Shown in pieces: positions 1-63,801 of a stretch of DNA of 63,801 nucleotides (the first letter of the stretch is position 1; each line of letters starts with the position of its first letter). The notes under the pieces are model-generated. The model was not told the DNA's origin and ran no database searches. It was given only the letters and a program-made list of their open reading frames with translations. Made by a program: the position numbers and the translations under genes. This DNA is from a virus (taxonomy: Duplodnaviria > Caudoviricetes), in the IMG/VR virus record IMGVR_UViG_3300032236_000737, positions 1 through 63,801 of that record; one strand, 5' to 3'.

Positions 1-1012
1 AAAGGCAGGACACGATGTTCAAGTTATATGTGGGCCTACGGATATTCCTACAGCCACTACTCCTGGTGCTTTTCTTAATTTTGGTGGCACCAATATATAC
101 AAGTCTGTACAAGTTGAGCAAATGGGCCGTTTATTTTGTGACGGATCCGTTAAGCCCGGCGATCACTTTATCTTTACTGATGCTTGGCACCCTGGCATAA
201 TTAATTTAAAATACATGAGTGAGTTACTGAATATTCCAGTAACTACACATGGTTTATGGCATGCTGGCAGTTATGATCCACAAGACTTTTTAGGAAGACT
301 AGTCGGAGATAAGCCTTGGGTCAGGCATGCGGAGAAAAGTTTTTATAACTGTTTCGATCACAACTACTTTGCTACAGACTTTCACATTCGTATGTTTTAC
401 GAAAACTTGATCAAACCAGATCCAGATCGCAAAGCATCTATGTATAAGACTGTAATCGAAGATACCGTATTCAACAACAAAGTTGTACGTACAGGTTGGC
501 CTATGGAGTATATGGAAGATACATTACTAATGTATAAGAATATGCCCAAGCGTGATCTTATTTTATTCCCGCATCGCATCGCACCTGAAAAGCAAGTTGA
601 AATTTTTAGAGACTTGGCTAGACATTTACCACAGTATGAGTTTGTAGTGTGTCAGGATCAACAGCTAACAAAAAATGAATATCATAATTTATTAGGCGAA
701 GCAAAGATTGTGTTTAGTGCTAACTTACAAGAAACTTTAGGCATTAGTTGCTATGAAGGTGCGGTAGTTGACGCTATTCCTATGGTTCCGGATAGATTAA
801 GTTATACAGAAATGTATTACGATACATTCAAGTATCCAAGCGAATGGACTGAGAGCTATGAAGTTTATGATTCGACCAGGCCTGCTATTTGTAATAAAAT
901 AATACAATACATGGATCATTACGAACAATTTATACCGCAAGTTCGAAAACAAGCAAAGGATTTACATGACTACTTCTTTAGCGCCAGAGGATTACTTGAC
1001 AACCTTAAATAG
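1..1012 (+). CDS. GT-B fold glycosyltransferase (GT4/Glycos_transf_1-like), 5'-truncated by the window edge
   Basis: The frame is open from base 2 (KAGHDVQVICGP...), upstream of the listed Met at 122. The C-terminal HRIAPEK and ETLGISCYEG (E-x7-E) motifs are typical of retaining GT-B enzymes. Confidence 0.75.
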   Translation, partial: KAGHDVQVICGPTDIPTATTPGAFLNFGGTNIYKSVQVEQMGRLFCDGSVKPGDHFIFTDAWHPGIINLKYMSELLNIPVTTHGLWHAGSYDPQDFLGRLVGDKPWVRHAEKSFYNCFDHNYFATDFHIRMFYENLIKPDPDRKASMYKTVIEDTVFNNKVVRTGWPMEYMEDTLLMYKNMPKRDLILFPHRIAPEKQVEIFRDLARHLPQYEFVVCQDQQLTKNEYHNLLGEAKIVFSANLQETLGISCYEGAVVDAIPMVPDRLSYTEMYYDTFKYPSEWTESYEVYDSTRPAICNKIIQYMDHYEQFIPQVRKQAKDLHDYFFSARGLLDNLK

Positions 1013-1352
1013 TTCTGGAACAGATACTATTACTATTTCTAATGGTAGTACTAGTTACTATAATATCGGCGGCACTAGTTCTAGTCCTACGTTTACTTTA
1101 AACAATACCGGAACTATTTCTGTCGGTTCTATTGGTGCTACTATTAGTACCATTAATGTTACAGGTGCAGGGTCTGGTTGGACTTGGCAAGATCCTGTAG
1201 AATTTGTAGATTCGTTTCCAGATTTTAATCGTATTCAAAAAATGTGCGAGGAATATCCAGGTTTAAAAATAGCATACGAAAAATTTGTAACAACATATAA
1301 ACTAGTGAAAGACCACTATGACACTCCAGAAGATCAGAGACCAATTTCTTAA
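966..1352 (+). CDS. hypothetical protein (Ser/Thr/Gly-rich N-terminus, conserved-looking C-terminal 'MCEEYPGLKIAYEKF' helix)
   Basis: 128-aa ORF overlapping both neighbours in a tightly packed operon. Confidence 0.65.
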   Translation: MTTSLAPEDYLTTLNSSGTDTITISNGSTSYYNIGGTSSSPTFTLNNTGTISVGSIGATISTINVTGAGSGWTWQDPVEFVDSFPDFNRIQKMCEEYPGLKIAYEKFVTTYKLVKDHYDTPEDQRPIS

Positions 1353-1815
1353 TTGGCTAGAACGCAACGACCGTAAACGTGTTATTATGGATCGTGTTGA
1401 AAACGAACCATATCTAGAACGCTATTACATCTTTTTAAAAGATCGTAAGAGTTTTCCGTTTAATGTATTCTTACATAAGTTCCTAAAGGGAGATCCAGAC
1501 GATGTTCATGATCACCCATGGCCTTATGCTACATTAATTTTAAAAGGAGGCTACTACGAATGGGTGCCTGTCTTTAATACACTAGGTGAAAAAATTAATG
1601 AAATTCGATATTGGCGTGGCCCGGGGCATTTCCGTATTTGTAAACCAACGAGCTATCATCGAATTGAACTAGCAGAAGGTGTAACAGCTTGGACATTGTT
1701 CATGCCTGGTCCTCAAACTCGTGAATGGGGTTTCCTTGTAAAGAACAAATGGATTCACAACGACAATTACTTAACTAGTAGAAAGAATGGCGTATTTTCC
1801 AACATCAACAGGTAA
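1318..1815 (+). CDS. cupin-fold protein
   Basis: HDHPW...GGYYE...YHRIEL metal-binding cupin motifs. Confidence 0.7.
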   Translation: MTLQKIRDQFLNWLERNDRKRVIMDRVENEPYLERYYIFLKDRKSFPFNVFLHKFLKGDPDDVHDHPWPYATLILKGGYYEWVPVFNTLGEKINEIRYWRGPGHFRICKPTSYHRIELAEGVTAWTLFMPGPQTREWGFLVKNKWIHNDNYLTSRKNGVFSNINR

Positions 1816-2182
1816 TGCAGGTCAAGTATTAACAGTATCCGGTGCTAACGGATCAAGTTATGCAACAACAACTGCATGGGCAAATCCAAATACCAATTTT
1901 AATGATGGTACTAATGCTGTGATGACTATTCCCCACGGTGGTAAAACTGTGGAAATAGCCAAAGCGGCAACATTAGATGTTAAAGGTACTGTAAAAATAA
2001 ACGGAGTTGACTTGGAAGAACGGTTAACCACAATCGAAACACTCTTGCAAATTCCAACAAGAGATGTTACAATGGAAGCTAAACATCCAAAGCTCAAAGC
2101 ATTATATGAAGAATATATGCATGAATTGGAAAAATATAAAACATGGCATCGAATTAAAGGAGATAATGATGGAACTACATGA
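1787..2182 (+). CDS. hypothetical protein
   Basis: 131-aa ORF in the operon; its C-terminus (KHPKLKALYEEY) resembles that of 966..1352. Confidence 0.65.
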   Translation: MAYFPTSTGNAGQVLTVSGANGSSYATTTAWANPNTNFNDGTNAVMTIPHGGKTVEIAKAATLDVKGTVKINGVDLEERLTTIETLLQIPTRDVTMEAKHPKLKALYEEYMHELEKYKTWHRIKGDNDGTT

Positions 2183-2399
2183 ATCAATTAAAGATACCTA
2201 TAAAGAAATGGTTATCAAAGAACACGCAGGCTTTAGACTTACTCTAAAGAAACACGAAGTACTAAGCCCTAAAGGTTTGTTTAGTGTTGACATGGTTCAA
2301 GAGTCGTTAAAAGACGGCGAAGTAGTTGACTCACAAACTTATAATTTCTTTATGACTAAAGAAGAAATGCAAACTCTAGCATACGGTTTAACTGCATGA
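2169..2399 (+). CDS. hypothetical protein
   Basis: Start placed at ATG 2169 after an AAAGGAGA Shine-Dalgarno; ATGA overlap with the next gene. Confidence 0.65.
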   Translation: MELHESIKDTYKEMVIKEHAGFRLTLKKHEVLSPKGLFSVDMVQESLKDGEVVDSQTYNFFMTKEEMQTLAYGLTA

Positions 2400-2884
2400 A
2401 GAAAGTTTACTACAGTTGGAAAGATGTTCAAGGTGCTTGTCTAGAAATCGCTAGACAAATTAACACCGGCGACTGGCGTCCAGATTACATTGTAGGCATT
2501 ACCCGTGGCGGATTAGTACCTGCTGTACTGTTAAGTCAGTATTTAGGTATTCCTATGAAATCGTTAGATGTTAGTTTACGAGATGGCGGCGATACTGTAA
2601 GTAACTGTGGTATGGCCGATGACGCTTATGAAGGCAAGAAGATCCTTGTTGTTGATGACATTAACGATCAAGGATCGACTATTGCATGGATTAAAAAGGA
2701 TTGGCGGGATATTTGTCATCCTAGTGCAATTCGCTGGGATACTACATTCCACTATAATGTAAGATTTGCTACGCTTACAAGCAATCTTGCTAGCAAAGAA
2801 ATTGTTGACTATTCCGTATGGGAAGTTAACAAAGCAGAAGAAGATTGCTGGTTAGTTTATCCTTGGGAGGATTTTTGGTTATGA
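2396..2884 (+). CDS. type I phosphoribosyltransferase (xanthine/guanine PRTase-like)
   Basis: IVGITRGGLVPA, PRPP-binding ILVVDDINDQGST, and C-terminal WLVYPWE motifs. Confidence 0.85.
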   Translation: MKKVYYSWKDVQGACLEIARQINTGDWRPDYIVGITRGGLVPAVLLSQYLGIPMKSLDVSLRDGGDTVSNCGMADDAYEGKKILVVDDINDQGSTIAWIKKDWRDICHPSAIRWDTTFHYNVRFATLTSNLASKEIVDYSVWEVNKAEEDCWLVYPWEDFWL

Positions 2885-3078
2885 CATCGGCATTGATTAA
2901 ACTTATTTTAGGAATTACACTAATTGTAATTGCAGTAGTACTCGGTCCTATTGTTGGTATTTGGAGTTTGAATACATTGTTTCCAGTGTTGCATATTCCG
3001 TATACTTTAGAAACATGGGCGGCTTACTTTTTATTGCTAGGCAGTATTACTGGATTACGATTTGGTTCTAGAAAATGA
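2881..3078 (+). CDS. small membrane protein (2 predicted TM helices)
   Basis: ATG at 2881 overlaps the previous stop; two hydrophobic segments. Confidence 0.6.
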   Translation: MTSALIKLILGITLIVIAVVLGPIVGIWSLNTLFPVLHIPYTLETWAAYFLLLGSITGLRFGSRK

Positions 3079-3242
3079 CATTAACTGTAAAAGAGATTAA
3101 CGAAAAAATTGAACAAGTTCAGCGAGATCTCGAAAAAGTTCGAGGGCAACCGGACGGTTCTCGTAAAGCAGAAATGCTGGAACAGTATATCGATTATTTA
3201 AAAGACGAGCTGAAAGAGGCATCACGTGGTAACAGAACTTGA
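3075..3242 (+). CDS. small hypothetical protein (55 aa, below ORF-track cutoff)
   Basis: MTLTVKEINEKIEQVQRDLEKVRGQ...RGNRT*; fills the gap with an ATGA overlap. Confidence 0.6.
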   Translation: MTLTVKEINEKIEQVQRDLEKVRGQPDGSRKAEMLEQYIDYLKDELKEASRGNRT

Positions 3243-3609
3243 AAAGGCACTTAATGACAAAACCGCACCTTGGACCGAAATTGAATATCGAACAAAAGAC
3301 TTCTGGGTTTTCAGAGATGCATATCCAGTTACCGAAGGGCATTTGCTTTTTGTGCCTACCTTCAAAAAATCTGAAAACTTATATGAGTGCTTCAGAGCCG
3401 CTTACAAATTCGGATATGAAGGTGTCGAATCGGAAAAATGGGAAGGCTTTAACATCGGACAAAATGTCGGCGAAGTTGCTGGTCAGACAGTAATGTATCC
3501 GCATGTTCATATGATACCCCGCAGGAATGGAGATATGGAAGATCCAAGAGGCGGGGTTCGTCATGTTATACCAGAAAAAGGAAATTATAAAAATGACTTG
3601 GGAAAATAG
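3226..3609 (+). CDS. HIT family nucleotide hydrolase
   Basis: DAYPVTEGHLLFVP and AGQTVMYPHVHMIPR histidine-triad-like motif (first His replaced by Tyr). Confidence 0.85.
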   Translation: MVTELEKALNDKTAPWTEIEYRTKDFWVFRDAYPVTEGHLLFVPTFKKSENLYECFRAAYKFGYEGVESEKWEGFNIGQNVGEVAGQTVMYPHVHMIPRRNGDMEDPRGGVRHVIPEKGNYKNDLGK

Positions 3610-3832
3610 AATTAAACATCTTGAAGAAGGTCATACTGCACTTGATAAACAAATCGATAACTTAGAAAAGAACGGTTTGTATGAAGATTTGCATTTAGAA
3701 GAATTAAAAAAGAAACGCTTGCATCTTAAAGACCAAATTGAGAAGTTAAAACGAGAACACGATTTAGCTGAATATCAAAAGCAAGCTCAAGATTTATGGT
3801 CAGATTCCTGTACTACACCTCGGGCCAAATGA
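3593..3832 (+). CDS. DUF465/YdcH-like coiled-coil protein
   Basis: HTALDKQI...LKKKRLHLKDQI pattern; start placed at ATG 3593. Confidence 0.6.
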   Translation: MTWENRIKHLEEGHTALDKQIDNLEKNGLYEDLHLEELKKKRLHLKDQIEKLKREHDLAEYQKQAQDLWSDSCTTPRAK

Positions 3833-4074
3833 AAAAACATCATAAAGTAGGCACGCTTGAAGCCAAAGAAGAAGGCCGTGTACATGTTGTAAGATTGCAC
3901 TGGGATGGTCAAGGACAGTTTTGGTGGAACGAAGCGTGTGCCGATGTTCTCGAAGTTTTTGGATTACCCGGTGAAAGATTTACAAGTCATCCAACAATGG
4001 ATGCAATGGATTTTCATTTTAAATCAAAAAAGGATGCAGAGTTATGCAAAATACTTCTTTCAGAGAAGCTTTAG
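3829..4074 (+). CDS. hypothetical protein
   Basis: ATGA overlap at 3829; WWNEACADVLEVFGLPG core. Confidence 0.6.
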   Translation: MKKHHKVGTLEAKEEGRVHVVRLHWDGQGQFWWNEACADVLEVFGLPGERFTSHPTMDAMDFHFKSKKDAELCKILLSEKL

Positions 4075-4262
4075 ACTTTTATTCAGTACTTGTATTGGGA
4101 ATTATCGGATTTGTGTTTGCCATTTATTGGAACTACTCACATCCTCACATGGTTGTTAGATACGATTGCTCAATTGCAGAAATAAGCCCGGACTATCCGC
4201 CAGCAGTTAAAGAAGGATGTCGCAAACTTCGAGCAGAAAATATCTTGCAAAAACCTAAATAA
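4044..4262 (+). CDS. small membrane-anchored protein
   Basis: One TM segment followed by YDCSIAEISPDYPPAVKEGCR. Confidence 0.55.
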   Translation: MQNTSFREALDFYSVLVLGIIGFVFAIYWNYSHPHMVVRYDCSIAEISPDYPPAVKEGCRKLRAENILQKPK

Positions 4263-4273
4263 ACCTATATAAT
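4245..4273 (+). promoter_or_regulatory. sigma70-type promoter with an embedded TAAATA late box upstream of folE
   Basis: TTGCAA-N17-TATAAT; TAAATA at 4256-4261; GGAG SD before ATG 4292. Confidence 0.6.
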
Positions 4274-4291
4274 ATAAACATAGGAGTAATA

Positions 4292-5020
4292 ATGACTGAA
4301 TCCAGAACATATAATATAGACGCAGACGAAGGCAGACCGTTGCACGTAGCCATTCGTGAGCAAATGAAAAAACAAGGTCAACGCTTTTGGGCTGGTGACA
4401 ATATCAGTGAATACATTGATGAAGAACAAAAAGAAGTATTAATCGAAGAAGCAACTAAGGCTTTTGAAAAAGTATTAGACGCTCTATTGATTGATAGAGA
4501 AACAGATCCAAACTCGCATGGTACTGCGAAGCGTCTTGCTAAAATGTACTTTAACGAAATAATGAGTGGAAGATATGAACCAGCACCAGACGCAACCGCA
4601 TTTCCAAACGACAGTTCAGATCGCTATGAAGGCATGCTCGTGGTTCGTAGTGAGTTGCGTTCTATGTGCAGTCATCATCACCAGCCTGTTACCGGTGTTG
4701 CTTATATTGGTATCATTGCGGCTGAAAAGCTCATCGGACTTAGCAAATACACACGCATCGCACAGTGGTGTGCTAGACGAGGTACTCTCCAGGAGGAACT
4801 TTGTAATGACATTGCTAGGGAGATCCAAAAAGCAACAGGCGCAACAGACTTAGGCGTGTACATTCAAGCTACACACGGTTGTTGTGAGAATCGCGGCATT
4901 ATGGCTAAAAGCAGTCTTACACAGACTACAGTTTTGCGTGGCGCATTTAATACAGATATGGGCACAAAGAAAGAGTTCTTTGACAATATTAAACTACAAC
5001 AAGATTGGGCATCAAAGTAA
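4292..5020 (+). CDS. folE: GTP cyclohydrolase I
   Basis: SMCSHHHQP, GLSKYTRI, LQEEL and HGCCENRG motifs (Zn ligands C/H/C). Confidence 0.95.
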   Translation: MTESRTYNIDADEGRPLHVAIREQMKKQGQRFWAGDNISEYIDEEQKEVLIEEATKAFEKVLDALLIDRETDPNSHGTAKRLAKMYFNEIMSGRYEPAPDATAFPNDSSDRYEGMLVVRSELRSMCSHHHQPVTGVAYIGIIAAEKLIGLSKYTRIAQWCARRGTLQEELCNDIAREIQKATGATDLGVYIQATHGCCENRGIMAKSSLTQTTVLRGAFNTDMGTKKEFFDNIKLQQDWASK

Positions 5021-5367
5021 TGAAGTTGCAAATACCAGCAGAAGGCATTATGAAAACAAATGACTGGGGAGACAGTAAAGTCTACCGAGTTACTTGTAGC
5101 TGTGGTGCTTCCGACCACGATCATCATGTGTGGGTAGAGGCAGACGAAAGCGATGTAAGTGTTACTATCTATACAACTGTACATAGTAACTGGTGGAGTA
5201 AAACTCGGTGGCATGCCATTTGGACATTGCTGACTAAGGGTTACATCGATACTGAATCTACCGTTATCATGCGTAAACAACAAGCATATAACTATGCTCA
5301 AACTTTGCTGAGTGCTGTCAAAGATGTAGAGGATTTTAGAGATGCAAAACGCAAAACAAATATTTGA
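5020..5367 (+). CDS. hypothetical protein (CxC...HDH possible metal site)
   Basis: TAATG overlap with the folE stop. Confidence 0.6.
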   Translation: MKLQIPAEGIMKTNDWGDSKVYRVTCSCGASDHDHHVWVEADESDVSVTIYTTVHSNWWSKTRWHAIWTLLTKGYIDTESTVIMRKQQAYNYAQTLLSAVKDVEDFRDAKRKTNI

Positions 5368-5566
5368 TGACACAATGCATCGAATTAAGAATATGCAACT
5401 TTTCGAAATTAAACGAGAAGTAGGTCAGGGATGGTTGCCACAAGGCACTATCCCTTTCGACGTTACAGCCAAAAACGGTGTTGCTACATTTAAAGTATAC
5501 GCTGAGTTTTTACAAGATGCAGAAGATCAAGTATCACAATTTTTAGAACGAGACGACAATGAGTAA
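5342..5566 (+). CDS. hypothetical protein
   Basis: 74-aa ORF overlapping both neighbours. Confidence 0.55.
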   Translation: MQNAKQIFDDTMHRIKNMQLFEIKREVGQGWLPQGTIPFDVTAKNGVATFKVYAEFLQDAEDQVSQFLERDDNE

Positions 5567-6410
5567 ATTAAAAGTAGCAGAATTATTTTATAGCATACAA
5601 GGTGAAGGACGCTTTATGGGTGTGCCTTCTGTTTTCTTGCGTACATTTGGATGTAATTTTAAATGTGCAGGATTTGGTATGCCACGCGGAGAACTTAGCA
5701 ACGAAGTAGAAGACATTGCTCAAGTTGTTCATATGTTCAATAAGTATGAAGACTTGCCACTAGTTAGCACAGGTTGCGATAGCTATGCTAGTTGGGATCC
5801 ACGTTTTAAAGATTTAAGCCCAATGCTTACTACAGATGCTATTGTAGAACGTATTATGGAAATTCTTCCATATAAATCATGGCACGATGAGCATTTAGTT
5901 ATTACAGGCGGAGAACCTTTGCTAGGATGGCAACGTGCTTATCCAGATTTGCTCTCGCATGAATATATGAAGCCATTAAAAGAAATTACATTTGAAACTA
6001 ATGGTACTCAAAAGCTAACCGAAGAGTTTAAAGATTATTTGTTAGACTGGACAGGTTCTGGTGCTTTCAATAGAGGCCTTACATTTAGCGTCAGTGCTAA
6101 GTTAAGTTGTAGTGGAGAAAAGAGAGAAGAAGCAATTCGTCCAGATATTGTATGCGAATATCAAGAGCTTGGTTATACATATTTGAAATTTGTAGTTGCT
6201 ACTGAAGATGATGCATACGAAGCATTAGAAGTATCAGACATTTATAGACTTGCTGGTTTCGAAGGTCCTATATACTTGATGCCAGTAGGCGGTGTTGAAA
6301 GTGTTTACACATTAAATAACCGTCGTGTAGCAGAACTAGCAATGAAGGCAGGCTTGCGTTACAGCGATAGATTGCAAGTACCTTTATTTAAAAATGAATG
6401 GGGAACCTAA
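5559..6410 (+). CDS. queE: 7-carboxy-7-deazaguanine synthase (radical SAM)
   Basis: ELFYSIQGEG, VFLRTFGCNFKC, CDS, VITGGEPL, ETNGT and RLQVPLF motifs. Confidence 0.9.
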   Translation: MSKLKVAELFYSIQGEGRFMGVPSVFLRTFGCNFKCAGFGMPRGELSNEVEDIAQVVHMFNKYEDLPLVSTGCDSYASWDPRFKDLSPMLTTDAIVERIMEILPYKSWHDEHLVITGGEPLLGWQRAYPDLLSHEYMKPLKEITFETNGTQKLTEEFKDYLLDWTGSGAFNRGLTFSVSAKLSCSGEKREEAIRPDIVCEYQELGYTYLKFVVATEDDAYEALEVSDIYRLAGFEGPIYLMPVGGVESVYTLNNRRVAELAMKAGLRYSDRLQVPLFKNEWGT

Positions 6411-6649
6411 TGTCTGCTCCACTACCTATTCCAGAAACAGTTGAAATTTATATGTTGCTACGGCAGTCGGGCATGTCTTTTAATAGCCCGGCAGTTGTTA
6501 CAACTAATTATTCTATGGGTAGTGGATTCTTTGCTACTAGGAAAGAAGCAGAACATCATAGAACTTTAGAAATCTTAAAAGACGAAAAGGCACTATTTCA
6601 TATTTTTGAATTGACTGTGCCTAATCCAGCATACAAAGGAGAAAAATAA
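6410..6649 (+). CDS. hypothetical protein
   Basis: TAATG overlap with the queE stop. Confidence 0.55.
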   Translation: MSAPLPIPETVEIYMLLRQSGMSFNSPAVVTTNYSMGSGFFATRKEAEHHRTLEILKDEKALFHIFELTVPNPAYKGEK

Positions 6650-6804
6650 TGTTTTTTACATTTTGTTTTATTGTAGGTTGGGCATTGATTATAATGCTTG
6701 TTCTAAATTGGTTCCGAAAAATGCCGCCTAGTGCGTGTACCGGACATTGTAGACAAGGTAGAGATTGTACTTGTATGGAAGAGAAAAATGAAAAAACTAA
6801 TTAA
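6649..6804 (+). CDS. 51-aa membrane protein with Cys motif CTGHCRQGRDCTC (below ORF-track cutoff)
   Basis: TAATG overlap and AAGGAG SD; MFFTFCFIVGWALIIMLVLNWFRK... TM followed by a four-Cys tail. Confidence 0.6.
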   Translation: MFFTFCFIVGWALIIMLVLNWFRKMPPSACTGHCRQGRDCTCMEEKNEKTN

Positions 6805-7243
6805 AAAAATATTTGGCATAGATAAAATCGAAGCCCAAAAAGACCAGGCACTTGCCGAAGCGGCGGTTGCTGAGAAATTGGCTAAACAAAAACTCCAAGA
6901 AGTAACCGAAGCCGAGAAAGCCGCAGAACTTGCTAAAATGGGTCCAAAAGAACGTGCTACTGCCAAAGGTGAAGCATGGGTAGGCGTTTTGGATACTAAA
7001 GTTAATCCAGAAAATGTAAGGAACGGCTTCTTTGAGCTTGACTGGAACGCAGAGTTTGTAGTACAATTGAAGCAAGCTGGATACGGTTTTGATGGCGATC
7101 CAGAAGAGGAAATAGTAGACCGTTGGTTTAGAGATTTAGCCGCAAATATGCTGGCTGAAGATGGACAAGATCTAAATCGAAACAATACTATGGGTTTTAT
7201 TAACATAAGCAAGATAGGTAACGGCAAAGCCGAAGTACAATGA
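6788..7243 (+). CDS. conserved phage hypothetical protein
   Basis: Start MKKLIKK at 6788; NGFFELDWN...EEEIVDRWF core. Confidence 0.7.
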   Translation: MKKLIKKIFGIDKIEAQKDQALAEAAVAEKLAKQKLQEVTEAEKAAELAKMGPKERATAKGEAWVGVLDTKVNPENVRNGFFELDWNAEFVVQLKQAGYGFDGDPEEEIVDRWFRDLAANMLAEDGQDLNRNNTMGFINISKIGNGKAEVQ

Positions 7244-8241
7244 CATATATTATAGTCGATACAGCTAATACATTCTTTCGTGCTAGACACGTAGTTCAAG
7301 GGTCAGCTGATATTAAACTTGGCATGGCATTTCATATTACTTTTAATAGTATTAAAAAGGCATGGCAAGACTTTGGCGGCAGTCATGTAGTGTTCTGCCT
7401 CGAAGGTCGCTCGTGGCGTAAGGATTTCTATACACCGTATAAAGCAAATAGAGCCGAAACTCGTGCGGCTATGACTGTTCGAGAACAAGAAGAAGATAAA
7501 TTGTTCTGGGAAGCATTTGACGAGTTTAAAAAATTTATTACAGAAAAGACTAACTGTACAATTTTACAACATCCACGGTTAGAAGCAGATGATTTAATTG
7601 CTGGATGGGTACAAAGTCATCTGGATGCAAAACATGTTATCATTTCAACAGACGGTGATTTCGCACAACTAATTAGCCCTACGGTTAGCCAATATAATGG
7701 TGTAGGTGATTTACATATTACACACGAAGGAATCTTTGATGCCAAAGGTAAACCCGTTAAAGACAAAAAAACAGGCGAGCCAAAACCAGCACAAGACCCG
7801 GAGTGGATGCTATTCGAGAAATGTATGCGTGGTGATACCAGTGATAATGTCTTCTCGGCGTATCCAGGTGTGCGTACTAAAGGTTCTAAAAACAAAGTTG
7901 GTCTTACTGAAGCGTTCGAAGACCGTAAATCCAAAGGATTTGCGTGGAACAATCTCATGCTTCAGAGGTGGACCGACCATAACGGCGTCGAACACAGAGT
8001 CTTAGAAGACTATCAACGTAACGTACAACTATGTGACTTAACAGCACAACCCGATGATATTAAACAATGTATTCGTGAAACTATTGAAGCAAATGCAGTA
8101 CCAAAAGATATTACTCAAGTAGGTATTCGTATGCTTAAATTCTGCAACACATGGGACATGAAAAAGATTGCAGACAACATACAAACGTATGCTGAGCCGT
8201 TCCAAGCAAAGTATCCAGAAAAATTAACCGAGGAGATTTAA
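7240..8241 (+). CDS. rnh: T4-type RNase H / 5'-3' flap exonuclease
   Basis: IVDTAN, SWRKDFYTPYKANR, EADDLI, ISTDGDFAQL and GDTSDNV acidic motifs. Confidence 0.88.
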   Translation: MTYIIVDTANTFFRARHVVQGSADIKLGMAFHITFNSIKKAWQDFGGSHVVFCLEGRSWRKDFYTPYKANRAETRAAMTVREQEEDKLFWEAFDEFKKFITEKTNCTILQHPRLEADDLIAGWVQSHLDAKHVIISTDGDFAQLISPTVSQYNGVGDLHITHEGIFDAKGKPVKDKKTGEPKPAQDPEWMLFEKCMRGDTSDNVFSAYPGVRTKGSKNKVGLTEAFEDRKSKGFAWNNLMLQRWTDHNGVEHRVLEDYQRNVQLCDLTAQPDDIKQCIRETIEANAVPKDITQVGIRMLKFCNTWDMKKIADNIQTYAEPFQAKYPEKLTEEI

Positions 8242-8242
8242 A

Positions 8243-8437
8243 ATGAGTGCAATTTCAGACAAACTAGTAAAAGTAAATGAAAACTTTACAATCAACCGTT
8301 ACGACAACGGCTTTATGATTGAAGTAGGCGGGCGTGACGACAATGACGATTGGAAAAGTGCCAAAGTTATTGTTAGTACAGAAGACGAACTAATCGACGC
8401 TATTAAAGAAGCATTGTCTTTGCCAGTGGCAGAGTAA
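8243..8437 (+). CDS. hypothetical protein
   Basis: GAGGAG SD; 64-aa ORF. Confidence 0.7.
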   Translation: MSAISDKLVKVNENFTINRYDNGFMIEVGGRDDNDDWKSAKVIVSTEDELIDAIKEALSLPVAE

Positions 8438-8447
8438 GGAGATAAAC

Positions 8448-8951
8448 ATGGCAACATGGACCGTTAGCACACATTATAAAAAATCTTGCCAAGAAGTTGA
8501 ATTTTGGGTTCGACGTGAAGGCGAAGGAAAACTTATCGTTACTAACGGTTTCCGTTATGGCGAGTGGACTGTAGAAACTACAGACGACAATCCTCCAGAA
8601 TTTGAATTTACAGAAGTTCCAGGCGGTGATGGCAAGAAAGATAGCATCAATATGCTAGATTGCGAAGTTAATAACATTGAAAGTGTCGAGCTTGTTGAAA
8701 TGTTTGACGGCGGTTGCTGGTACGATATCGAGTTTGAAGATCTTACCGAAGAAGAGGAAGAAGAGATTCAAGAGTTTATCGACGAAAACAGTGTTTACGA
8801 ACTAGAAGATCGTGACGAAGATAGCTGGTACCAAGACGAAACCGAATGGTGGATTTGGGGTCCAATTGAAATTAAAAACGAAGACGGCGAAACTGTACGT
8901 ATTATCTGTGCAGATGCAGACGGCAATGTAGTTGACTTTAAGGAAGACTAA
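8448..8951 (+). CDS. highly acidic hypothetical protein
   Basis: AAGGAG SD; very Asp/Glu/Trp-rich. Confidence 0.7.
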   Translation: MATWTVSTHYKKSCQEVEFWVRREGEGKLIVTNGFRYGEWTVETTDDNPPEFEFTEVPGGDGKKDSINMLDCEVNNIESVELVEMFDGGCWYDIEFEDLTEEEEEEIQEFIDENSVYELEDRDEDSWYQDETEWWIWGPIEIKNEDGETVRIICADADGNVVDFKED

Positions 8952-9505
8952 TGCCCGTCTATCTAATCAAACCCTTGCATAAGAAAAGCATTTGCTGGCA
9001 TATTGAAATGTTCCGGGAAAATGCAGACGGTACAATTAGCTGGGTCAATGTCGATGATCACTATCGTTGGGGGCAAGGGTTTGTTGAAGAAGACATGGAT
9101 TGTAATTTGCCTTTAGAAGGCGATATACAAGCCCATGCCCGTACAGACTGTGGCTGGGGAGCAGAGCTAGATGACCAACATGCTTGTTGGTTTGAATTTA
9201 GTGATGATATTACTGAAGAAGAACAAGAGCATATTAAAAAATGCTACTTAGAAAGTGATCCGGACGATGAAGACGGTCGTGGAGGTGCCGCTTGGCTATT
9301 TGACGGCGCTCATGATTGGCAAGTTGAAGATGATTACTTGATAATAGATGCTCCTTATCAAGTTAGTCTGTGTGCAGATGACGGCGAGATTATTACAGAA
9401 AATGTTAAACTCCGCACCCGTGAGGAATTAGTAGAAGCCGCACGTAAATGGCAGGAAGAAAATAAAAGTAATAACTGGCCATTTGGTCCGGAAAATGCGG
9501 AATAA
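8951..9505 (+). CDS. highly acidic hypothetical protein, probable paralog of 8448..8951
   Basis: Shares KKS, R[YW]G..VE, CW..., TEEE.E.I and CAD motifs with the upstream gene. Confidence 0.7.
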   Translation: MPVYLIKPLHKKSICWHIEMFRENADGTISWVNVDDHYRWGQGFVEEDMDCNLPLEGDIQAHARTDCGWGAELDDQHACWFEFSDDITEEEQEHIKKCYLESDPDDEDGRGGAAWLFDGAHDWQVEDDYLIIDAPYQVSLCADDGEIITENVKLRTREELVEAARKWQEENKSNNWPFGPENAE

Positions 9506-9543
9506 ATACATACATTACTCAAGTGCCTTCGGGGCTGAGTAAT
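9503..9543 (+). promoter_or_regulatory. TAAATA late-promoter box followed by a UUCG-capped leader hairpin
   Basis: TAAATA at 9503-9508; ATTACTCA...CC-TTCG-GG...TGAGTAAT at 9514-9543; AAGGAG SD follows. Confidence 0.5.
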
Positions 9544-9559
9544 ATCAAGGAGAAAAAAT

Positions 9560-10039
9560 ATGACAGAAATACACGCCAAGCCTATTGTGGATGGTAAATT
9601 TTGGATTGTAGAACAGGACGGTGAAAAAGTCGCTACTCTACAAAAGAAAGAAAACAACAAGTTTATTCTCAGTAGCACCACTGGGGAAGTAATGTTTAAC
9701 AAAAAGGACGACCTTACTAAGCAATTTGGTAAAGGATTTTTCCTTAACAGCCTTAAAGTCAAAGTTACACAAGACGATCCACACGAATGTCATGGATTTG
9801 CAACTAGTGTAAAACCATACAATGCAATGTATGACGTAAGACGCAAACTTCCATTGTTTACAAAAAGCAATCAAAGTAAAAGTTTGTATTGTGCAGGGTA
9901 TTATATTATTAAATTCAACAAAGGTTGGGTTAAGAGCTTTTGCCCTAAAGTAATTACGTTAGAACGCAATGAGTATCGCGGACCGTTTAAGACTGAGTTT
10001 GAAATGAAACAGGTACTTGCTAATGCAAAATCAGATTAA
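9560..10039 (+). CDS. conserved phage hypothetical protein
   Basis: 159-aa ORF with SD; SKSLYCAGYY...CPK motif. Confidence 0.7.
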   Translation: MTEIHAKPIVDGKFWIVEQDGEKVATLQKKENNKFILSSTTGEVMFNKKDDLTKQFGKGFFLNSLKVKVTQDDPHECHGFATSVKPYNAMYDVRRKLPLFTKSNQSKSLYCAGYYIIKFNKGWVKSFCPKVITLERNEYRGPFKTEFEMKQVLANAKSD

Positions 10040-10268
10040 TCTAACACCTATTACACAATACTCGCAACTGCTAAAAGCGGCCGAGCTTGCACAACAGAAA
10101 GAGGTTAAAATACCTATTCAGCAGGCTCGACTGCTTAGTCTTGCTTTATTGGAAATACAAGATAAGTTAATACAAGACTACGAGAGTATGTATAATCAAC
10201 TTAAACAAACTGTTGAAACAGAGGTTGTTACAGTTGAATTAGACGGCGGAACGTTTGACGACAAATAA
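10023..10268 (+). CDS. hypothetical protein
   Basis: Overlaps the upstream gene; helical sequence ending LDGGTF. Confidence 0.6.
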   Translation: MQNQINLTPITQYSQLLKAAELAQQKEVKIPIQQARLLSLALLEIQDKLIQDYESMYNQLKQTVETEVVTVELDGGTFDDK

Positions 10269-10303
10269 GCTAAATATATGCGTACTTTATTCGGATACGC
10301 ATC

Positions 10304-10588
10304 ATGTCAAGACCAAAGCCAAAAATACTGTTAGAAAGCATTAATAAAAAAACGTACAAAGCCGAGCAAATTTTAGAAGCGGAAGCCATTTGGGCTGTGT
10401 TTTATAAAAATGAGCCGTTTAATCTAAAAAGCTTCAATAGTCTAACCTCATACCCTGGTCCTAAATACAAGAAAGTTTCATTTAGTAATCCTGGCCATGC
10501 TCATAATTTGGCTAAGAAATTAAATCAAACTTTCAATACAGACGACTTTCAAGTTGTGATGTTAACGCAAGGCACTATTATAAAATGA
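10304..10588 (+). CDS. small basic protein, possible DNA-binding regulator
   Basis: 94 aa, Lys-rich; preceded by TAAATA (10271-10276) and an ATGCGTA/TACGCAT inverted repeat. Confidence 0.65.
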   Translation: MSRPKPKILLESINKKTYKAEQILEAEAIWAVFYKNEPFNLKSFNSLTSYPGPKYKKVSFSNPGHAHNLAKKLNQTFNTDDFQVVMLTQGTIIK

Positions 10589-10992
10589 TAACACGCGATG
10601 CCCTTACTAAGATTTTTTTACAGCAATGGGGCAAAACTATAGACGATGCAAATGTTAAAATATTTGGTCGTAAATGGTGGCAAAGTACTAGAGCAGGTAA
10701 ACAAACTAACTTCCGTCTAAGCGAAGAAGGTTATGAATTTTTGGTTAGTGAATTGGAATTAAAAGAGTACGAGATTCCATTTACCGAACCGATTGAACTA
10801 AGTCCCCAAACTATTATATTTTTGGAAAGGTATGTGGATTGTCCATATTACTTAACTCCAATGTCAATTACAGTATTCTCAGAACGCAAAGGTTTTGAGC
10901 TAATGTTGTTTTCGGACGACATTAGAAAATTTGGTTTAATTAAAGCTATGAATGAGCGAGAAAAAGAACTCGCAAGCACAGATAACAGTTGA
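10585..10992 (+). CDS. hypothetical protein
   Basis: ATGA overlap; RLSEEGYEFL motif suggests a winged-helix wing. Confidence 0.65.
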   Translation: MITRDALTKIFLQQWGKTIDDANVKIFGRKWWQSTRAGKQTNFRLSEEGYEFLVSELELKEYEIPFTEPIELSPQTIIFLERYVDCPYYLTPMSITVFSERKGFELMLFSDDIRKFGLIKAMNEREKELASTDNS

Positions 10993-11017
10993 CATAGACC
11001 TTTATTTCCTATACAAT
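10989..11017 (+). promoter_or_regulatory. sigma70-type early promoter for the MoxR ATPase
   Basis: TTGACA-N17-TACAAT. Confidence 0.7.
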
Positions 11018-11070
11018 ACATACTTACACAGCGTTATTCTAAATAACATTTTTTTAAGATAGGAAGTAAC

Positions 11071-12159
11071 ATGCCAGAAATTGTCAGTCGTACAGTAGGC
11101 CCTAATGGCGCCAAAAAAGCTCTTCGCAAAGCATTTAAAAATAAGCGTCCAATTTTCCTTTGGGGCCCTCCAGGTATTGGCAAATCAGACATTATTAAAC
11201 AGTTGGGTACAGAATCCGAAGCTCACGTAATTGATGTACGTTTGAGCTTGTGGGAACCTACTGACATTAAAGGTATTCCATATTTCGATTCCAACGACGG
11301 CACAATGCGTTGGGCACCTCCAAGCGAATTGCCTAGCCAAGAGCTAGCAAATCAGCATAATCAAATCATCCTGTTCTTGGACGAAATGAACTCTGCGGCT
11401 CCTGCTGTACAAGCGGCCGCTTATCAACTTATTCTTAACCGCCGTGTAGGTACATATCACTTGCCAGACAATGTCGTGCTAGTTGCGGCTGGTAACCGTG
11501 AGACTGACAAAGGTGTTACATTCCGTATGCCTGCTCCGTTGGCTAACCGTTTTGTTCACTTGGAAATGCAAGTTGACTGGGACGACTACTTTGAATGGGC
11601 TGTTGACAACAAAGTACACCAAGACGTTATTGGTTTCTTGTCATTCAGTAAAAAGTCGCTTTACGACTTTGATCCAAAGAGCTCAAGCCGTGCGTTTGCT
11701 ACTCCACGTTCTTGGTCATTTGTAAGCGAATTGCTTACAGACAACGATGTGGATACAGACACACTAACTGATTTGGTTTCAGGCTCAGTTGGTGAAGGTT
11801 TGGCAGTTAGCTTTATGGCACACCGTAAAGTTGCATCAAAGATGCCTAACCCAAGCGATATTTTGAGTGGCAAAGTTAAAAAGATGGACTCAAAAGAAAT
11901 TTCAGCTATGTACTCACTTACTATTAGTTTGTGCTACGAGTTGAAGGATGCTTGCGACAAACACGCTAAAAACTGGAATGACCAAGTTAACTACTTCTTC
12001 GAATTTATGATGAATAACTTCGAAACAGAATTGGTTATTATGGGTACTAAGGTTGCGTTGAGTCAATACAAGTTGCCATTGGATCCAGACGAAATTAAGT
12101 GTTTCGACGACTTCCATAGCAAGTACGGTAAGTACATTAGCGCCGCAACTGAAAAGTAA
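11071..12159 (+). CDS. MoxR-like AAA+ ATPase
   Basis: Walker A GPPGIGKS, Walker B LFLDEMN, AAGNR, arginine finger PLANRF, and TPRSW. Confidence 0.9.
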   Translation: MPEIVSRTVGPNGAKKALRKAFKNKRPIFLWGPPGIGKSDIIKQLGTESEAHVIDVRLSLWEPTDIKGIPYFDSNDGTMRWAPPSELPSQELANQHNQIILFLDEMNSAAPAVQAAAYQLILNRRVGTYHLPDNVVLVAAGNRETDKGVTFRMPAPLANRFVHLEMQVDWDDYFEWAVDNKVHQDVIGFLSFSKKSLYDFDPKSSSRAFATPRSWSFVSELLTDNDVDTDTLTDLVSGSVGEGLAVSFMAHRKVASKMPNPSDILSGKVKKMDSKEISAMYSLTISLCYELKDACDKHAKNWNDQVNYFFEFMMNNFETELVIMGTKVALSQYKLPLDPDEIKCFDDFHSKYGKYISAATEK

Positions 12160-12175
12160 TTCGGTTTAAGGCTAT

Positions 12176-12204
12176 TTGACACCACCTTCGGGTGGTGTTA
12201 TAAT
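12176..12204 (+). promoter_or_regulatory. perfect-consensus sigma70 promoter whose -35 box and spacer form a UUCG hairpin
   Basis: TTGACA-N17-TATAAT; 10-bp stem TGACACCACC-TTCG-GGTGGTGTTA. Confidence 0.75.
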
Positions 12205-12229
12205 ATATACATATAGTAAAGGAGCTTCT

Positions 12230-13417
12230 GTGGCACATACCGATCCAATTATTGACAAAATCATCGTAGCCCGTGTGGGTCTACTACTTCGCCATCCTTT
12301 CTTTGGTAACATGGCTACACGCCTAAAAATTGAAGAAGGTTCAGAATGGATGGGCACCGCGGCAACAGACGGTCGCACCATTTTCTTTAATCGCAAATTT
12401 TTCGAACCACTTACAATTAAACAAGTAGAGTTCGTTATTGCTCACGAAATTTTGCACAATGTTTTCGATCATATGAGTCGTCGTGAACAACGCAATCCGC
12501 GTATTTTTAACATTGCCGCTGACTATTGCGTTAACGGACAAATTGTGCGCGATCGTATTGGTGATCACAATATCGAAGGCATTACAATCTTCCATGACCA
12601 AAAGTACTACGGTATGGGTGCTGAAGAAATCTATGATAAGATTTTTGACGAAATGGACGAAGAGGAACTTAACCAGTTGGGTCAACTATTGGACGACCAC
12701 ATTGACTGGGGTGAAGATGGTAAGGGCAATGGTCAGCCAAAATACTCTAAAGAAGAACTAAAACAAATTCGTGACGAAATTCGCGAAGCTACTATGCAAG
12801 CCGCTCAAGCGGCGGGTGCGGGTAATACACCTGCTAGTGTACAGCGTATGATTAAGGACTTAACAGAGCCTAAGATGAACTGGCGTGAAATCTTGCGTCA
12901 GCAAATCCAAAGCACTATTAAGAACGACTTTACATTCATTCGTCCTAACCGCAAGGGCTGGCACATGAATGCAATTTTGCCAGGTCAACAGTTTCAAGAA
13001 ACTATCGACATTTGCGTTTCAATCGACATGTCAGGTTCCATTGGTGACGAACAAGCAAAAGATTTCTTAACAGAGATTAAAGGCATTATGCAAGAGTACC
13101 GAGACTTTAAAATTAAAGTATGGTGCTTTGATACTAAAGTTTACAATGAACAAGACTTCGACGGCTACAGCATGGACGAGTTTGACAACTACCAACCAAT
13201 GGGCGGTGGTGGTACTGAGTTTGATGCTAACTGGGAATACATGAAGGAAAATGATATTCAACCTAAAAAGTTTATCATGTTCACCGACGGTTATCCTTGG
13301 GGCAGTTGGGGTGATGAAAACTACTGTGATACAGTATTCATTATTCACGGTAATGATAAAATTGTTCCTCCATTTGGAGAGTACGCATATTACGAAGCTA
13401 TCAAGGAACACGCTTAA
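12230..13417 (+). CDS. HEXXH metallopeptidase-like + vWA domain protein (DUF2201-like), MoxR partner
   Basis: GTG start after AAGGAG; TAATDG, AHEILH, NIAAD; MIDAS-like DMSGS, GGGGTEF and FTDG. Confidence 0.85.
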   Translation: MAHTDPIIDKIIVARVGLLLRHPFFGNMATRLKIEEGSEWMGTAATDGRTIFFNRKFFEPLTIKQVEFVIAHEILHNVFDHMSRREQRNPRIFNIAADYCVNGQIVRDRIGDHNIEGITIFHDQKYYGMGAEEIYDKIFDEMDEEELNQLGQLLDDHIDWGEDGKGNGQPKYSKEELKQIRDEIREATMQAAQAAGAGNTPASVQRMIKDLTEPKMNWREILRQQIQSTIKNDFTFIRPNRKGWHMNAILPGQQFQETIDICVSIDMSGSIGDEQAKDFLTEIKGIMQEYRDFKIKVWCFDTKVYNEQDFDGYSMDEFDNYQPMGGGGTEFDANWEYMKENDIQPKKFIMFTDGYPWGSWGDENYCDTVFIIHGNDKIVPPFGEYAYYEAIKEHA

Positions 13418-13704
13418 TGGCATTAAAGAACGGCAAACCCAATCCTTTAGATTATTACAACCTACGTAGGGTCGAGTTTGCCTGCCCGCATTTTAAATAT
13501 ACAAGTATTGACAAATACAACCCAACTGTAGTCAAATCCGTCGATGCTTGGATACGCAAGAATCTAAATAATAGGTATTATGTAGGACAGGGAATTACCT
13601 TAGATAATACCAACACCTTAGTGTATAACACCCGTATTGGTTTCGAATCCGAGAAGGAACTAAGTTTTTTCACGATTGCCTGTCCTCTATTACAGACTAG
13701 ATAA
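13417..13704 (+). CDS. hypothetical protein
   Basis: TAATG overlap; IGFESEKELSFF motif. Confidence 0.65.
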   Translation: MALKNGKPNPLDYYNLRRVEFACPHFKYTSIDKYNPTVVKSVDAWIRKNLNNRYYVGQGITLDNTNTLVYNTRIGFESEKELSFFTIACPLLQTR

Positions 13705-13730
13705 TTATATTAGTACTTTAAGGAGACACT

Positions 13731-13982
13731 ATGACTGATACCGTACAGCAAAATACAGGAGCCGAATCTGCACCAGATGCGGCACAACAAAACAACGAAT
13801 TGACCATCAACGATTTACAATCATTAAAAGTAATCATTGATATTGCTAGCTCACGTGGCGCATTTAAGCCTAACGAAATGGTAGCAGTTGGTCAAGCATA
13901 CAATAAGCTAGATGCATTCTTAGCTAACATTGCAAAACAAGCAGAAGCACAAAAAGCAGCCGCAGGCGCAACAGGAGCTTAA
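13731..13982 (+). CDS. hypothetical protein
   Basis: AAGGAG SD; IIDIASSRGAFKPNEM core. Confidence 0.7.
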   Translation: MTDTVQQNTGAESAPDAAQQNNELTINDLQSLKVIIDIASSRGAFKPNEMVAVGQAYNKLDAFLANIAKQAEAQKAAAGATGA

Positions 13983-13983
13983 T

Positions 13984-14595
13984 ATGGCCGAATTAAAACA
14001 TGTGGCCCGTGTTAAGGCTACTAACAAAAAATGTGTAGTAGTTTATCGCACGTTGCCAGGTGATGCACATCATTGCCTAATTGTACCAACAGAAAATATG
14101 CCAGACATCTATCACGATGCTCTTATTAATCTAGTAGAAAGTGGCTCTGGTCAAGATGCATATGAATTTGCAGACGCATTAGACCGCACTCAATTTCCGG
14201 ATGGTAGCAACATGCTCCGCTGGCTACATGGAAACGGTCGCTTAATTAAAGCTCAAACTGGCGAAATTGAAATGACTCCAACCACTGCTTACAGCATTTT
14301 ATTGTCTGAATTAAATCAGATTATTGCTGAACAGCGCGGAGTTGCAGTTGACGATTTGTCTATCAAATCAAATACTCCAGAAAAATCAGAAGCTCGTCCA
14401 CTAAGCGAAATGGATAAAGAAACTGCTACAGTTACACAAGAAGTTGCAACTCCAGCAATCGCTACTCCAACATCGTTTGATAGCCCAGAAGCTGAAGCAA
14501 AGTACTATCGCAGTCAAGCAGATAAACTTAGCAAGGAAGCGGCTAACTTCCGCCGTAAAGCAGAGGAATTGGCTCCGACCAAGAAGAAAGAATAG
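13984..14595 (+). CDS. hypothetical protein
   Basis: Start MAELKH at 13984 after AGGAG. Confidence 0.7.
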   Translation: MAELKHVARVKATNKKCVVVYRTLPGDAHHCLIVPTENMPDIYHDALINLVESGSGQDAYEFADALDRTQFPDGSNMLRWLHGNGRLIKAQTGEIEMTPTTAYSILLSELNQIIAEQRGVAVDDLSIKSNTPEKSEARPLSEMDKETATVTQEVATPAIATPTSFDSPEAEAKYYRSQADKLSKEAANFRRKAEELAPTKKKE

Positions 14596-14915
14596 TGACT
14601 AACTCGGGAAGACATCTTCCCAAGGAAGTCATTGAGCATTGGCCAGAGGTATTCGAAGATGTACGGTTAAATTCTGTACCCATGGAATATCTTAATACCG
14701 TACTGATCAATTTTAAAGATGGCAAGACTTGGGAAATCAAAATAACACAGCAGACAAAGCGTAATGGATGGGGTGCCTTTGAACGAAGTTTGTCAGAACT
14801 TTGTAAAAATTACGAAACTAAGATTAGTGATATTGATTTTAAACTAGATACACATAAAGTTAAAAAAGATATAGAACGAAGTACACAAAAATTTTTAAAG
14901 AAAAAGAAGTTATAA
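14595..14915 (+). CDS. hypothetical protein
   Basis: GTG start overlapping the TAG stop; WPEVF motif. Confidence 0.65.
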   Translation: MTNSGRHLPKEVIEHWPEVFEDVRLNSVPMEYLNTVLINFKDGKTWEIKITQQTKRNGWGAFERSLSELCKNYETKISDIDFKLDTHKVKKDIERSTQKFLKKKKL

Positions 14916-15605
14916 ATGAATGTCAAATTACTCAGTTACAGCCAGCCAACAGAAGAATTTGCTAATATGGGCATTGATGATGCGCAGGAACTTATTGCGT
15001 ACTGTGCCCGTGTGTCCAATCCTTCCAATCAGCTTAACACCGAAACAAGCGAAAAACTCATCAAGTACTTGGTCAAACACCAACACTGGTCACCACTCGA
15101 AATGGTGTCAGCTTGCTTGGAAATTACGACAACAAGAGATATTGCAAGACAAATCTTGCGACATAGAAGCTTCTCCTTTCAAGAGTTTTCCCAACGTTAC
15201 GCTGACCCAACGGCAGAGCTCGATGATGCGTTTACTTTACGAGAAGCAAGATTCCAGGACACTAAAAATAGACAGAATAGCGTAGAGTTTGATCAGTCTG
15301 ACGAAGCGCAACGCCTATTAGCAATCGAATGGGAACGTGCTCAGAAGCGTGTACTATTTGCAGTTAAACAAGAATATCAATGGGCTATTAAGAACGGTAT
15401 TGCTAAAGAACAAGCTCGTGCTGTATTGCCCGAAGGTCTTACTGTAAGCCGTTTATATATGAATGGAACTCTACGTAGTTGGGTTCACTTTATTGAATTA
15501 CGTAGTGCTAATGGTACGCAAAAAGAACATCAGCAAATTGCTATTGCTTGTGCAAAGGTGATATCTGAGATTTTTCCTTTAGCCAGCGATCTTGTAGCCA
15601 AGTAA
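14916..15605 (+). CDS. thyX: flavin-dependent thymidylate synthase
   Basis: HWSPLE, RHRSFSFQEFSQRY (ThyX signature) and EQARAVLP motifs. Confidence 0.95.
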   Translation: MNVKLLSYSQPTEEFANMGIDDAQELIAYCARVSNPSNQLNTETSEKLIKYLVKHQHWSPLEMVSACLEITTTRDIARQILRHRSFSFQEFSQRYADPTAELDDAFTLREARFQDTKNRQNSVEFDQSDEAQRLLAIEWERAQKRVLFAVKQEYQWAIKNGIAKEQARAVLPEGLTVSRLYMNGTLRSWVHFIELRSANGTQKEHQQIAIACAKVISEIFPLASDLVAK

Positions 15606-16233
15606 AATCATTTATTTTAGACAATGCCTCCGGATTGGAGGCATTTTTTTCTCCGTATACTTTTCCCTCGATTGCACCCATATATGCATATCCGCCAAAC
15701 GGAACATTATTATTTAACTGACACCAAAAATAAAGTCTAGACAAAGACTCTTCATTATTTGTTACAGCTAGTTTACAGCACTCTCTAAAAGAACTTCTCC
15801 ATGTACTATATGCATCAGTATTGAATGCCGTGATATTGCTAACTTCATCTATTACTTTAAAACTTTCACTAATGTTTGTAGTCATATCTATCGAAGATGT
15901 ATCCATATTCATAGTAAGATGTTTTGGCAACAATTTAACTCCGCCGTATCCATAAGTTAAGTTATTAACAGGATTACGGCTTTGCCAAACATGTACAGTT
16001 TCTAAATCCCATTCGGGCACTTGATAATCAAAGTTAAAAGAATCTAGTATAACAGCATCTGCATCGACTACCCAAAACATTTTAGTAAATGCTTTTTTGG
16101 CGGCAGCTATGTGTGCTTGATGTATGCCTTTTACTCCGCTTATACGTTTAGCAAGAGGAAATCTTTCTTTTAACTTAGCAAAGTTTTCATCTGCATACGG
16201 TTCTTTGTAACTAATGAATACAATATCGTACAT
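15541..16233 (-). CDS. GT-A-like glycosyltransferase domain protein
   Basis: DIVFISYKEP, DxD in WVVDADA, YGYGGVKL and WRSSFRE motifs; paralog of the upstream gene. Confidence 0.6.
   Translation of the reverse strand: MYDIVFISYKEPYADENFAKLKERFPLAKRISGVKGIHQAHIAAAKKAFTKMFWVVDADAVILDSFNFDYQVPEWDLETVHVWQSRNPVNNLTYGYGGVKLLPKHLTMNMDTSSIDMTTNISESFKVIDEVSNITAFNTDAYSTWRSSFRECCKLAVTNNEESLSRLYFWCQLNNNVPFGGYAYMGAIEGKVYGEKNASNPEALSKINDFTWLQDRWLKEKSQISPLHKQ
15623..15651 (+). terminator. intrinsic terminator after thyX, embedded in the convergent gene
   Basis: AATGCCTCC-GGATT-GGAGGCATT followed by a T run. Confidence 0.7.
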
Positions 16234-17129
16234 TATCGTTTTGTTCTTCTGGGCAAGTTATGATAAACAGTTTTAAAAAACTTACTTCCGGCGCCGTCTA
16301 AATTAGCAATTTCTAAATCGCATTTATCTCTCAGTTCTTTTCCAAGGAAATTAATATAATCTGATTGTGTTGCAGTTGCGGCATTTTTATGTCTTGTTTC
16401 CCAGTAATTAGTTAACCAGTCAAAGTCTCGAACGTTACTATAATCCCAATCAGTACACATAGTCATATAACATCCTTCTCTTGCACCAAGTATACTGAAT
16501 ATGCCGTTTTCTACATCTGTACCGACACTAGACCAAATTAGCAATCTGTTATAATTTTGCCACCATATGTCTTTTAAATCTTTTGCCTTAGCACCTTGTA
16601 CTAAACACATCTTTACACCTTCGCGGAATCCTGCTCGCCATGCCTGGTGCGGAGTAGCGTTGGTAAAGCTCTCGCTGTAGCATTCATTAAATTGATAATA
16701 TCTTTCGTCAAAACAAAATTCAACACGCCCTTTATCATCAGTAGGATCCGAGTTTTCATGAGTTTTCATTTCGTTAACAAATTTACGTGTCCATAATTTT
16801 AAACCGCCGTTGCCGTACTTTAACCCGTTGATGTGTACATTGCCACACCAACTAAACACATTTTCTTCTGTAAATTTAACACCGTCTAGTTCTATTTCAA
16901 CTTCTAAATATTTAGGATCAATGATATTGTCGCCGTCTACAGTGGTAAAATATTCGGTTTCACTGAGTGCGGCGCAGGCTTTGTGTGCGGCATCACTACC
17001 CTTAACTCCGTGTACACGTTTTGCCCAAGGCACTTTTGTTAATAAGTCTGCATAATTCTTTTCAGCATTGGGTTCGTCATAGCTGAGAAAAATAATATCT
17101 TGTTCTATTACCTTTATAATGTTACTCAT
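16233..17129 (-). CDS. GT-A-like glycosyltransferase domain protein
   Basis: DIIFLSYDEP, TVDGDN (DxD), YGNGGLKLW and AWRAGFREG motifs. Confidence 0.6.
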   Translation of the reverse strand: MSNIIKVIEQDIIFLSYDEPNAEKNYADLLTKVPWAKRVHGVKGSDAAHKACAALSETEYFTTVDGDNIIDPKYLEVEIELDGVKFTEENVFSWCGNVHINGLKYGNGGLKLWTRKFVNEMKTHENSDPTDDKGRVEFCFDERYYQFNECYSESFTNATPHQAWRAGFREGVKMCLVQGAKAKDLKDIWWQNYNRLLIWSSVGTDVENGIFSILGAREGCYMTMCTDWDYSNVRDFDWLTNYWETRHKNAATATQSDYINFLGKELRDKCDLEIANLDGAGSKFFKTVYHNLPRRTKR

Positions 17130-17748
17130 TCACTTTCCTTAATCCGTAGCTTTCTAAAACTAATTTAGTTGCTACACTAATCTTATCTATTTGAGATTCT
17201 ATCTCAGATTCAAACGGAAATCCGACACAATAGTTTTTAATTATTTGCTCTGAATCTATTACTATAGTTCTAATTAAAAAATCATAATCGCTTTCTAAAA
17301 TAATAAAAAATAATAATTTAGATTCCGATGCTCGATGTCCTAATCTAACTTTTGCATCAGGTGTTAAAAAGAAGTTCCATTCTTTTTTAACACTATTCCA
17401 TTCTACTACTAAATCTGTGTTTTTAGTCGGTACATCTGACACTAACTCTAACATTGTATTTTTAAAATAATACGCATGTTCTAGTTTAGGCATTAGTTTT
17501 AAAGTTGTTTTTTCTTCTTCTTTAACTAGCCCTAGTAAATAATCACTAAAACGTTCTCTGCCAGATACTAATCTTTCATATGTTTCAAAATCTACTTCGA
17601 CAAAATCTGTAAACTGCGAATTAGGTTCATTTGTAACAGACAATAACACTTTAGATATTTTATCATAATATGCAAAATATGTGCCAGTCAACACAGGAGC
17701 AGGAGGAACAAATTTTGATAGATCATTTTCTCTTTCAAACTCTTCCAT
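17122..17748 (-). CDS. hypothetical protein
   Basis: 208-aa ORF overlapping its neighbours in the operon. Confidence 0.65.
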   Translation of the reverse strand: MEEFERENDLSKFVPPAPVLTGTYFAYYDKISKVLLSVTNEPNSQFTDFVEVDFETYERLVSGRERFSDYLLGLVKEEEKTTLKLMPKLEHAYYFKNTMLELVSDVPTKNTDLVVEWNSVKKEWNFFLTPDAKVRLGHRASESKLLFFIILESDYDFLIRTIVIDSEQIIKNYCVGFPFESEIESQIDKISVATKLVLESYGLRKVNE

Positions 17749-18577
17749 TTACTAGTTCCTCCAATGTTGCTAGCAACCTGTTGTTTACAAAGTCTTTTTC
17801 TACATAATGAAAAACTTTACCTTGTTTAATATTACCTACGACAAACTCGCCTTTTTTGTTTAAGACATAATTTACAAAGTTTCTCCAACTAACAGGTGCA
17901 GTTGTCCAGTTTTGTATTCCAGGTTTCATATGCACAAATGTCATAGGGTTAACTGAATCATTTACAATATCATCCATTCCAGAAATTTCAACAGCAATAG
18001 CTGTAGCTAGATCCATACTGATCCAATTTTGTGGCTCGTTAGGAGCAAACGTTCCTCGACAATATTCCCAATTATTAATTACAAATTCTAATACTTTATA
18101 AAAGTCGTGGGCGGCTGGACGTTTTTTAAAGTAGTGTAATGCAAAATAAGGATTAGTTAAGTTGTTGGCTATAAATGTTTTTCTATGTACAGTATCTGCT
18201 ACTACGGTTTCTAATTTATAATTAATGATTCTCGAGCAGAACTTGATATCAAAATTACTGCAATAGTCCCACCATAATTTAATATCTTCTAACAGCAACA
18301 TGTCTGCATCCAATACTATTGTTTCTTCGTATGGACTGGCATGGTATAACTTCCATCTATTTTCTGCTTTTAACGGACTATCTTCAACTTCTTTAAACCA
18401 AGGAATAGGAATAATATGATCAAATATATCTCTATATTCTTCAGGAACTTCGCTATTTGTTACTAAAGAAATATTATCAATCTTTTGACTATACTTAATG
18501 CTCAAAGCTAATGCGTATGCTTGTTTAATATAATCAACATCTGTGTTTTGTGCAAAAACTAAAAATCCTTTAGACAC
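17735..18577 (-). CDS. GT8-like nucleotide-diphospho-sugar transferase
   Basis: GTG start after GGAGG; YIKQAYALALSI and SPYEETIVLDADM (DxD) motifs. Confidence 0.65.
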   Translation of the reverse strand: MSKGFLVFAQNTDVDYIKQAYALALSIKYSQKIDNISLVTNSEVPEEYRDIFDHIIPIPWFKEVEDSPLKAENRWKLYHASPYEETIVLDADMLLLEDIKLWWDYCSNFDIKFCSRIINYKLETVVADTVHRKTFIANNLTNPYFALHYFKKRPAAHDFYKVLEFVINNWEYCRGTFAPNEPQNWISMDLATAIAVEISGMDDIVNDSVNPMTFVHMKPGIQNWTTAPVSWRNFVNYVLNKKGEFVVGNIKQGKVFHYVEKDFVNNRLLATLEELVNGRV

Positions 18578-19418
18578 CTGAACCTCCATCTATAAAGCGA
18601 CTAAGACTCATCTTATTCATAACGTGTACGTCTAACCCTGACGTTTTTGCTAAAACATACTCTCCAAGAAAATTTTTCTTTTGTGTTAGAACTTTTACTT
18701 TATCTTCTTTGATTTCTACTAGTACATCGGTATCAGTACAGTATGTCATAGTACCAGGTAATTCAGTTGCAAATTCACCATCTGTTTTGCCGTTCATAAT
18801 ATGAATAGCAATACTAAAAGCAAAATCGTTTCTGTATATAGGGCTATCAATATTATACAATAATCTAAAATACGCCCAGTTAGATTTAATGTAAAACACA
18901 AGATCAAAGAAAGACTGTGTTATTGTATTTTTCTGAAATATAAAAACCGTAGCCCAATAAAAAGGAATACTATATTGATTTATTCTTTTAAATTCTTCAG
19001 AATCTCTATCAACTGCTAAATCAAAACTGTTTTTGTAGATTTGAAAATCGTAAGTATTATCTAAAGCAGATTTTAAAATTGAAGAATTAATAATATAATC
19101 ACTGTCAATTACTAACGTGCGGTCATAAGGAGTTAAATTATAAATTTGACTACGAGACGAATTTTTCCATTCAAGCGGTTTACTTGTTATACTACCGTCA
19201 TAAAAGTTTTTACGTTGAGCGGAATTGATTGCTGGAATTTCTATAATAGAATCAAAACCATGATCAGGATAGTTTTCCTCTAACCAGTCTTTGTTGTCTG
19301 TGACTAAACTTACTGGAATGTCTAAATACTTTTTTATCCGAGAAGCGGCAAACACCGCTAATTTTGTATAGTCAATGTTAGTGTTGTTATGAGCAAAAAT
19401 TACTGCGCCAGTTGTCAT
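18570..19418 (-). CDS. GT8-like nucleotide-diphospho-sugar transferase
   Basis: TPYDRTLVIDSDY (DxD), YRNDFAFSIA and DVHVMNK motifs. Confidence 0.65.
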   Translation of the reverse strand: MTTGAVIFAHNNTNIDYTKLAVFAASRIKKYLDIPVSLVTDNKDWLEENYPDHGFDSIIEIPAINSAQRKNFYDGSITSKPLEWKNSSRSQIYNLTPYDRTLVIDSDYIINSSILKSALDNTYDFQIYKNSFDLAVDRDSEEFKRINQYSIPFYWATVFIFQKNTITQSFFDLVFYIKSNWAYFRLLYNIDSPIYRNDFAFSIAIHIMNGKTDGEFATELPGTMTYCTDTDVLVEIKEDKVKVLTQKKNFLGEYVLAKTSGLDVHVMNKMSLSRFIDGGSGV

Positions 19419-19765
19419 AGCTCAACAATATCAGAAATCTTTCGTTTGCTTTTAATTTCAGCATACTTGGCGGCATAAGCATTTGTTGACTCGAAATAAA
19501 TTAATGTTATATTGTCAAAAAACTTCTGGACATCATTAATAATCACTGGGAAGTTATTTGTATCAAGAAATGCCACATCTTCAGTGTGTCCGATGTCTAA
19601 TACAGTTTTGGTGAAGTTAATTAGCTCTGGACTAATTTTAAACGTAGCACCGTTTAAGTAATACACTAATTTTTGGTTGTATTCTTCTAGTATAATTCTG
19701 CGCTGGTTAGACAATGTTGCCATGTAATTAGCAACTGCCATCGCTTTTTCAATTCTTTCATCCAT
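19415..19765 (-). CDS. hypothetical protein (first gene of the glycosyltransferase operon)
   Basis: 116 aa; GGAG SD. Confidence 0.65.
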   Translation of the reverse strand: MDERIEKAMAVANYMATLSNQRRIILEEYNQKLVYYLNGATFKISPELINFTKTVLDIGHTEDVAFLDTNNFPVIINDVQKFFDNITLIYFESTNAYAAKYAEIKSKRKISDIVEL

Positions 19766-19785
19766 AGATAACTCCGTAGTATATA

Positions 19786-19814
19786 ATAATACACTACTTT
19801 AATTATCTTGTAAA
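19786..19814 (-). promoter_or_regulatory. sigma70-type promoter for the glycosyltransferase operon
   Basis: On the minus strand TTTACA-N17-TATTAT, with TAATTA in the spacer. Confidence 0.5.
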
Positions 19815-19831
19815 GAGATTAGGGGAGTTAA

Positions 19832-20728
19832 TTAAGGCCCAGTACTTGTTGTAGTTGGGAGATATCCAGATACAGATACATTGCCGCCAGTAGCGTAATA
19901 GCCCTGCACAGTACTTGTTAGAGTACCTTCAACACTTTCGTCAATTCCAAATCCGCCAGGAGCTGATAAATCCTGGAATTGAATACTGAATGTAATGATA
20001 GCGCCAGTGCCGTCTACTTTAGCATAAATGTCGTATTGGTTTGGACTGTAAGTAGGTGAACTTGTTGATTTTGTAAAAATTGTTTGATAGCCAGTGTTTA
20101 ACTGATAAAAGCCAATACTACCAGCCGCACTACCTGAACCTGAACATACTGTACTATTCAAGTTCATAGTAATAGTTCCCATGTTTTGCAACAACGTTGC
20201 CCAGTCGTTACTCTTTTGGTAGCTACCGTCATTAGGGAAATTTCCGTTGCTAGCACTAAATTGAACTTGTCCGCCAGCATTAAAATAATAACGTGCGGCA
20301 TTGTAGTTAGGAAATTGAAGTGTTACAGTATGTGTAATTGTTCCGTTCCAAGCTGTAGAACGTGAACTAGAACTAAATGTAGTTAATGTTGCTTGACCAG
20401 ATGGAGGAGCGGCATTGACGTTTGCGGCAATTAACTGTGCGTAATTATAGTAAGCCGCACGATCGTATTCTCTAACTAGTGTATTAGTATTAATAGGCGT
20501 TAAATTTCCGCCTTCATTTGCACCAGTTTGGTGTGTGCGGGCGGCTAGTAAGTCATTACGTAGTGCTACCCAGTCGCTAGCAACAATTTTTCCGCCAACA
20601 GAAACTTGTCCGCTGGTTACAGTTTGTCCGTAGCCAACTGATCCAGATCCTACACCTAAAATATTAGAGATAGTTGCCTGAATTGAATTAAAATCACTAG
20701 CACGAATCGGGGTACCTTGTCCAGCCAT
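19832..20728 (-). CDS. virion structural / tail-associated protein
   Basis: G/S/T-rich beta-type sequence, ARYYFNAGG motif, own TAAATA box at 20750-20755. Confidence 0.6.
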   Translation of the reverse strand: MAGQGTPIRASDFNSIQATISNILGVGSGSVGYGQTVTSGQVSVGGKIVASDWVALRNDLLAARTHQTGANEGGNLTPINTNTLVREYDRAAYYNYAQLIAANVNAAPPSGQATLTTFSSSSRSTAWNGTITHTVTLQFPNYNAARYYFNAGGQVQFSASNGNFPNDGSYQKSNDWATLLQNMGTITMNLNSTVCSGSGSAAGSIGFYQLNTGYQTIFTKSTSSPTYSPNQYDIYAKVDGTGAIITFSIQFQDLSAPGGFGIDESVEGTLTSTVQGYYATGGNVSVSGYLPTTTSTGP

Positions 20729-20752
20729 CTTTTATCCTTTATAACTGCTTAT

Positions 20753-22228
20753 TTACAGAATTATACATTCAACAAGTTTAACACCTGAATCATCATTACT
20801 TTCTAGTGCTATACCAAATTGTCTAGAACCGCATGTTTCTACATCAGTTCTGGCATAGCCGTTACCTGTGGAGACTAGCATGTCGCCTTTGCTTACTGAG
20901 CCTATAACTTTAACTGGAACACGTCCCTTTAGTGCTATATAGGTTCCGCCTTCTAATTCGCTGTTCATCATGTAACCTGGAGCAGTACTTACTACACCAA
21001 TTGCATTATCGCCAAACCCGGCTGCTGTTACTTCTTTTTCTCCGCCTACACAAACTACTGTACCTGGCTCGTACTCTTGATCTGCAAGATATTTCTCTGC
21101 CAAGTCAGCGTAGTAACTTGTTGTACTTGCACCGTTGAAAATAGTTGCGTTTACGTTACCGCTACCATCACGAACAACTACTGTATTTGGGCTAGTACTT
21201 GCACTAGGAGTAATAACAGAGTTATTAAACACTAAACCTGTTGCGCTTGTAGCATTACCGTTAAATGTAGTTGCCCAAACGTTTAACCATTGATAATTTT
21301 GATTACCTAAATTACTTGTTGCTGTTGTTCCTGGTAATACATCTGCTCCAACTAATTGCATTGGAGTAACTGTACTAGAACTTACTGTTGTTTGGAAAAC
21401 AATAGTGTTGTTTGATTGATTTTGAATTGTTGGTGTACTACTGTTGTTATTGAATACACGCAAACGTGCAACTGGATTACCAACTGTATAACCAACGTCA
21501 GCAAAGTTAACCACTGTACTGAATGCCGCAGAACCTGCTTGGACAAAGTTGTTAGCAGGCAAACCGCCTAAACGATCCGAGTTAGTTGCAGTACCCCAGA
21601 ATCTGTGAGCACTTGTAGTAACTCCCGGAGTACTGTTGTTGTTAGTGTAGCATAGTGTTACACCTTGTTGAATCTGTGTAAAACCTGTGATTGGATTTAC
21701 AGTATTATCTAGTGTAAATGCGCTGTCTGGACTAATGATAAAGATAACCTGTCCATTATCAACAGCTTCAATAACAGTATGACTTGTACCAAATGTATCT
21801 TTTACACTTGTACTTAACATTTCTGTTGTGCTAGATCCAGCAACTGCTTGTGGTCCAATTAGTGTAAATGTGCTTCCGCTCCAAGCAAAAAGCTGTTTTG
21901 TTTCAGTATCAAACCAGAAATCACCAATAGTAAGTCCACTAGGTGCAGTTGGTCCGATTTCTGCGCCGCCAGTTGTGCGGAATTTGCTACCATCCCAGAA
22001 CTTTAATTTACTAGTTCCGCTATCGTACCAAATCTGTCCAGTTTGTGGGCTAGATGGCGGTGTCGAATTTGCAAAGTTTTCTAGCAAATATACGAAATTT
22101 TCGTTCTGAATTTGCCCGTAACCAGCGTAATTTTTACCCACTAATTTTATGTTAGTGCTTGCATCAACGGTGCCATCTGCAACTGTTGTTAATAGCGATC
22201 CATTAAAGTGATTGATAGTATATGCCAT
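20753..22228 (-). CDS. tail fibre protein with C-terminal YADLAEKY intramolecular-chaperone-like domain
   Basis: N-terminal GKNYAGYG...LLENFA...GQIWYD shared module; C-terminal ADLAE...GRVPVKV domain. Confidence 0.7.
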   Translation of the reverse strand: MAYTINHFNGSLLTTVADGTVDASTNIKLVGKNYAGYGQIQNENFVYLLENFANSTPPSSPQTGQIWYDSGTSKLKFWDGSKFRTTGGAEIGPTAPSGLTIGDFWFDTETKQLFAWSGSTFTLIGPQAVAGSSTTEMLSTSVKDTFGTSHTVIEAVDNGQVIFIISPDSAFTLDNTVNPITGFTQIQQGVTLCYTNNNSTPGVTTSAHRFWGTATNSDRLGGLPANNFVQAGSAAFSTVVNFADVGYTVGNPVARLRVFNNNSSTPTIQNQSNNTIVFQTTVSSSTVTPMQLVGADVLPGTTATSNLGNQNYQWLNVWATTFNGNATSATGLVFNNSVITPSASTSPNTVVVRDGSGNVNATIFNGASTTSYYADLAEKYLADQEYEPGTVVCVGGEKEVTAAGFGDNAIGVVSTAPGYMMNSELEGGTYIALKGRVPVKVIGSVSKGDMLVSTGNGYARTDVETCGSRQFGIALESNDDSGVKLVECIIL

Positions 22229-22276
22229 CTCATCCTGTTCCTTATTCTTGAGTATTTATCATTATTTTGGCTCTTA

Positions 22277-23467
22277 TTACCAAGTGGTTAAGGCCGCTCT
22301 TTTCCAGGTATTTGTAGCAGTACACACATAGATGTAACTGCTATCCCAAGCGATTTGCCCCTGGGCGCCTGTACTTGAGCTAGTTGCAGGAGTATAGCTA
22401 GATGTTACTTTTAACGCTGTTCCGGTTACCGCTGCCCCAGATGTAATCGCTCCTGTTGCTTGAATTGTAGTGCCTGCTGTGATAGAAGTGCCTGCTGTAA
22501 TTGACGTTGTAGCCGCTACTGAAGTACTACTATGGATTCCTCCCACTACATCAAGCGAATATTGTGGGTTGTTTGTAAAGATACCAACAGATTTACTACT
22601 GGCGTTGACAAATATTGCAGGACTTTGTCCTGATTGACTTAGTGTAGCTATTGCAAAGTTTTGGTTTGCAATGTTTGATTTAATCTGGAATAAGGTAGAA
22701 CTAATATCAATTTCATTATTTGATAATGATCCTAAAATTAACGGTGTATTATCTTGAATTGTTAGAGATCCAACAATTGTCTGAGACGATGAAACTGTTT
22801 GAATAAAGTTATCAGCAGTATGAGCTATACCGGCGGCATCTAATAATTGTTTAGCGGTTAATACTGGAACATCAAATTGTATACCGCTTACATTGGCAGC
22901 ATTAAATCCTGCAACAATGTCTCCAGAAAAACCAGTAATATCAGTACCTGGAGTGAATGCTTTATTACTAAAGATTCCAAGCAAGGTTCCGCCTACATAT
23001 AGATATACAATAGTATGACTTATCTTGTTAGTATCGATAATATCTTCTACAATAAATCCGCTTTGTCCTTGAGTTGAAGTATATAACGGGCCTGCTAAAA
23101 TATTAGATACACCATCGTTAAAATATAACTGACTAGTAGCACTATTAATCCAAATATCACCAGTAGTTAAGCTACTAGGAACTGTTGCTCCAATTAGTGT
23201 TCCGCCTGTTACTTTAAATTGTATGCCATCGTATACTTTTAATCTGTTTTGTGTAGTGTCAAACCATAACTGACCTATAACTGGCTTGTTTGGTTGGCTA
23301 GTGTTAGCAAAATTTTCCAGTATATGTACAAAGTTATCGTTAACAAATACACCGTAACCGGTAGCATTCTTTCCTATCAGTGTTAAATCTGTAGATGTTT
23401 GATCAATTGTACCGTCAACAATTTCTGTTAACGTGCTTCCATTAGTTAATTGTATAGAATAACTCAT
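22277..23467 (-). CDS. tail fibre protein
   Basis: Same N-terminal module; C-terminal GQIAWDSSYIYVCTATNTWKR fibre-type motif. Confidence 0.7.
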   Translation of the reverse strand: MSYSIQLTNGSTLTEIVDGTIDQTSTDLTLIGKNATGYGVFVNDNFVHILENFANTSQPNKPVIGQLWFDTTQNRLKVYDGIQFKVTGGTLIGATVPSSLTTGDIWINSATSQLYFNDGVSNILAGPLYTSTQGQSGFIVEDIIDTNKISHTIVYLYVGGTLLGIFSNKAFTPGTDITGFSGDIVAGFNAANVSGIQFDVPVLTAKQLLDAAGIAHTADNFIQTVSSSQTIVGSLTIQDNTPLILGSLSNNEIDISSTLFQIKSNIANQNFAIATLSQSGQSPAIFVNASSKSVGIFTNNPQYSLDVVGGIHSSTSVAATTSITAGTSITAGTTIQATGAITSGAAVTGTALKVTSSYTPATSSSTGAQGQIAWDSSYIYVCTATNTWKRAALTTW

Positions 23468-25857
23468 TATATGACACCAGTGTAAATTATGTAGTTAACA
23501 GTTGTGTATGGTTGCAATACTGTGAAAGGTGTTGCAAGAGAAGATCCAATAACACCGCCACTGTCTGCAAGACCGTAACCCTGTCCGCCTTGCGATTCTA
23601 CTGTTAAACCTCGACCAGTTGATACATTTCTGTATGGGTCAGTTGCTGGGTTTGGTTCACCAACTGCAAAATACTGAGCATTACCATCGTTGAGACTGTG
23701 TTTGTGGTCTGGCAAGTTAGACTGTTGTAATGTAACTGTCTGGCTACCACCAGTTCCGCCAATAGTATCAGCTGTTACTTCACTAATACGGTTAGCTGTG
23801 CCGCCACCTGCGTTAATTAATATTCCAGAACCGTCTGCTGCCGGTACTGTTAGTCCGTTATTCATATTATCTGCACCTAGAGGAATACGACCTCTAAAGT
23901 CAGGTAATGCAAATGTACTTAAACCAACAAGTAATATTGCGGCCTTGTAAGTATAACCAATAACTGCAAATAGTTGTGGATAAGAGCTAATTTTAACTTC
24001 GCTTCCATCGCATAACAAATAACCAGTAGGAACAGTTGCTTTAGATCCTGCAAACGGAAATAGTGCGCCAACTGGCATAGTAGCAACGTGTTTTAGTAAA
24101 GTTTGTTTTGTCATCTTTACTAACTGACTGCTAGATGCTTGATACACTAATAACTGGTCGTTTAAAGCAGAATCAGCTACTTCGTTCTTACCAGTAATAA
24201 TACCTTGGTTAATACTTGTGTTAAATGTTACCGTTCCAGTTGCTGTTTGTCCGTCAAACACAACTCCAGGACTTGTAACGTCTCCTGTTAATAAGAATGT
24301 AGTAGCCGATTGTAACTTTGCGGCGGCGCCAGTAATGCTACCAGTCAAACTACCAGTAAATGTTCCGCTAAAATTACCTTGGAATGCTTGTGCATAGACA
24401 TTTCTAAATGGTCTAGTGCTAGTTCCAATGTCATATAAGTTTGCGGCACTATCTGTGCCTGGCTGTATAACACTAGCCGCTACTGGATTGCTATTTGAAT
24501 CCAAATAATTAATGTAAATTTGTCCGTATGTTGTAACATCATCTCCGAAAGAAGATTTTTTACTTACAGATAATCCACCAGCAGTTTGAATACTTGCACC
24601 ACCTGGATCGAACGGACTAATACTAGATGCACCAACATCCGATGTACCAGTAATTATAATTCTTCCTGGAACTGGGGATGCCGGGACACTACCAACATAC
24701 AATAAAGTAACTGTTCCGTTAGTTGCAGAACCTGATGTATGTATAGGTGCAACTGTTCCTGAAACACCTGCTACTGTTACTTGATAGTAAAAGTTATTAT
24801 AAATTATGTAAATTGAAGCGGCATATGATGTATTTGCAGTCCAAGTAATTGCATGAGTACTTGGGTCGTCCTTAACTGTTACACCACCAATAACATCTAA
24901 TGTAGAAACTGGGTTGGCATTGTTAGCTCCAATGCCTAATTTAGCATCTGCACTAAGATGCATAGCTGTAATAACTGTTCCAGAGTTGTTAGTAGCAAAT
25001 TCTACACTGTTTCCACTATTTTTAGAATACAATACAGTAGCATTTGCAGTAATACCAATGTTAAAACCTAAACTTGCACCAAGTGTAATACCACCATCGT
25101 TACGAACGTTAATTGGATAGTTGGCAATTGTTGTTGTATCACCGCGCAAAAAGTTTGCGGCAGCTACCGTACTATTTCCAACTAACAACGCATCTGCTTG
25201 TTGAGCCGTGCCCCATATTCTTGACAAGCTAGTAGAGCTTGTACTGTCAGTAGTACTTAAATTAATACCCTGATTGATTGCTTGAAAGCCGTCTATTGCG
25301 GCTTTTGGAGTAAATGTATCTTTGCTAATAATTGCAATTCTAAAACTAGTTGTAGTATTACTACTGCTACTTGCATAGAATGTTACTACGTTGTGAGAAA
25401 TGTTAGCAGTATCTACAATAGTTTCAATAATAGGACCTGTTTGCAAGCCTGCACTAAATTGCGGACCTACTAAAATCCAGGCACTACCTGAATACAAGTA
25501 CAATTGACTAGTATTTGTGTTAACCCACAGGTCGCCAGATGTGGCGGCTGCTGGTGCAGTTCCCGATTTCTTTAAGCTACCAGCTGGATTCCAAGATGAA
25601 CCGTCGTAAACTTTTAATAAATTTACACCAGCGGCTGTGTCAAACCATAGCTGACCTTGTACTGGATTTGTTGGTGCTGTATCATTAGCAAAATTTTCTA
25701 ATAAATGTAAGAAATCGTTAGCAATAATTGGAGCATAGCCAGCATAATTTTTACCTACAAATTTAAGACTTGTAGTTTGATCAATAACACCATCTGGTAC
25801 TACGATGGGTGGTTTGTCTGGGTTATTAGTTTGAGTGAACGTTACTTGATAAGACAT
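23467..25857 (-). CDS. tail fibre protein with tail-collar domain
   Basis: Same N-terminal module; PVGALFPFAG...GYLLCDG...YPQLFAVIG...FALPDFRGR collar motif. Confidence 0.8.
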   Translation of the reverse strand: MSYQVTFTQTNNPDKPPIVVPDGVIDQTTSLKFVGKNYAGYAPIIANDFLHLLENFANDTAPTNPVQGQLWFDTAAGVNLLKVYDGSSWNPAGSLKKSGTAPAAATSGDLWVNTNTSQLYLYSGSAWILVGPQFSAGLQTGPIIETIVDTANISHNVVTFYASSSSNTTTSFRIAIISKDTFTPKAAIDGFQAINQGINLSTTDSTSSTSLSRIWGTAQQADALLVGNSTVAAANFLRGDTTTIANYPINVRNDGGITLGASLGFNIGITANATVLYSKNSGNSVEFATNNSGTVITAMHLSADAKLGIGANNANPVSTLDVIGGVTVKDDPSTHAITWTANTSYAASIYIIYNNFYYQVTVAGVSGTVAPIHTSGSATNGTVTLLYVGSVPASPVPGRIIITGTSDVGASSISPFDPGGASIQTAGGLSVSKKSSFGDDVTTYGQIYINYLDSNSNPVAASVIQPGTDSAANLYDIGTSTRPFRNVYAQAFQGNFSGTFTGSLTGSITGAAAKLQSATTFLLTGDVTSPGVVFDGQTATGTVTFNTSINQGIITGKNEVADSALNDQLLVYQASSSQLVKMTKQTLLKHVATMPVGALFPFAGSKATVPTGYLLCDGSEVKISSYPQLFAVIGYTYKAAILLVGLSTFALPDFRGRIPLGADNMNNGLTVPAADGSGILINAGGGTANRISEVTADTIGGTGGSQTVTLQQSNLPDHKHSLNDGNAQYFAVGEPNPATDPYRNVSTGRGLTVESQGGQGYGLADSGGVIGSSLATPFTVLQPYTTVNYIIYTGVI

Positions 25858-25860
25858 CTA

Positions 25861-26469
25861 TTATACTCCTACCAGACCAGTTAAACTCTGAATACGCACT
25901 GTATAATCAATTTGAATTAAACGATTCAAACTTTTTAATACAGGATGGAATACAACGTGTGTTAATAGTAAACTGTTTCCGTTTGCGTTATAGCTTTGTA
26001 GCCCTAACTCGTCAAACACAAAGTCGCTATTAGTGGAACTTACTGTATCAAATGCGCTTTGAGTGCCAGGTTCGCCGTAATCTAATAAGCAAGTAACAAA
26101 CAAATCAGTATAGTTTGTTCCGGTAACGTGTCTAGTTTCAATAAAGTTCCTGCTTGGATCGGTATTATTACTAGAGTTCTGATTAACTACCTTAGCATAA
26201 GTCTGGTTGTATAAACTAGCATTAGTTCCGCTAGTATTAGGTGTCAAATATGTAATGATACCAGTTGGATCAATGCTAGTTCCGCCGTTGCCAAACCCCA
26301 TTTGGTATACAAATCCGTTACCACTATCTGCTAGACTTTCTGCAAGAGCTATACTGATGTTTTCGTAGTGAATAGCATTGCGTTTATCAATGAAAATTTC
26401 TTTAGAAACTGGGTCATGGATCTTAATATGACCCTCAATATGAATTCCCGTTAAGTCTTTAGTCTGCAT
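25861..26469 (-). CDS. virion structural protein (baseplate/fibre-associated)
   Basis: FDELGL...LLTHVVFHPV...IDYTVRI pattern; late promoter upstream. Confidence 0.6.
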   Translation of the reverse strand: MQTKDLTGIHIEGHIKIHDPVSKEIFIDKRNAIHYENISIALAESLADSGNGFVYQMGFGNGGTSIDPTGIITYLTPNTSGTNASLYNQTYAKVVNQNSSNNTDPSRNFIETRHVTGTNYTDLFVTCLLDYGEPGTQSAFDTVSSTNSDFVFDELGLQSYNANGNSLLLTHVVFHPVLKSLNRLIQIDYTVRIQSLTGLVGV

Positions 26470-26489
26470 ATCAATCTCTCTTTATCTTA

Positions 26490-26520
26490 TATTTATCCAG
26501 TATCATTATCTGCTAGTTTA
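26490..26520 (-). promoter_or_regulatory. late promoter TAAATA with upstream TAAACTAGCA element
   Basis: Minus strand reads TAAACTAGCA-GATAATGATACTGGA-TAAATA. Confidence 0.6.
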
Positions 26521-26529
26521 ATAATTCTA

Positions 26530-29500
26530 TCATTTGTATTCGCTGTACCAAATACCGGGCTGTGATCTTATGAAATCACCAATCTTTCCTGTATCGTACA
26601 GTACATTTGTAGTATTGTCCCAAGCTACACCGGTATTTTTAACTACTGTAATATGAGTTCCAAAACTCAACAAGTTAGTTAATGTAAGAGCGGCTGTAGT
26701 TCCGTCAACTGTAAAATCTTGACTGAACTCAACATCGCCTTCGGGGCTAGCTGGTGCATTATTAATGTTAAATGCGCTGTATCCAACTTTCTTCAAGCGG
26801 CGATTTCCAATAAAGAAATTCCATACGCTATTAGAAGCAACTCCATTTGCGATTGCAGTTGTTGTGCCGTCTGCATTTAATGTTACAGTTGTTACTGTAT
26901 TGTAGAATGTACTTCCGCTAATATGGTTAGTCAAGCATCTGTAAGTATACACACCTACATTAACTATAGATCCAACTGTATAGACTGCACCTGGTTCCCA
27001 TACTGCTCCGTCATTATACCCACCAACAAACACTTCAATCTCGTTAACAGATGCTGGGACAAAATCTAAATTAACAGTACTTGTTCCATCACTTATAATC
27101 TGCTGTACAATTTGTGTATCGTTATATGGAATTGTTTCACTAGTTCCAATATCTTGTACTAATGTACCAGCAACGTTTAAGTTATAAACACCAGTACCAA
27201 GAGTGCCGCGGCGTAGTTGACTCAAAGTATTGCCTACTAGTGAGAAATATTCAATTCGTTCGCCACGAATTTCAACAACACCGGGTCTGTTAATTCTAGG
27301 ATTTGGTAAATCAAATGCAGATGCATTTGTTACTACAATACTAGTATCATTCCAATGTAAATCTTGTGCAAGAGTTGTTTGCTTTGCTTGGCTTAAACGC
27401 TTATAACTTACACGGTTGAGCATATCTTTAAACTGCATATACGCAATTCCAGATTTTAATATATTACTACCAAATGTGATTAGTGTAATTTTATCTGTGT
27501 TGATACACGGTGCGGCTAATGTAATACTTTGATAGTCTGCATTTAGTTTATAATCTACTACTGGTGTTAACAATCTGTTATTCTTAACAACCCATACATA
27601 GTAATCGTTTATAACTGGACGATCTAATACGACAATTCCTCCAAGAATATTTTCATAGTAGTAATAATCGGCAGAGTTAGGTACAAGAGATGCAGTACTT
27701 GAAGCGTTTACTGTTGTTCTTTCAATATCTAAAAACTCGTGTTGATAAGATCCAATCACTTGTACTACATGAGTATTGTCATATGCTTGTGCAAATGTAA
27801 TCTGATTAGTTATAGGATTAAATGTATATCCATTGTTTGCAATTATACTTACAATCAATGTTTCGCCTTTGTACTTAGTGTACACAGCTTTATTAATTTT
27901 AACTGTAATTCCGCCAAGATCAACAATAAAATCAATACCTTGAGTTAATTGAACACTGCCAACATACACAAATAATGTACTAAAATCAACGCTATAAGGA
28001 ACAAACTTTGTTGGGTCAATAGTATAATTTAATCTGTTGCTACCGATTGTAAAATATGTATTAACTGGAGCTTGTAAAATAGTCTGGTCTACTCGAACAA
28101 TCATGTTTGACTCATTTGGTAACGAGGTTCCAATCTTGTTTCTTAAAGTATATGTTCTAGCACCGTTAGTTGCAACTGTTTCTACATTAGTAATAGCATA
28201 AGTAGGTTCAGATCCTGCAACAATAATAAAATTAATTATGTCTCCAGCTTTAGGAGCAACACCAAATCTAAATCCAATAGCATTTGAATATGAGTAAGAA
28301 GTATCAGTTTTAAACAACTGAGGACTTGCAACTATACCATCTACATAAATTAATGTTGTCACAGGAGATACCCATGTTGCATTAGTAACAAACTCACGAG
28401 TTGTTCCGTCGCCAACAAAATGGTCAATATCAATAATGTTTGTGCCATTAAATCCAATACTAAACAAACTAACTTCAGAATTTGCATCTGGAGCAAAATG
28501 GAATACAATAGAATTAGTATTGTAATCAACATCGTAATCCGTATTAATTGTTTTTATATTATTATTAACCTTAACAATAACTGCGCCCGGGCCGTTTGGA
28601 GTCTGACTTAACAAGAATGCTGTAGTTGTGCCGTCTGCTAGATAGTTGTCCACTTTAATCATTCCAGATCCGCTAGTTGGTTTATCGTAAACCTTAATAG
28701 CCAATGTGTCAATAACTTGACCTGGTACAACTTCTTCAGGTGCAACATTAGTTGTTGGGGTAACAAATCCGTCACCGTCAATAATAATGTCATCTGCTGC
28801 CAATCCAGTTGCTGTAGCAAACACTCCGTTTAAAGAACTAGTGTCGCCACCACTAAGAGCAGTATCATAATCTTGACTTTGCGGAGCAATTGAGCCATCG
28901 CTAGTTGTTTGTCTAATAATGAATTCATCTCCTTTAGACACTACGAATACGTTGGCAGATGCATTTGAACCTTCATCTACTTTGTCAAGAACACCAAACA
29001 CAGTACTTGCTGAGCCGCCATCGTCTACTTCGATATCAATTGTAGAATCAGCTTGGCCACCATCAACTAGTGTGTACGGTTGTGGAATACTAAATGTTTT
29101 AGATGTTACACCAACTCCGTCACCAGTACCATCCGATAGGAATGTGTTTACAATCGCGGTTGGATTCATTACTGGGGTCAATGTTGATGTATTTGACAAG
29201 ATTGCATTAGCAACTGTTTGTAGCCCGCTAGTTGCTCCGCTTATACTAGGATTAACTATATTTGCGTTTGGATAGAACGAGCTACTAATAATTGTAGAAA
29301 TAGTTGCAATGTTATCAGATATCGATGTACCTGCGACGGCGCCGCCAGTTAACCCAGAAATAGTAGTTTGGAAGAAGTGTGTTTGCAATCTAGTAAACTG
29401 AGTGTTGGTAATAATTTTTTGCGCCATTGTATTCAAGTATCCAAAGATACCAGACCAGTATGCACTTGGTTGAATGAACGGGATACTATTATTATAGATC

Positions 29501-32500
29501 CAATACTGCTTTGCAGAATAAACAGACTCTTTATTTCCACCATACATTAAGTCGTAACACAAACTCAATACAATATATTGTATTCTTGTTTGGAAATCAG
29601 TATGATTGTACGTCACACTTGGATAGTGGTTAGTAATATACTGCATCAACTCAGCTTGGATAAACGAAATATTATCATTTAACAATGTTGCGGCACTAAT
29701 TTGACCTTGTGATGTTCCAGGCAATGATCCAAATACTGGCTGAGGAATAATTCCACCGCCAATAATTGTTGTTATAACATCTGTGTTAGTGTCAATTACT
29801 GCTTCTGCGCCTGCATTATTAACAACTGCGGGTAATACACTAATATTTTCAATTAAACTATTAATAGAATAATTAGTTTCGCTTACCTTATATCCATATG
29901 TTGTAATATGATTTAATATTGCGATGCCGGCTAATATGCTCTGATAGTTAGAACTAAACGCGGCATCGTAAGCAGTTGCTTCTATCAATTGTGTAAAGAA
30001 CGGAGCAATGTTATAATTTGGATCATCAAGTCTAACTGGATTTAAAGATCCAATAATATTAATAGTTGTTCCAGCAATGATTCCACTATTTGCTAAACTA
30101 GGTAATGTAATTAAACCAGTCTGGCCTATAACAACATCCGTTGGTTGAACTAACTTTCTTGTAAATGTTAGGTAAACTTCGTCTGGCAAATCATTATAAA
30201 GGATCGTGCCTATCTGTACTTGTGTCGACGATAATCCTAATGTTGTGTTTGGACCAACTGCTGTTACTTTTGTATCTAACGCAATTAATGTCAACGCTGT
30301 ATCAGTTGTACTGATTACATCACCAACTCGAATTCCAGCTAAACTAGTTACTGTTAGCTTAGTCGATCCTGCTGTACTAATCCCTACTGTTTTTACAGTA
30401 TGAGAAATTGTAACATACGGGTTATAGTCTTGAATATTATATTGATATTCTGTTGCAACACCGTCTGACACATAAGAATCTACACTATTAGATATCTTGT
30501 AAATGTTTAATTGTGTTCCAGCTGTAGGTGTGTATGGTAATGTAAAATCGTGTGTGTTTGCATCAACCACAACATTATAATCAGTATAAGTCGAGTCGTA
30601 AGTGTCCCACTTATCTGAATAGAAAGGAACACTATCCCAACCTTGAGATATTTCAAAACCTAATCCGTTAACTATTACACCGCCGTAGTCAATGCCAGTC
30701 ATCAACTGAGCAAGATCTTTACCTAGTTCTCCTGTAGAAGAATTATAGTAATATTGAATTCTATCAGTTGCGCCTAATAGCGATTCGTCAAGGATATAAG
30801 TTACAACAATTTTTGCTCCTTTAACTGGAGCTGTTGTAAATGTAATCTTTCCAGAGTATGTTGTATAACCTTTAACTTTGCTAGGTACAATACTTAAAGT
30901 ATAAGTATCGCGCAATGCAGAGATTCCATTAATAGTAACTGTGCTCTTACCAATTCTATTATCAGGGCCCCATATTAAAGGAAACTGTAGTCTTGAACCG
31001 CTTCCAGTAAATGTTTCAACCTTTTGTATTTGTGTTATATAATATTTTTGATCTATTCTATCAAATTTAATTCCAACATAATTAGATCTAACAACACTTT
31101 CTCCAATAACTGCAACTGCTGTTGCTGGAGTGCCAGTTGGCAGTATTCCGCCTTTAATTGTGACTGTAGGAGCAGATAGGTATCCCGAACCTGGTGTTAA
31201 TAACACTATTCGGTTTACTTTTTCGTTACTAATAAATGCTCTAGCTGTTGCGCCTGATCCACTATTACCTGCAATAATAACCTGAGGTTCTGTAACGTAG
31301 CCGTTGCCACCATCTATTAGTTTTAATTCAGTAATTGTAAATCCAACATTGTCTAGCCAGAATTTCCAAGGATAAGTTTCTATAGCAGTATCTTGTGCAA
31401 CAACTTTTCCGTTTTCTACATGGACTTCTATCAAAGATATTTTATTATTTTCGTAGATAGGTTGTAAGTCAAAGTCTGTAATAGGAAGATGTGCAGGATC
31501 AATACTGTCGTAGTTACTAATGTACTCGCGTACTTTAGTTTTATAAGGTTTAACTTCGTTTACGTAATCTTCAAAGTTTGCTAAGTTATCAGGCTTGTAT
31601 GTTACAGGCTGATCTAAGCTGCCAATATTGTGTTGTGCTTTTACAAAACTAGTTTTAAAGATCCAATCAACATAAGGTTGCTCACTATGTATATAATGAA
31701 CACTACCAAAGAATAAATCTAAATAGGATCCGTTTAACTCGCCTACAAATATATCATTCTTCAAACTGTCTAAAATAATTCTTAATTCAGTTGCCGCAAC
31801 CAAGTCGTACGATGCAGAATCGTAAATATTATTATCAAAACCTAGTCCAGTGTCAGCAGAATTATACAACGATGAACTTAATTGTATTGTTCCGTTTTGT
31901 AATCCTACAACTGAATAACTTTGTGTCCAGTCAACACTAGTTGAATTTGAATATCTACTTAACAATACCCATCCGCCAGAGTTACTATTTCGAACTTTGA
32001 CAGTTGCACCAATATTTGGTGTAAGGCTGTTTAGGTCTGCAAGCGTTGCGACAGAAAAATCAGCTATTGAAAACTGACTGTATCCTGTAGCATACCAGTC
32101 TGCATAATTCCAATAATTTCTTACATCGTAAGATTGTGTTCTCGATAGTGTCCAGTACCCCGGAGTTACTGTGCCGTTAGTTGCGACTACAGGAGGAATC
32201 CATGTGTAGATACTCCAGTTATTGTTGGCATTTGTATCACTTCTTACTAAGGCGCTATAGTTTCTAATAACCATTACAGTATTATCATCGTAACCTTCTC
32301 CAGTGGCTACTACTTTAGCACCAGTAATCTGTCCTTTAGAATTAATAGTTGTTTGTACTATTGCACCAGAACCAGAACCAATTACTTCAATGTATGGAGC
32401 AACTGCATATCCCTTACCTAACAATGGATTTCCAGTGCTATCTGTGTTAATTATAATTCCAACAATCTTGCCGTCTGCAATAGAAGGACTGATACTTGGT

Positions 32501-35500
32501 TTTGCAAAGTTACCAACGTTTGCATAATCTAGTTCTGCATAAGTGTCAAATGCAACATCATACAATCCAGTTGTAACTGCTGGAGCAACGTCGTAGCTTT
32601 CTAAATTCTTAAGATTATTATTTTCAACTACTTGATTAACTATTAATAATTGATTTGCTTGTTCTACAAATTCTTTTAACGCTTCGAATCTGTTTACAAA
32701 CATTCCCTGGCGAGGGCGGTTTTCAATACCGTAGCGAATCTTAGGAGGTAGTGCAGGATCAGGAACAGGACGTCCAACTGAATCTTTACCACATAAACTG
32801 TCAATCCATTTTTGTTCAATAGGTAATGGAATGTAAGTTGTTGGATCATTGCTTACAAGTGTCCAGTGACCGTGTACGTTCTGATCAGTCTTCTTACCAA
32901 TCCAATATTCTATACTTAATACAACTTCATCGCTTTTTAAATATTGCTTTGCATTGACTAAACTTAAACTATTAGGACCAGTTAATGCAAGATAAGCGTA
33001 TGCTTGTCCACGAGGATTTGCAATTAAATTTGCAACATCTTGCGCGGCTAAGTTTCTTCCTGGAGCTGACGGGATAAATTTCTTGTTTTTAACCCAGAAA
33101 TAATATGTGTTTTTAAACTGCTGTGTGGCTGTGTTAAATGTTTGTTTAACACTATATATTGCATTTCCATATAAGCTAGTACCGCTAATACCCATAGCTG
33201 TTCCAGTTGGAGTATCTGCCAGGCTATCCCACTGACTTGGAAGTTGATTATATTTTACCCACTCATACACATCAATACTTGCACCCGGTGCAAGTGTATT
33301 CCAGTTAGTATTTTTATAAACAGGATTATTTTCGTATGCATTTAAAAATTTAGCAGTTCTTAAATCCCACCATAGCTGACCAACTTGGTCGTCTTTCCAT
33401 GCTGTTCCAGAATTAACATTAACAGTAGTATCGCCAACACTATATGTTGCAGGATCGTAGAAAGCTTTGAATTTAATTTCTTCATCTGCTGGACCAGCAA
33501 TCTTACCTTGCGCTGGATCGATGACATCCAAATATGTAACTAAGGTTCCTAACTTTCTGTTGTATAGGAATGCTTTTTTAATTTTCTTAACATCTGGTTT
33601 GTCAATTTCACTATGTATCATAGTCCAAGATGTTTGTCCTGGACGTTTGCCATAGTCATATACTCTACCAGACTGCATTCCTTGATCTGTTCCAAACGGT
33701 GCACCGATTAAAATATGGTTTGCACCAACAGCAAATCCTGTACCGTATCCGTCTAGCACACCAGATTCACTTGTAACTATTGCGGCGGTGCCAGTACCTG
33801 ACCCGTCACCGGTAGCAACAAATGTAACACCAATAGCATTAACACTTGCACCTATTCTTGTAAAATCAGTAGTACCTAATGTAAGAATAGAATATGTATC
33901 TCCAACAACAAACTCGCCTGCTGTAGTTACTGGATTGGCTTTACTTAAACTTTCACTAAACACCCAGTTGTTAGCATACTTGTCATAGATATCAATTCTT
34001 CCGCTATTAGTTTGACGTACAGTAAATGGTGTAGAATTTTTATCAAATGTTGTTCCATTCTTATCAAATGTAGTTGTAATAAATGTATCGCCGTACTGAC
34101 TGAAGATTGCCAATGTTTCATAGTTATTCATAAAGGCAATTTTTCTACCAAAGTGTCCGTTAGTCTCTGGCTGATGTGGAACTATTGCTTGATAGAAGCT
34201 GTATGTTCCATTATTGTTTTGATAAACCGACACCTGTCCTTGTTGTTTAATCTGTGCTGTACTTACAGTATCATCAGATATAGCAATATAAGACCCATCG
34301 TCTGATATTGCCAATTGTATATCGTAATCAACGCCTTCTAGCAACTGAGTTAATTCAAAACCGGCTAAACTATTACCAGTAACTGTTCCAGCATGTGTCT
34401 GTGGGCCTAGTGCAGAACTTGCATAGCTAACGCTATTATTTGTCACGGCAGTTACAACAAAAGAACCATTAAACGAACTAGGAGTTACTCCAGTAACTGT
34501 AATTGTATCACCTATAGCGAACGGCACTAGATTACGATTTGTAAATGTTATAGTTGCCGTTGTGCCAGTGCCGCTTGCACCAGTTGTTGCAATTACAAGA
34601 TTATTAGATGCTTTGAATATTGCAACAATCGCGGTAGTTATAGTACTCGCGGCGCTAATTGCTAAAGTAGAATTGTCGTTGCTTATTGCTAGACTATAAC
34701 CAAAATTCATACCTTCTATAGTGCCAGTATATACTTCAGACCAATCATATCCCCATCCAATTACTGCAAATTCAATAATACCAGACGGAGTTGAATCTGG
34801 TGTGCCACTTAGTTGTAGTGTTGTAGAATTTATTACTGCGGTTACTGTTTGTCCACTAGTAAATCCAGCACCTAAAACATACATACCTTCTCTAATGCCA
34901 GTTGTACTAGTAACACGCAATGTTGATTCACTACTTCCAACTGGGTTATAAGCAGATTGTGCCTGTACAATCGTAGAATATTTCAACTTGTAAACTCTAC
35001 CAGTGCTGTTACCGTAACCAGGAGCAGAAACATATATGACGTCATTACCGAACGCAAAACTTGCACCAAAGTTCTCGTTTGAATCAGGTATTGGGCTAGT
35101 AATAGTATCTACTAATGCATAAATGTTGTTTGAATCTTTTTTGTACAAACTAACAACACCTTGACCAGCATATCCAGTTTGTGTAGATTGGAATGTCCAC
35201 TGTCCAGATCCGCTATCAGGAGTATCAGGAGCTTGTTGAGTTCCGGACATTATTCCGCTTGCTGTTGTTAATGGGACAGTTAGCGGGCTTCCTCGAAGCG
35301 CAGTAACAGTAAAGCGTGTGCCATCTATAATTGTTGCTACATAATAAATTACACCAGAAACAATTCCACCAAACACAGCTCCATCAAAAATAATTTCATA
35401 TCCTGCGCCTAGTACACTAGTATCTTCGGTTGTTAAGTAATATGTTCCAGAAGCAGTATTTGTAACTGTAATTGTGACTCGGCCGTACAATTTTGTAGCG

Positions 35501-38500
35501 GCTTTATATACTTTACTCTTATAAACAACTAATGCCCCAACAGGATAGATTGCTGTTGATTGCCATGTACCGTAACTGTTTACTGGAACATAATATATAG
35601 TTTCCCAATAAGATGGATTGGTCGAAGGTACAGTTCGTACAGGAACAACAACTGCCGCTTTATAGTAAGAAATAATTCCTGAATTGTCGTCGGTAATACT
35701 TACGATTGCGCCAGGACCGTAGACTGTATTTGGATCATATTCGCCAATATAGTTAGTTACTGCATACCCGGCTTGCGAACTTCCAGTAATCATATACTGG
35801 CCGTCTGGAGAAATTGCAATACTTGATGCAATTATATTTCCAGGATTAGGGTTTGTTGTTACATTGTATGTTGTTCTAGAGTTTGTAGAAGTAGCGACCT
35901 GACTAATAGTCACGCTGACTCCAACATTAACAGATGTTACTAATGTATCTAATGGGATTCCTTGCCCGGTGATAATACCGCCCACCATGCCTGAAGATGC
36001 TCCAGCCATTGCAACTGTGTTACTACCAAGCACAGTACTAGCAGTTACCAAATAAACAGAATTTGTAGCAATGAACGGTGGTTCAATAATTTGTCTTTGT
36101 ACCCAAGGTAATGCTACGCTAGACTTATCATAGGTGGTAAGTTGGCCGAAACCAGAACCGACTGCTGCCATTGTTCCAAATCTGTTGATTGCAATTACAT
36201 TTCCAAATTCTAATCCAGCCTGCGGAGCAGAATTATTTAAATATGAGGCATTATAAACTGGGGTGTATTGCCATGTAGCCCATTTGCCGTTACCTTGATT
36301 GTCTGTCCATACCAATTCGCCTGGATTTAATCTAGTTGTAAGGATTGTATCAAGAGAATCAATGCTAGATGCACGTTGACTTACTAATGAATAAACTACC
36401 AATTGATTAGATTGAGTGAACGGGCTTGGGAATGATTTTAATGTAGCACTAACTGTGAATGTGTTTAATACCACACTAGTAACTTGATAAAATCCTTGGA
36501 TTGCAGAAACTTGAGATAGTCCTATCCAGTCTCCAACTTTTAACGAAGTTAAATTTGTAGTAGTAAGAGATAATGTATTAGTACTGCTGTTATAGGAAAC
36601 ATCGGTGATAGCAATTTGTATGTCAGTAAATCTATAAACATTCCAACTTGGTCCATCAAACGATACTGAAATGTACGCACCCTCATTGAATGTGGTAATA
36701 TCTTGATTAGTTAATTCAGACAAGTAACCTAATGAAACAAAAACATCTGACGCATTTGCATAACCAGCACTACGTAAATAAGAATTATACGTGTCTAGCA
36801 ATGGCCAAGGTTGGCTGTTGTATCCAAGTGGTTTTAGATATACATCGTTCTTTGTTTGTTGAATTATAAATGTTTCATCTAAACTAGTATCATGCAAATT
36901 TCTTAACTCAATCCCTTGTGGATTAGTTTTAAATTTTGATTCGTCTAAAATAAATTCAATATTTTCAAATGCTCGGGCGGCACCGTATTGTCCTACACGC
37001 AATGCCCATTCTTCATAGAAAGATAAACTTTCTAAATTATCAGAACTTAATACATTGAATAATTTATTCAAGACATTCTGTGTACCCTTTTCTCGGATCA
37101 TGCCTTGATAGAATTTAAATTCAGTAACATTATCTTGGATAATGTTGTCAAGATATTGACGTTTCTGATAACCAATTAGGTGATGAGACATTGTTTGCTG
37201 TCCGCTATCAAAATTATCGCTATCTAAACTGTAGAAATCTTCAAACTGACTTGCTTTGTACGACCAGTTTGGTAATAACTGAGGAGTAGGCTTGTGTGTT
37301 AGTTGGGTCCACGCTGTCGGATCAAATGTGCTTGTTCCGACTAATGCGGTTAATGCACTGTAATAAAATCCTTGATAGTTTACAATGTCACCCAACGCAT
37401 AATCTTTCCAAGATTGCCATTCTTGAATTATTGCTTGGTCAAATATAAATCCTGGAATATCTAGGCCGCCGTACCATTCAACGCTAACATGCCCTGAAAC
37501 TTTAATTCTTTCTTGTCTATATCCGCTTTCAGGATTATAAATTACATCGTTAAAAATAGTATTATTACTTAATGTAATAACTTGTTCATGTTGTATTAGA
37601 TAAAAACTTGCTCCGTAAATACCGTCAGCTGTTCGAGGGCTATACGTAACTTCGTTTCCATTTCTATAACTATCTAAAAATTGTGGAGCAAATGGTGTTC
37701 CGTCAACTTTAAATATTTCATATTCGTAAAATTGATTTTTAATATCATCTACTACTTCTAAAGTTGTTGTAAATGTTAATTTACTTGCAGATGGACTTAA
37801 ACTAATTACGCTGTTTCCAACATTACTTAGACCTTCAAGTAATGTATATTTTGTTTCATCAAATACAGATGCTGGTTGCAAATTATATAAGGCGCTATAA
37901 TAAGAACTGTTATATCTAACTATAGTTCCGTACGGTACTGGAGTATTTGGAGCCCAATCACTCCACTTGTCAGCATTAGGCGACCAGTTTTGTGTAGTCC
38001 AGAATAAAAATTCTTTAGCACTAGTTTCCCAGTTAGCAACATGTGAAAGATTTACGTTAAAGTTTTCAAATACAAATCCTTGATCTGTTAGCCAAGCGCC
38101 GTATCCAAGTAAAAAATCAACTACATCTTGTGCTGTCCTAAATTCTGTTCCGTAAGGAACTGTAATAGGTTCAGTATTGTCCCATCGTGTTCTAATTGTT
38201 GCTGTTGCTCCACCAATTACAGGTAGTCCACCTAACAAGGTAAACATATTAGTGTCAAATGTTGCTCCGGCTGTAACAGTACTTAAAGCTCGATAGTAAG
38301 ATCTGTTATAGTGAACTATGCTACTTGCAACATATAATTGTCCTGGTGTCCATTCAGTGTAGACTTCACTAACCCCGCCAACGGTGATTGTTGCACCAGA
38401 TTGTGTGTAAGGATAATACTTAAAGTATGGCTGAGTACGACTATAGCCTTTGACTTCAAATCCGTTTGGCATTTTAGTAATAATAACGCCGCTGTAAGTT

Positions 38501-41500
38501 ATTTTCTTAGTTGGACTAGAAGTGTTTAAAATTATATTATAGTTTTCTTGAGGAACAAATACATTACCTTTACTTAACGGAGTTTTAGAATCTAATAAAA
38601 GATTCATTTGATCTTTGCTGGTAAAAGCGCCAACACGATAAGATAATTGAGCTGACATAGTTTGCATGTCAGTAGTATATCGTTTGTATGATTTTACATT
38701 ATTACTAAAAATAAAATTTAAAATTTGATCAACAATATAGTTAACAACACCAGCAGTTTGAACTCGTGTTGTACTTGAATAGATGCTTGGTAATACAACA
38801 TCCATTGGGCGAATTCTCAAGTTAGTATCTTTATAAACTAATTGTCCTGCTAGGTTTCTCACTATTCTAGATCTGTCTAATAACAAACCTATAGTTCTAG
38901 CCGGTGTTAATAAAATACTAGCAAGTATTACTCCAAATGGGTAATGACTACTACGGCGCCATGCGGCTTCAACTGGGCTGACATCTCCAAAAACAAATCC
39001 GTTATCTACATTTTGAGTGATAGGGCCGTACGCTAGTCCTGATTCTAATGGGCTTTTTAACATACCATTTCCGTCTACTGGAATATGTTGCATTAAAAAT
39101 GGTTTAGCATACTTGCTTAACTTAACTGCTGGCTTGCCTGGTTCTTTTACTAATCCGTCTGCAATGTCTTGCCACATTGGAAGGTTATCACCAGTGTACG
39201 GTGCAGGACCGTACAAGCCTTGCCACCATGAAGGCTCTAAACTAAAACCTAACATTTCCCAAGGAGTTAAATTTGGTCTATCTGTATCTAGTAAGTAGCG
39301 ATAGATTCCTCTCCAATATCCTGGAACAGGGTTTCCGTCTGGGTCTGCTGTTTGTGAATAGTTATATGTAAATGTATTATTAAGACTATAGCTTAACGGT
39401 TTAGTAAAATCACGACCAGATAATGTAGTCCATTTATAAAAACTAGGAGCTAGTACTGCGTTAAACTCTGCTAAACTATAATCATTAGTTTTGTTATAGG
39501 TTGGAATAACGTCTGCAATATCAAAAATAGTAGCATCATATTTTACTTTGATATTATTAAAGATACGTTTTTCTAATTCTAGAATTAGTGCATCTCTGTA
39601 ATCACCATATGCTAATACTTGGCTTCCATCGTGACCTTGTATCATCACTCTAGGTGTTAAGTATGTGGTATCTGTATAAATTTTTGGTGCATACGCAGGC
39701 CACATACCGTACTTGGTAGGTGTTGCTGGAACAAAACAGCCGTCAGTACTATCGTACTCAACAGTTGTAATAGTATCCCCAGTATGCATATCTACACGAT
39801 CATCAATGATTACAAATCCCTGATTGTTAAATGTGTAGTCGTGTCCGTGGACTAATTGTACTCCATTTAAATAAATGCCAACTGCTTTGTTAGAAAGAGA
39901 ATCTAATGTGAATACTGCACTTAACGGATATTGTTTTATTCTACTATCTACAACTGATAAATCAGTATTGACACTAGCACCGTAAGGAATCATATCACTA
40001 AAGTAATAAGGTGCAGTAGTTGGACGATCCTTGTTTATTTTTTGCATTATTAAATTGACAATTGTAACTGGATCTCCGTCAATACCTAAGTTACTAGCAA
40101 TTTTAATAAAATTTCTTTTAAAGTTATTATAATCGTCTCTACTTTGTTCTAAAGAACGAACAATATTATTTGCTTCAGATGTAATATGATATATTGCAGT
40201 GCTTAAAGGTCCGCTATGTTGGACAAACTTTGTTCCGTACTGTGTAACATTTCCTAAATCTCGTAAATTTCCAGGACCTGGAAAAGTACCAACAAACGTT
40301 GTTAAATTATCTACAATAGAGTTTACATGGTCGGTAACTTCACCCAATGTAAAGTCTCCCATGATATTGTTTAAAGGATTATTTTGTAAATTCAATGGAA
40401 TTTCGTAATAACCATTGTCATTAATTGGCTGAGCGGCAAACGCTCTAATAGTAACAACATCACTAGTTCCAACTGGGGTGTTTAAAGATACATATTTGTA
40501 ATATGATCCATCATTTAATGTCCATAGTGTTGGGTCTAGACGAATTCCGTTAATATAAACTTTTACAACTAAGTCGTCAAGATTTGTAATATCATCAAAA
40601 ATATCAACATTGAAGTTATTAGTTAATCCTGAATTTTTGTAAATTCTGATCGCGGCTTGTGTATTTGGTGCAGTACATACTTGCCAACCGTTTTTATAAA
40701 TTAATTTACCAGCATAGTTTTGACTTACAAGATAACCTACATTAATATTTTGTGTAAGAACTAGAGTAGATTCTTTATACTGGAAGCTGTCTGTAGCAAG
40801 TGTAAAATTGAAAACAATGTCTCCAATATTGCTAATATTTCTATAGCTTAACGGGAATCCTAGTCGACCATCGGCTACACCTGAACCAACTTTATAAGAG
40901 AATAAGGTTGTTCCTTTAAAAGTAGAACCGTTATACACAGAATTATCACTATAACTAACGCCATTGGCATCGACAATATCAAATAAAGGTGCTTGATTAA
41001 TTGTAGTTTTTTGTTGTCCTAGTACCCAAGAGCTTCCGTCATAGTAAAAACTCTTTCCTTGATACTTTACTCCAGACTTAACTAATGTCACTTGATTTAA
41101 CACAGGATCAAGAACTTCAGCCAAGTGAATCTGACGACTACCTGAACTTAGGTGCAACACATCTAAGAATTGAACTTCAAATACTTTATTTCTTACTAGT
41201 CTATCTTTATCTGCTGTAAAGATAATACGTTGCCCTTGCGCTAAATTAACGCCGTCTACATTATAACCAGACTTTCCTTCAATGTCTGTAAATGCATCTT
41301 TTGTAAAATCATCAACAATATCAATATCTGTAATAGCAGTTGTACCTGAATTAGCTAATTTTAAATTTGCTTCAAATTCAATAATAGGTCTTACTGCTCT
41401 AGCGGTTTGATCAATACTTGCAACATTTCCGTTGAAGGCGGCACTAGCTGTAATAACATCTTTATGGAACCAGCGATTGTATCGACTCCAGTTGTTATAA

Positions 41501-42636
41501 TCATTACTTGCACGATTAATTAAAATGTAGTCTGCTAATCCTGCAAACCCAGTAGCATCACTGAATGGATTATTATCAAACTTATCACTGTCAAACGGAA
41601 TTGTTTGCTCTGAGGTATAAGAGTTAATAACTTCCAATGTAGTTGTTGATATCAATTTGATAGAAACACCGACGCCTTCAACATAATACTCGCCAAGTGC
41701 ATATTCAGCAGGTGTTACATTTCCTACAAATGCAACTTTCATGCCGTTACTAAGTTGAGTTCCGTCAGGTAACTTGTAGTGTTTTTTTCCTAACAAATCG
41801 TGAGTAACATCAATATAAGAATCATCTACAATAGATAATACTTCAATTACTCCGCCTAAGTTAATATCGGATTCGCTCTGATAGTACAAAATTGTAGGAG
41901 CATCTAGAGGAACTGTAAAAGTTAATGTTCCAGTTTCAATCCCATAGCCACTGATAAAATCATTTACATATCTGTCAGATTTACCGACACTTCTAGCTGT
42001 CTTGATACTGAATGGATTTCCAGGGCTGTTAATTTCAAAATTATAAGTTTGCCCTCTATAAAATTTCAATACAGGATTACGTGTAAATCCGTTAGGAGTA
42101 AACAAATACTCGTTATTATTAAGTTCAGATTCAATAGTTACAGTGTATGTACTTTCAATTGCTTTAACTTGACCAGGAACTTTAATAGTCTCAGGGCCGT
42201 ACGGTAACCAGTAATAATTTTGAAAGTTGACAAATTTATCCCAATCAATATGCGGATCCCAAGAATAAAATTCTTGTTTGTTTAGTCGTGCATGGTTTTT
42301 AGTATTGCCACCAAATACACTAATTTGATTTATATAATCAATATAATCTTTAAAGAAGGTTGTGTTGCCTAGGCTATCTTCAATTGTGATACTAGGTTCA
42401 AACTGATAGTTTTGTCTTACTGCATCTGGTGCTTTTAAGTAAACATCAGAACCTGTGGCACTTTTTGCATTTTCACGACCAATATACCCGTTAACTTTTT
42501 TTACTGTTCCGGGCTGAAACAACTGATCAACAGTTGCTTGTAAGAATTTTTTATTGGCACTTGTTTGATAAAATGTTGGTAAAAGATTTACACTTAATCC
42601 TACATTGCCTTTCTTTGCGTCTTGACTATTAGCCAT
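26530..42636 (-). CDS. giant (5368 aa) baseplate wedge/adhesin-like virion protein
   Basis: Uninterrupted 16.1-kb ORF downstream of the gp6-like gene; repeated W-x(5-6)-Y-x2-G-x2-V-x-Y modules, propeller-like FG repeats and GSGYxxAP repeats. Confidence 0.75.
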   Translation of the reverse strand: MANSQDAKKGNVGLSVNLLPTFYQTSANKKFLQATVDQLFQPGTVKKVNGYIGRENAKSATGSDVYLKAPDAVRQNYQFEPSITIEDSLGNTTFFKDYIDYINQISVFGGNTKNHARLNKQEFYSWDPHIDWDKFVNFQNYYWLPYGPETIKVPGQVKAIESTYTVTIESELNNNEYLFTPNGFTRNPVLKFYRGQTYNFEINSPGNPFSIKTARSVGKSDRYVNDFISGYGIETGTLTFTVPLDAPTILYYQSESDINLGGVIEVLSIVDDSYIDVTHDLLGKKHYKLPDGTQLSNGMKVAFVGNVTPAEYALGEYYVEGVGVSIKLISTTTLEVINSYTSEQTIPFDSDKFDNNPFSDATGFAGLADYILINRASNDYNNWSRYNRWFHKDVITASAAFNGNVASIDQTARAVRPIIEFEANLKLANSGTTAITDIDIVDDFTKDAFTDIEGKSGYNVDGVNLAQGQRIIFTADKDRLVRNKVFEVQFLDVLHLSSGSRQIHLAEVLDPVLNQVTLVKSGVKYQGKSFYYDGSSWVLGQQKTTINQAPLFDIVDANGVSYSDNSVYNGSTFKGTTLFSYKVGSGVADGRLGFPLSYRNISNIGDIVFNFTLATDSFQYKESTLVLTQNINVGYLVSQNYAGKLIYKNGWQVCTAPNTQAAIRIYKNSGLTNNFNVDIFDDITNLDDLVVKVYINGIRLDPTLWTLNDGSYYKYVSLNTPVGTSDVVTIRAFAAQPINDNGYYEIPLNLQNNPLNNIMGDFTLGEVTDHVNSIVDNLTTFVGTFPGPGNLRDLGNVTQYGTKFVQHSGPLSTAIYHITSEANNIVRSLEQSRDDYNNFKRNFIKIASNLGIDGDPVTIVNLIMQKINKDRPTTAPYYFSDMIPYGASVNTDLSVVDSRIKQYPLSAVFTLDSLSNKAVGIYLNGVQLVHGHDYTFNNQGFVIIDDRVDMHTGDTITTVEYDSTDGCFVPATPTKYGMWPAYAPKIYTDTTYLTPRVMIQGHDGSQVLAYGDYRDALILELEKRIFNNIKVKYDATIFDIADVIPTYNKTNDYSLAEFNAVLAPSFYKWTTLSGRDFTKPLSYSLNNTFTYNYSQTADPDGNPVPGYWRGIYRYLLDTDRPNLTPWEMLGFSLEPSWWQGLYGPAPYTGDNLPMWQDIADGLVKEPGKPAVKLSKYAKPFLMQHIPVDGNGMLKSPLESGLAYGPITQNVDNGFVFGDVSPVEAAWRRSSHYPFGVILASILLTPARTIGLLLDRSRIVRNLAGQLVYKDTNLRIRPMDVVLPSIYSSTTRVQTAGVVNYIVDQILNFIFSNNVKSYKRYTTDMQTMSAQLSYRVGAFTSKDQMNLLLDSKTPLSKGNVFVPQENYNIILNTSSPTKKITYSGVIITKMPNGFEVKGYSRTQPYFKYYPYTQSGATITVGGVSEVYTEWTPGQLYVASSIVHYNRSYYRALSTVTAGATFDTNMFTLLGGLPVIGGATATIRTRWDNTEPITVPYGTEFRTAQDVVDFLLGYGAWLTDQGFVFENFNVNLSHVANWETSAKEFLFWTTQNWSPNADKWSDWAPNTPVPYGTIVRYNSSYYSALYNLQPASVFDETKYTLLEGLSNVGNSVISLSPSASKLTFTTTLEVVDDIKNQFYEYEIFKVDGTPFAPQFLDSYRNGNEVTYSPRTADGIYGASFYLIQHEQVITLSNNTIFNDVIYNPESGYRQERIKVSGHVSVEWYGGLDIPGFIFDQAIIQEWQSWKDYALGDIVNYQGFYYSALTALVGTSTFDPTAWTQLTHKPTPQLLPNWSYKASQFEDFYSLDSDNFDSGQQTMSHHLIGYQKRQYLDNIIQDNVTEFKFYQGMIREKGTQNVLNKLFNVLSSDNLESLSFYEEWALRVGQYGAARAFENIEFILDESKFKTNPQGIELRNLHDTSLDETFIIQQTKNDVYLKPLGYNSQPWPLLDTYNSYLRSAGYANASDVFVSLGYLSELTNQDITTFNEGAYISVSFDGPSWNVYRFTDIQIAITDVSYNSSTNTLSLTTTNLTSLKVGDWIGLSQVSAIQGFYQVTSVVLNTFTVSATLKSFPSPFTQSNQLVVYSLVSQRASSIDSLDTILTTRLNPGELVWTDNQGNGKWATWQYTPVYNASYLNNSAPQAGLEFGNVIAINRFGTMAAVGSGFGQLTTYDKSSVALPWVQRQIIEPPFIATNSVYLVTASTVLGSNTVAMAGASSGMVGGIITGQGIPLDTLVTSVNVGVSVTISQVATSTNSRTTYNVTTNPNPGNIIASSIAISPDGQYMITGSSQAGYAVTNYIGEYDPNTVYGPGAIVSITDDNSGIISYYKAAVVVPVRTVPSTNPSYWETIYYVPVNSYGTWQSTAIYPVGALVVYKSKVYKAATKLYGRVTITVTNTASGTYYLTTEDTSVLGAGYEIIFDGAVFGGIVSGVIYYVATIIDGTRFTVTALRGSPLTVPLTTASGIMSGTQQAPDTPDSGSGQWTFQSTQTGYAGQGVVSLYKKDSNNIYALVDTITSPIPDSNENFGASFAFGNDVIYVSAPGYGNSTGRVYKLKYSTIVQAQSAYNPVGSSESTLRVTSTTGIREGMYVLGAGFTSGQTVTAVINSTTLQLSGTPDSTPSGIIEFAVIGWGYDWSEVYTGTIEGMNFGYSLAISNDNSTLAISAASTITTAIVAIFKASNNLVIATTGASGTGTTATITFTNRNLVPFAIGDTITVTGVTPSSFNGSFVVTAVTNNSVSYASSALGPQTHAGTVTGNSLAGFELTQLLEGVDYDIQLAISDDGSYIAISDDTVSTAQIKQQGQVSVYQNNNGTYSFYQAIVPHQPETNGHFGRKIAFMNNYETLAIFSQYGDTFITTTFDKNGTTFDKNSTPFTVRQTNSGRIDIYDKYANNWVFSESLSKANPVTTAGEFVVGDTYSILTLGTTDFTRIGASVNAIGVTFVATGDGSGTGTAAIVTSESGVLDGYGTGFAVGANHILIGAPFGTDQGMQSGRVYDYGKRPGQTSWTMIHSEIDKPDVKKIKKAFLYNRKLGTLVTYLDVIDPAQGKIAGPADEEIKFKAFYDPATYSVGDTTVNVNSGTAWKDDQVGQLWWDLRTAKFLNAYENNPVYKNTNWNTLAPGASIDVYEWVKYNQLPSQWDSLADTPTGTAMGISGTSLYGNAIYSVKQTFNTATQQFKNTYYFWVKNKKFIPSAPGRNLAAQDVANLIANPRGQAYAYLALTGPNSLSLVNAKQYLKSDEVVLSIEYWIGKKTDQNVHGHWTLVSNDPTTYIPLPIEQKWIDSLCGKDSVGRPVPDPALPPKIRYGIENRPRQGMFVNRFEALKEFVEQANQLLIVNQVVENNNLKNLESYDVAPAVTTGLYDVAFDTYAELDYANVGNFAKPSISPSIADGKIVGIIINTDSTGNPLLGKGYAVAPYIEVIGSGSGAIVQTTINSKGQITGAKVVATGEGYDDNTVMVIRNYSALVRSDTNANNNWSIYTWIPPVVATNGTVTPGYWTLSRTQSYDVRNYWNYADWYATGYSQFSIADFSVATLADLNSLTPNIGATVKVRNSNSGGWVLLSRYSNSTSVDWTQSYSVVGLQNGTIQLSSSLYNSADTGLGFDNNIYDSASYDLVAATELRIILDSLKNDIFVGELNGSYLDLFFGSVHYIHSEQPYVDWIFKTSFVKAQHNIGSLDQPVTYKPDNLANFEDYVNEVKPYKTKVREYISNYDSIDPAHLPITDFDLQPIYENNKISLIEVHVENGKVVAQDTAIETYPWKFWLDNVGFTITELKLIDGGNGYVTEPQVIIAGNSGSGATARAFISNEKVNRIVLLTPGSGYLSAPTVTIKGGILPTGTPATAVAVIGESVVRSNYVGIKFDRIDQKYYITQIQKVETFTGSGSRLQFPLIWGPDNRIGKSTVTINGISALRDTYTLSIVPSKVKGYTTYSGKITFTTAPVKGAKIVVTYILDESLLGATDRIQYYYNSSTGELGKDLAQLMTGIDYGGVIVNGLGFEISQGWDSVPFYSDKWDTYDSTYTDYNVVVDANTHDFTLPYTPTAGTQLNIYKISNSVDSYVSDGVATEYQYNIQDYNPYVTISHTVKTVGISTAGSTKLTVTSLAGIRVGDVISTTDTALTLIALDTKVTAVGPNTTLGLSSTQVQIGTILYNDLPDEVYLTFTRKLVQPTDVVIGQTGLITLPSLANSGIIAGTTINIIGSLNPVRLDDPNYNIAPFFTQLIEATAYDAAFSSNYQSILAGIAILNHITTYGYKVSETNYSINSLIENISVLPAVVNNAGAEAVIDTNTDVITTIIGGGIIPQPVFGSLPGTSQGQISAATLLNDNISFIQAELMQYITNHYPSVTYNHTDFQTRIQYIVLSLCYDLMYGGNKESVYSAKQYWIYNNSIPFIQPSAYWSGIFGYLNTMAQKIITNTQFTRLQTHFFQTTISGLTGGAVAGTSISDNIATISTIISSSFYPNANIVNPSISGATSGLQTVANAILSNTSTLTPVMNPTAIVNTFLSDGTGDGVGVTSKTFSIPQPYTLVDGGQADSTIDIEVDDGGSASTVFGVLDKVDEGSNASANVFVVSKGDEFIIRQTTSDGSIAPQSQDYDTALSGGDTSSLNGVFATATGLAADDIIIDGDGFVTPTTNVAPEEVVPGQVIDTLAIKVYDKPTSGSGMIKVDNYLADGTTTAFLLSQTPNGPGAVIVKVNNNIKTINTDYDVDYNTNSIVFHFAPDANSEVSLFSIGFNGTNIIDIDHFVGDGTTREFVTNATWVSPVTTLIYVDGIVASPQLFKTDTSYSYSNAIGFRFGVAPKAGDIINFIIVAGSEPTYAITNVETVATNGARTYTLRNKIGTSLPNESNMIVRVDQTILQAPVNTYFTIGSNRLNYTIDPTKFVPYSVDFSTLFVYVGSVQLTQGIDFIVDLGGITVKINKAVYTKYKGETLIVSIIANNGYTFNPITNQITFAQAYDNTHVVQVIGSYQHEFLDIERTTVNASSTASLVPNSADYYYYENILGGIVVLDRPVINDYYVWVVKNNRLLTPVVDYKLNADYQSITLAAPCINTDKITLITFGSNILKSGIAYMQFKDMLNRVSYKRLSQAKQTTLAQDLHWNDTSIVVTNASAFDLPNPRINRPGVVEIRGERIEYFSLVGNTLSQLRRGTLGTGVYNLNVAGTLVQDIGTSETIPYNDTQIVQQIISDGTSTVNLDFVPASVNEIEVFVGGYNDGAVWEPGAVYTVGSIVNVGVYTYRCLTNHISGSTFYNTVTTVTLNADGTTTAIANGVASNSVWNFFIGNRRLKKVGYSAFNINNAPASPEGDVEFSQDFTVDGTTAALTLTNLLSFGTHITVVKNTGVAWDNTTNVLYDTGKIGDFIRSQPGIWYSEYK

Positions 42637-45600
42637 TAGTTACCCCAAAAGTTGCGCTGGTTATATTTTGACTTGTTACTAGTGAGTTCAGAGCTTGCCC
42701 TGTTACTGTTTTAATATTATCCGATGTTAGTCCTGCAACAATATTAATATCCGATGCAGTTGCACAACTAACAAATATACGGTCGCTTGGACATTGTATT
42801 TCAAATAAACTTCCAAAGTATTGAGAACCTTGTTTTGGCACAATTACAAAGTTTGTAATATCTGGTGCAAGTTGTGTCATCACATAGGTCGATAATTCTG
42901 TAAAGTAGAATGTGTCTCCAAAATTCCAATTTTCAAGTGCAAAGAATCGATTAAATGCTGTAATAATTCTTGCAATTATATCATTATCACTTGCAGTACT
43001 ACTTGGATTTCTTACCACATTAAATGTTGCTTGTAAATTAAGATCTGCTTGGCTACCAAACAATAAAATATAGCTCACTGGATGATAGATAATTTCGTCT
43101 GAAATAGACTTAATTAAATTTAAATCGCTTCCTAATAAACTGTTTAGTTCATTACTACTTGGCGGCATTGGCTTGCTAATATTAGCACCACTTAACCATT
43201 GTCTAAATTGTGTATCGTATGCTGTAGTTAAAATAAAGATGTCCATGATGTTACTTGCACCTGGATCAATTCTAGAATTATAATCAGCATTATGTGTATA
43301 CTGGAATTTTAAGTTATCTCTACCAACATAAACTTTATAGTCTAACGTTGGATTTAATGTACTAGTAGCGGCATTGTATTTTTTAACAACTTGTTTGTCT
43401 GTAAAATAAAAATACTGACCATCTTTGTATTGAGTAAGAGCACCAACGTTTCCTTGTGTGTTTAAAATAATCACAAGAGATTGGTCGTTTGGTACATAAC
43501 GATAGTCTTCTTGGCCTTCAGTTATTAGATAACGTTCTTGAATTATGTATTTTTCTAAAGCGTTTGTACCAGGAGCAACAATATCTAAAAATAACTGTGG
43601 GTTATCAACAATGCCGTTATTTTCACTATCAGCAAAAGCTACAACAATTTTTGTTGGATCAATATACCCGTCTTGGCCAGTATATTCTGCAATAATTTGC
43701 CAAGGCAAATCAACTGTAAATGGTTGTGTGCTGTCTGGTTTTGTATTAATACTTAGAATTTTTAAACTATCTAATATAGTATTACTTGAAACTATGTCGT
43801 AAACTTTCTGTGTACTATCAAAATAGAAAGTCACTTCTTGATCACTTTCAAAAATATAACGTAGTAAACGAGAACTTACTGTATAGTATTCGTTGTTAGT
43901 AGTGAATAGTAACAACCAACTAGAGTCTTGTTGGGTGTTGGTAACATCGCCTTGATTACCAAGACTGAATGCACTTGATGTATTCAAATTAGTTTCAAAT
44001 ACTATTTGCCATGTTTGTGTTGTAGCATCATAACGCAAACCAAATGGTTTATTGTTGAATATTAAATCAATCATTGTAGTTACAATAGACGGTTGTATTG
44101 TAACATTTAATTGTGGAATGATTTGACTAATAATTGCACCAGTAGGAATTACATGGTTTAATGTTACTGCTCCAAATCCTGTTGATAACTTTCCATTACC
44201 GCTAGCTGTTCCGTCTGTAGTAATTGATACAACTTGTGCCCATACATAAGATACAGCACCTGCCGCAGTAGCATCTCCAGTTAACAACATATTTTTGTCA
44301 GTTGTGTCAAAATATTTTCCTGGGGGTGCAACAAACTTTACTAACGCACCAGTAGTAAAATATTTTAAGTCTGTACTTGTATAAGATCCAAGTTTATAAG
44401 GCACTGCGTCTGTTGATGATCCAACATAACCAGTACTACTATTACTGTCACTGGTTACATTATACCATGCAATGTTTAAACTTTCTGTAATGTAGTTAAT
44501 ATAATTTGCATAATAGAAATTTCGCAAATCAGGTGTGTTTAAAATTGGAAATATAGTATTATAAACGATTCCTTCAATATCTGTTTTTGTTAGATATGAA
44601 AAATTCAAAGTTGATACATATGGCTCTTGATAGATAATACCGTCATCTGCAAATAAATTTGTAGTACTGTATTTTCCTGTTGGGTCAACTAAATCAAAAT
44701 AACGACTAATACCACTGCTTGTTCTATTAACAGATTTAACTTTTGCAACTTTTTGTGTAACTGACAACGGACTAATGTTGTAGTCTTCGCCAGTAACCAT
44801 TCTGTTTTGTGTATAATAAGTTTGCGGAGCATTTGCTTTGATGCTTGCATTTGTTTCTGTTCCAGAACTGTTTGATACACTACTGACAAGGCCAAGACTA
44901 ACTGTTAGAGTTTCAGTTTGTCCTTGGTTGCTTGTATAAGGAATAGTGATTAAAACATTTAAAATGTCCGATGCATTGATAGTATAAGACAAGTTATTAC
45001 TTGTTCTATAATAAACTCTAAAATTACCTAGTGGTAATTGTCCAAACACACCGTCTGCAAAACTTAAAGTGATTGCATCGCCTGCGCGGGTTACAACATT
45101 ATAAATGGTTTTAATTTTGTTGTTTAAATTATTGTAAATTATATTGTTGCCTGTAAGTGCCGGTACTTGAGTCCATAGTGTACTTTCAAGTCCTGACTTT
45201 TGATCAATAGAATATAACCATACATCTGTGTTGTTGATGTTTTGTGTGTTAACATCAATAGTTTCATTCTTTGTAGGCTGTGTAACTACAAATGTTCCTT
45301 GATTTAATACACCTTGTGTAAAGTGAAAGAAGAAACCTGTGTTAGCACTGCCTGCTCCAAATCCGTCATCACGATATACACAAGCAATCTTATTAGAAAT
45401 TTTTGGAGGTTCTTCGTAGATAAAAGTTTTTCCAGCAAACGTAGTGCTAGTAACTTCAAAATTCATGCTTCGTCCAGCAACAGTCTTAGTGAATCCGTAT
45501 GTAGGAACGTTCGTATTGGCTCCGTTAAATCTGTATTGTCCTGTGTTGATTCCGTAAATGCTTGCTTGATCGATTGGATTTCCAAACTGATTTGTAGTTA

Positions 45601-46093
45601 ACAATGCCGCATTTATCACTTTAATAAACTGATCGTACCAGTTAGCATTACTCGGGTCATTCCAAGTAATATATTGTCCTGATAAGTTAATACCATTGCT
45701 ATCAAGTACTGTTTCTGTTGTACTAATAGTATTAATTTTTAGTAGTCCTGTGGCGGCTACGTTTCTACTAGGATTATAACCAATCATACGTGCTAAACGC
45801 AACACGCTATCGCGACGTTCTGCTAGTTCTAAGAAGTTTTCACGAGCATTTAAGTCAACGCGGAAGGCAATGCTTTGTCCGATAAACGCAATAATATCAA
45901 TTAATGCCAAGTATTCTGAGCTTTCAATGTAATCATTAAAATCTTCAGGGAAATTTGTACGGATATAATCAATCATTGTACGGCGAAGATTCTCAAAGTC
46001 ATAACTTTGGAAGTCGGCGTTCTTAAATGATTGATAAATTTTCTGCCAGTCTTCGCTCACTAGCAGGTTGTTTAGTCTATCCGTTGAGCTCAT
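42629..46093 (-). CDS. gp6: baseplate wedge subunit (T4 gp6-like)
   Basis: DFENLR...DYIESSE...ENFLELAERRDSVLRLARMIGY and QNRMVTGEDY motifs. Confidence 0.8.
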   Translation of the reverse strand: MSSTDRLNNLLVSEDWQKIYQSFKNADFQSYDFENLRRTMIDYIRTNFPEDFNDYIESSEYLALIDIIAFIGQSIAFRVDLNARENFLELAERRDSVLRLARMIGYNPSRNVAATGLLKINTISTTETVLDSNGINLSGQYITWNDPSNANWYDQFIKVINAALLTTNQFGNPIDQASIYGINTGQYRFNGANTNVPTYGFTKTVAGRSMNFEVTSTTFAGKTFIYEEPPKISNKIACVYRDDGFGAGSANTGFFFHFTQGVLNQGTFVVTQPTKNETIDVNTQNINNTDVWLYSIDQKSGLESTLWTQVPALTGNNIIYNNLNNKIKTIYNVVTRAGDAITLSFADGVFGQLPLGNFRVYYRTSNNLSYTINASDILNVLITIPYTSNQGQTETLTVSLGLVSSVSNSSGTETNASIKANAPQTYYTQNRMVTGEDYNISPLSVTQKVAKVKSVNRTSSGISRYFDLVDPTGKYSTTNLFADDGIIYQEPYVSTLNFSYLTKTDIEGIVYNTIFPILNTPDLRNFYYANYINYITESLNIAWYNVTSDSNSSTGYVGSSTDAVPYKLGSYTSTDLKYFTTGALVKFVAPPGKYFDTTDKNMLLTGDATAAGAVSYVWAQVVSITTDGTASGNGKLSTGFGAVTLNHVIPTGAIISQIIPQLNVTIQPSIVTTMIDLIFNNKPFGLRYDATTQTWQIVFETNLNTSSAFSLGNQGDVTNTQQDSSWLLLFTTNNEYYTVSSRLLRYIFESDQEVTFYFDSTQKVYDIVSSNTILDSLKILSINTKPDSTQPFTVDLPWQIIAEYTGQDGYIDPTKIVVAFADSENNGIVDNPQLFLDIVAPGTNALEKYIIQERYLITEGQEDYRYVPNDQSLVIILNTQGNVGALTQYKDGQYFYFTDKQVVKKYNAATSTLNPTLDYKVYVGRDNLKFQYTHNADYNSRIDPGASNIMDIFILTTAYDTQFRQWLSGANISKPMPPSSNELNSLLGSDLNLIKSISDEIIYHPVSYILLFGSQADLNLQATFNVVRNPSSTASDNDIIARIITAFNRFFALENWNFGDTFYFTELSTYVMTQLAPDITNFVIVPKQGSQYFGSLFEIQCPSDRIFVSCATASDINIVAGLTSDNIKTVTGQALNSLVTSQNITSATFGVTNG

Positions 46094-46111
46094 AATATGT
46101 CCTAATAAGTG

Positions 46112-46143
46112 TATTTATTGAAATAAATTATGTGCGTAGTTTA
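46112..46143 (-). promoter_or_regulatory. late promoter TAAATA with upstream TAAACTACGCA element
   Basis: Minus strand reads TAAACTACGCA-CATAATTTATTTCAA-TAAATA. Confidence 0.6.
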
Positions 46144-46578
46144 TTGTACAAGTAATCCGTTGGCTTGATCGAACTTTAATTGGATAGTTTCTTGCAAGTT
46201 ATATTGCGTATATTTCAATGTGTATTGTATTTGTAACCCAGTATCGTAGGGTAATACTACAACATTTCCGGCTTGAACTCGTGGGTCAAAATTGATTATT
46301 TCATTAACATTTTGTAATATTAAATCCTTAATTGTTTCAGTTAAAGGCTCGTATAGCAAGTCCCAGATGATGGTTCCAAATGTAGGATTCATCAGTCTTT
46401 CGCCCTGACGTACATAAAAGTGATTCAGTAAATCCTGCTTGATTAAATCAAAATCATACAATGCAAAGTTTTCGGTGTTTGTACTTACGGTACTGAAACC
46501 TTTGTAAGTTTTAGGTGGAGCTACAGAAGTACCGCCAATTGCCGGTAATGTGATTTTGTTATATAAATTAGAAGCCAT
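46141..46578 (-). CDS. gp25: baseplate wedge protein (gp25/GPW-like)
   Basis: IKQDLLNHF...GERLMNPTFGTIIWDLLYEP...DPRV motif. Confidence 0.85.
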   Translation of the reverse strand: MASNLYNKITLPAIGGTSVAPPKTYKGFSTVSTNTENFALYDFDLIKQDLLNHFYVRQGERLMNPTFGTIIWDLLYEPLTETIKDLILQNVNEIINFDPRVQAGNVVVLPYDTGLQIQYTLKYTQYNLQETIQLKFDQANGLLVQ

Positions 46579-47933
46579 TAACTTCCTCCTTGTACTTTGT
46601 TAAAAGTATCTGTTGTCGTTGTGTACATTCCAAAGGCAGCTGGGGGCGCTGGTGGAGTAACTTTTGCGGCTGCTTTTGTCTTTGCTGGTGTAGATGCTGT
46701 AGGATCTAAATTTTCGTGTCCTGCCCATGGTTCTGTTTGTGGAACTCTATTTGCCTTATTAGCTTTAGTTGCGGCAGGGCCATTCATATCAATTTTTCCA
46801 GCAGTTTCATAATGGTGTGCGCTATTAATATTAGTGTTCTTAGTTGCTGTCATATTAGCATTACCAGTAGCATTTAAATTAATGTCACCAGTTGCTGTTA
46901 AATTAATATCCCTATCAGATGTGATATTAAAATCATTTGCAGTATGCATACTAATACTGTCTTGTGCATAGATATCAATTTTGCCGTTACTAGTTAATTC
47001 TATCCAGGCTGTTCCACGACTGTTAGTAATGTAAATTAAATCTTCACTATTGTGTAAAAGAATTTGGTGTCCGGTACGTGTGCGAATGCGGAATAATTCA
47101 TTATGAGGAATATCAGGTTTACCTGAATAATCACCTTGCTCTACTGCCGCATATTCTGGAGGACCTTCTCCTGCTTTAGTTTTTCTTAAAAACTTATCAT
47201 CGCCGTCATCCATTACAAATGTAGTTCCACCTAATCGGCTAACAGGTGCATTAGGAATTAAATGTTCAATTTTTCCAACAGGTCCTTGTTTTGCACCAGG
47301 ACGTTTATCTAATGGCCCCGGAGTACTAATACCAAATACCATGCTAGGTGTTTCTCTACGAGCACTACTTGTAGTAATGCCGCGGATGTCGTCTTTAATT
47401 AACCCTTGAGCATTTAAAACATCTGCTAAAGGATGTGTTGGTTTTTTAATCTGCGTTGCATCTGATGGAGTATCATTAACTTGTTTGTTATATTCTGCAA
47501 CTGGTGCTCTTGTATAAGTGCCTTCAACATTATTCTGTGTAGCCGCAATACCTGGCAACATAAAATTCATGTTTTCATCTTGTACACACCCCATCCAGTA
47601 TCCTTGACGAGGATCTCCATCAATAAAAAATACAATTACAGTGGTACCAGGATCTGGTGGAATCATCCACATACCATAACTTTTTTGTGTGTTGTTATAG
47701 TCGTTTGGATCTTGAGAAACATGTTTAACACCGGTGACTCCGTAAAACGGACTCATGTATTTTACTTGATGCAGTTGGCTTTCAACACCGTCGCCACCTG
47801 CCGGTCTTAAAATTTCAACTTCTAAAATTCCCATGTAAGTAGGATCTAGATGACTTACTACTCGTGCTAAAAACGGTCCCGGTTTTTGTTCTGAATCTTG
47901 CGCCGGTGCATAATCATAATTCTTATCTGACAT
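46578..47933 (-). CDS. gp5: baseplate hub/tail spike protein (gp5/VgrG-like, no lysozyme domain evident)
   Basis: OB-fold-like SYGMWMIPPDPGTTVIVFF; RTRTGHQILL beta-helix region; start MSDKNY at 47933. Confidence 0.7.
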   Translation of the reverse strand: MSDKNYDYAPAQDSEQKPGPFLARVVSHLDPTYMGILEVEILRPAGGDGVESQLHQVKYMSPFYGVTGVKHVSQDPNDYNNTQKSYGMWMIPPDPGTTVIVFFIDGDPRQGYWMGCVQDENMNFMLPGIAATQNNVEGTYTRAPVAEYNKQVNDTPSDATQIKKPTHPLADVLNAQGLIKDDIRGITTSSARRETPSMVFGISTPGPLDKRPGAKQGPVGKIEHLIPNAPVSRLGGTTFVMDDGDDKFLRKTKAGEGPPEYAAVEQGDYSGKPDIPHNELFRIRTRTGHQILLHNSEDLIYITNSRGTAWIELTSNGKIDIYAQDSISMHTANDFNITSDRDINLTATGDINLNATGNANMTATKNTNINSAHHYETAGKIDMNGPAATKANKANRVPQTEPWAGHENLDPTASTPAKTKAAAKVTPPAPPAAFGMYTTTTDTFNKVQGGS

Positions 47934-50233
47934 TAGCCTTCTCCCCATCCATTGTTAGAAATTGGAGGAGGTGCTTTAGGACCTTCACCGTCTGGGTTGT
48001 TTGGATCAACTTTAGTAGCTGTTGTATTAAACGGTGTTCCTGTTTTAGACAATTCTTGTCCGGGACGTCTAAATCCAATTAAATTTTGTGTAAACTTGCC
48101 TTGTTTAAAATGGCTTTCCACATTATTAATACAGTATAAACCGCTGAATGCCATCACTGGTGCTGTTGGTGTTCCGCCAAAGTTATATAAACCTGTAGTT
48201 TGATTAATATCAATAGGTGTTCTAAAATTAACAACAATGTCTACTTCACCATTTTGATAATTCATACTACCATCTGCATTGAGATTGCTATATTGACTTG
48301 GAGGTGAAGTATAATTTCCAGCACCGCTTTGCATAATAAAGTACGGGTCGCCTATAATTTCCATATTAAGTTGTAACATATCAGTGCCGCCATTGATGGC
48401 ATCATGCCATACGCGAGCCGCACGAGTTTTCTGATCTTCAGTTCCGCCGCCACCTTTGCCGTCAGTTGCCTGATTTGTTCCAGAGTATTTGTTTGTCGTA
48501 GGATTTGTTCCAGCTTTACCAGTAGGAGCATTACCGTCTGCTAGAGGTACAGAAGTAGCGACTGTCTTTTCTTTTGTGCCGCCTTGAGCTGCCTCAAGTT
48601 TTTGTCCCTGAGTATTAGCTAAACTACCAGCAGGCAATGTTGTACTAAAACTTGCGTTATATTCTATATCAAATTTTATCACATCAATGTTTTTACCAGT
48701 ATAGATATAATTGTATTCTTTAACTGCCTGCGCTTTTAATAATTCAAATCCAGGTGCTTTAGTATTTGGCGGCATTATCTTACTAGTGTGTGCTTCAAAA
48801 GGAATAACTCTATAGATAATTAATTTAGGCTTCTTACCTGTATTCTTTTCAATTTCACCAATATTATAAACTTGAGTATCAACAGTCCACCACTGGCGCA
48901 TACCAGTAGGTGTTACATTCTTTTCTTCCAATGCTTTTTCTGCATACTCGCTTTTTAGCATTACTTGATTAATGGAGTTTATTATGTCGCTATCTTGTGT
49001 AAATTTAAACTCACTAACTGTAGGATCAATTGTATTCTTTCCACGAACATATACTTTACCCTGAGGATCGTATTGTTTATTTTCTTGGCCGGTACTAGGA
49101 TCTCCTTTTTTCTTTTCATTAAATGCTAAAGATGATATTCCTAGTGGATTGCAATTTGCGGCAGATTGTACAAGTGTTTTATTTGTTGGACTTCTTGTAA
49201 GTCCTAATTTTGTAAACACAGACGACGCTGTAGGAGAGTCAGTAGCCTGTGTTGCGCCAGTTGTACTTTCAGGGGCTGTAGTATCTGTAGCAGGAGTTTG
49301 TCCAGAAGAAATATCTTTTGGAAACATTATTATAATTTCATCTGCTACTGTTACAATCTTATCTTGTTTCATTTTTTGCAATCGTTGATTGACTGCAACT
49401 TGCAAACTTTTATCTCCTGTTTGCAATACTTCCTGTACAGTAGAACCTTTTACTGATACATCTGTTTTTAAACTAGCATATTCTGTAGTATGAGCTTGTC
49501 CGCCTTGAACAAATGCTTCAACATTGTACACAGATCCTTTTTCATTAACTTTCATTGTTAAATTTTGAAATTTAAAAACTAGTTTACGTGTAGTATTAGG
49601 AATATTTGCCATTGCACCAGTTTCTGTGTTGCCCCTAAATTCAATAGTCAGCAAGTATGGAGCATCACGCCAGTTCTTATGTCCTGTTTGATCTGCGGCT
49701 TGTTGGCAAGCAATGTAAAATAAACCCATGCTGTAAGGTTCGGTGATATCAAATGTTATGTTTGTAACAGCTGAGTTTTTGCCTCCGTTACCACTTAAGA
49801 CTCCTTTAACTTCTAAGTTGTCTATAAAAAAATCAAACTTTCCGTAAGGAGTGTTTACTCTATTATTTGGGTCTGCGTTTGCAGATTTACAAATTAACAA
49901 GTACTGTGATGTACTCATGTACAATGAAGGATTTTTTAATTGTTCGTCAGTTAAACATCCAATGCCTAAAACGTAGTCGTAGCTAGCATAAGAAAATAAC
50001 GGATTAGGCATTGGTAGTTTTACACCTGCAAGCGGTTTTATAAAACTAGAAATAGATTGAAAGATTCCAGATATTGAATCTCCAATTGCGCCTAACGCAC
50101 TTGCAGGACCTTGAGATATAAAATTGCTTACGCTAGTACTAGCATTAGATATTGTATTGCCAAGAGACTGTGCGCCGGCTTGAACACTGGCTGTTGCTGA
50201 ATCTACTAAACCTGGTAATCCGTCGAGACTCAT
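47933..50233 (-). CDS. baseplate hub protein (gp27/GpD-like)
   Basis: Position before the spike gene; IIGDPY and FSGLYCINNVESHFKQGKFTQNL C-terminal hub-type motifs. Confidence 0.55.
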   Translation of the reverse strand: MSLDGLPGLVDSATASVQAGAQSLGNTISNASTSVSNFISQGPASALGAIGDSISGIFQSISSFIKPLAGVKLPMPNPLFSYASYDYVLGIGCLTDEQLKNPSLYMSTSQYLLICKSANADPNNRVNTPYGKFDFFIDNLEVKGVLSGNGGKNSAVTNITFDITEPYSMGLFYIACQQAADQTGHKNWRDAPYLLTIEFRGNTETGAMANIPNTTRKLVFKFQNLTMKVNEKGSVYNVEAFVQGGQAHTTEYASLKTDVSVKGSTVQEVLQTGDKSLQVAVNQRLQKMKQDKIVTVADEIIIMFPKDISSGQTPATDTTAPESTTGATQATDSPTASSVFTKLGLTRSPTNKTLVQSAANCNPLGISSLAFNEKKKGDPSTGQENKQYDPQGKVYVRGKNTIDPTVSEFKFTQDSDIINSINQVMLKSEYAEKALEEKNVTPTGMRQWWTVDTQVYNIGEIEKNTGKKPKLIIYRVIPFEAHTSKIMPPNTKAPGFELLKAQAVKEYNYIYTGKNIDVIKFDIEYNASFSTTLPAGSLANTQGQKLEAAQGGTKEKTVATSVPLADGNAPTGKAGTNPTTNKYSGTNQATDGKGGGGTEDQKTRAARVWHDAINGGTDMLQLNMEIIGDPYFIMQSGAGNYTSPPSQYSNLNADGSMNYQNGEVDIVVNFRTPIDINQTTGLYNFGGTPTAPVMAFSGLYCINNVESHFKQGKFTQNLIGFRRPGQELSKTGTPFNTTATKVDPNNPDGEGPKAPPPISNNGWGEG

Positions 50234-50234
50234 C

Positions 50235-50537
50235 TTATAATCCTAATACTGCTGTTAATCCTGATCCTTTTGGTATGTATATTTGTTTACCTGGAATAAA
50301 ATCAAGGATAGGATCATGTAATACATCAAGGTTACGTTGAATGAAAACCCACCATAGACTTGCTTGACCATAAAGGTCAAATGCTAATAAATCAGGTCGG
50401 TATCTATATTGTGGTTGTATAGTATACAAAAAATCATCTTGAGCAGAAGCAACTGGACGAATCGTTAAAACGTCTAAGTAATTATTAGTTACTGGAGTTG
50501 TATACCAAGGACTGGTATTAGAGTAATTCGCTGCCAT
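50235..50537 (-). CDS. LysM-like baseplate wedge protein (gp53-like)
   Basis: YRPDLLAFDLYG...LWWVF...N motif; start MAANYS at 50537. Confidence 0.7.
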   Translation of the reverse strand: MAANYSNTSPWYTTPVTNNYLDVLTIRPVASAQDDFLYTIQPQYRYRPDLLAFDLYGQASLWWVFIQRNLDVLHDPILDFIPGKQIYIPKGSGLTAVLGL

Positions 50538-50538
50538 A

Positions 50539-51534
50539 TTAGATATATCCAAAACTATTGTTAAGATAACCACCTTGAACAAATCTATCAAGACTAAAGT
50601 TCTTAACACTATTTCTACTGTACATTGGAACTAGTGTAACTGTAAAACTACTTTTTGTTGGAACGTGTGCAACACCACCGCTTGTTGTTCCTCCTAAGCC
50701 AAATGATCCAGCTAAAGAAGCAACCTGGCCGATACCGCCTGCTAAACTACTTACCGTATCTGTGATACCGCTAAGGCCAGGAATGGCTCCGCCTAAACTA
50801 CTTGCTAAACCGCCTACTGCATCTGCAACACCTGCGGCTGCTCCTGCGGCACTACCTACAACATTAACGCCAATGTAATCACAAGTTGCATCTAACTGTG
50901 TTGAAAAACTTGTAACTGCTACTGGGACATTTTTAAAAACATAATTTCCATAACCATTTAACATGACAATAGGAGGCGGATTGCCGGCCTTTGGATCAGA
51001 TCCTGTGAACATTTTGGTTAAGCTTCGTAAATAGTGTACCGCGGCAATCCAGTATAATCCTTGTGTAGGATCTTCAACGTTCATAGGAGCTGTGATAGTA
51101 ATTTCGCCTGGATCACTATTTTGAAATGCTCTAAATGTATGATTAGAATGCGTTACAGGAATAGTAGTATATGTTGCCTTGCTAGAAATATTAATTTGAG
51201 GAGTGTACGGAAAAATTAAACCACCGGCATCTTTTAATGGAGCAAGTACTGGGCTATTTCTAAAACTTGGCCATGTTGGAAGACTTAATCTAACACGCCA
51301 ATCATTTGCATTAGCATCACCGCCAAAGCTAGCAACTGCGCTAGTAATGTCTCCAATTGCTTCACCAGCCGCTGGTAAATCAATACTACGGATTGCGCTC
51401 ATTACGCCTCCGCTAGCATACCCAGCACTAAGAGCACTGGATAAATTGCCTGCAATATTAACTGCGCTTGCGGCTGCTCCAATCGCGTTTTGTGAGCTGG
51501 TAACTGTTTGTATCAAATTGTCGCCGAATGCCAT
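50539..51534 (-). CDS. baseplate-tail tube junction protein (gp48/gp54-like)
   Basis: FPYTPQI, PPPIVMLNGYGNYVFKNVPV and VPTKS motifs; Gly/Ala-rich linkers. Confidence 0.55.
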   Translation of the reverse strand: MAFGDNLIQTVTSSQNAIGAAASAVNIAGNLSSALSAGYASGGVMSAIRSIDLPAAGEAIGDITSAVASFGGDANANDWRVRLSLPTWPSFRNSPVLAPLKDAGGLIFPYTPQINISSKATYTTIPVTHSNHTFRAFQNSDPGEITITAPMNVEDPTQGLYWIAAVHYLRSLTKMFTGSDPKAGNPPPIVMLNGYGNYVFKNVPVAVTSFSTQLDATCDYIGVNVVGSAAGAAAGVADAVGGLASSLGGAIPGLSGITDTVSSLAGGIGQVASLAGSFGLGGTTSGGVAHVPTKSSFTVTLVPMYSRNSVKNFSLDRFVQGGYLNNSFGYI

Positions 51535-51556
51535 AATAATATTCCTTTTGGTGTAT

Positions 51557-51592
51557 TATTTATTTGACTTTATTAACTGCGTAGTTTATAAT
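51557..51592. promoter_or_regulatory. overlapping divergent promoters: minus-strand late promoter with upstream element, and plus-strand sigma70 promoter of gp55
   Basis: Minus: TAAACTACGCA-N15-TAAATA. Plus: TTGACT-N17-TATAAT (51564-51592). Confidence 0.65.
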
Positions 51593-51618
51593 TAACCTAT
51601 CATAGGACTGAGAACAGG

Positions 51619-52449
51619 ATGACAGCAAAAGTTAACTACCTAAACAACAAGGATATGTTGTTAGAAATACACAAATCAAAAAGCTCATATTGCGTTTTTA
51701 CCAAACCAGAATATCACCAATATGACATTATTTTGCCAAGTTTAGACAAAATAAACATACGTAGTGTAGCCGAAGCTAAAAGGAATCGTGCGAAAAGAAT
51801 AGGAGATTTGGACTATCAAACTCGCAAAAAAGCCGGCGAAAAAGTCAAACAAGCAGACTGCGAAGTGGACTATAAAAAGATTGCTAAGACAGATTTAGTC
51901 TTTAGAATCATGACGTTTGATCATATTCCGCTTAATAACACACGTAAAAAGAATCCTAAAAGCGTAGCAGATCATCGCGATAAAGTAAACTTTCCACCGT
52001 TCCAACATTGGAAGTTTGACGAAAACGATGAACTAATATGTGTCGGAAAATCACACTGGAAGGGCGATTTAGAAAAGGGCAAGTTCGATAAGGATGCTGG
52101 CCAAATAACTAACACCTTAGCTAGGATGATGTTAAAATTATGTGAGCGTTACGCTACTCGCGGTAACGTTCGTGGCTACACATATAACGATGAAATGAAG
52201 GGACAAGCTATTCTACAGTTGACACAAATTGGCTTACAATTTGACGAAAGCAAGTCGGATAATCCGTTTGCTTATTTTACTGCGGCTGTAACTAATAGCT
52301 TTGTTCGTGTTATTAATATCGAAAAACGTAACCAGAATATTCGCGATGATATTTTAGAAATGAACGGCATGAACCCAAGTTATAGTCGTACTGGCGCTGG
52401 AGAACACGCCGCGGCTATGAAACGATATGAAGGCGATTCTAGTGAGTAA
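51619..52449 (+). CDS. gp55: late transcription sigma factor (T4 gp55-like)
   Basis: NYLNNKDML, GYTYNDEM and FDESKSDNPFAYFT...F.R.I.IEK motifs. Confidence 0.85.
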   Translation: MTAKVNYLNNKDMLLEIHKSKSSYCVFTKPEYHQYDIILPSLDKINIRSVAEAKRNRAKRIGDLDYQTRKKAGEKVKQADCEVDYKKIAKTDLVFRIMTFDHIPLNNTRKKNPKSVADHRDKVNFPPFQHWKFDENDELICVGKSHWKGDLEKGKFDKDAGQITNTLARMMLKLCERYATRGNVRGYTYNDEMKGQAILQLTQIGLQFDESKSDNPFAYFTAAVTNSFVRVINIEKRNQNIRDDILEMNGMNPSYSRTGAGEHAAAMKRYEGDSSE

Positions 52450-53455
52450 TTTATTTAAAAAAGCGGCATGTTTTACAGACATACACTTTGGACTTAAATC
52501 CAATAGTAGTGTACACAACCAAGACTGTGAAGCATTTGTAGATTGGTATATTGCAAAAGCTAAGGAGGAAGGTTGTGATACTGGGATTTTTCTGGGCGAT
52601 TGGCATCACAATCGTAATAGTCTTAACATTACTACTATGGACTACTCACTTCGAGCATTGGAGAAACTTGGACAAGCATTTGATAACTTTTATTTCTTTC
52701 CTGGCAATCACGACCTTTATTATAAAGATAAACGGGATATCCACTCAGTCGAGTTTGGCAAATATATTCCCGGAGTCACAGTGGTACATGAACCGACTAC
52801 CGTTGGGAACGTTACACTCTGTCCGTGGCTTGTCGGCGACGAATGGAAGTCATTAAAAGACTCTAAAAGCAAGTATATCTTTGGGCATTTTGAACTTCCA
52901 TTGTTCTATATGAACGCTATGGTACAGATGCCAGACCATGGTGAATTACAAGCGGCTGACTTGAAAGGCCCCGAGTATGTATTCAGTGGGCACTTCCATA
53001 AACGTCAGCAACAAGGCAACGTTGTTTATATTGGAAATGCATTTCCACACAACTATGCAGACACTTGGGACGATGAGCGTGGCATGATGGTATTAGAGTG
53101 GGGTGGTAAACCTGAGTACTTTAGCTGGGACAATCAACCCACATTCCGCACACTGAAATTAAGTGAATTGATCGACGGTGCAGACGAAATCATTAAACCT
53201 AAACAGCATCTACGTGTAACTTTAGACATTGATATTACCTACGAAGAAGCTAGTTTTATTAAAGAAAAGTTCATGGCGGACTACGACATTCGCGAGCTTA
53301 CTTTAATTGCAGAAAAGAAAGAAATAGAGATTAACACTAACATTGACATCCAAGCATTTGAAAGTGTGGATCAAATTGTTAGCAGTCAAATCATTAATAT
53401 CGACAGTGATACTTACGACAAAAACACACTGTTGAGCATTTATAATAGCCTATGA
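52442..53455 (+). CDS. gp47: recombination endonuclease subunit (Mre11/SbcD-like)
   Basis: Metallophosphoesterase motifs DIHFG, LGDWHH, GNHD, GHFE and SGHFH. Confidence 0.9.
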   Translation: MSNLFKKAACFTDIHFGLKSNSSVHNQDCEAFVDWYIAKAKEEGCDTGIFLGDWHHNRNSLNITTMDYSLRALEKLGQAFDNFYFFPGNHDLYYKDKRDIHSVEFGKYIPGVTVVHEPTTVGNVTLCPWLVGDEWKSLKDSKSKYIFGHFELPLFYMNAMVQMPDHGELQAADLKGPEYVFSGHFHKRQQQGNVVYIGNAFPHNYADTWDDERGMMVLEWGGKPEYFSWDNQPTFRTLKLSELIDGADEIIKPKQHLRVTLDIDITYEEASFIKEKFMADYDIRELTLIAEKKEIEINTNIDIQAFESVDQIVSSQIINIDSDTYDKNTLLSIYNSL

Positions 53456-55230
53456 TAAAATTAAAAGAACTTACCGTTAAGAATTTCATGAGTGTGGGCA
53501 ACCAGACTCAAGCTGTAAATTTTGCCCAGCAAAACTTAACTTTAGTCTTGGGAGAAAACTTAGACCAAGGTGGAGATGACAGCGGAAGTCGTAACGGAAC
53601 AGGTAAAACTACCATTGTAAATGCCTTGAGTTATGCGTTGTTTGGTAATGCTTTAACTAACATTAAAAAAGATAATCTTATCAACAAAATTAACAACAAG
53701 GGTATGTTAGTCACGCTTGCGTTTGAAAAAGATGGTACAGATTATCGCATTGAACGTGGTAGAAAACCCAATGTTTTACAGTTTTTTGTCAACGACCAAG
53801 AACAAGAAACAGCTGAAACAGATGATGCACAAGGTGACGTCAGAGAGACACAAAAAGACTTAGATGACTTGCTGGGCATGAGCCATGATATGTTCAAGCA
53901 CGTGGTTGCTTTGAACACTTATACCGAGCCTTTCTTGAGTATGCGGGCTAATGATCAGCGGGTAATCATTGAACAATTACTAGGTATTACATTGCTATCT
54001 GAGAAAGCAGAAACTCTAAAAGAAATGATTAGATTGACCAAAGATCAAATCACACAAGAGTCTGCTAATATCGAAGCAACTAAGAAAAGTAACGAAAAAA
54101 TACAGTCTAGCATTGAAGGATTGTTCACAAGACAAAAGGCTTGGAATAATCAGCATACCCAAGAAGTTGAAAAAATTGCCCGTGCTATTGTAGAATTAGA
54201 AAGCGTAGATATCGAAGCTGAGCTTGCGAAGCACACGGAGCTGAAAGCGTATTTAGACAAATCAGCGAAGCTGAAAAGCCTAGAAAAGGAACGTGCTACT
54301 TTAGATAGCGCGATAGCGCAAGCGGAGCGAAGCGTCACGAAGTATGATCGCGAGCTCGGCTTATTGGCAAATAAGACTTGTCATGCCTGTGAGCAAGAAT
54401 TACACGATCATAAGCATGAAGAAATGACTGCTGTCGCACAAACACACCTCGATGAGGCCAGAAAATATCACGATAAGGTCCAACAAGATTCTGCAAAAAT
54501 TCAAGCAGAAATTCTAGCTCTTGGCGAAATCAATGGGCGACCTAACACATATTATGACACAGTGGAAGAGGCCTTTAAACATCAAAATAACTTAAAAACT
54601 CTGGAAAATCAGCTGACTATTAAAGCTGGTGAGACAGATCCTTACCAAGAGCAAATTGACGAATTGACCGATACTGCACTACAAGAAATCACTTGGGACA
54701 AGGTCAATCAACTTAATACTATCAAGGATCATCAGGAGTTTTTGCTTAAATTGCTAACGTCAAAAGACAGCTTTATACGTAAAAAGATCATAGATCAAAA
54801 CCTAGCGTACTTGAACAATCGTCTAACTTATTATCTTGACAAAATGGGCTTGCCGCATACTGTCTTGTTTAAGAATGACTTGACTGTGGAAATTACACAG
54901 CTAGGGCAAGACTTAGATTTTGACAATTTAAGTCGAGGAGAACGTAATCGTTTAATCTTGTCGCTGTCGTGGGCATTCCGCGATGTGTGGGAAAGTTTGT
55001 ATCATCCTATCAACTTGTTGTTTGTGGACGAGCTAATTGACAACGGCTTGGATGCGGCTGGAGTCGAGGGCGCACTGGCAGTATTAAAGAAAATGTCGCG
55101 TGAACGCAAGAAGAATATTTTCCTTATTTCACACAAGGACGAACTAATCGGACGTGTGAACAATGTACTTAAAGTTGTTAAGGAAAACGGCTTCACGTCG
55201 TATGCTAACGACTTGGAAATCAATGAGTAA
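53452..55230 (+). CDS. gp46: recombination ATPase subunit (Rad50/SbcC-like)
   Basis: KNFMSVGN, Walker A NGTGKTT, Zn-hook CHAC, LSRGE signature, FVDE and ISH motifs. Confidence 0.92.
   Translation: MIKLKELTVKNFMSVGNQTQAVNFAQQNLTLVLGENLDQGGDDSGSRNGTGKTTIVNALSYALFGNALTNIKKDNLINKINNKGMLVTLAFEKDGTDYRIERGRKPNVLQFFVNDQEQETAETDDAQGDVRETQKDLDDLLGMSHDMFKHVVALNTYTEPFLSMRANDQRVIIEQLLGITLLSEKAETLKEMIRLTKDQITQESANIEATKKSNEKIQSSIEGLFTRQKAWNNQHTQEVEKIARAIVELESVDIEAELAKHTELKAYLDKSAKLKSLEKERATLDSAIAQAERSVTKYDRELGLLANKTCHACEQELHDHKHEEMTAVAQTHLDEARKYHDKVQQDSAKIQAEILALGEINGRPNTYYDTVEEAFKHQNNLKTLENQLTIKAGETDPYQEQIDELTDTALQEITWDKVNQLNTIKDHQEFLLKLLTSKDSFIRKKIIDQNLAYLNNRLTYYLDKMGLPHTVLFKNDLTVEITQLGQDLDFDNLSRGERNRLILSLSWAFRDVWESLYHPINLLFVDELIDNGLDAAGVEGALAVLKKMSRERKKNIFLISHKDELIGRVNNVLKVVKENGFTSYANDLEINE
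54225..54343 (+). repeat. cluster of GC-GNA-GC / GC-GNNA-GC mini-hairpins inside gp46
   Basis: TGCGAAGCA at 54225, TCAGCGAAGCTGA at 54262, GCGCGATAGCGC at 54308, GCGGAGC at 54322, GCGAAGC at 54327, ACGAAGT at 54337. Confidence 0.55.
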
Positions 55231-55501
55231 ACACGTTGAGCCAAGTCCATACCAAAATGAAGAGTCGCATGAACGACTCATGGCGGCGTTTAAAGAATAT
55301 TTTAAGGCTAATCAAGATTGGCAGGCAAAAGGCACACGTAGGGCAGGCGAAAATATGCGCTATTGGTTGGCGCAAATAAGAATTATAGCAAAGGATCGTA
55401 GGGCACACGTACAGCAATATCGTGTGTGGCTGGACAAGGACAAGGCAGCTCGTAAGGCAAACCAAAAAGGCTCATCGGAGGACTCGGCAGACACTAATTA
55501 G
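55223..55501 (+). CDS. small basic helical protein, histone-H1-like Hc1 family-like
   Basis: KGTRRAGENMRYWLAQIRIIAKDRRAHVQ pattern; start MSKHVE at 55223. Confidence 0.5.
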   Translation: MSKHVEPSPYQNEESHERLMAAFKEYFKANQDWQAKGTRRAGENMRYWLAQIRIIAKDRRAHVQQYRVWLDKDKAARKANQKGSSEDSADTN

Positions 55502-55504
55502 TGT

Positions 55505-55930
55505 ATGTCTTGGTACTACGAAAATCAAATTGTTGAAGAACTTCCGGAAGATTGTGTTGGGTTTGTATACATTATAACAAACACATTATCCGGGCGTATG
55601 TACATAGGCAAAAAACTAGCAAAATTTTCTAAGACTACCTATAAAGTAGTCAAATTAAAAAACGGCACAAAGAAGAAAAAGAAAATCCGTGGTAAGATTG
55701 ACAGCGATTGGCGCACCTATTATGGTAGTAGCCCAGAGCTTACAAAAGATATCACGCAGTTAGGTCAAGAAAACTTTCGCAGGGAAATACTATTTTACTG
55801 TAAATCCAAGGCAGAAACGTCATATATAGAGGCTCGTGAACAATTCAGCCGTCGTGTGCTGGAATCAAATGACTATTATAACGGTCATATTCAAGTGCGT
55901 GTACACGGTTCACATATACTCAAATCATAA
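55505..55930 (+). CDS. stand-alone GIY-YIG nuclease
   Basis: GFVYIITN...MYIGKK, YYGSS, catalytic-type E (YIEAREQ) and YYN; Lys-rich insertion; no appended DNA-binding domain. Confidence 0.85.
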   Translation: MSWYYENQIVEELPEDCVGFVYIITNTLSGRMYIGKKLAKFSKTTYKVVKLKNGTKKKKKIRGKIDSDWRTYYGSSPELTKDITQLGQENFRREILFYCKSKAETSYIEAREQFSRRVLESNDYYNGHIQVRVHGSHILKS

Positions 55931-55934
55931 TAAT

Positions 55935-56415
55935 TTAGGCTCGTTACATCACCAAATAAGCCCGCACTGGCGTTGATATAGTGTCCGTAATCCGTTCTGA
56001 TGTGTGACGGTAAGGTAGTTCTGCTTGGTGACAGAGTTATAAATCACTATCCTTAACAGGACGCGGATGAGATATGCCATAACTCATTTGATTTATAAGG
56101 AGTAATCGCTGGCTAAAAGAGGGGTAGTGGCCCCACGTTTACAAATATGTTAGCGTATATTTGTAAGCCGCCGTCATATAAAGACAGCATGAGCAGGTAC
56201 CGGATGACCGCCTGTGTTTTAGTGCTAACGCTAAGTGATATTGTTCGACTCAGATAATGTCCAAAAAATACTTTGCCCTGCCTGGGCAAAGTGTGACTGA
56301 ACGATCTAGATAATATCTTTAACGCTTCGCGTTTAATTAACTACTAACTACTCTTTAATAGAACTTGAATAGTTCGAGCGAAAGCGATGAACAGAAGAAC
56401 GCAAGTTCTTCTTTA
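55935..56415 (+). ncRNA. putative large structured non-coding RNA of unknown class
   Basis: ORF-free 500-nt gap with at least 10 helices, a long-range helix (56001-56010/56171-56180), a pseudoknot (56150-56155/56229-56234), G-U pairs favouring the + strand, and a terminal GCAA-loop hairpin. Confidence 0.65.
56393..56414 (+). terminator. terminator-like GNRA hairpin closing the structured region
   Basis: AGAAGAAC-GCAA-GTTCTTCT followed by a short T run. Confidence 0.45.
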
Positions 56416-56435
56416 AAGTAACGATAAATATCTTT

Positions 56436-57335
56436 ATGAAACTTCACGAATTACTTGATAATGACTCCTTACGAACTAATGAAGGACTAGCATCTTGGTT
56501 AGTTAAAACAGGTGCTAAGATGGGAGGCAAAGCTGCCGTTAAAGCTGGACTTAAAGGGTCTGCTCCTGCTGCCGAGAAAGTGGCTACAAAAGTTGCAAAG
56601 TCTGGTGTAGTAGACAAAGGATTTAAAGCCATATTTAAAGTAGGCGAAATCGTCAAGTGGCTGGTAAGCATTGGATTTGGTTATAGTGTAGCCAAACCAG
56701 TTTATGACTACTATACAAATGTTAGCAAAGCTGAAGACAACTACAAAGCAGGTGCTACTAGCCAAGAAGAATATCAATATATCCGTCAGCAACTGATGGG
56801 TCTTATGTTGACCAAGATTGCTGTCTTATTAGAAGGTGCGGCATTTTTAGGATCTATTGGTCTAGTTGCTAAAATCTTGGGCATTTTTAAATTTATTCCG
56901 GGAGTTGGATTAATTTTAAGAACAGTCTTGGCTATGGATACTGCGGCCGCTGCCGCATTCTTAGTAGCACTTAACAGTGAGTTTGGTCGCAAGTGGATTA
57001 CTAAAATTGCTTTCTTCCATCTAAGTGAAATTTTCCCTAGTTTGAAAGGCAGTCAATGGGATTTAGATATTGCAGATGTACTAGGTGCTGGCGGTGTTTG
57101 GATTACAGACGAATTTAAAAAGTTAATTGGTAAAGAAGATCCGGCAGATGCTCCTATTCAAGGAAATACTCCTGCTCAACAAGCTGGAAGAACTCCAGAC
57201 GACAAAGCTACTGATACTGCTCAAAAACAACATGCTGACCAGCAGACTAAAGACACAGATGAATGGGAACAAATTGCCCCAGGACGTGAGCAAAATAAAC
57301 GTACGGGTGTTATCCGTATGAATGACAAATATTAA
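56436..57335 (+). CDS. hypothetical late protein with hydrophobic helices (possible internal/ejected virion protein)
   Basis: TAAATA 5 nt before the ATG; MKLHELL...NEG N-terminus; several TM-like segments. Confidence 0.65.
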   Translation: MKLHELLDNDSLRTNEGLASWLVKTGAKMGGKAAVKAGLKGSAPAAEKVATKVAKSGVVDKGFKAIFKVGEIVKWLVSIGFGYSVAKPVYDYYTNVSKAEDNYKAGATSQEEYQYIRQQLMGLMLTKIAVLLEGAAFLGSIGLVAKILGIFKFIPGVGLILRTVLAMDTAAAAAFLVALNSEFGRKWITKIAFFHLSEIFPSLKGSQWDLDIADVLGAGGVWITDEFKKLIGKEDPADAPIQGNTPAQQAGRTPDDKATDTAQKQHADQQTKDTDEWEQIAPGREQNKRTGVIRMNDKY

Positions 57336-57571
57336 ATCAACGGCATTCCGCTGTTTTTAGTATTTTCAAAGTTGTCATTAACTATTTCATAAAAGATTGC
57401 ACGATCTTCGTGTGAGTAACGATCTAATAAATCGTTAACTGTAACGCCGCCTCGCATGTACCAACTGATTCTGTACAACTCTAATTTAAAATCTTTTACG
57501 TATTTTTCAAGCCTAATCAAGTCTTCTTGAATTTCCTGGGCGGATAGTCCGATTAGGCTTGTCCGAAAAAA
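57332..57571 (-). CDS. gp51-like hub assembly domain, probably translated as a -1 frameshift extension of the upstream gene
   Basis: Frame is open from the TTTTTTC slippery site; only a TTG start with no good SD; WYMRGG...EDRAIFYEIV motif. Confidence 0.6.
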   Translation of the reverse strand, partial: FFRTSLIGLSAQEIQEDLIRLEKYVKDFKLELYRISWYMRGGVTVNDLLDRYSHEDRAIFYEIVNDNFENTKNSGMPLI

Positions 57572-58380
57572 CTTGTTTGATCCATAGTTATAGTAAGTTC
57601 GTCTTTACCTTGACACTCATCACATTCTATAGGGAATGTAGGAATCATCCAAGCATCGCGATTCTTTTCAAACTGTTCTTTAATGCGAGCAAATATTTCT
57701 CTATCGCAATTTTCCAACCATTCATTGATATAAGCACGTTCAGTTACATTTACTTTATCAGTTTGTACACTATCAATGCTTAGACTGTACAGCTCATTTT
57801 GCATACGACCCAAATCGTCAAACAATGAATTTAGAATCTTTTGTTGCTCTTCTTCGTTTTCAATACGATTAGCTTGTGATAATTTTTGTTGTAATTGAAA
57901 GTTCTTTAACCCAAACTCGTTGCTTTGTGAATAAGTCAACGGTTTCATATTGATTACTAAATCGTCTAATACTAGTTTGTTATTAAAGTGAGCAGTAGTA
58001 AAGTGTTCAATCAAACGATTTAAATCGACATTATATTCTCCAAGATTTCCGCAATGGGGGCAAGTTTTTTCCACGCCCATGTCTGCACCAAATGTAGCAA
58101 TACGTATAGCTGTGAACATTAAGTCAGTGTCCAGAACACTTAACTCTGCGGCATTCTTAATACTAGGACAGCAACTTTCGATAACACGAATATTGCTTTC
58201 ACCGGTTAGTAATGCATCTGGAGTCTTCATGATAATTTCATCCATGCCAGTCATACCGTATACTGGAATGCTATTAACGTCTCCTTGTATAGTTCCTGGC
58301 TTGCTGTAGACGCCTTGACTAGGTAGTTTTACAAAGATTTTAGGTTGTCTAAAGTGTTGTGCTAATGGATTATTTGCCAT
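57553..58380 (-). CDS. gp26: baseplate hub assembly chaperone (T4 gp26-like)
   Basis: LPSQG, MTGMDE, D..F.AIRIA..G, CPHC and CDEC Zn motifs, C-terminal SFF. Confidence 0.75.
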   Translation of the reverse strand: MANNPLAQHFRQPKIFVKLPSQGVYSKPGTIQGDVNSIPVYGMTGMDEIIMKTPDALLTGESNIRVIESCCPSIKNAAELSVLDTDLMFTAIRIATFGADMGVEKTCPHCGNLGEYNVDLNRLIEHFTTAHFNNKLVLDDLVINMKPLTYSQSNEFGLKNFQLQQKLSQANRIENEEEQQKILNSLFDDLGRMQNELYSLSIDSVQTDKVNVTERAYINEWLENCDREIFARIKEQFEKNRDAWMIPTFPIECDECQGKDELTITMDQTSFFGQA

Positions 58381-58393
58381 TTTTGGCTCCTGA

Positions 58394-58415
58394 TAAATAT
58401 AATATGTAGTATTTA
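58394..58415. promoter_or_regulatory. two oppositely oriented TAAATA late promoters for gp26 (-) and tape measure (+)
   Basis: GATAAATA at 58392-58399 (+) and TATAAATA at 58417-58410 (-). Confidence 0.6.
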
Positions 58416-58441
58416 TATACGCACTTTTCTGGTGGAAAATA

Positions 58442-60667
58442 ATGGCAAAACTTGATGCAGAAGATTATGAAGGTATAGCGAAAGCGTTATCTACACAAGG
58501 CCGCTTTGGCGGAAATTCCGCACCTCCTCCTCCTTCTAGTGGCAGTAGTGGCGGGTCTGGAATAATTGATAATGCCATATCTGGAATAGGCAAACTTGGC
58601 TCAGGCAGTTATAACACTGCCGCGGCTTTACAAGATACTGCTGGTATTATTTCAAAAGTTTCACCTACACTAGGATCAGCACTAGGCGGAATAGCTAAAG
58701 GTGCTACTGATACCAATGAGATGATTCGCAGTACCGGCAAGGCTGGTGTTAATTTTGGTAATGATATAGGTCAAGCTAGAGAAAGTATCACTGGCGCTCG
58801 TATGGACTTGGGTCAGTTTAACAACATGGTCCGTAAAAATAGTACAGACTTTGCTGGTTTAGGACAAGGTGTTGATCAAGGTACAAAGAATCAGCTAAAA
58901 TTAAATCAAGCTGTTATTGAACAAGCAGATATTCAAGGTAGTTTAGCAGAAAAATTAATGCAAAGCGGTGTAACTGCTGATGATTTTAGTACAGCTACTA
59001 GATTAGTTACACTAAACAGTCGTGCAGGCATGTTACAAGATAAAGAACGTGCGGCCCGTGCAACTCAGAGTGCTATTGAACTTGCCGATGAGATGGACAA
59101 GTTAGCTAAGATTACTGGTAAGAGCAAAGAGCAACAAGCTAACGACTTAGAAAAACAAATGCGTAAAGCAGACGTTCAGGCAACATTGTTGCAAATGGAC
59201 GATCAGCAACAACAAAACTATAAGAAAGCACAATTAACATTTGGTACATTGGGTGAAGGTGTACAAGACTTAGCAAGTGAAATTGTAACAGGCGGTGTTC
59301 GTACTAAAGAAGGTGCGGCGGCCATGAGTGCATTAGGGCCAGCTGGTAAAGAATTTGAACAAGCATTGAAACAACAAATGGCTGCTCGTACTCCAGCAGA
59401 GAAAGCGGCCGCTGAAGCACAGATGAACCTTGCTAAACAGCACATTAGTGAATATCAAGCTAGTAAGGAATATAGAGATAAACTTGCATATGACCGTAGT
59501 GCAAGTGGTGATGCCGCTAGAAAAATGTTCACCGAGAACAAAGAAATGCAAGGCAAGTTGCAAACAGCTGGGTTAATTGAAAAAGAAACAGGTAAACCAG
59601 CAACTAGTGAACAAGTTATTGCTACACAACAACGAGCCGCAGACAGACAAACTAAAGGTCAAGATGTAGACACTGGTAAAGATTTAAAAGGCGCGGGCAC
59701 AGGCCGTGCAATTAACCAAGCAGACTTTGAATTAGGATCGGTTAGTGCAGGTTTAAACACTGGATTTAGAAAAATTAACGATGCGATTGCTCCTACACCT
59801 GAAGCACTTGAAAAAATGACACAAAAAGCCAGAGAGTTTGGCTTAGGAACTCAAGCGGGTGTTGCTGGAAAAATAGATCAAGGTGCAACTGCCGCACAGA
59901 ACTTTGTAGGAGTCAGACCACAAAATACACAAAGTGGTACTTTTAATCCTGAAACAGGAGAAGTAAAGAAAGTATCCCGTGAGTTTGGTAGTCCAGGTGT
60001 TGATCAATTCCTAAAAGGCGGATCCTTTGGCGGAATGTTTGAACAGTTTGGCAAAGGAACTCCAGCAGTACTACACGGCGAAGAGATGGTTGCTACTAAA
60101 AATCAAATGACTCAAATGCTAGGCAATATGTCTAAAGGTATGCCTGGTATTGGAGGAAGCTTCAATGCCAGTGATATGATGAAAGGAATGGAAGGCGCCC
60201 AAAGTTTAACTAAAGCCGATCAAGCTGGTATGCGAGAAGCATTGAGCAAAATGGGCGACAAAGAACGTTTGTCTATGATGCAAACTGGAGATTTAAATTC
60301 TCCAATGATGCAAGAACTGAAAAAGATGATGGGTGAAGGTGCATTCCAAGGCCCGATGCCAAGTCTTAGTGGCAAAAATGCTATGCCTGGAATTCCAAAA
60401 ATTCCAGAAATACCAAAAATTACTCCACCTTCTATTACACCTCCACCTCCACCAGCACCTACTGCCGCACCAAAACAAGAAGATGCAGGTAATATTCAAA
60501 AGAAAGCCGCACCAGCAACAGCAGATGTAACCATGAAAGACCTGAAAGACCAGCTTGTTCACTTAAATAGAAGTATAGAGAAGCTAGTTAGCCATAGTGC
60601 CGATACAGCAGATGCCGCGCATAAGCAGGTTAAAGCAACTAAGAGCATGAGTGGAAACAGGCTTTAA
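58442..60667 (+). CDS. tail tape-measure protein (gp29-like)
   Basis: Long Ala/Gln-rich helical protein; FGKGTPAVLHGEEMV motif; adjacent to the hub chaperones. Confidence 0.65.
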   Translation: MAKLDAEDYEGIAKALSTQGRFGGNSAPPPPSSGSSGGSGIIDNAISGIGKLGSGSYNTAAALQDTAGIISKVSPTLGSALGGIAKGATDTNEMIRSTGKAGVNFGNDIGQARESITGARMDLGQFNNMVRKNSTDFAGLGQGVDQGTKNQLKLNQAVIEQADIQGSLAEKLMQSGVTADDFSTATRLVTLNSRAGMLQDKERAARATQSAIELADEMDKLAKITGKSKEQQANDLEKQMRKADVQATLLQMDDQQQQNYKKAQLTFGTLGEGVQDLASEIVTGGVRTKEGAAAMSALGPAGKEFEQALKQQMAARTPAEKAAAEAQMNLAKQHISEYQASKEYRDKLAYDRSASGDAARKMFTENKEMQGKLQTAGLIEKETGKPATSEQVIATQQRAADRQTKGQDVDTGKDLKGAGTGRAINQADFELGSVSAGLNTGFRKINDAIAPTPEALEKMTQKAREFGLGTQAGVAGKIDQGATAAQNFVGVRPQNTQSGTFNPETGEVKKVSREFGSPGVDQFLKGGSFGGMFEQFGKGTPAVLHGEEMVATKNQMTQMLGNMSKGMPGIGGSFNASDMMKGMEGAQSLTKADQAGMREALSKMGDKERLSMMQTGDLNSPMMQELKKMMGEGAFQGPMPSLSGKNAMPGIPKIPEIPKITPPSITPPPPPAPTAAPKQEDAGNIQKKAAPATADVTMKDLKDQLVHLNRSIEKLVSHSADTADAAHKQVKATKSMSGNRL

Positions 60668-60679
60668 GGATAAAATTGA

Positions 60680-62425
60680 ATGAGTTGGAAAAAATACTTT
60701 ACACCAGTACCAGTAAACGGCGATAGTCTTGGACCAATTAATGGTCTAAACAGTGGCAATCGTCCAGGGCCTGCACGTAGCAACTATAGTTCTTATCTTC
60801 CAGATGTTTATTCTGGTAGCCCAAACCGTGTAGAACGCTATCAGCAATACGAAGTAATGGATAGCGATCCTGAAGTCAATGCGGCTTTGGATATTTTAGC
60901 AGAATTCTGCACACAAAAACTTAAAGATAGCAATGTTCCATTCGAAGTTAAGTGGCGCCACAAAGCTACTAACGTAGAAATACGTGTTTTAAGTGAATAC
61001 TTACAACAATGGTGTAAGTTACAACAGTTTGATACAAAGATTTTTCGCATTGTCCGCAATACATTTAAGTATGGCGATGCGTTTTTTATTCGCGACCCAG
61101 AGAATCAAAAGTGGAGTTGGGTTGAACCTAGCAATTTAATTAAAGTAATCGTTAACGAAAGCGAAGGCAAAAAGCCAGAACAGTATGTTGTTAAAGATTT
61201 AGCACCTAATTTTGAAAATTTAGTTGCTACAATGATTACTCCTAACATGAATCCGCGCCAAGGTGGCAATGGTCCTACACCGGCTGCTGGCTTTATTGGT
61301 AGTGGCGGCGGTGCAAAAGGAGGTGGTGCTGGTAGTACTGCTGGTGGAAGCAATCGTTTTGGCATACAATATAAAGAAAACGCTATCGATGCCAAGCATA
61401 TGGTACACTTGTCTTTGTCAGAAGGCCTAGATCAGAACTATCCTTTTGGTAATTCATTGCTTGAAAACATCTTTAAAGTATACAAACAGAAGGAATTGCT
61501 AGAAGATGCTATCCTTATCTATCGTATACAACGTGCTCCAGAACGTAGAGTGTTCCATATTGACGTTGGAAACATGCCAAGTCACTTGGCAATGGCATTC
61601 GTTGAGCGTGTTAAGAACGAAATTCACCAAAGACGTATACCTAGTCAAACAGGTGGCGGGCAAAACGTAATTGACTCTGCATATAATCCATTGTCAATCA
61701 ATGAAGATTACTTCTTTCCTAAGACAGCAGATGGTAAAGGATCGGATGTTACCATGCTTGAAGGCGGTAAGAACATTGGTGAAATTGATGACTTGAAGTA
61801 CTTTACTAACAAATTGTTCCGCGGTTTACGTATTCCCAGTAGCTATTTGCCTACAGGACAAGACGATTCACAGTCAAACTTCAACGACGGACGTGTAGGT
61901 ACTGCTTATATTCAAGAATTACGATTTAACAAGTACTGTGAACGCTTGCAATCGCTGTTAACCGCGGTGTTTGATGAAGAATTTAAGATGTTTATGCATA
62001 GTAAAGGCATGAACATTGACAGTAATTTGTTTGAATTAAAGTTCAATCCACCATTAAACTTTGCAAGTAGTAAGCAAGCCGCTATTGATGCAGAGAGAAT
62101 CAACACATTTAACACCGTACAAGCTATTCCGTTTGTGTCAAAACGCTTTGCAATGAAGCGTTTCTTAGGATTAACCGCAGAAGAAGTTGCAGAAAACGAA
62201 CGCATGTGGGCAGAAGAGAACGGTAAAGGCCAGCCAACTACTACAGATGCCGCTGGAGAATTACGTTCAGCAGGTTTAAGTGCAAGTGGTATTGAAGGAG
62301 ACATGGGCGCCGCTGGTGATATGGACGCTCCTGAAGACATGCAAGGAGAGAATCCTGCCGATACTGGAGCAGGCGCCGCAGCCGCAACACAACCTGGTGC
62401 ACCTACTCCACCGCCTGCCGCATAA
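60680..62425 (+). CDS. gp20: portal vertex protein
   Basis: LLEDAILIYRIQRAPERRVFHIDVGNMP, EDYFFP, LFRGLRIPSSYL and ELRFNKYCERLQ motifs. Confidence 0.93.
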   Translation: MSWKKYFTPVPVNGDSLGPINGLNSGNRPGPARSNYSSYLPDVYSGSPNRVERYQQYEVMDSDPEVNAALDILAEFCTQKLKDSNVPFEVKWRHKATNVEIRVLSEYLQQWCKLQQFDTKIFRIVRNTFKYGDAFFIRDPENQKWSWVEPSNLIKVIVNESEGKKPEQYVVKDLAPNFENLVATMITPNMNPRQGGNGPTPAAGFIGSGGGAKGGGAGSTAGGSNRFGIQYKENAIDAKHMVHLSLSEGLDQNYPFGNSLLENIFKVYKQKELLEDAILIYRIQRAPERRVFHIDVGNMPSHLAMAFVERVKNEIHQRRIPSQTGGGQNVIDSAYNPLSINEDYFFPKTADGKGSDVTMLEGGKNIGEIDDLKYFTNKLFRGLRIPSSYLPTGQDDSQSNFNDGRVGTAYIQELRFNKYCERLQSLLTAVFDEEFKMFMHSKGMNIDSNLFELKFNPPLNFASSKQAAIDAERINTFNTVQAIPFVSKRFAMKRFLGLTAEEVAENERMWAEENGKGQPTTTDAAGELRSAGLSASGIEGDMGAAGDMDAPEDMQGENPADTGAGAAAATQPGAPTPPPAA

Positions 62426-62432
62426 ATACAAT

Positions 62433-62675
62433 ATGATTTTAAGAGAACTGTTTTACATTGATCCAGATACACGTCATGTGGCTAACGATCTTCGTTACGA
62501 GCCTAAGCGTGATGACACGGTTATGCATAGAGACGACACACGTAAGACACGTTTAACTCTTAGACAACTCAATGAATTACGCAAGAGTAGTGAAGCGCAC
62601 ATACTAGAGCAAGAGAATGAATTAGAATTTATTCACACAATGTACGCAACACCAGCTCCTGCACCAGCCGCATAA
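62433..62675 (+). CDS. small head-morphogenesis region protein
   Basis: MILRELF start 4 nt after TAAATA; DTRKTRLTLRQLNELRK motif. Confidence 0.65.
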   Translation: MILRELFYIDPDTRHVANDLRYEPKRDDTVMHRDDTRKTRLTLRQLNELRKSSEAHILEQENELEFIHTMYATPAPAPAA

Positions 62676-62781
62676 TTAAAAAACTGTCAAAACTGGCCGT
62701 TTTTTACCTATATTACACTTGTTTTTTAACAAATGTGTAAATAATAAACAGCCTTGTAACTACAATCACAGGAGAAATAAC

Positions 62782-63648
62782 ATGACTGACCGCGCTCAAT
62801 TTGAAGCAATGTTGGAAGCACTGATCAATGATGATCAAGCCGCTGCCAAAGAAATTTTCCACAATATCGTTGTTGGAAAATCACGTGAAATTTACGAAGA
62901 ACTTTTAGAATCTGACTTCAGCAAGGATCAAGGTAATCCTTATGCAAGCGATGAAGAAAAAGTAGACGAAGACGAAACTATGGAAGAAGATGACATGGAA
63001 GAGTCTGAAGAAGAGGAAGAAGAGTCTGCTGGAGAAGATGAAGAAAGTGACGACGAAGAAGGTGACGACGCTGAAGGCGACGACGCTGAAGGCGACGACG
63101 CTGACGGAGAAGAAGATCCATTCGGCGGAGAAGAAGAAGGTGAAGGCGATATTGAAGATCGCGTAATGGATCTAGAAGATGCATTAGAAGACCTAAAAGC
63201 AGAATTTGAACAACTATTGTCACAAGAAGACGAAGAAGGTGGCCATGATATGGACGCTATTCACGCTGCCGGTGACGACATGGGTGGTGAACACGACATG
63301 GAAATGGAAACACCAATGATGGAATATGTAAACAAAGTTCCATTGCCAAAGCATGGTGACAACGGTGTTAACACTAAATCAGCAGTAGCTGGTAAGAATG
63401 ATATGGGCGGCACAACTGCAAATATCGCTAAGAGTTTCAGCACAACAAGTGGCGGAACACAAGGTGGTTTAGCAAAGCCAACAGCTGGTGATTTAACATC
63501 AGGTCTAGGTACAATTCAAAATCGTCCTGACTCAAAAGCTGGAAAGACAGGTTTCAAGAAACAAGAACCAGGTCATGGCCCAGAGAAAGCAGGTAAGAAA
63601 GAAGCTGGTGTAGATAAGAAATCACTTATCGGCACTAAGATTCGTTAA
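62782..63648 (+). CDS. acidic prohead core/scaffold-like protein
   Basis: AGGAG SD; very Glu/Asp-rich; lies between portal and protease; TAAATA at 62738. Confidence 0.6.
   Translation: MTDRAQFEAMLEALINDDQAAAKEIFHNIVVGKSREIYEELLESDFSKDQGNPYASDEEKVDEDETMEEDDMEESEEEEEESAGEDEESDDEEGDDAEGDDAEGDDADGEEDPFGGEEEGEGDIEDRVMDLEDALEDLKAEFEQLLSQEDEEGGHDMDAIHAAGDDMGGEHDMEMETPMMEYVNKVPLPKHGDNGVNTKSAVAGKNDMGGTTANIAKSFSTTSGGTQGGLAKPTAGDLTSGLGTIQNRPDSKAGKTGFKKQEPGHGPEKAGKKEAGVDKKSLIGTKIR
63058..63102 (+). repeat. 15-bp tandem repeat x3 (EGDDA)
   Basis: GAAGG[T/C]GACGACGCT three times, in frame. Confidence 0.8.
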
Positions 63649-63672
63649 TAACAACAGAGACTAAACTAAAAT

Positions 63673-63801
63673 ATGTCTTTATACCTCCGAGAGAATCTCA
63701 GTTTCAACGAAGCAAAAATGATCGTTGAGTCTGATGACAAAGATGGGAAAAGCCTATACATGTCCGGGATTTGCATCCAGGGCGGTATTCGCAACGCTAA
63801 C
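63673..63801 (+). CDS. gp21: prohead protease (T4 gp21-like), 3'-truncated by the window edge
   Basis: MSLYLRENL...LYMSGICIQGGIRNAN matches the gp21 N-terminal G-x2-Q-x4-N-x-N pattern; T4-like gene order. Confidence 0.75.
   Translation, partial: MSLYLRENLSFNEAKMIVESDDKDGKSLYMSGICIQGGIRNAN

Follow-up and report, generated by a model that had tools for sequence, protein, structure and literature searches.

Polynucleobacter-1 is the 5′ third of a large, doubly pseudoknotted phage RNA with two modules that change in concert

Introduction

GOLLD and ROOL RNAs are associated with phages and prophages, and the HEARO/omega-RNAs have a variable guide segment and as their partner IscB, an RNA-guided RuvC/HNH nuclease. 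HEARO is family RF02033 in the Rfam 15 paper. Closer to the RNA described here is Polynucleobacter-1 (RF01718), an orphan motif that the table of Weinberg et al. 2010 (PMC2864571) flags as a probable cis-regulator, with a listed range of Burkholderiales and fresh water or estuary. A text search of the literature by the name of the motif returned nothing beyond the 2010 paper.

Here we describe a locus in a giant freshwater phage, T4-like, in which positions 55955-56412 (+ strand), about 458 nt, are a conserved, covarying structured RNA directly behind a SegE-type GIY-YIG gene. This RNA is the full-length form of Polynucleobacter-1. What has stood since 2010 as an orphan 141-nt "probable cis-regulator" forms the 5′ third of a phage RNA that is large and single-copy.

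The locus and its neighbors

The window (the whole stretch of DNA that was analyzed, 63,801 nt) is densely coding. Positions 55931-56435 are its sole stretch of at least 200 nt without an ORF of at least 60 aa, both strands checked; the ORF listing thus bears out the first-pass annotation, made from the letters of the window alone, that this gap is unique and starts at the stop codon of the GIY-YIG gene. The features around the RNA are:

55223-55501, + strand: Arg-rich ORF of 92 aa between gp46 and the nuclease, a context gene (ORF list)
55505-55930, + strand: gene of the 141-aa GIY-YIG nuclease, a catalytic domain alone with a beta-hairpin insert rich in Lys (PF19835, phrog_447, AF2)
56423-56438, + strand: conserved ATAAATA word and start codon of the variable downstream gene, outside the RNA (alignment)

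The locus sits where the replication/recombination module borders the baseplate module, and RNA and nuclease both sit where the gp47-gp46 gene block ends. The 92-aa ORF is kept in most relatives (32-91% identity) and ends 3 nt before the nuclease start, with no split gene; it belongs to no Pfam or PHROG family, having a weak, sub-threshold Tat-like match only. On the other side, the downstream gene has no conservation or homology among the relatives, and in about 12 of them the next gene after the RNA is a convergent gp26-like gene. The ATAAATA word, which we take to resemble the T4 late promoter consensus, is kept where a + strand gene comes next and replaced where the gp26-like gene does. 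No sigma-70 promoter or intrinsic terminator was called for the RNA on the + strand, its terminal hairpin included. PADLOC reported weak homing-endonuclease models only.

Identity and spread of the RNA

The Rfam model RF01718 matches 55959-56098 (+) over its full length (1-141) with 74.4 bits against a gathering cut-off of 37, and it is the sole Rfam family above its cut-off at the locus. The first-pass annotation had been unable to match the RNA to anything known, which was wrong: the Rfam search that it proposed as a check is what gave this match. Scores of 63-120 bits for the same model are found in 9 of 11 diverse relatives. ARAGORN found no tRNA or tmRNA in the whole window; with this and RF01718 as the only family over its cut-off, we rejected a tRNA, a tmRNA or another classical RNA. 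A group I intron with a GIY-YIG homing endonuclease was also rejected, as no Rfam ribozyme or intron family matches at the locus up to E 10, no gene is split and the gap upstream of the nuclease is 3 nt.

A blastn search with this region found no match among 50,697 cultured-phage records, and a pattern search of bacterial genomes for Polynucleobacter-1 returned five matches, none of which is RF01718. The relatives are in IMG/VR, where the nuclease has at least 583. In 71 of 80 loci reached via the nuclease, the noncoding region is 67-82% conserved. Of the 74 loci with enough downstream sequence, 70 have the core motif; a 17-mer of the RNA core occurs in at least 119 viral stretches. The RNA is kept in more than 100 phage contigs. 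Its copy number is exactly one in each of five long records, including a 345-kb genome with an estimated completeness of 99%. With conservation and covariation over ~458 nt in this many contigs, the suggestion in the first-pass annotation that this is an independent large structured RNA is supported.

Fold and covariation

Folded as a single sequence, the + strand reaches a minimum free energy of -139 kcal/mol (z = -2.74), and the - strand has z = -3.69. Because the - strand folds equally well, single-sequence folding decides nothing here, and it is covariation that has to be asked. The covariation test uses 59 homologues and a structure of 93 pairs, amounting to 5377 cells (one pair in one sequence each). 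In these, 87.7% of cells are paired, versus 72.0% in shuffled controls (none of 500 gets as high as the real structure) and 36-45% when the structure is slid along the alignment. The covariation score is 0.453, against 0.171 for the control, and double changes occur in 76 of the 93 pairs. Mutual information (MI) over 120 sequences recovers the same helices and both pseudoknots. Sixteen nested helices and two pseudoknots are backed by covariation, in answer to the check that the first-pass annotation had named. Its argument for the + strand from G-U pairs is also confirmed, since the alignment has 402 G-U cells against 151 A-C cells; read on the - strand, the structure is moderately worse, with 83.0% of cells paired instead of 87.7%. 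The parts of the RNA are:

55959-56098, + strand: domain A, the Polynucleobacter-1 motif (RF01718; covariation of helices 1 and 3-7, MI)
55964-68/55980-84, 55992-95/56007-10 and 56020-23/56032-35, + strand: helices of the 5′ part of domain A
56040-45/56090-95, 56051-52/56059-60 (plus the pair 56047-56063) and 56066-71/56083-88, + strand: three-way junction of domain A
56111-56234, + strand: domain B, the doubly pseudoknotted core (covariation of helices 8-13)
56121-24/56131-34, 56139-48/56157-66, 56187-90/56222-25 and 56193-97/56211-15, + strand: helices of domain B
56150-56/56228-34, + strand: pseudoknot PK1 (MI, 56153-56231 GC 98/AU 18)
56173-77/56204-08, + strand: pseudoknot PK2 (MI, 56175-56206 CG 57/UA 62)
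56235-56261, + strand: R1, first direct-repeat module, AAGUG..N A CUC RNAURAW R (identity coupling with R2)
56271-56291, + strand: hairpin P9 between the repeats, CUUUGCCC/GGGCAAAG (MI, 56274-56288 UA 68/AU 12/CG 10)
56291-56317, + strand: R2, second direct-repeat module, AAGUG..N A UCU RNAURAW R (identity coupling with R1)
56321-56412, + strand: domain C (covariation of helices 15-19; MI at 56374-56390, 56375-56389 and 56396-56409)
56323-25/56329-31, variable linker ~56334-70, and 56393-400/56405-12, + strand: hairpin, linker and terminal hairpin of domain C
56372-75/56389-92 enclosing 56378-79/56384-85 with a GAAA loop, + strand: inner hairpin of domain C

Much of the fold had been proposed from the single sequence, and the alignment upholds most of it: the helices TCTG/CAGA, GGGG/CCCC, AGCAT/GTGCT, GCAGG/CCTGT and CTTTGCCC/GGGCAAAG, the three-way junction with GATGAG/CTCATT and its closing helix, the hairpin 56139-48/56157-66 (all 10 pairs covary), the terminal GCAA hairpin (all 8), and the pseudoknot between the hairpin loop and CGCTAA, with covariation in all 7 pairs and 97.8% of its cells paired. 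What fails is the long-range helix 56001-10/56171-80, which had been proposed to close a multibranch domain: the two values for its paired cells are 51% and 75.7%, with many broken cells. Positions 56173-77 pair instead with 56204-08, forming the second pseudoknot (CG 37/UA 22; AU 31/GC 20). The proposed inner CGG/CCG stem is invariant, and C56208 is common to that stem and to the second knot.

In domain A, helices 1 and 3-7 of the RF01718 model are kept by compensatory change in the homologues, for example at alignment columns 26-45 (AU 40/GC 19), 119-181 (UA 38/CG 20) and 148-173 (GC 29/CG 22), and helix 2 is 52.8% paired, the subfamilies being poorly aligned there. P9 has a GNNA-type loop in most relatives; just 65.5% of its cells are paired in the alignment of 59 homologues, where its columns are partly out of register. 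A UGUUC/GAAC helix around P9 (76% paired, few double changes) was rejected, and so was an antiparallel R1:R2 helix predicted by RNAalifold, the pairs of which are all invariant or change on one side only, and which is broken in GCAU-type relatives. Domain B contains a near-invariant GGUACCGGAUGACCGCC, and near-invariant unpaired nucleotides are present in the RNA.

The twin modules R1 and R2

R1 and R2 change in strict concert. Positions 56252 and 56308 are both A in 56 sequences and both G in 61, with 2 exceptions; 56256 and 56312 are both A in 86 and both G in 32, with 1 exception; and 56258 and 56314 are identical in 119 of 119 rows. On a tree built without the R1/R2 span the coupled sites have undergone at least 26 and at least 27 changes, and all independent pairs change the same way, 13 of 13 (p = 0.00024) and 8 of 8 (p = 0.0078), and no association is seen in control columns. 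Between the coupled sites, the CUC of R1 and the UCU of R2 remain unlike each other in almost every one of the 114 distinct rows (L156 and L084 are exceptions, and L158 reads differently just before R2), which argues against simple gene conversion. In the L084 contig precisely one repeat unit is missing, the outcome expected if the two repeats had recombined with each other.

No supported helix for R1/R2 was found in the covariation and MI analyses. Nor does anything nearby track them: no column of the nuclease (n = 100; best MI 0.12 against an entropy of 0.69), no column of the upstream 92-aa protein (n = 51), and, in the loci examined (1-15 kb each), no third copy or complement at a constant position. 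As a genome-wide motif or promoter the R1/R2 word was rejected, since only R1 and R2 themselves exceed chance in the 64-kb window. A third co-varying copy, suggested in two long relatives by the YLDNI codons of a giant ORF, was dropped as well; the window homologue uses other codons. The variable sites amount to ~15 haplotypes with few states, so that the hypervariable, guide-like segment for which the first-pass annotation advised looking is not there. The flanks of R1 and R2 are fixed.

Concerted evolution of two segments without supported pairing is an unusual signature, which suggests that both sites are read alike by something. The reader of R1 and R2, once identified, should reveal the function of the RNA. 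The concerted change could also come from strand homo-pairing or from constraints at the DNA level.

The adjoining nuclease

The nuclease matches Pfam PF19835 (SegE_GIY-YIG) at 2.4e-33 and 115.4 bits (cut-off 25), with residues 3-129 of 141 covering the profile completely (1-123 of 123), and phrog_447 at 2.1e-37. Among solved folds, its AF2 model (pLDDT 83.4) comes closest to 1LN0, the catalytic domain of I-TevI (probability 0.97, though with E 0.14), and likewise to 1MK0. The Pfam span and the model corroborate the early reading of this protein as a catalytic domain without a DNA-recognition module. A likeness to T4 endonuclease II by sequence profile was sought and not found, that enzyme being listed neither by the profile search of solved-structure sequences nor by the fold search.

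Is the RNA tied to this nuclease? Starting from the RNA alone, it lies behind the nuclease in 66 of 71 informative loci, and begins 22-30 nt after the stop codon even where the nuclease is just 54% identical. In four loci an unrelated extra gene stands between the two and the RNA is kept; in the remaining one, L138, a PD-(D/E)XK nuclease (PDDEXK_15, 5.6e-30) replaces the GIY-YIG enzyme in the same slot. Starting from the protein, the nuclease family occurs in 494 cultured-phage records and blastn finds the RNA in none of them. In cyanophage Bellamy, the sole cyanophage context inspected, the nuclease homologue sits behind nrdA-nrdB, a slot that we take to be the place of denA in T4. In Bellamy and Melnitz alike, it comes after the ribonucleotide reductase genes and is followed by tRNAs (a tRNA array) or small ORFs.

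The first-pass annotation had proposed, by analogy to HEARO and IscB, that the RNA binds or directs the nuclease. The records with nuclease and no RNA, the intervening genes and the swap in L138 make an RNA-guided nuclease unlikely, and the variable segments of the RNA are not followed by any column of the nuclease alignment. A 141-aa RNA-guided GIY-YIG enzyme is a tempting idea, but a poorly supported one, and the analysis removes it. The synteny is explained at least as well by the shared position ending the gp47-gp46 block, although 66 of 71 loci together with a swap to another nuclease fold could also mean a functional module of nuclease plus RNA.

What the RNA may do

We think it reasonably probable that this is a stand-alone scaffold or decoy RNA that acts in trans, showing its twin sites to one two-fold partner. 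Since no promoter of its own was found, we infer that the RNA most likely forms the 3′ end of an early/middle gp47-gp46-nuclease transcript and stops at the 56393-56412 hairpin. It would fold into the 5′ three-way-junction domain, a rigid core locked by the two pseudoknots and the 3′ hairpin domain, and would display R1 and R2, held identical to each other, between the core and the 3′ domain. The partner would be encoded elsewhere, as a dimeric protein or as two copies of one protein or nucleic acid, with the nuclease a syntenic neighbor and presumably not the partner.

Several other explanations have to be weighed against this. The 2010 table would have the motif act in cis, and the RNA might be a 3′-UTR stabilizer or terminator for gp47-gp46-nuclease, an antiterminator, or a 5′ leader for the downstream gene. 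It shares its strand with the genes before it, no promoter was called immediately ahead of it, and in most relatives its terminal hairpin is followed by the late-promoter-like ATAAATA and a start codon. But ~460 nt, two pseudoknots and near-invariant loops exceed what a stabilizer or terminator needs, the terminal hairpin was not called as an intrinsic terminator, and the RNA is kept in relatives with an inserted gene. With a downstream gene that is non-homologous in relatives, and in ~12 of them missing with the convergent gp26-like gene in its place, the RNA is not a 5′ leader. We regard cis action as unlikely. That the RNA is a guide, activator or inhibitor of the adjoining nuclease, whose fold would be interchangeable, with R1 and R2 as specificity segments, would account for the constant spacing, for a clean exception (L138) in which another nuclease occupies the same slot, for an enzyme without a DNA-recognition domain, and for modules that vary between phages within fixed flanks. 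We find it quite unlikely in view of the 494 records, the placement in Bellamy and Melnitz, the four intervening genes, the lack of covariation between nuclease residues and R1/R2, and the ~15 haplotypes, which do not resemble a guide repertoire.

Identical direct repeats are typical of protein-bound DNA repeats, and the element might work at the DNA level as an origin, its transcript priming or opening the DNA (an R-loop origin) and R1/R2 serving as iteron-like sites for an initiator or recombinase. The contig that misses exactly one repeat unit, the replication/recombination and baseplate modules on the borders, and the cow-rumen-2 RNAs (below) that adjoin a gp26-like gene and uvsY all fit. 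However, DNA repeats have no need of compensatory changes that keep RNA helices and allow G-U, there are only two repeats, and the cumulative GC-skew minimum, a weak test, falls at ~50 kb, where gene direction switches, and not at 56 kb; such an origin seems quite improbable. The large size, the pseudoknots of the core and the unpaired yet near-invariant nucleotides would suit a ribozyme or an RNA that processes itself, at R1 and R2 equivalently; both sites would then have to fit one active site. With no Rfam ribozyme or intron family up to E 10, uninterrupted flanking genes and no internal guide that covaries with R1/R2, it is most improbable. Very unlikely, too, is a reading in which a rigid knotted scaffold carries R1 and R2 as programmable specificity segments in duplicate, which read a repeated or two-fold nucleic-acid target elsewhere, with the adjacent, interchangeable nuclease as effector. 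The target would be phage, host or competitor DNA or RNA, and the effector the GIY-YIG enzyme, or the PD-(D/E)XK one in L138; if true, a minimal nuclease would here serve an RNA-directed system unlike any described so far. A type III toxin-antitoxin system (ToxIN-like), in which near-identical tandem repeats precede the gene of an endoribonuclease toxin, was rejected, there being two imperfect 29-nt modules only, downstream of a DNase-type gene.

Comparison with known systems

The protein shares with I-TevI and the T4 Seg-type GIY-YIG enzymes, in a comparison of proteins only, the SegE_GIY-YIG Pfam family and the 1LN0/1MK0 fold, and differs in that its catalytic domain has no DNA-binding domain trailing it. 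It also differs from sporadic homing genes in being well kept, 72-96% among the best 80 of at least 583 relatives. Like HEARO/omega-RNA, the RNA here is a structured RNA beside a nuclease gene. We nevertheless rejected a HEARO/IscB-type system: there is no RF02033 match, the nuclease is GIY-YIG and no RuvC/HNH protein is present, the variable sites take few states and form no hypervariable guide end, the RNA is 3′ of the gene, and RNA and nuclease also occur apart. As regards GOLLD and ROOL, we know of no concerted twin modules in either. They are likewise large, heavily structured orphan RNAs with no known function (bioRxiv 10.1101/2024.12.08.627333); the window RNA matches neither family in Rfam and by that criterion is a non-member.

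Domain B looks like a distant relative of the core of cow-rumen-2 (RF02947), its best look-alike though a sub-threshold one: the match at 56137-56234 has 22.6 bits against a gathering cut-off of 66. In five long relatives RF02947 scores 11.5-20.6 bits, and in 5 of 5 the best match of the whole record falls in domain B on the RNA strand, whereas in 11 loci of diverse relatives there is no match up to E 10. We rejected membership, as the match is below the cut-off and nhmmer finds a core of ~60 nt only, in cow-rumen-2 loci picked by a pattern that itself includes two of the blocks. The block order is the same in both RNAs: a UUAGC-loop hairpin, GCCGCC, and a hairpin with GGAUGACC. PK1 and PK2 could not be traced in the cow-rumen-2 RNAs, none of the five such RNAs present in six scanned loci has a Polynucleobacter-1 match upstream, and a resemblance in the 3′ flank faded on inspection. 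The pattern found 64 cow-rumen-2 loci, and all 11 that were tested are phage-borne true members with ~400 nt of conserved flanks; one copy lies just upstream of a gp26-like gene, another adjoins uvsY, and there is no tRNA linkage. Rumen jumbo phages carry these RNAs in multiple copies (as many as 4 in one 416-kb record), with a promoter-like site of their own (TTTACA-17-TATATT); the RNA here is single-copy.

With Polynucleobacter-1 itself, the 5′ part of the window RNA shares the same hairpins and the three-way junction. The motif as catalogued is 141 nt long and marked as a probable cis-regulator; the RNA here has ~458 nt, two pseudoknots and twin repeat modules, and lies in phages behind a nuclease gene, kept even where the downstream gene is missing. 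Polynucleobacter-1 and the likeness to cow-rumen-2 together point to a wider class of large phage RNAs.

Genomic context

With its 63.8 kb, the window is a fragment of a T4-like phage, taken from an IMG/VR record estimated to be about 17% complete. On either strand, 55931-56435 is the sole run of at least 200 nt in the whole window without an ORF of at least 60 aa. The genes around this stretch are as follows.

Features flanking the RNA
53452-55230: gp46/SbcC-like gene (PF13476; phrog_77 at 7e-104)
55223-55501 (+): small Arg-rich ORF, 92 aa, with a weak sub-threshold Tat-like Pfam match
55505-55930: GIY-YIG gene (Pfam SegE_GIY-YIG)
56436-57335: ORF of 299 aa, without family match
57553-58380 (-): gp26-type baseplate-hub gene, on the opposite strand to the RNA

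A conserved ATAAATA and start codon found 3′ of the RNA belong to the next gene. Most relatives have the Arg-rich ORF between gp46 and the nuclease, among them one (L138) in which the nuclease has been replaced. Elsewhere in the window, 37030-37275 (-) belongs to a giant phage gene, a minus-strand open frame of 5369 aa; two long relatives have homologues of it at 19-22 kb from the RNA.

Covariation evidence for the RNA structure

The noncoding stretch encodes a single-copy, plus-strand RNA with three domains (A, 55959-56098; B, 56111-56234; C, 56321-56412) and two pseudoknots. Single-sequence folding is unremarkable and has no strand preference. The only Rfam match over cut-off in the whole window is a full-length one to RF01718, Polynucleobacter-1, at 55959-56098 (+), with 74.4 bits vs. 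a cut-off of 37.

Among the 80 loci found via the nuclease, 71 conserve the noncoding stretch at 67-82%; of the other nine, two had almost no downstream sequence, and three (L045, L071, L072) were later found to carry the core motif. Alignment A1 includes 59 of the 67 distinct downstream stretches, leaving out L013 and L022 (shifted by an inserted gene or offset), L038 (a near-duplicate of L037), and L045, L057, L063, L071 and L072 (without a blastn match at that stage). Independently of the nuclease, we used a 17-mer from the most conserved block, and fetched 80 further loci of at least 119 matching stretches. Once chance matches in unrelated GC-rich coding DNA had been removed (L116, L124, L148), all loci with 250 nt on either side of the conserved block resulted in 140 sequences, 120 of them distinct.

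RNAalifold on A1 predicts 65 pairs, of which 43 show compensatory change, and mutual information with average-product correction on the 120 sequences recovers the helices of the RNA. A formal covariation count on A1, for 93 pairs in 19 helices, was compared with shuffled and slid controls.

Covariation count on A1
Cells paired: observed 87.7%; shuffled 72.0% (0/500 reach the observed value); slid 36-45%
Covariation score: observed 0.453; shuffled 0.171; slid 0.07-0.09
Pairs with double changes: observed 76/93
Cells with double changes: observed 845; shuffled 243

There are 402 G-U cells vs. 151 A-C cells, and canonical cells make up 87.7% when read on the plus strand and 83.0% on the minus strand. 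The 3′ domain (helices 15-19) also covaries, and therefore the RNA extends over roughly 458 nt (about 55955-56412).

The same count confirms several elements drawn in the first-pass annotation: the Polynucleobacter-1 hairpins with their three-way junction, GGGG/CCCC, the 10-bp hairpin 56139-48/56157-66, AGCAU/GUGCU and GCAGG/CCUGU, the CUUUGCCC hairpin, and the terminal hairpin. The pseudoknot it proposed (PK1), in which the loop of this 10-bp hairpin (56150-56) pairs with 56228-34, holds as well, with 7/7 pairs covarying and 97.8% paired. The long-range closing helix it placed at 56001-10/56171-80 fails, being 51% and 75.7% paired. Instead, 56173-77 (GUCAU) pairs with 56204-08 (AUGAC), the loop of the conserved GGUACCGGAUGACCGCC hairpin, forming a second pseudoknot (PK2). 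Double switches in this helix are CG 37 / UA 22 and AU 31 / GC 20 in A1, and CG 57 / UA 62 in the larger set of 120 sequences.

In the three-way junction of domain A, positions 56050/56062 covary in a non-canonical way (U-C in 92 sequences, C-U in 25, a standard pair never), a pattern suggestive of a conserved contact, either tertiary or non-Watson-Crick.

The neighboring nuclease and its linkage to the RNA

The SegE_GIY-YIG match of the nuclease (2.4e-33) spans nearly all of its 141 residues. An AF2 model built with 19 sequences (pLDDT 83.4) displays the GIY-YIG sheet and helices, and places the Lys-rich loop in a long beta-hairpin. The nearest solved folds are those of the I-TevI catalytic domain (1LN0, 1MK0), a weak match given E-values of 0.14-0.26 despite probabilities of 0.92-0.97, and neither sequence nor profile searches of solved structures gave a significant match. 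IMG/VR has at least 583 close relatives, the best 80 of which are 72-96% identical. The family also appears in 494 cultured-phage records, the majority of them T4-like cyanophages and none reaching 60% identity. The homologs of Methylophilales phage Melnitz (50% identity) and of cyanophage Bellamy adjoin the ribonucleotide reductase genes from behind, the slot of denA in T4; 3′ of them are small ORFs or, for Bellamy, a tRNA array. In the Bellamy stretch L271 (Synechococcus phage, NC_047838.1 151779-158156), the homolog, after nrdA-nrdB and immediately before the 7-tRNA array, is labelled 'NAD synthetase', apparently a mislabel for a GIY-YIG protein.

The synteny of the RNA with the nuclease gene is strong but breakable. 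Three of the 80 loci found via the RNA word alone are chance matches, and five have too short an upstream sequence to tell. In another (L156), the conserved hairpin CAGGUACCGGACAACCGCCUG stands alone in an unrelated phage context and the remainder of the RNA is missing; this hairpin may be a portable motif. In the 71 informative loci, the GIY-YIG gene is directly upstream of the RNA in 66 (54-100% identity), and an unrelated gene of 257-308 aa separates the two in four. In the last one, L138, gp47, gp46 and the small ORF are followed by a 188-aa PDDEXK_15 nuclease (5.6e-30) instead of the GIY-YIG gene, with RF01718 directly behind it at 63 bits. In the reverse direction, 74 nuclease loci have a long enough downstream sequence, and 70 of them carry the core motif; L057-59 are one lineage with a divergent noncoding stretch, and L063 lacks one within 1 kb.

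Each of five long records, including a 345-kb genome estimated as 99% complete, has exactly one copy of the RNA. Different relatives have non-homologous genes 3′ of the RNA, and in about a dozen no such gene is present, so that the convergent gp26-like gene comes next. Two loci have altered RNAs. In L160, on the reverse strand, a deletion about 300 nt before the core motif has removed the final codons of the nuclease along with domain A's 5′ half, so the GIY-YIG ORF runs into the RNA. L084:8267-8800 (+) is without exactly the PK1 3′ strand, R1, and P9 (the hairpin at 56271-56291), that is, one repeat unit, and keeps the rest; PK1 is therefore unable to form there. Either a real deletion or an assembly collapse could explain this variant.

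Twin modules that keep the same sequence

The RNA includes two 29-nt direct repeats 56 nt apart, R1 (56232-56261) and R2 (56288-56317), identical at 20/29 positions in the window. Each has the 3′ strand of a helix at its start and a hairpin after it. After a fixed CUC in R1 and UCU in R2, there is a word that varies between phages and is the same in both modules of each phage. In 114 distinct rows, we observe AGAUAAU, GGAUAAU, GCAUAAU, GGAUGAU, GGAUGAA, AGAUGAA, GAAUGAU and AGAUGAG; one locus has AGAUAAUC in both modules. By mutual information, these same-same couplings rank among the best Watson-Crick pairs.

Coupled columns of R1 and R2
56252/56308: AA 56, GG 61; 2 exceptions
56256/56312: AA 86, GG 32; 1 exception
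56258/56314: identical in 119/119 rows; 0 exceptions

Columns 56247/56303 and 56246/56302 are also coupled. On a FastTree tree of 118 RNAs (R1/R2 span excluded, L156 and L084 dropped), the minimum number of changes is 26 at 56252 and 27 at 56308. All phylogenetically independent pairs agree in direction for four column pairs, 13/13 (p = 0.00024), 8/8 (p = 0.0078), 5/5 and 3/3, and control columns have no association. The two modules are constrained to have the same sequence.

Plain gene conversion is an unlikely cause of this concert, because the positions at which R1 and R2 differ are flanked by ones that change together. An antiparallel R1:R2 helix drawn by RNAalifold has no compensatory change, and it is broken in the GCAU types. 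Mutual information finds no third column inside the RNA that covaries with the modules; neither the nuclease (n = 100) nor the small upstream protein (n = 51) has a residue that tracks their state; and neither a further copy nor a complement occurs at a constant position in the loci or above chance in the window. A third site in the giant ORF of two long relatives looked promising but did not hold in the window. The remaining candidate causes are a bivalent reader encoded elsewhere, direct like-with-like contacts of the two strands, or a DNA-level constraint.

How the RNA might act

We infer that the RNA would be transcribed together with the upstream genes and that the transcript would end at the terminal hairpin; no promoter for it was called on the plus strand. 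It would then act in trans, presenting its two modules to a two-fold partner. An RNP with the neighboring nuclease and a ribozyme, both raised in the first-pass annotation, are rivals to this trans-acting role, as is a cis-acting UTR element. The locus could also be an origin or recombination site; for an origin, the GC-skew profile, a weak test, gives no support.

Relationship to cow-rumen-2

The second-best Rfam match in a 1.2-kb search is RF02947, cow-rumen-2, at 56137-56234 (22.6 bits, E-value 0.17). A cow-rumen-2 consensus pattern finds 64 viral stretches, and 11/11 tested are true members (90-108 bits). These RNAs are phage-borne (L206-L269, contigs of rumen jumbo phages) and often multi-copy, the maximum being 4 within a 416-kb record. 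The 106-nt motif has conserved flanks of about 170 nt on the upstream side and about 150 nt on the downstream side, and within these there is a promoter-like site, TTTACA-17-TATATT. One copy is directly upstream of a gp26-type (T4_baseplate) gene, and another is beside uvsY.

In 5/5 long relatives, which are related to one another, the best sub-threshold RF02947 match of the whole record is inside domain B on the right strand (11.5-20.6 bits). Weak matches occur somewhere in 6/14 control genomes, and therefore it is the location and not the presence of the match that counts. Several results speak against membership in RF02947. Every score of our RNA is far under the cut-off of 66 bits. A search of 11 loci at E-values up to 10 did not find RF02947, and no Polynucleobacter-1 was found upstream of five cow-rumen-2 copies (six loci scanned). 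The nhmmer match between the two RNAs covers only about 60 nt, in loci picked by a pattern that contains two of the shared blocks. Both RNAs have the UUAGC loop, GCCGCC, and GGAUGACC in common. The RNA and cow-rumen-2 are probably distant relatives and do not make up a single family.
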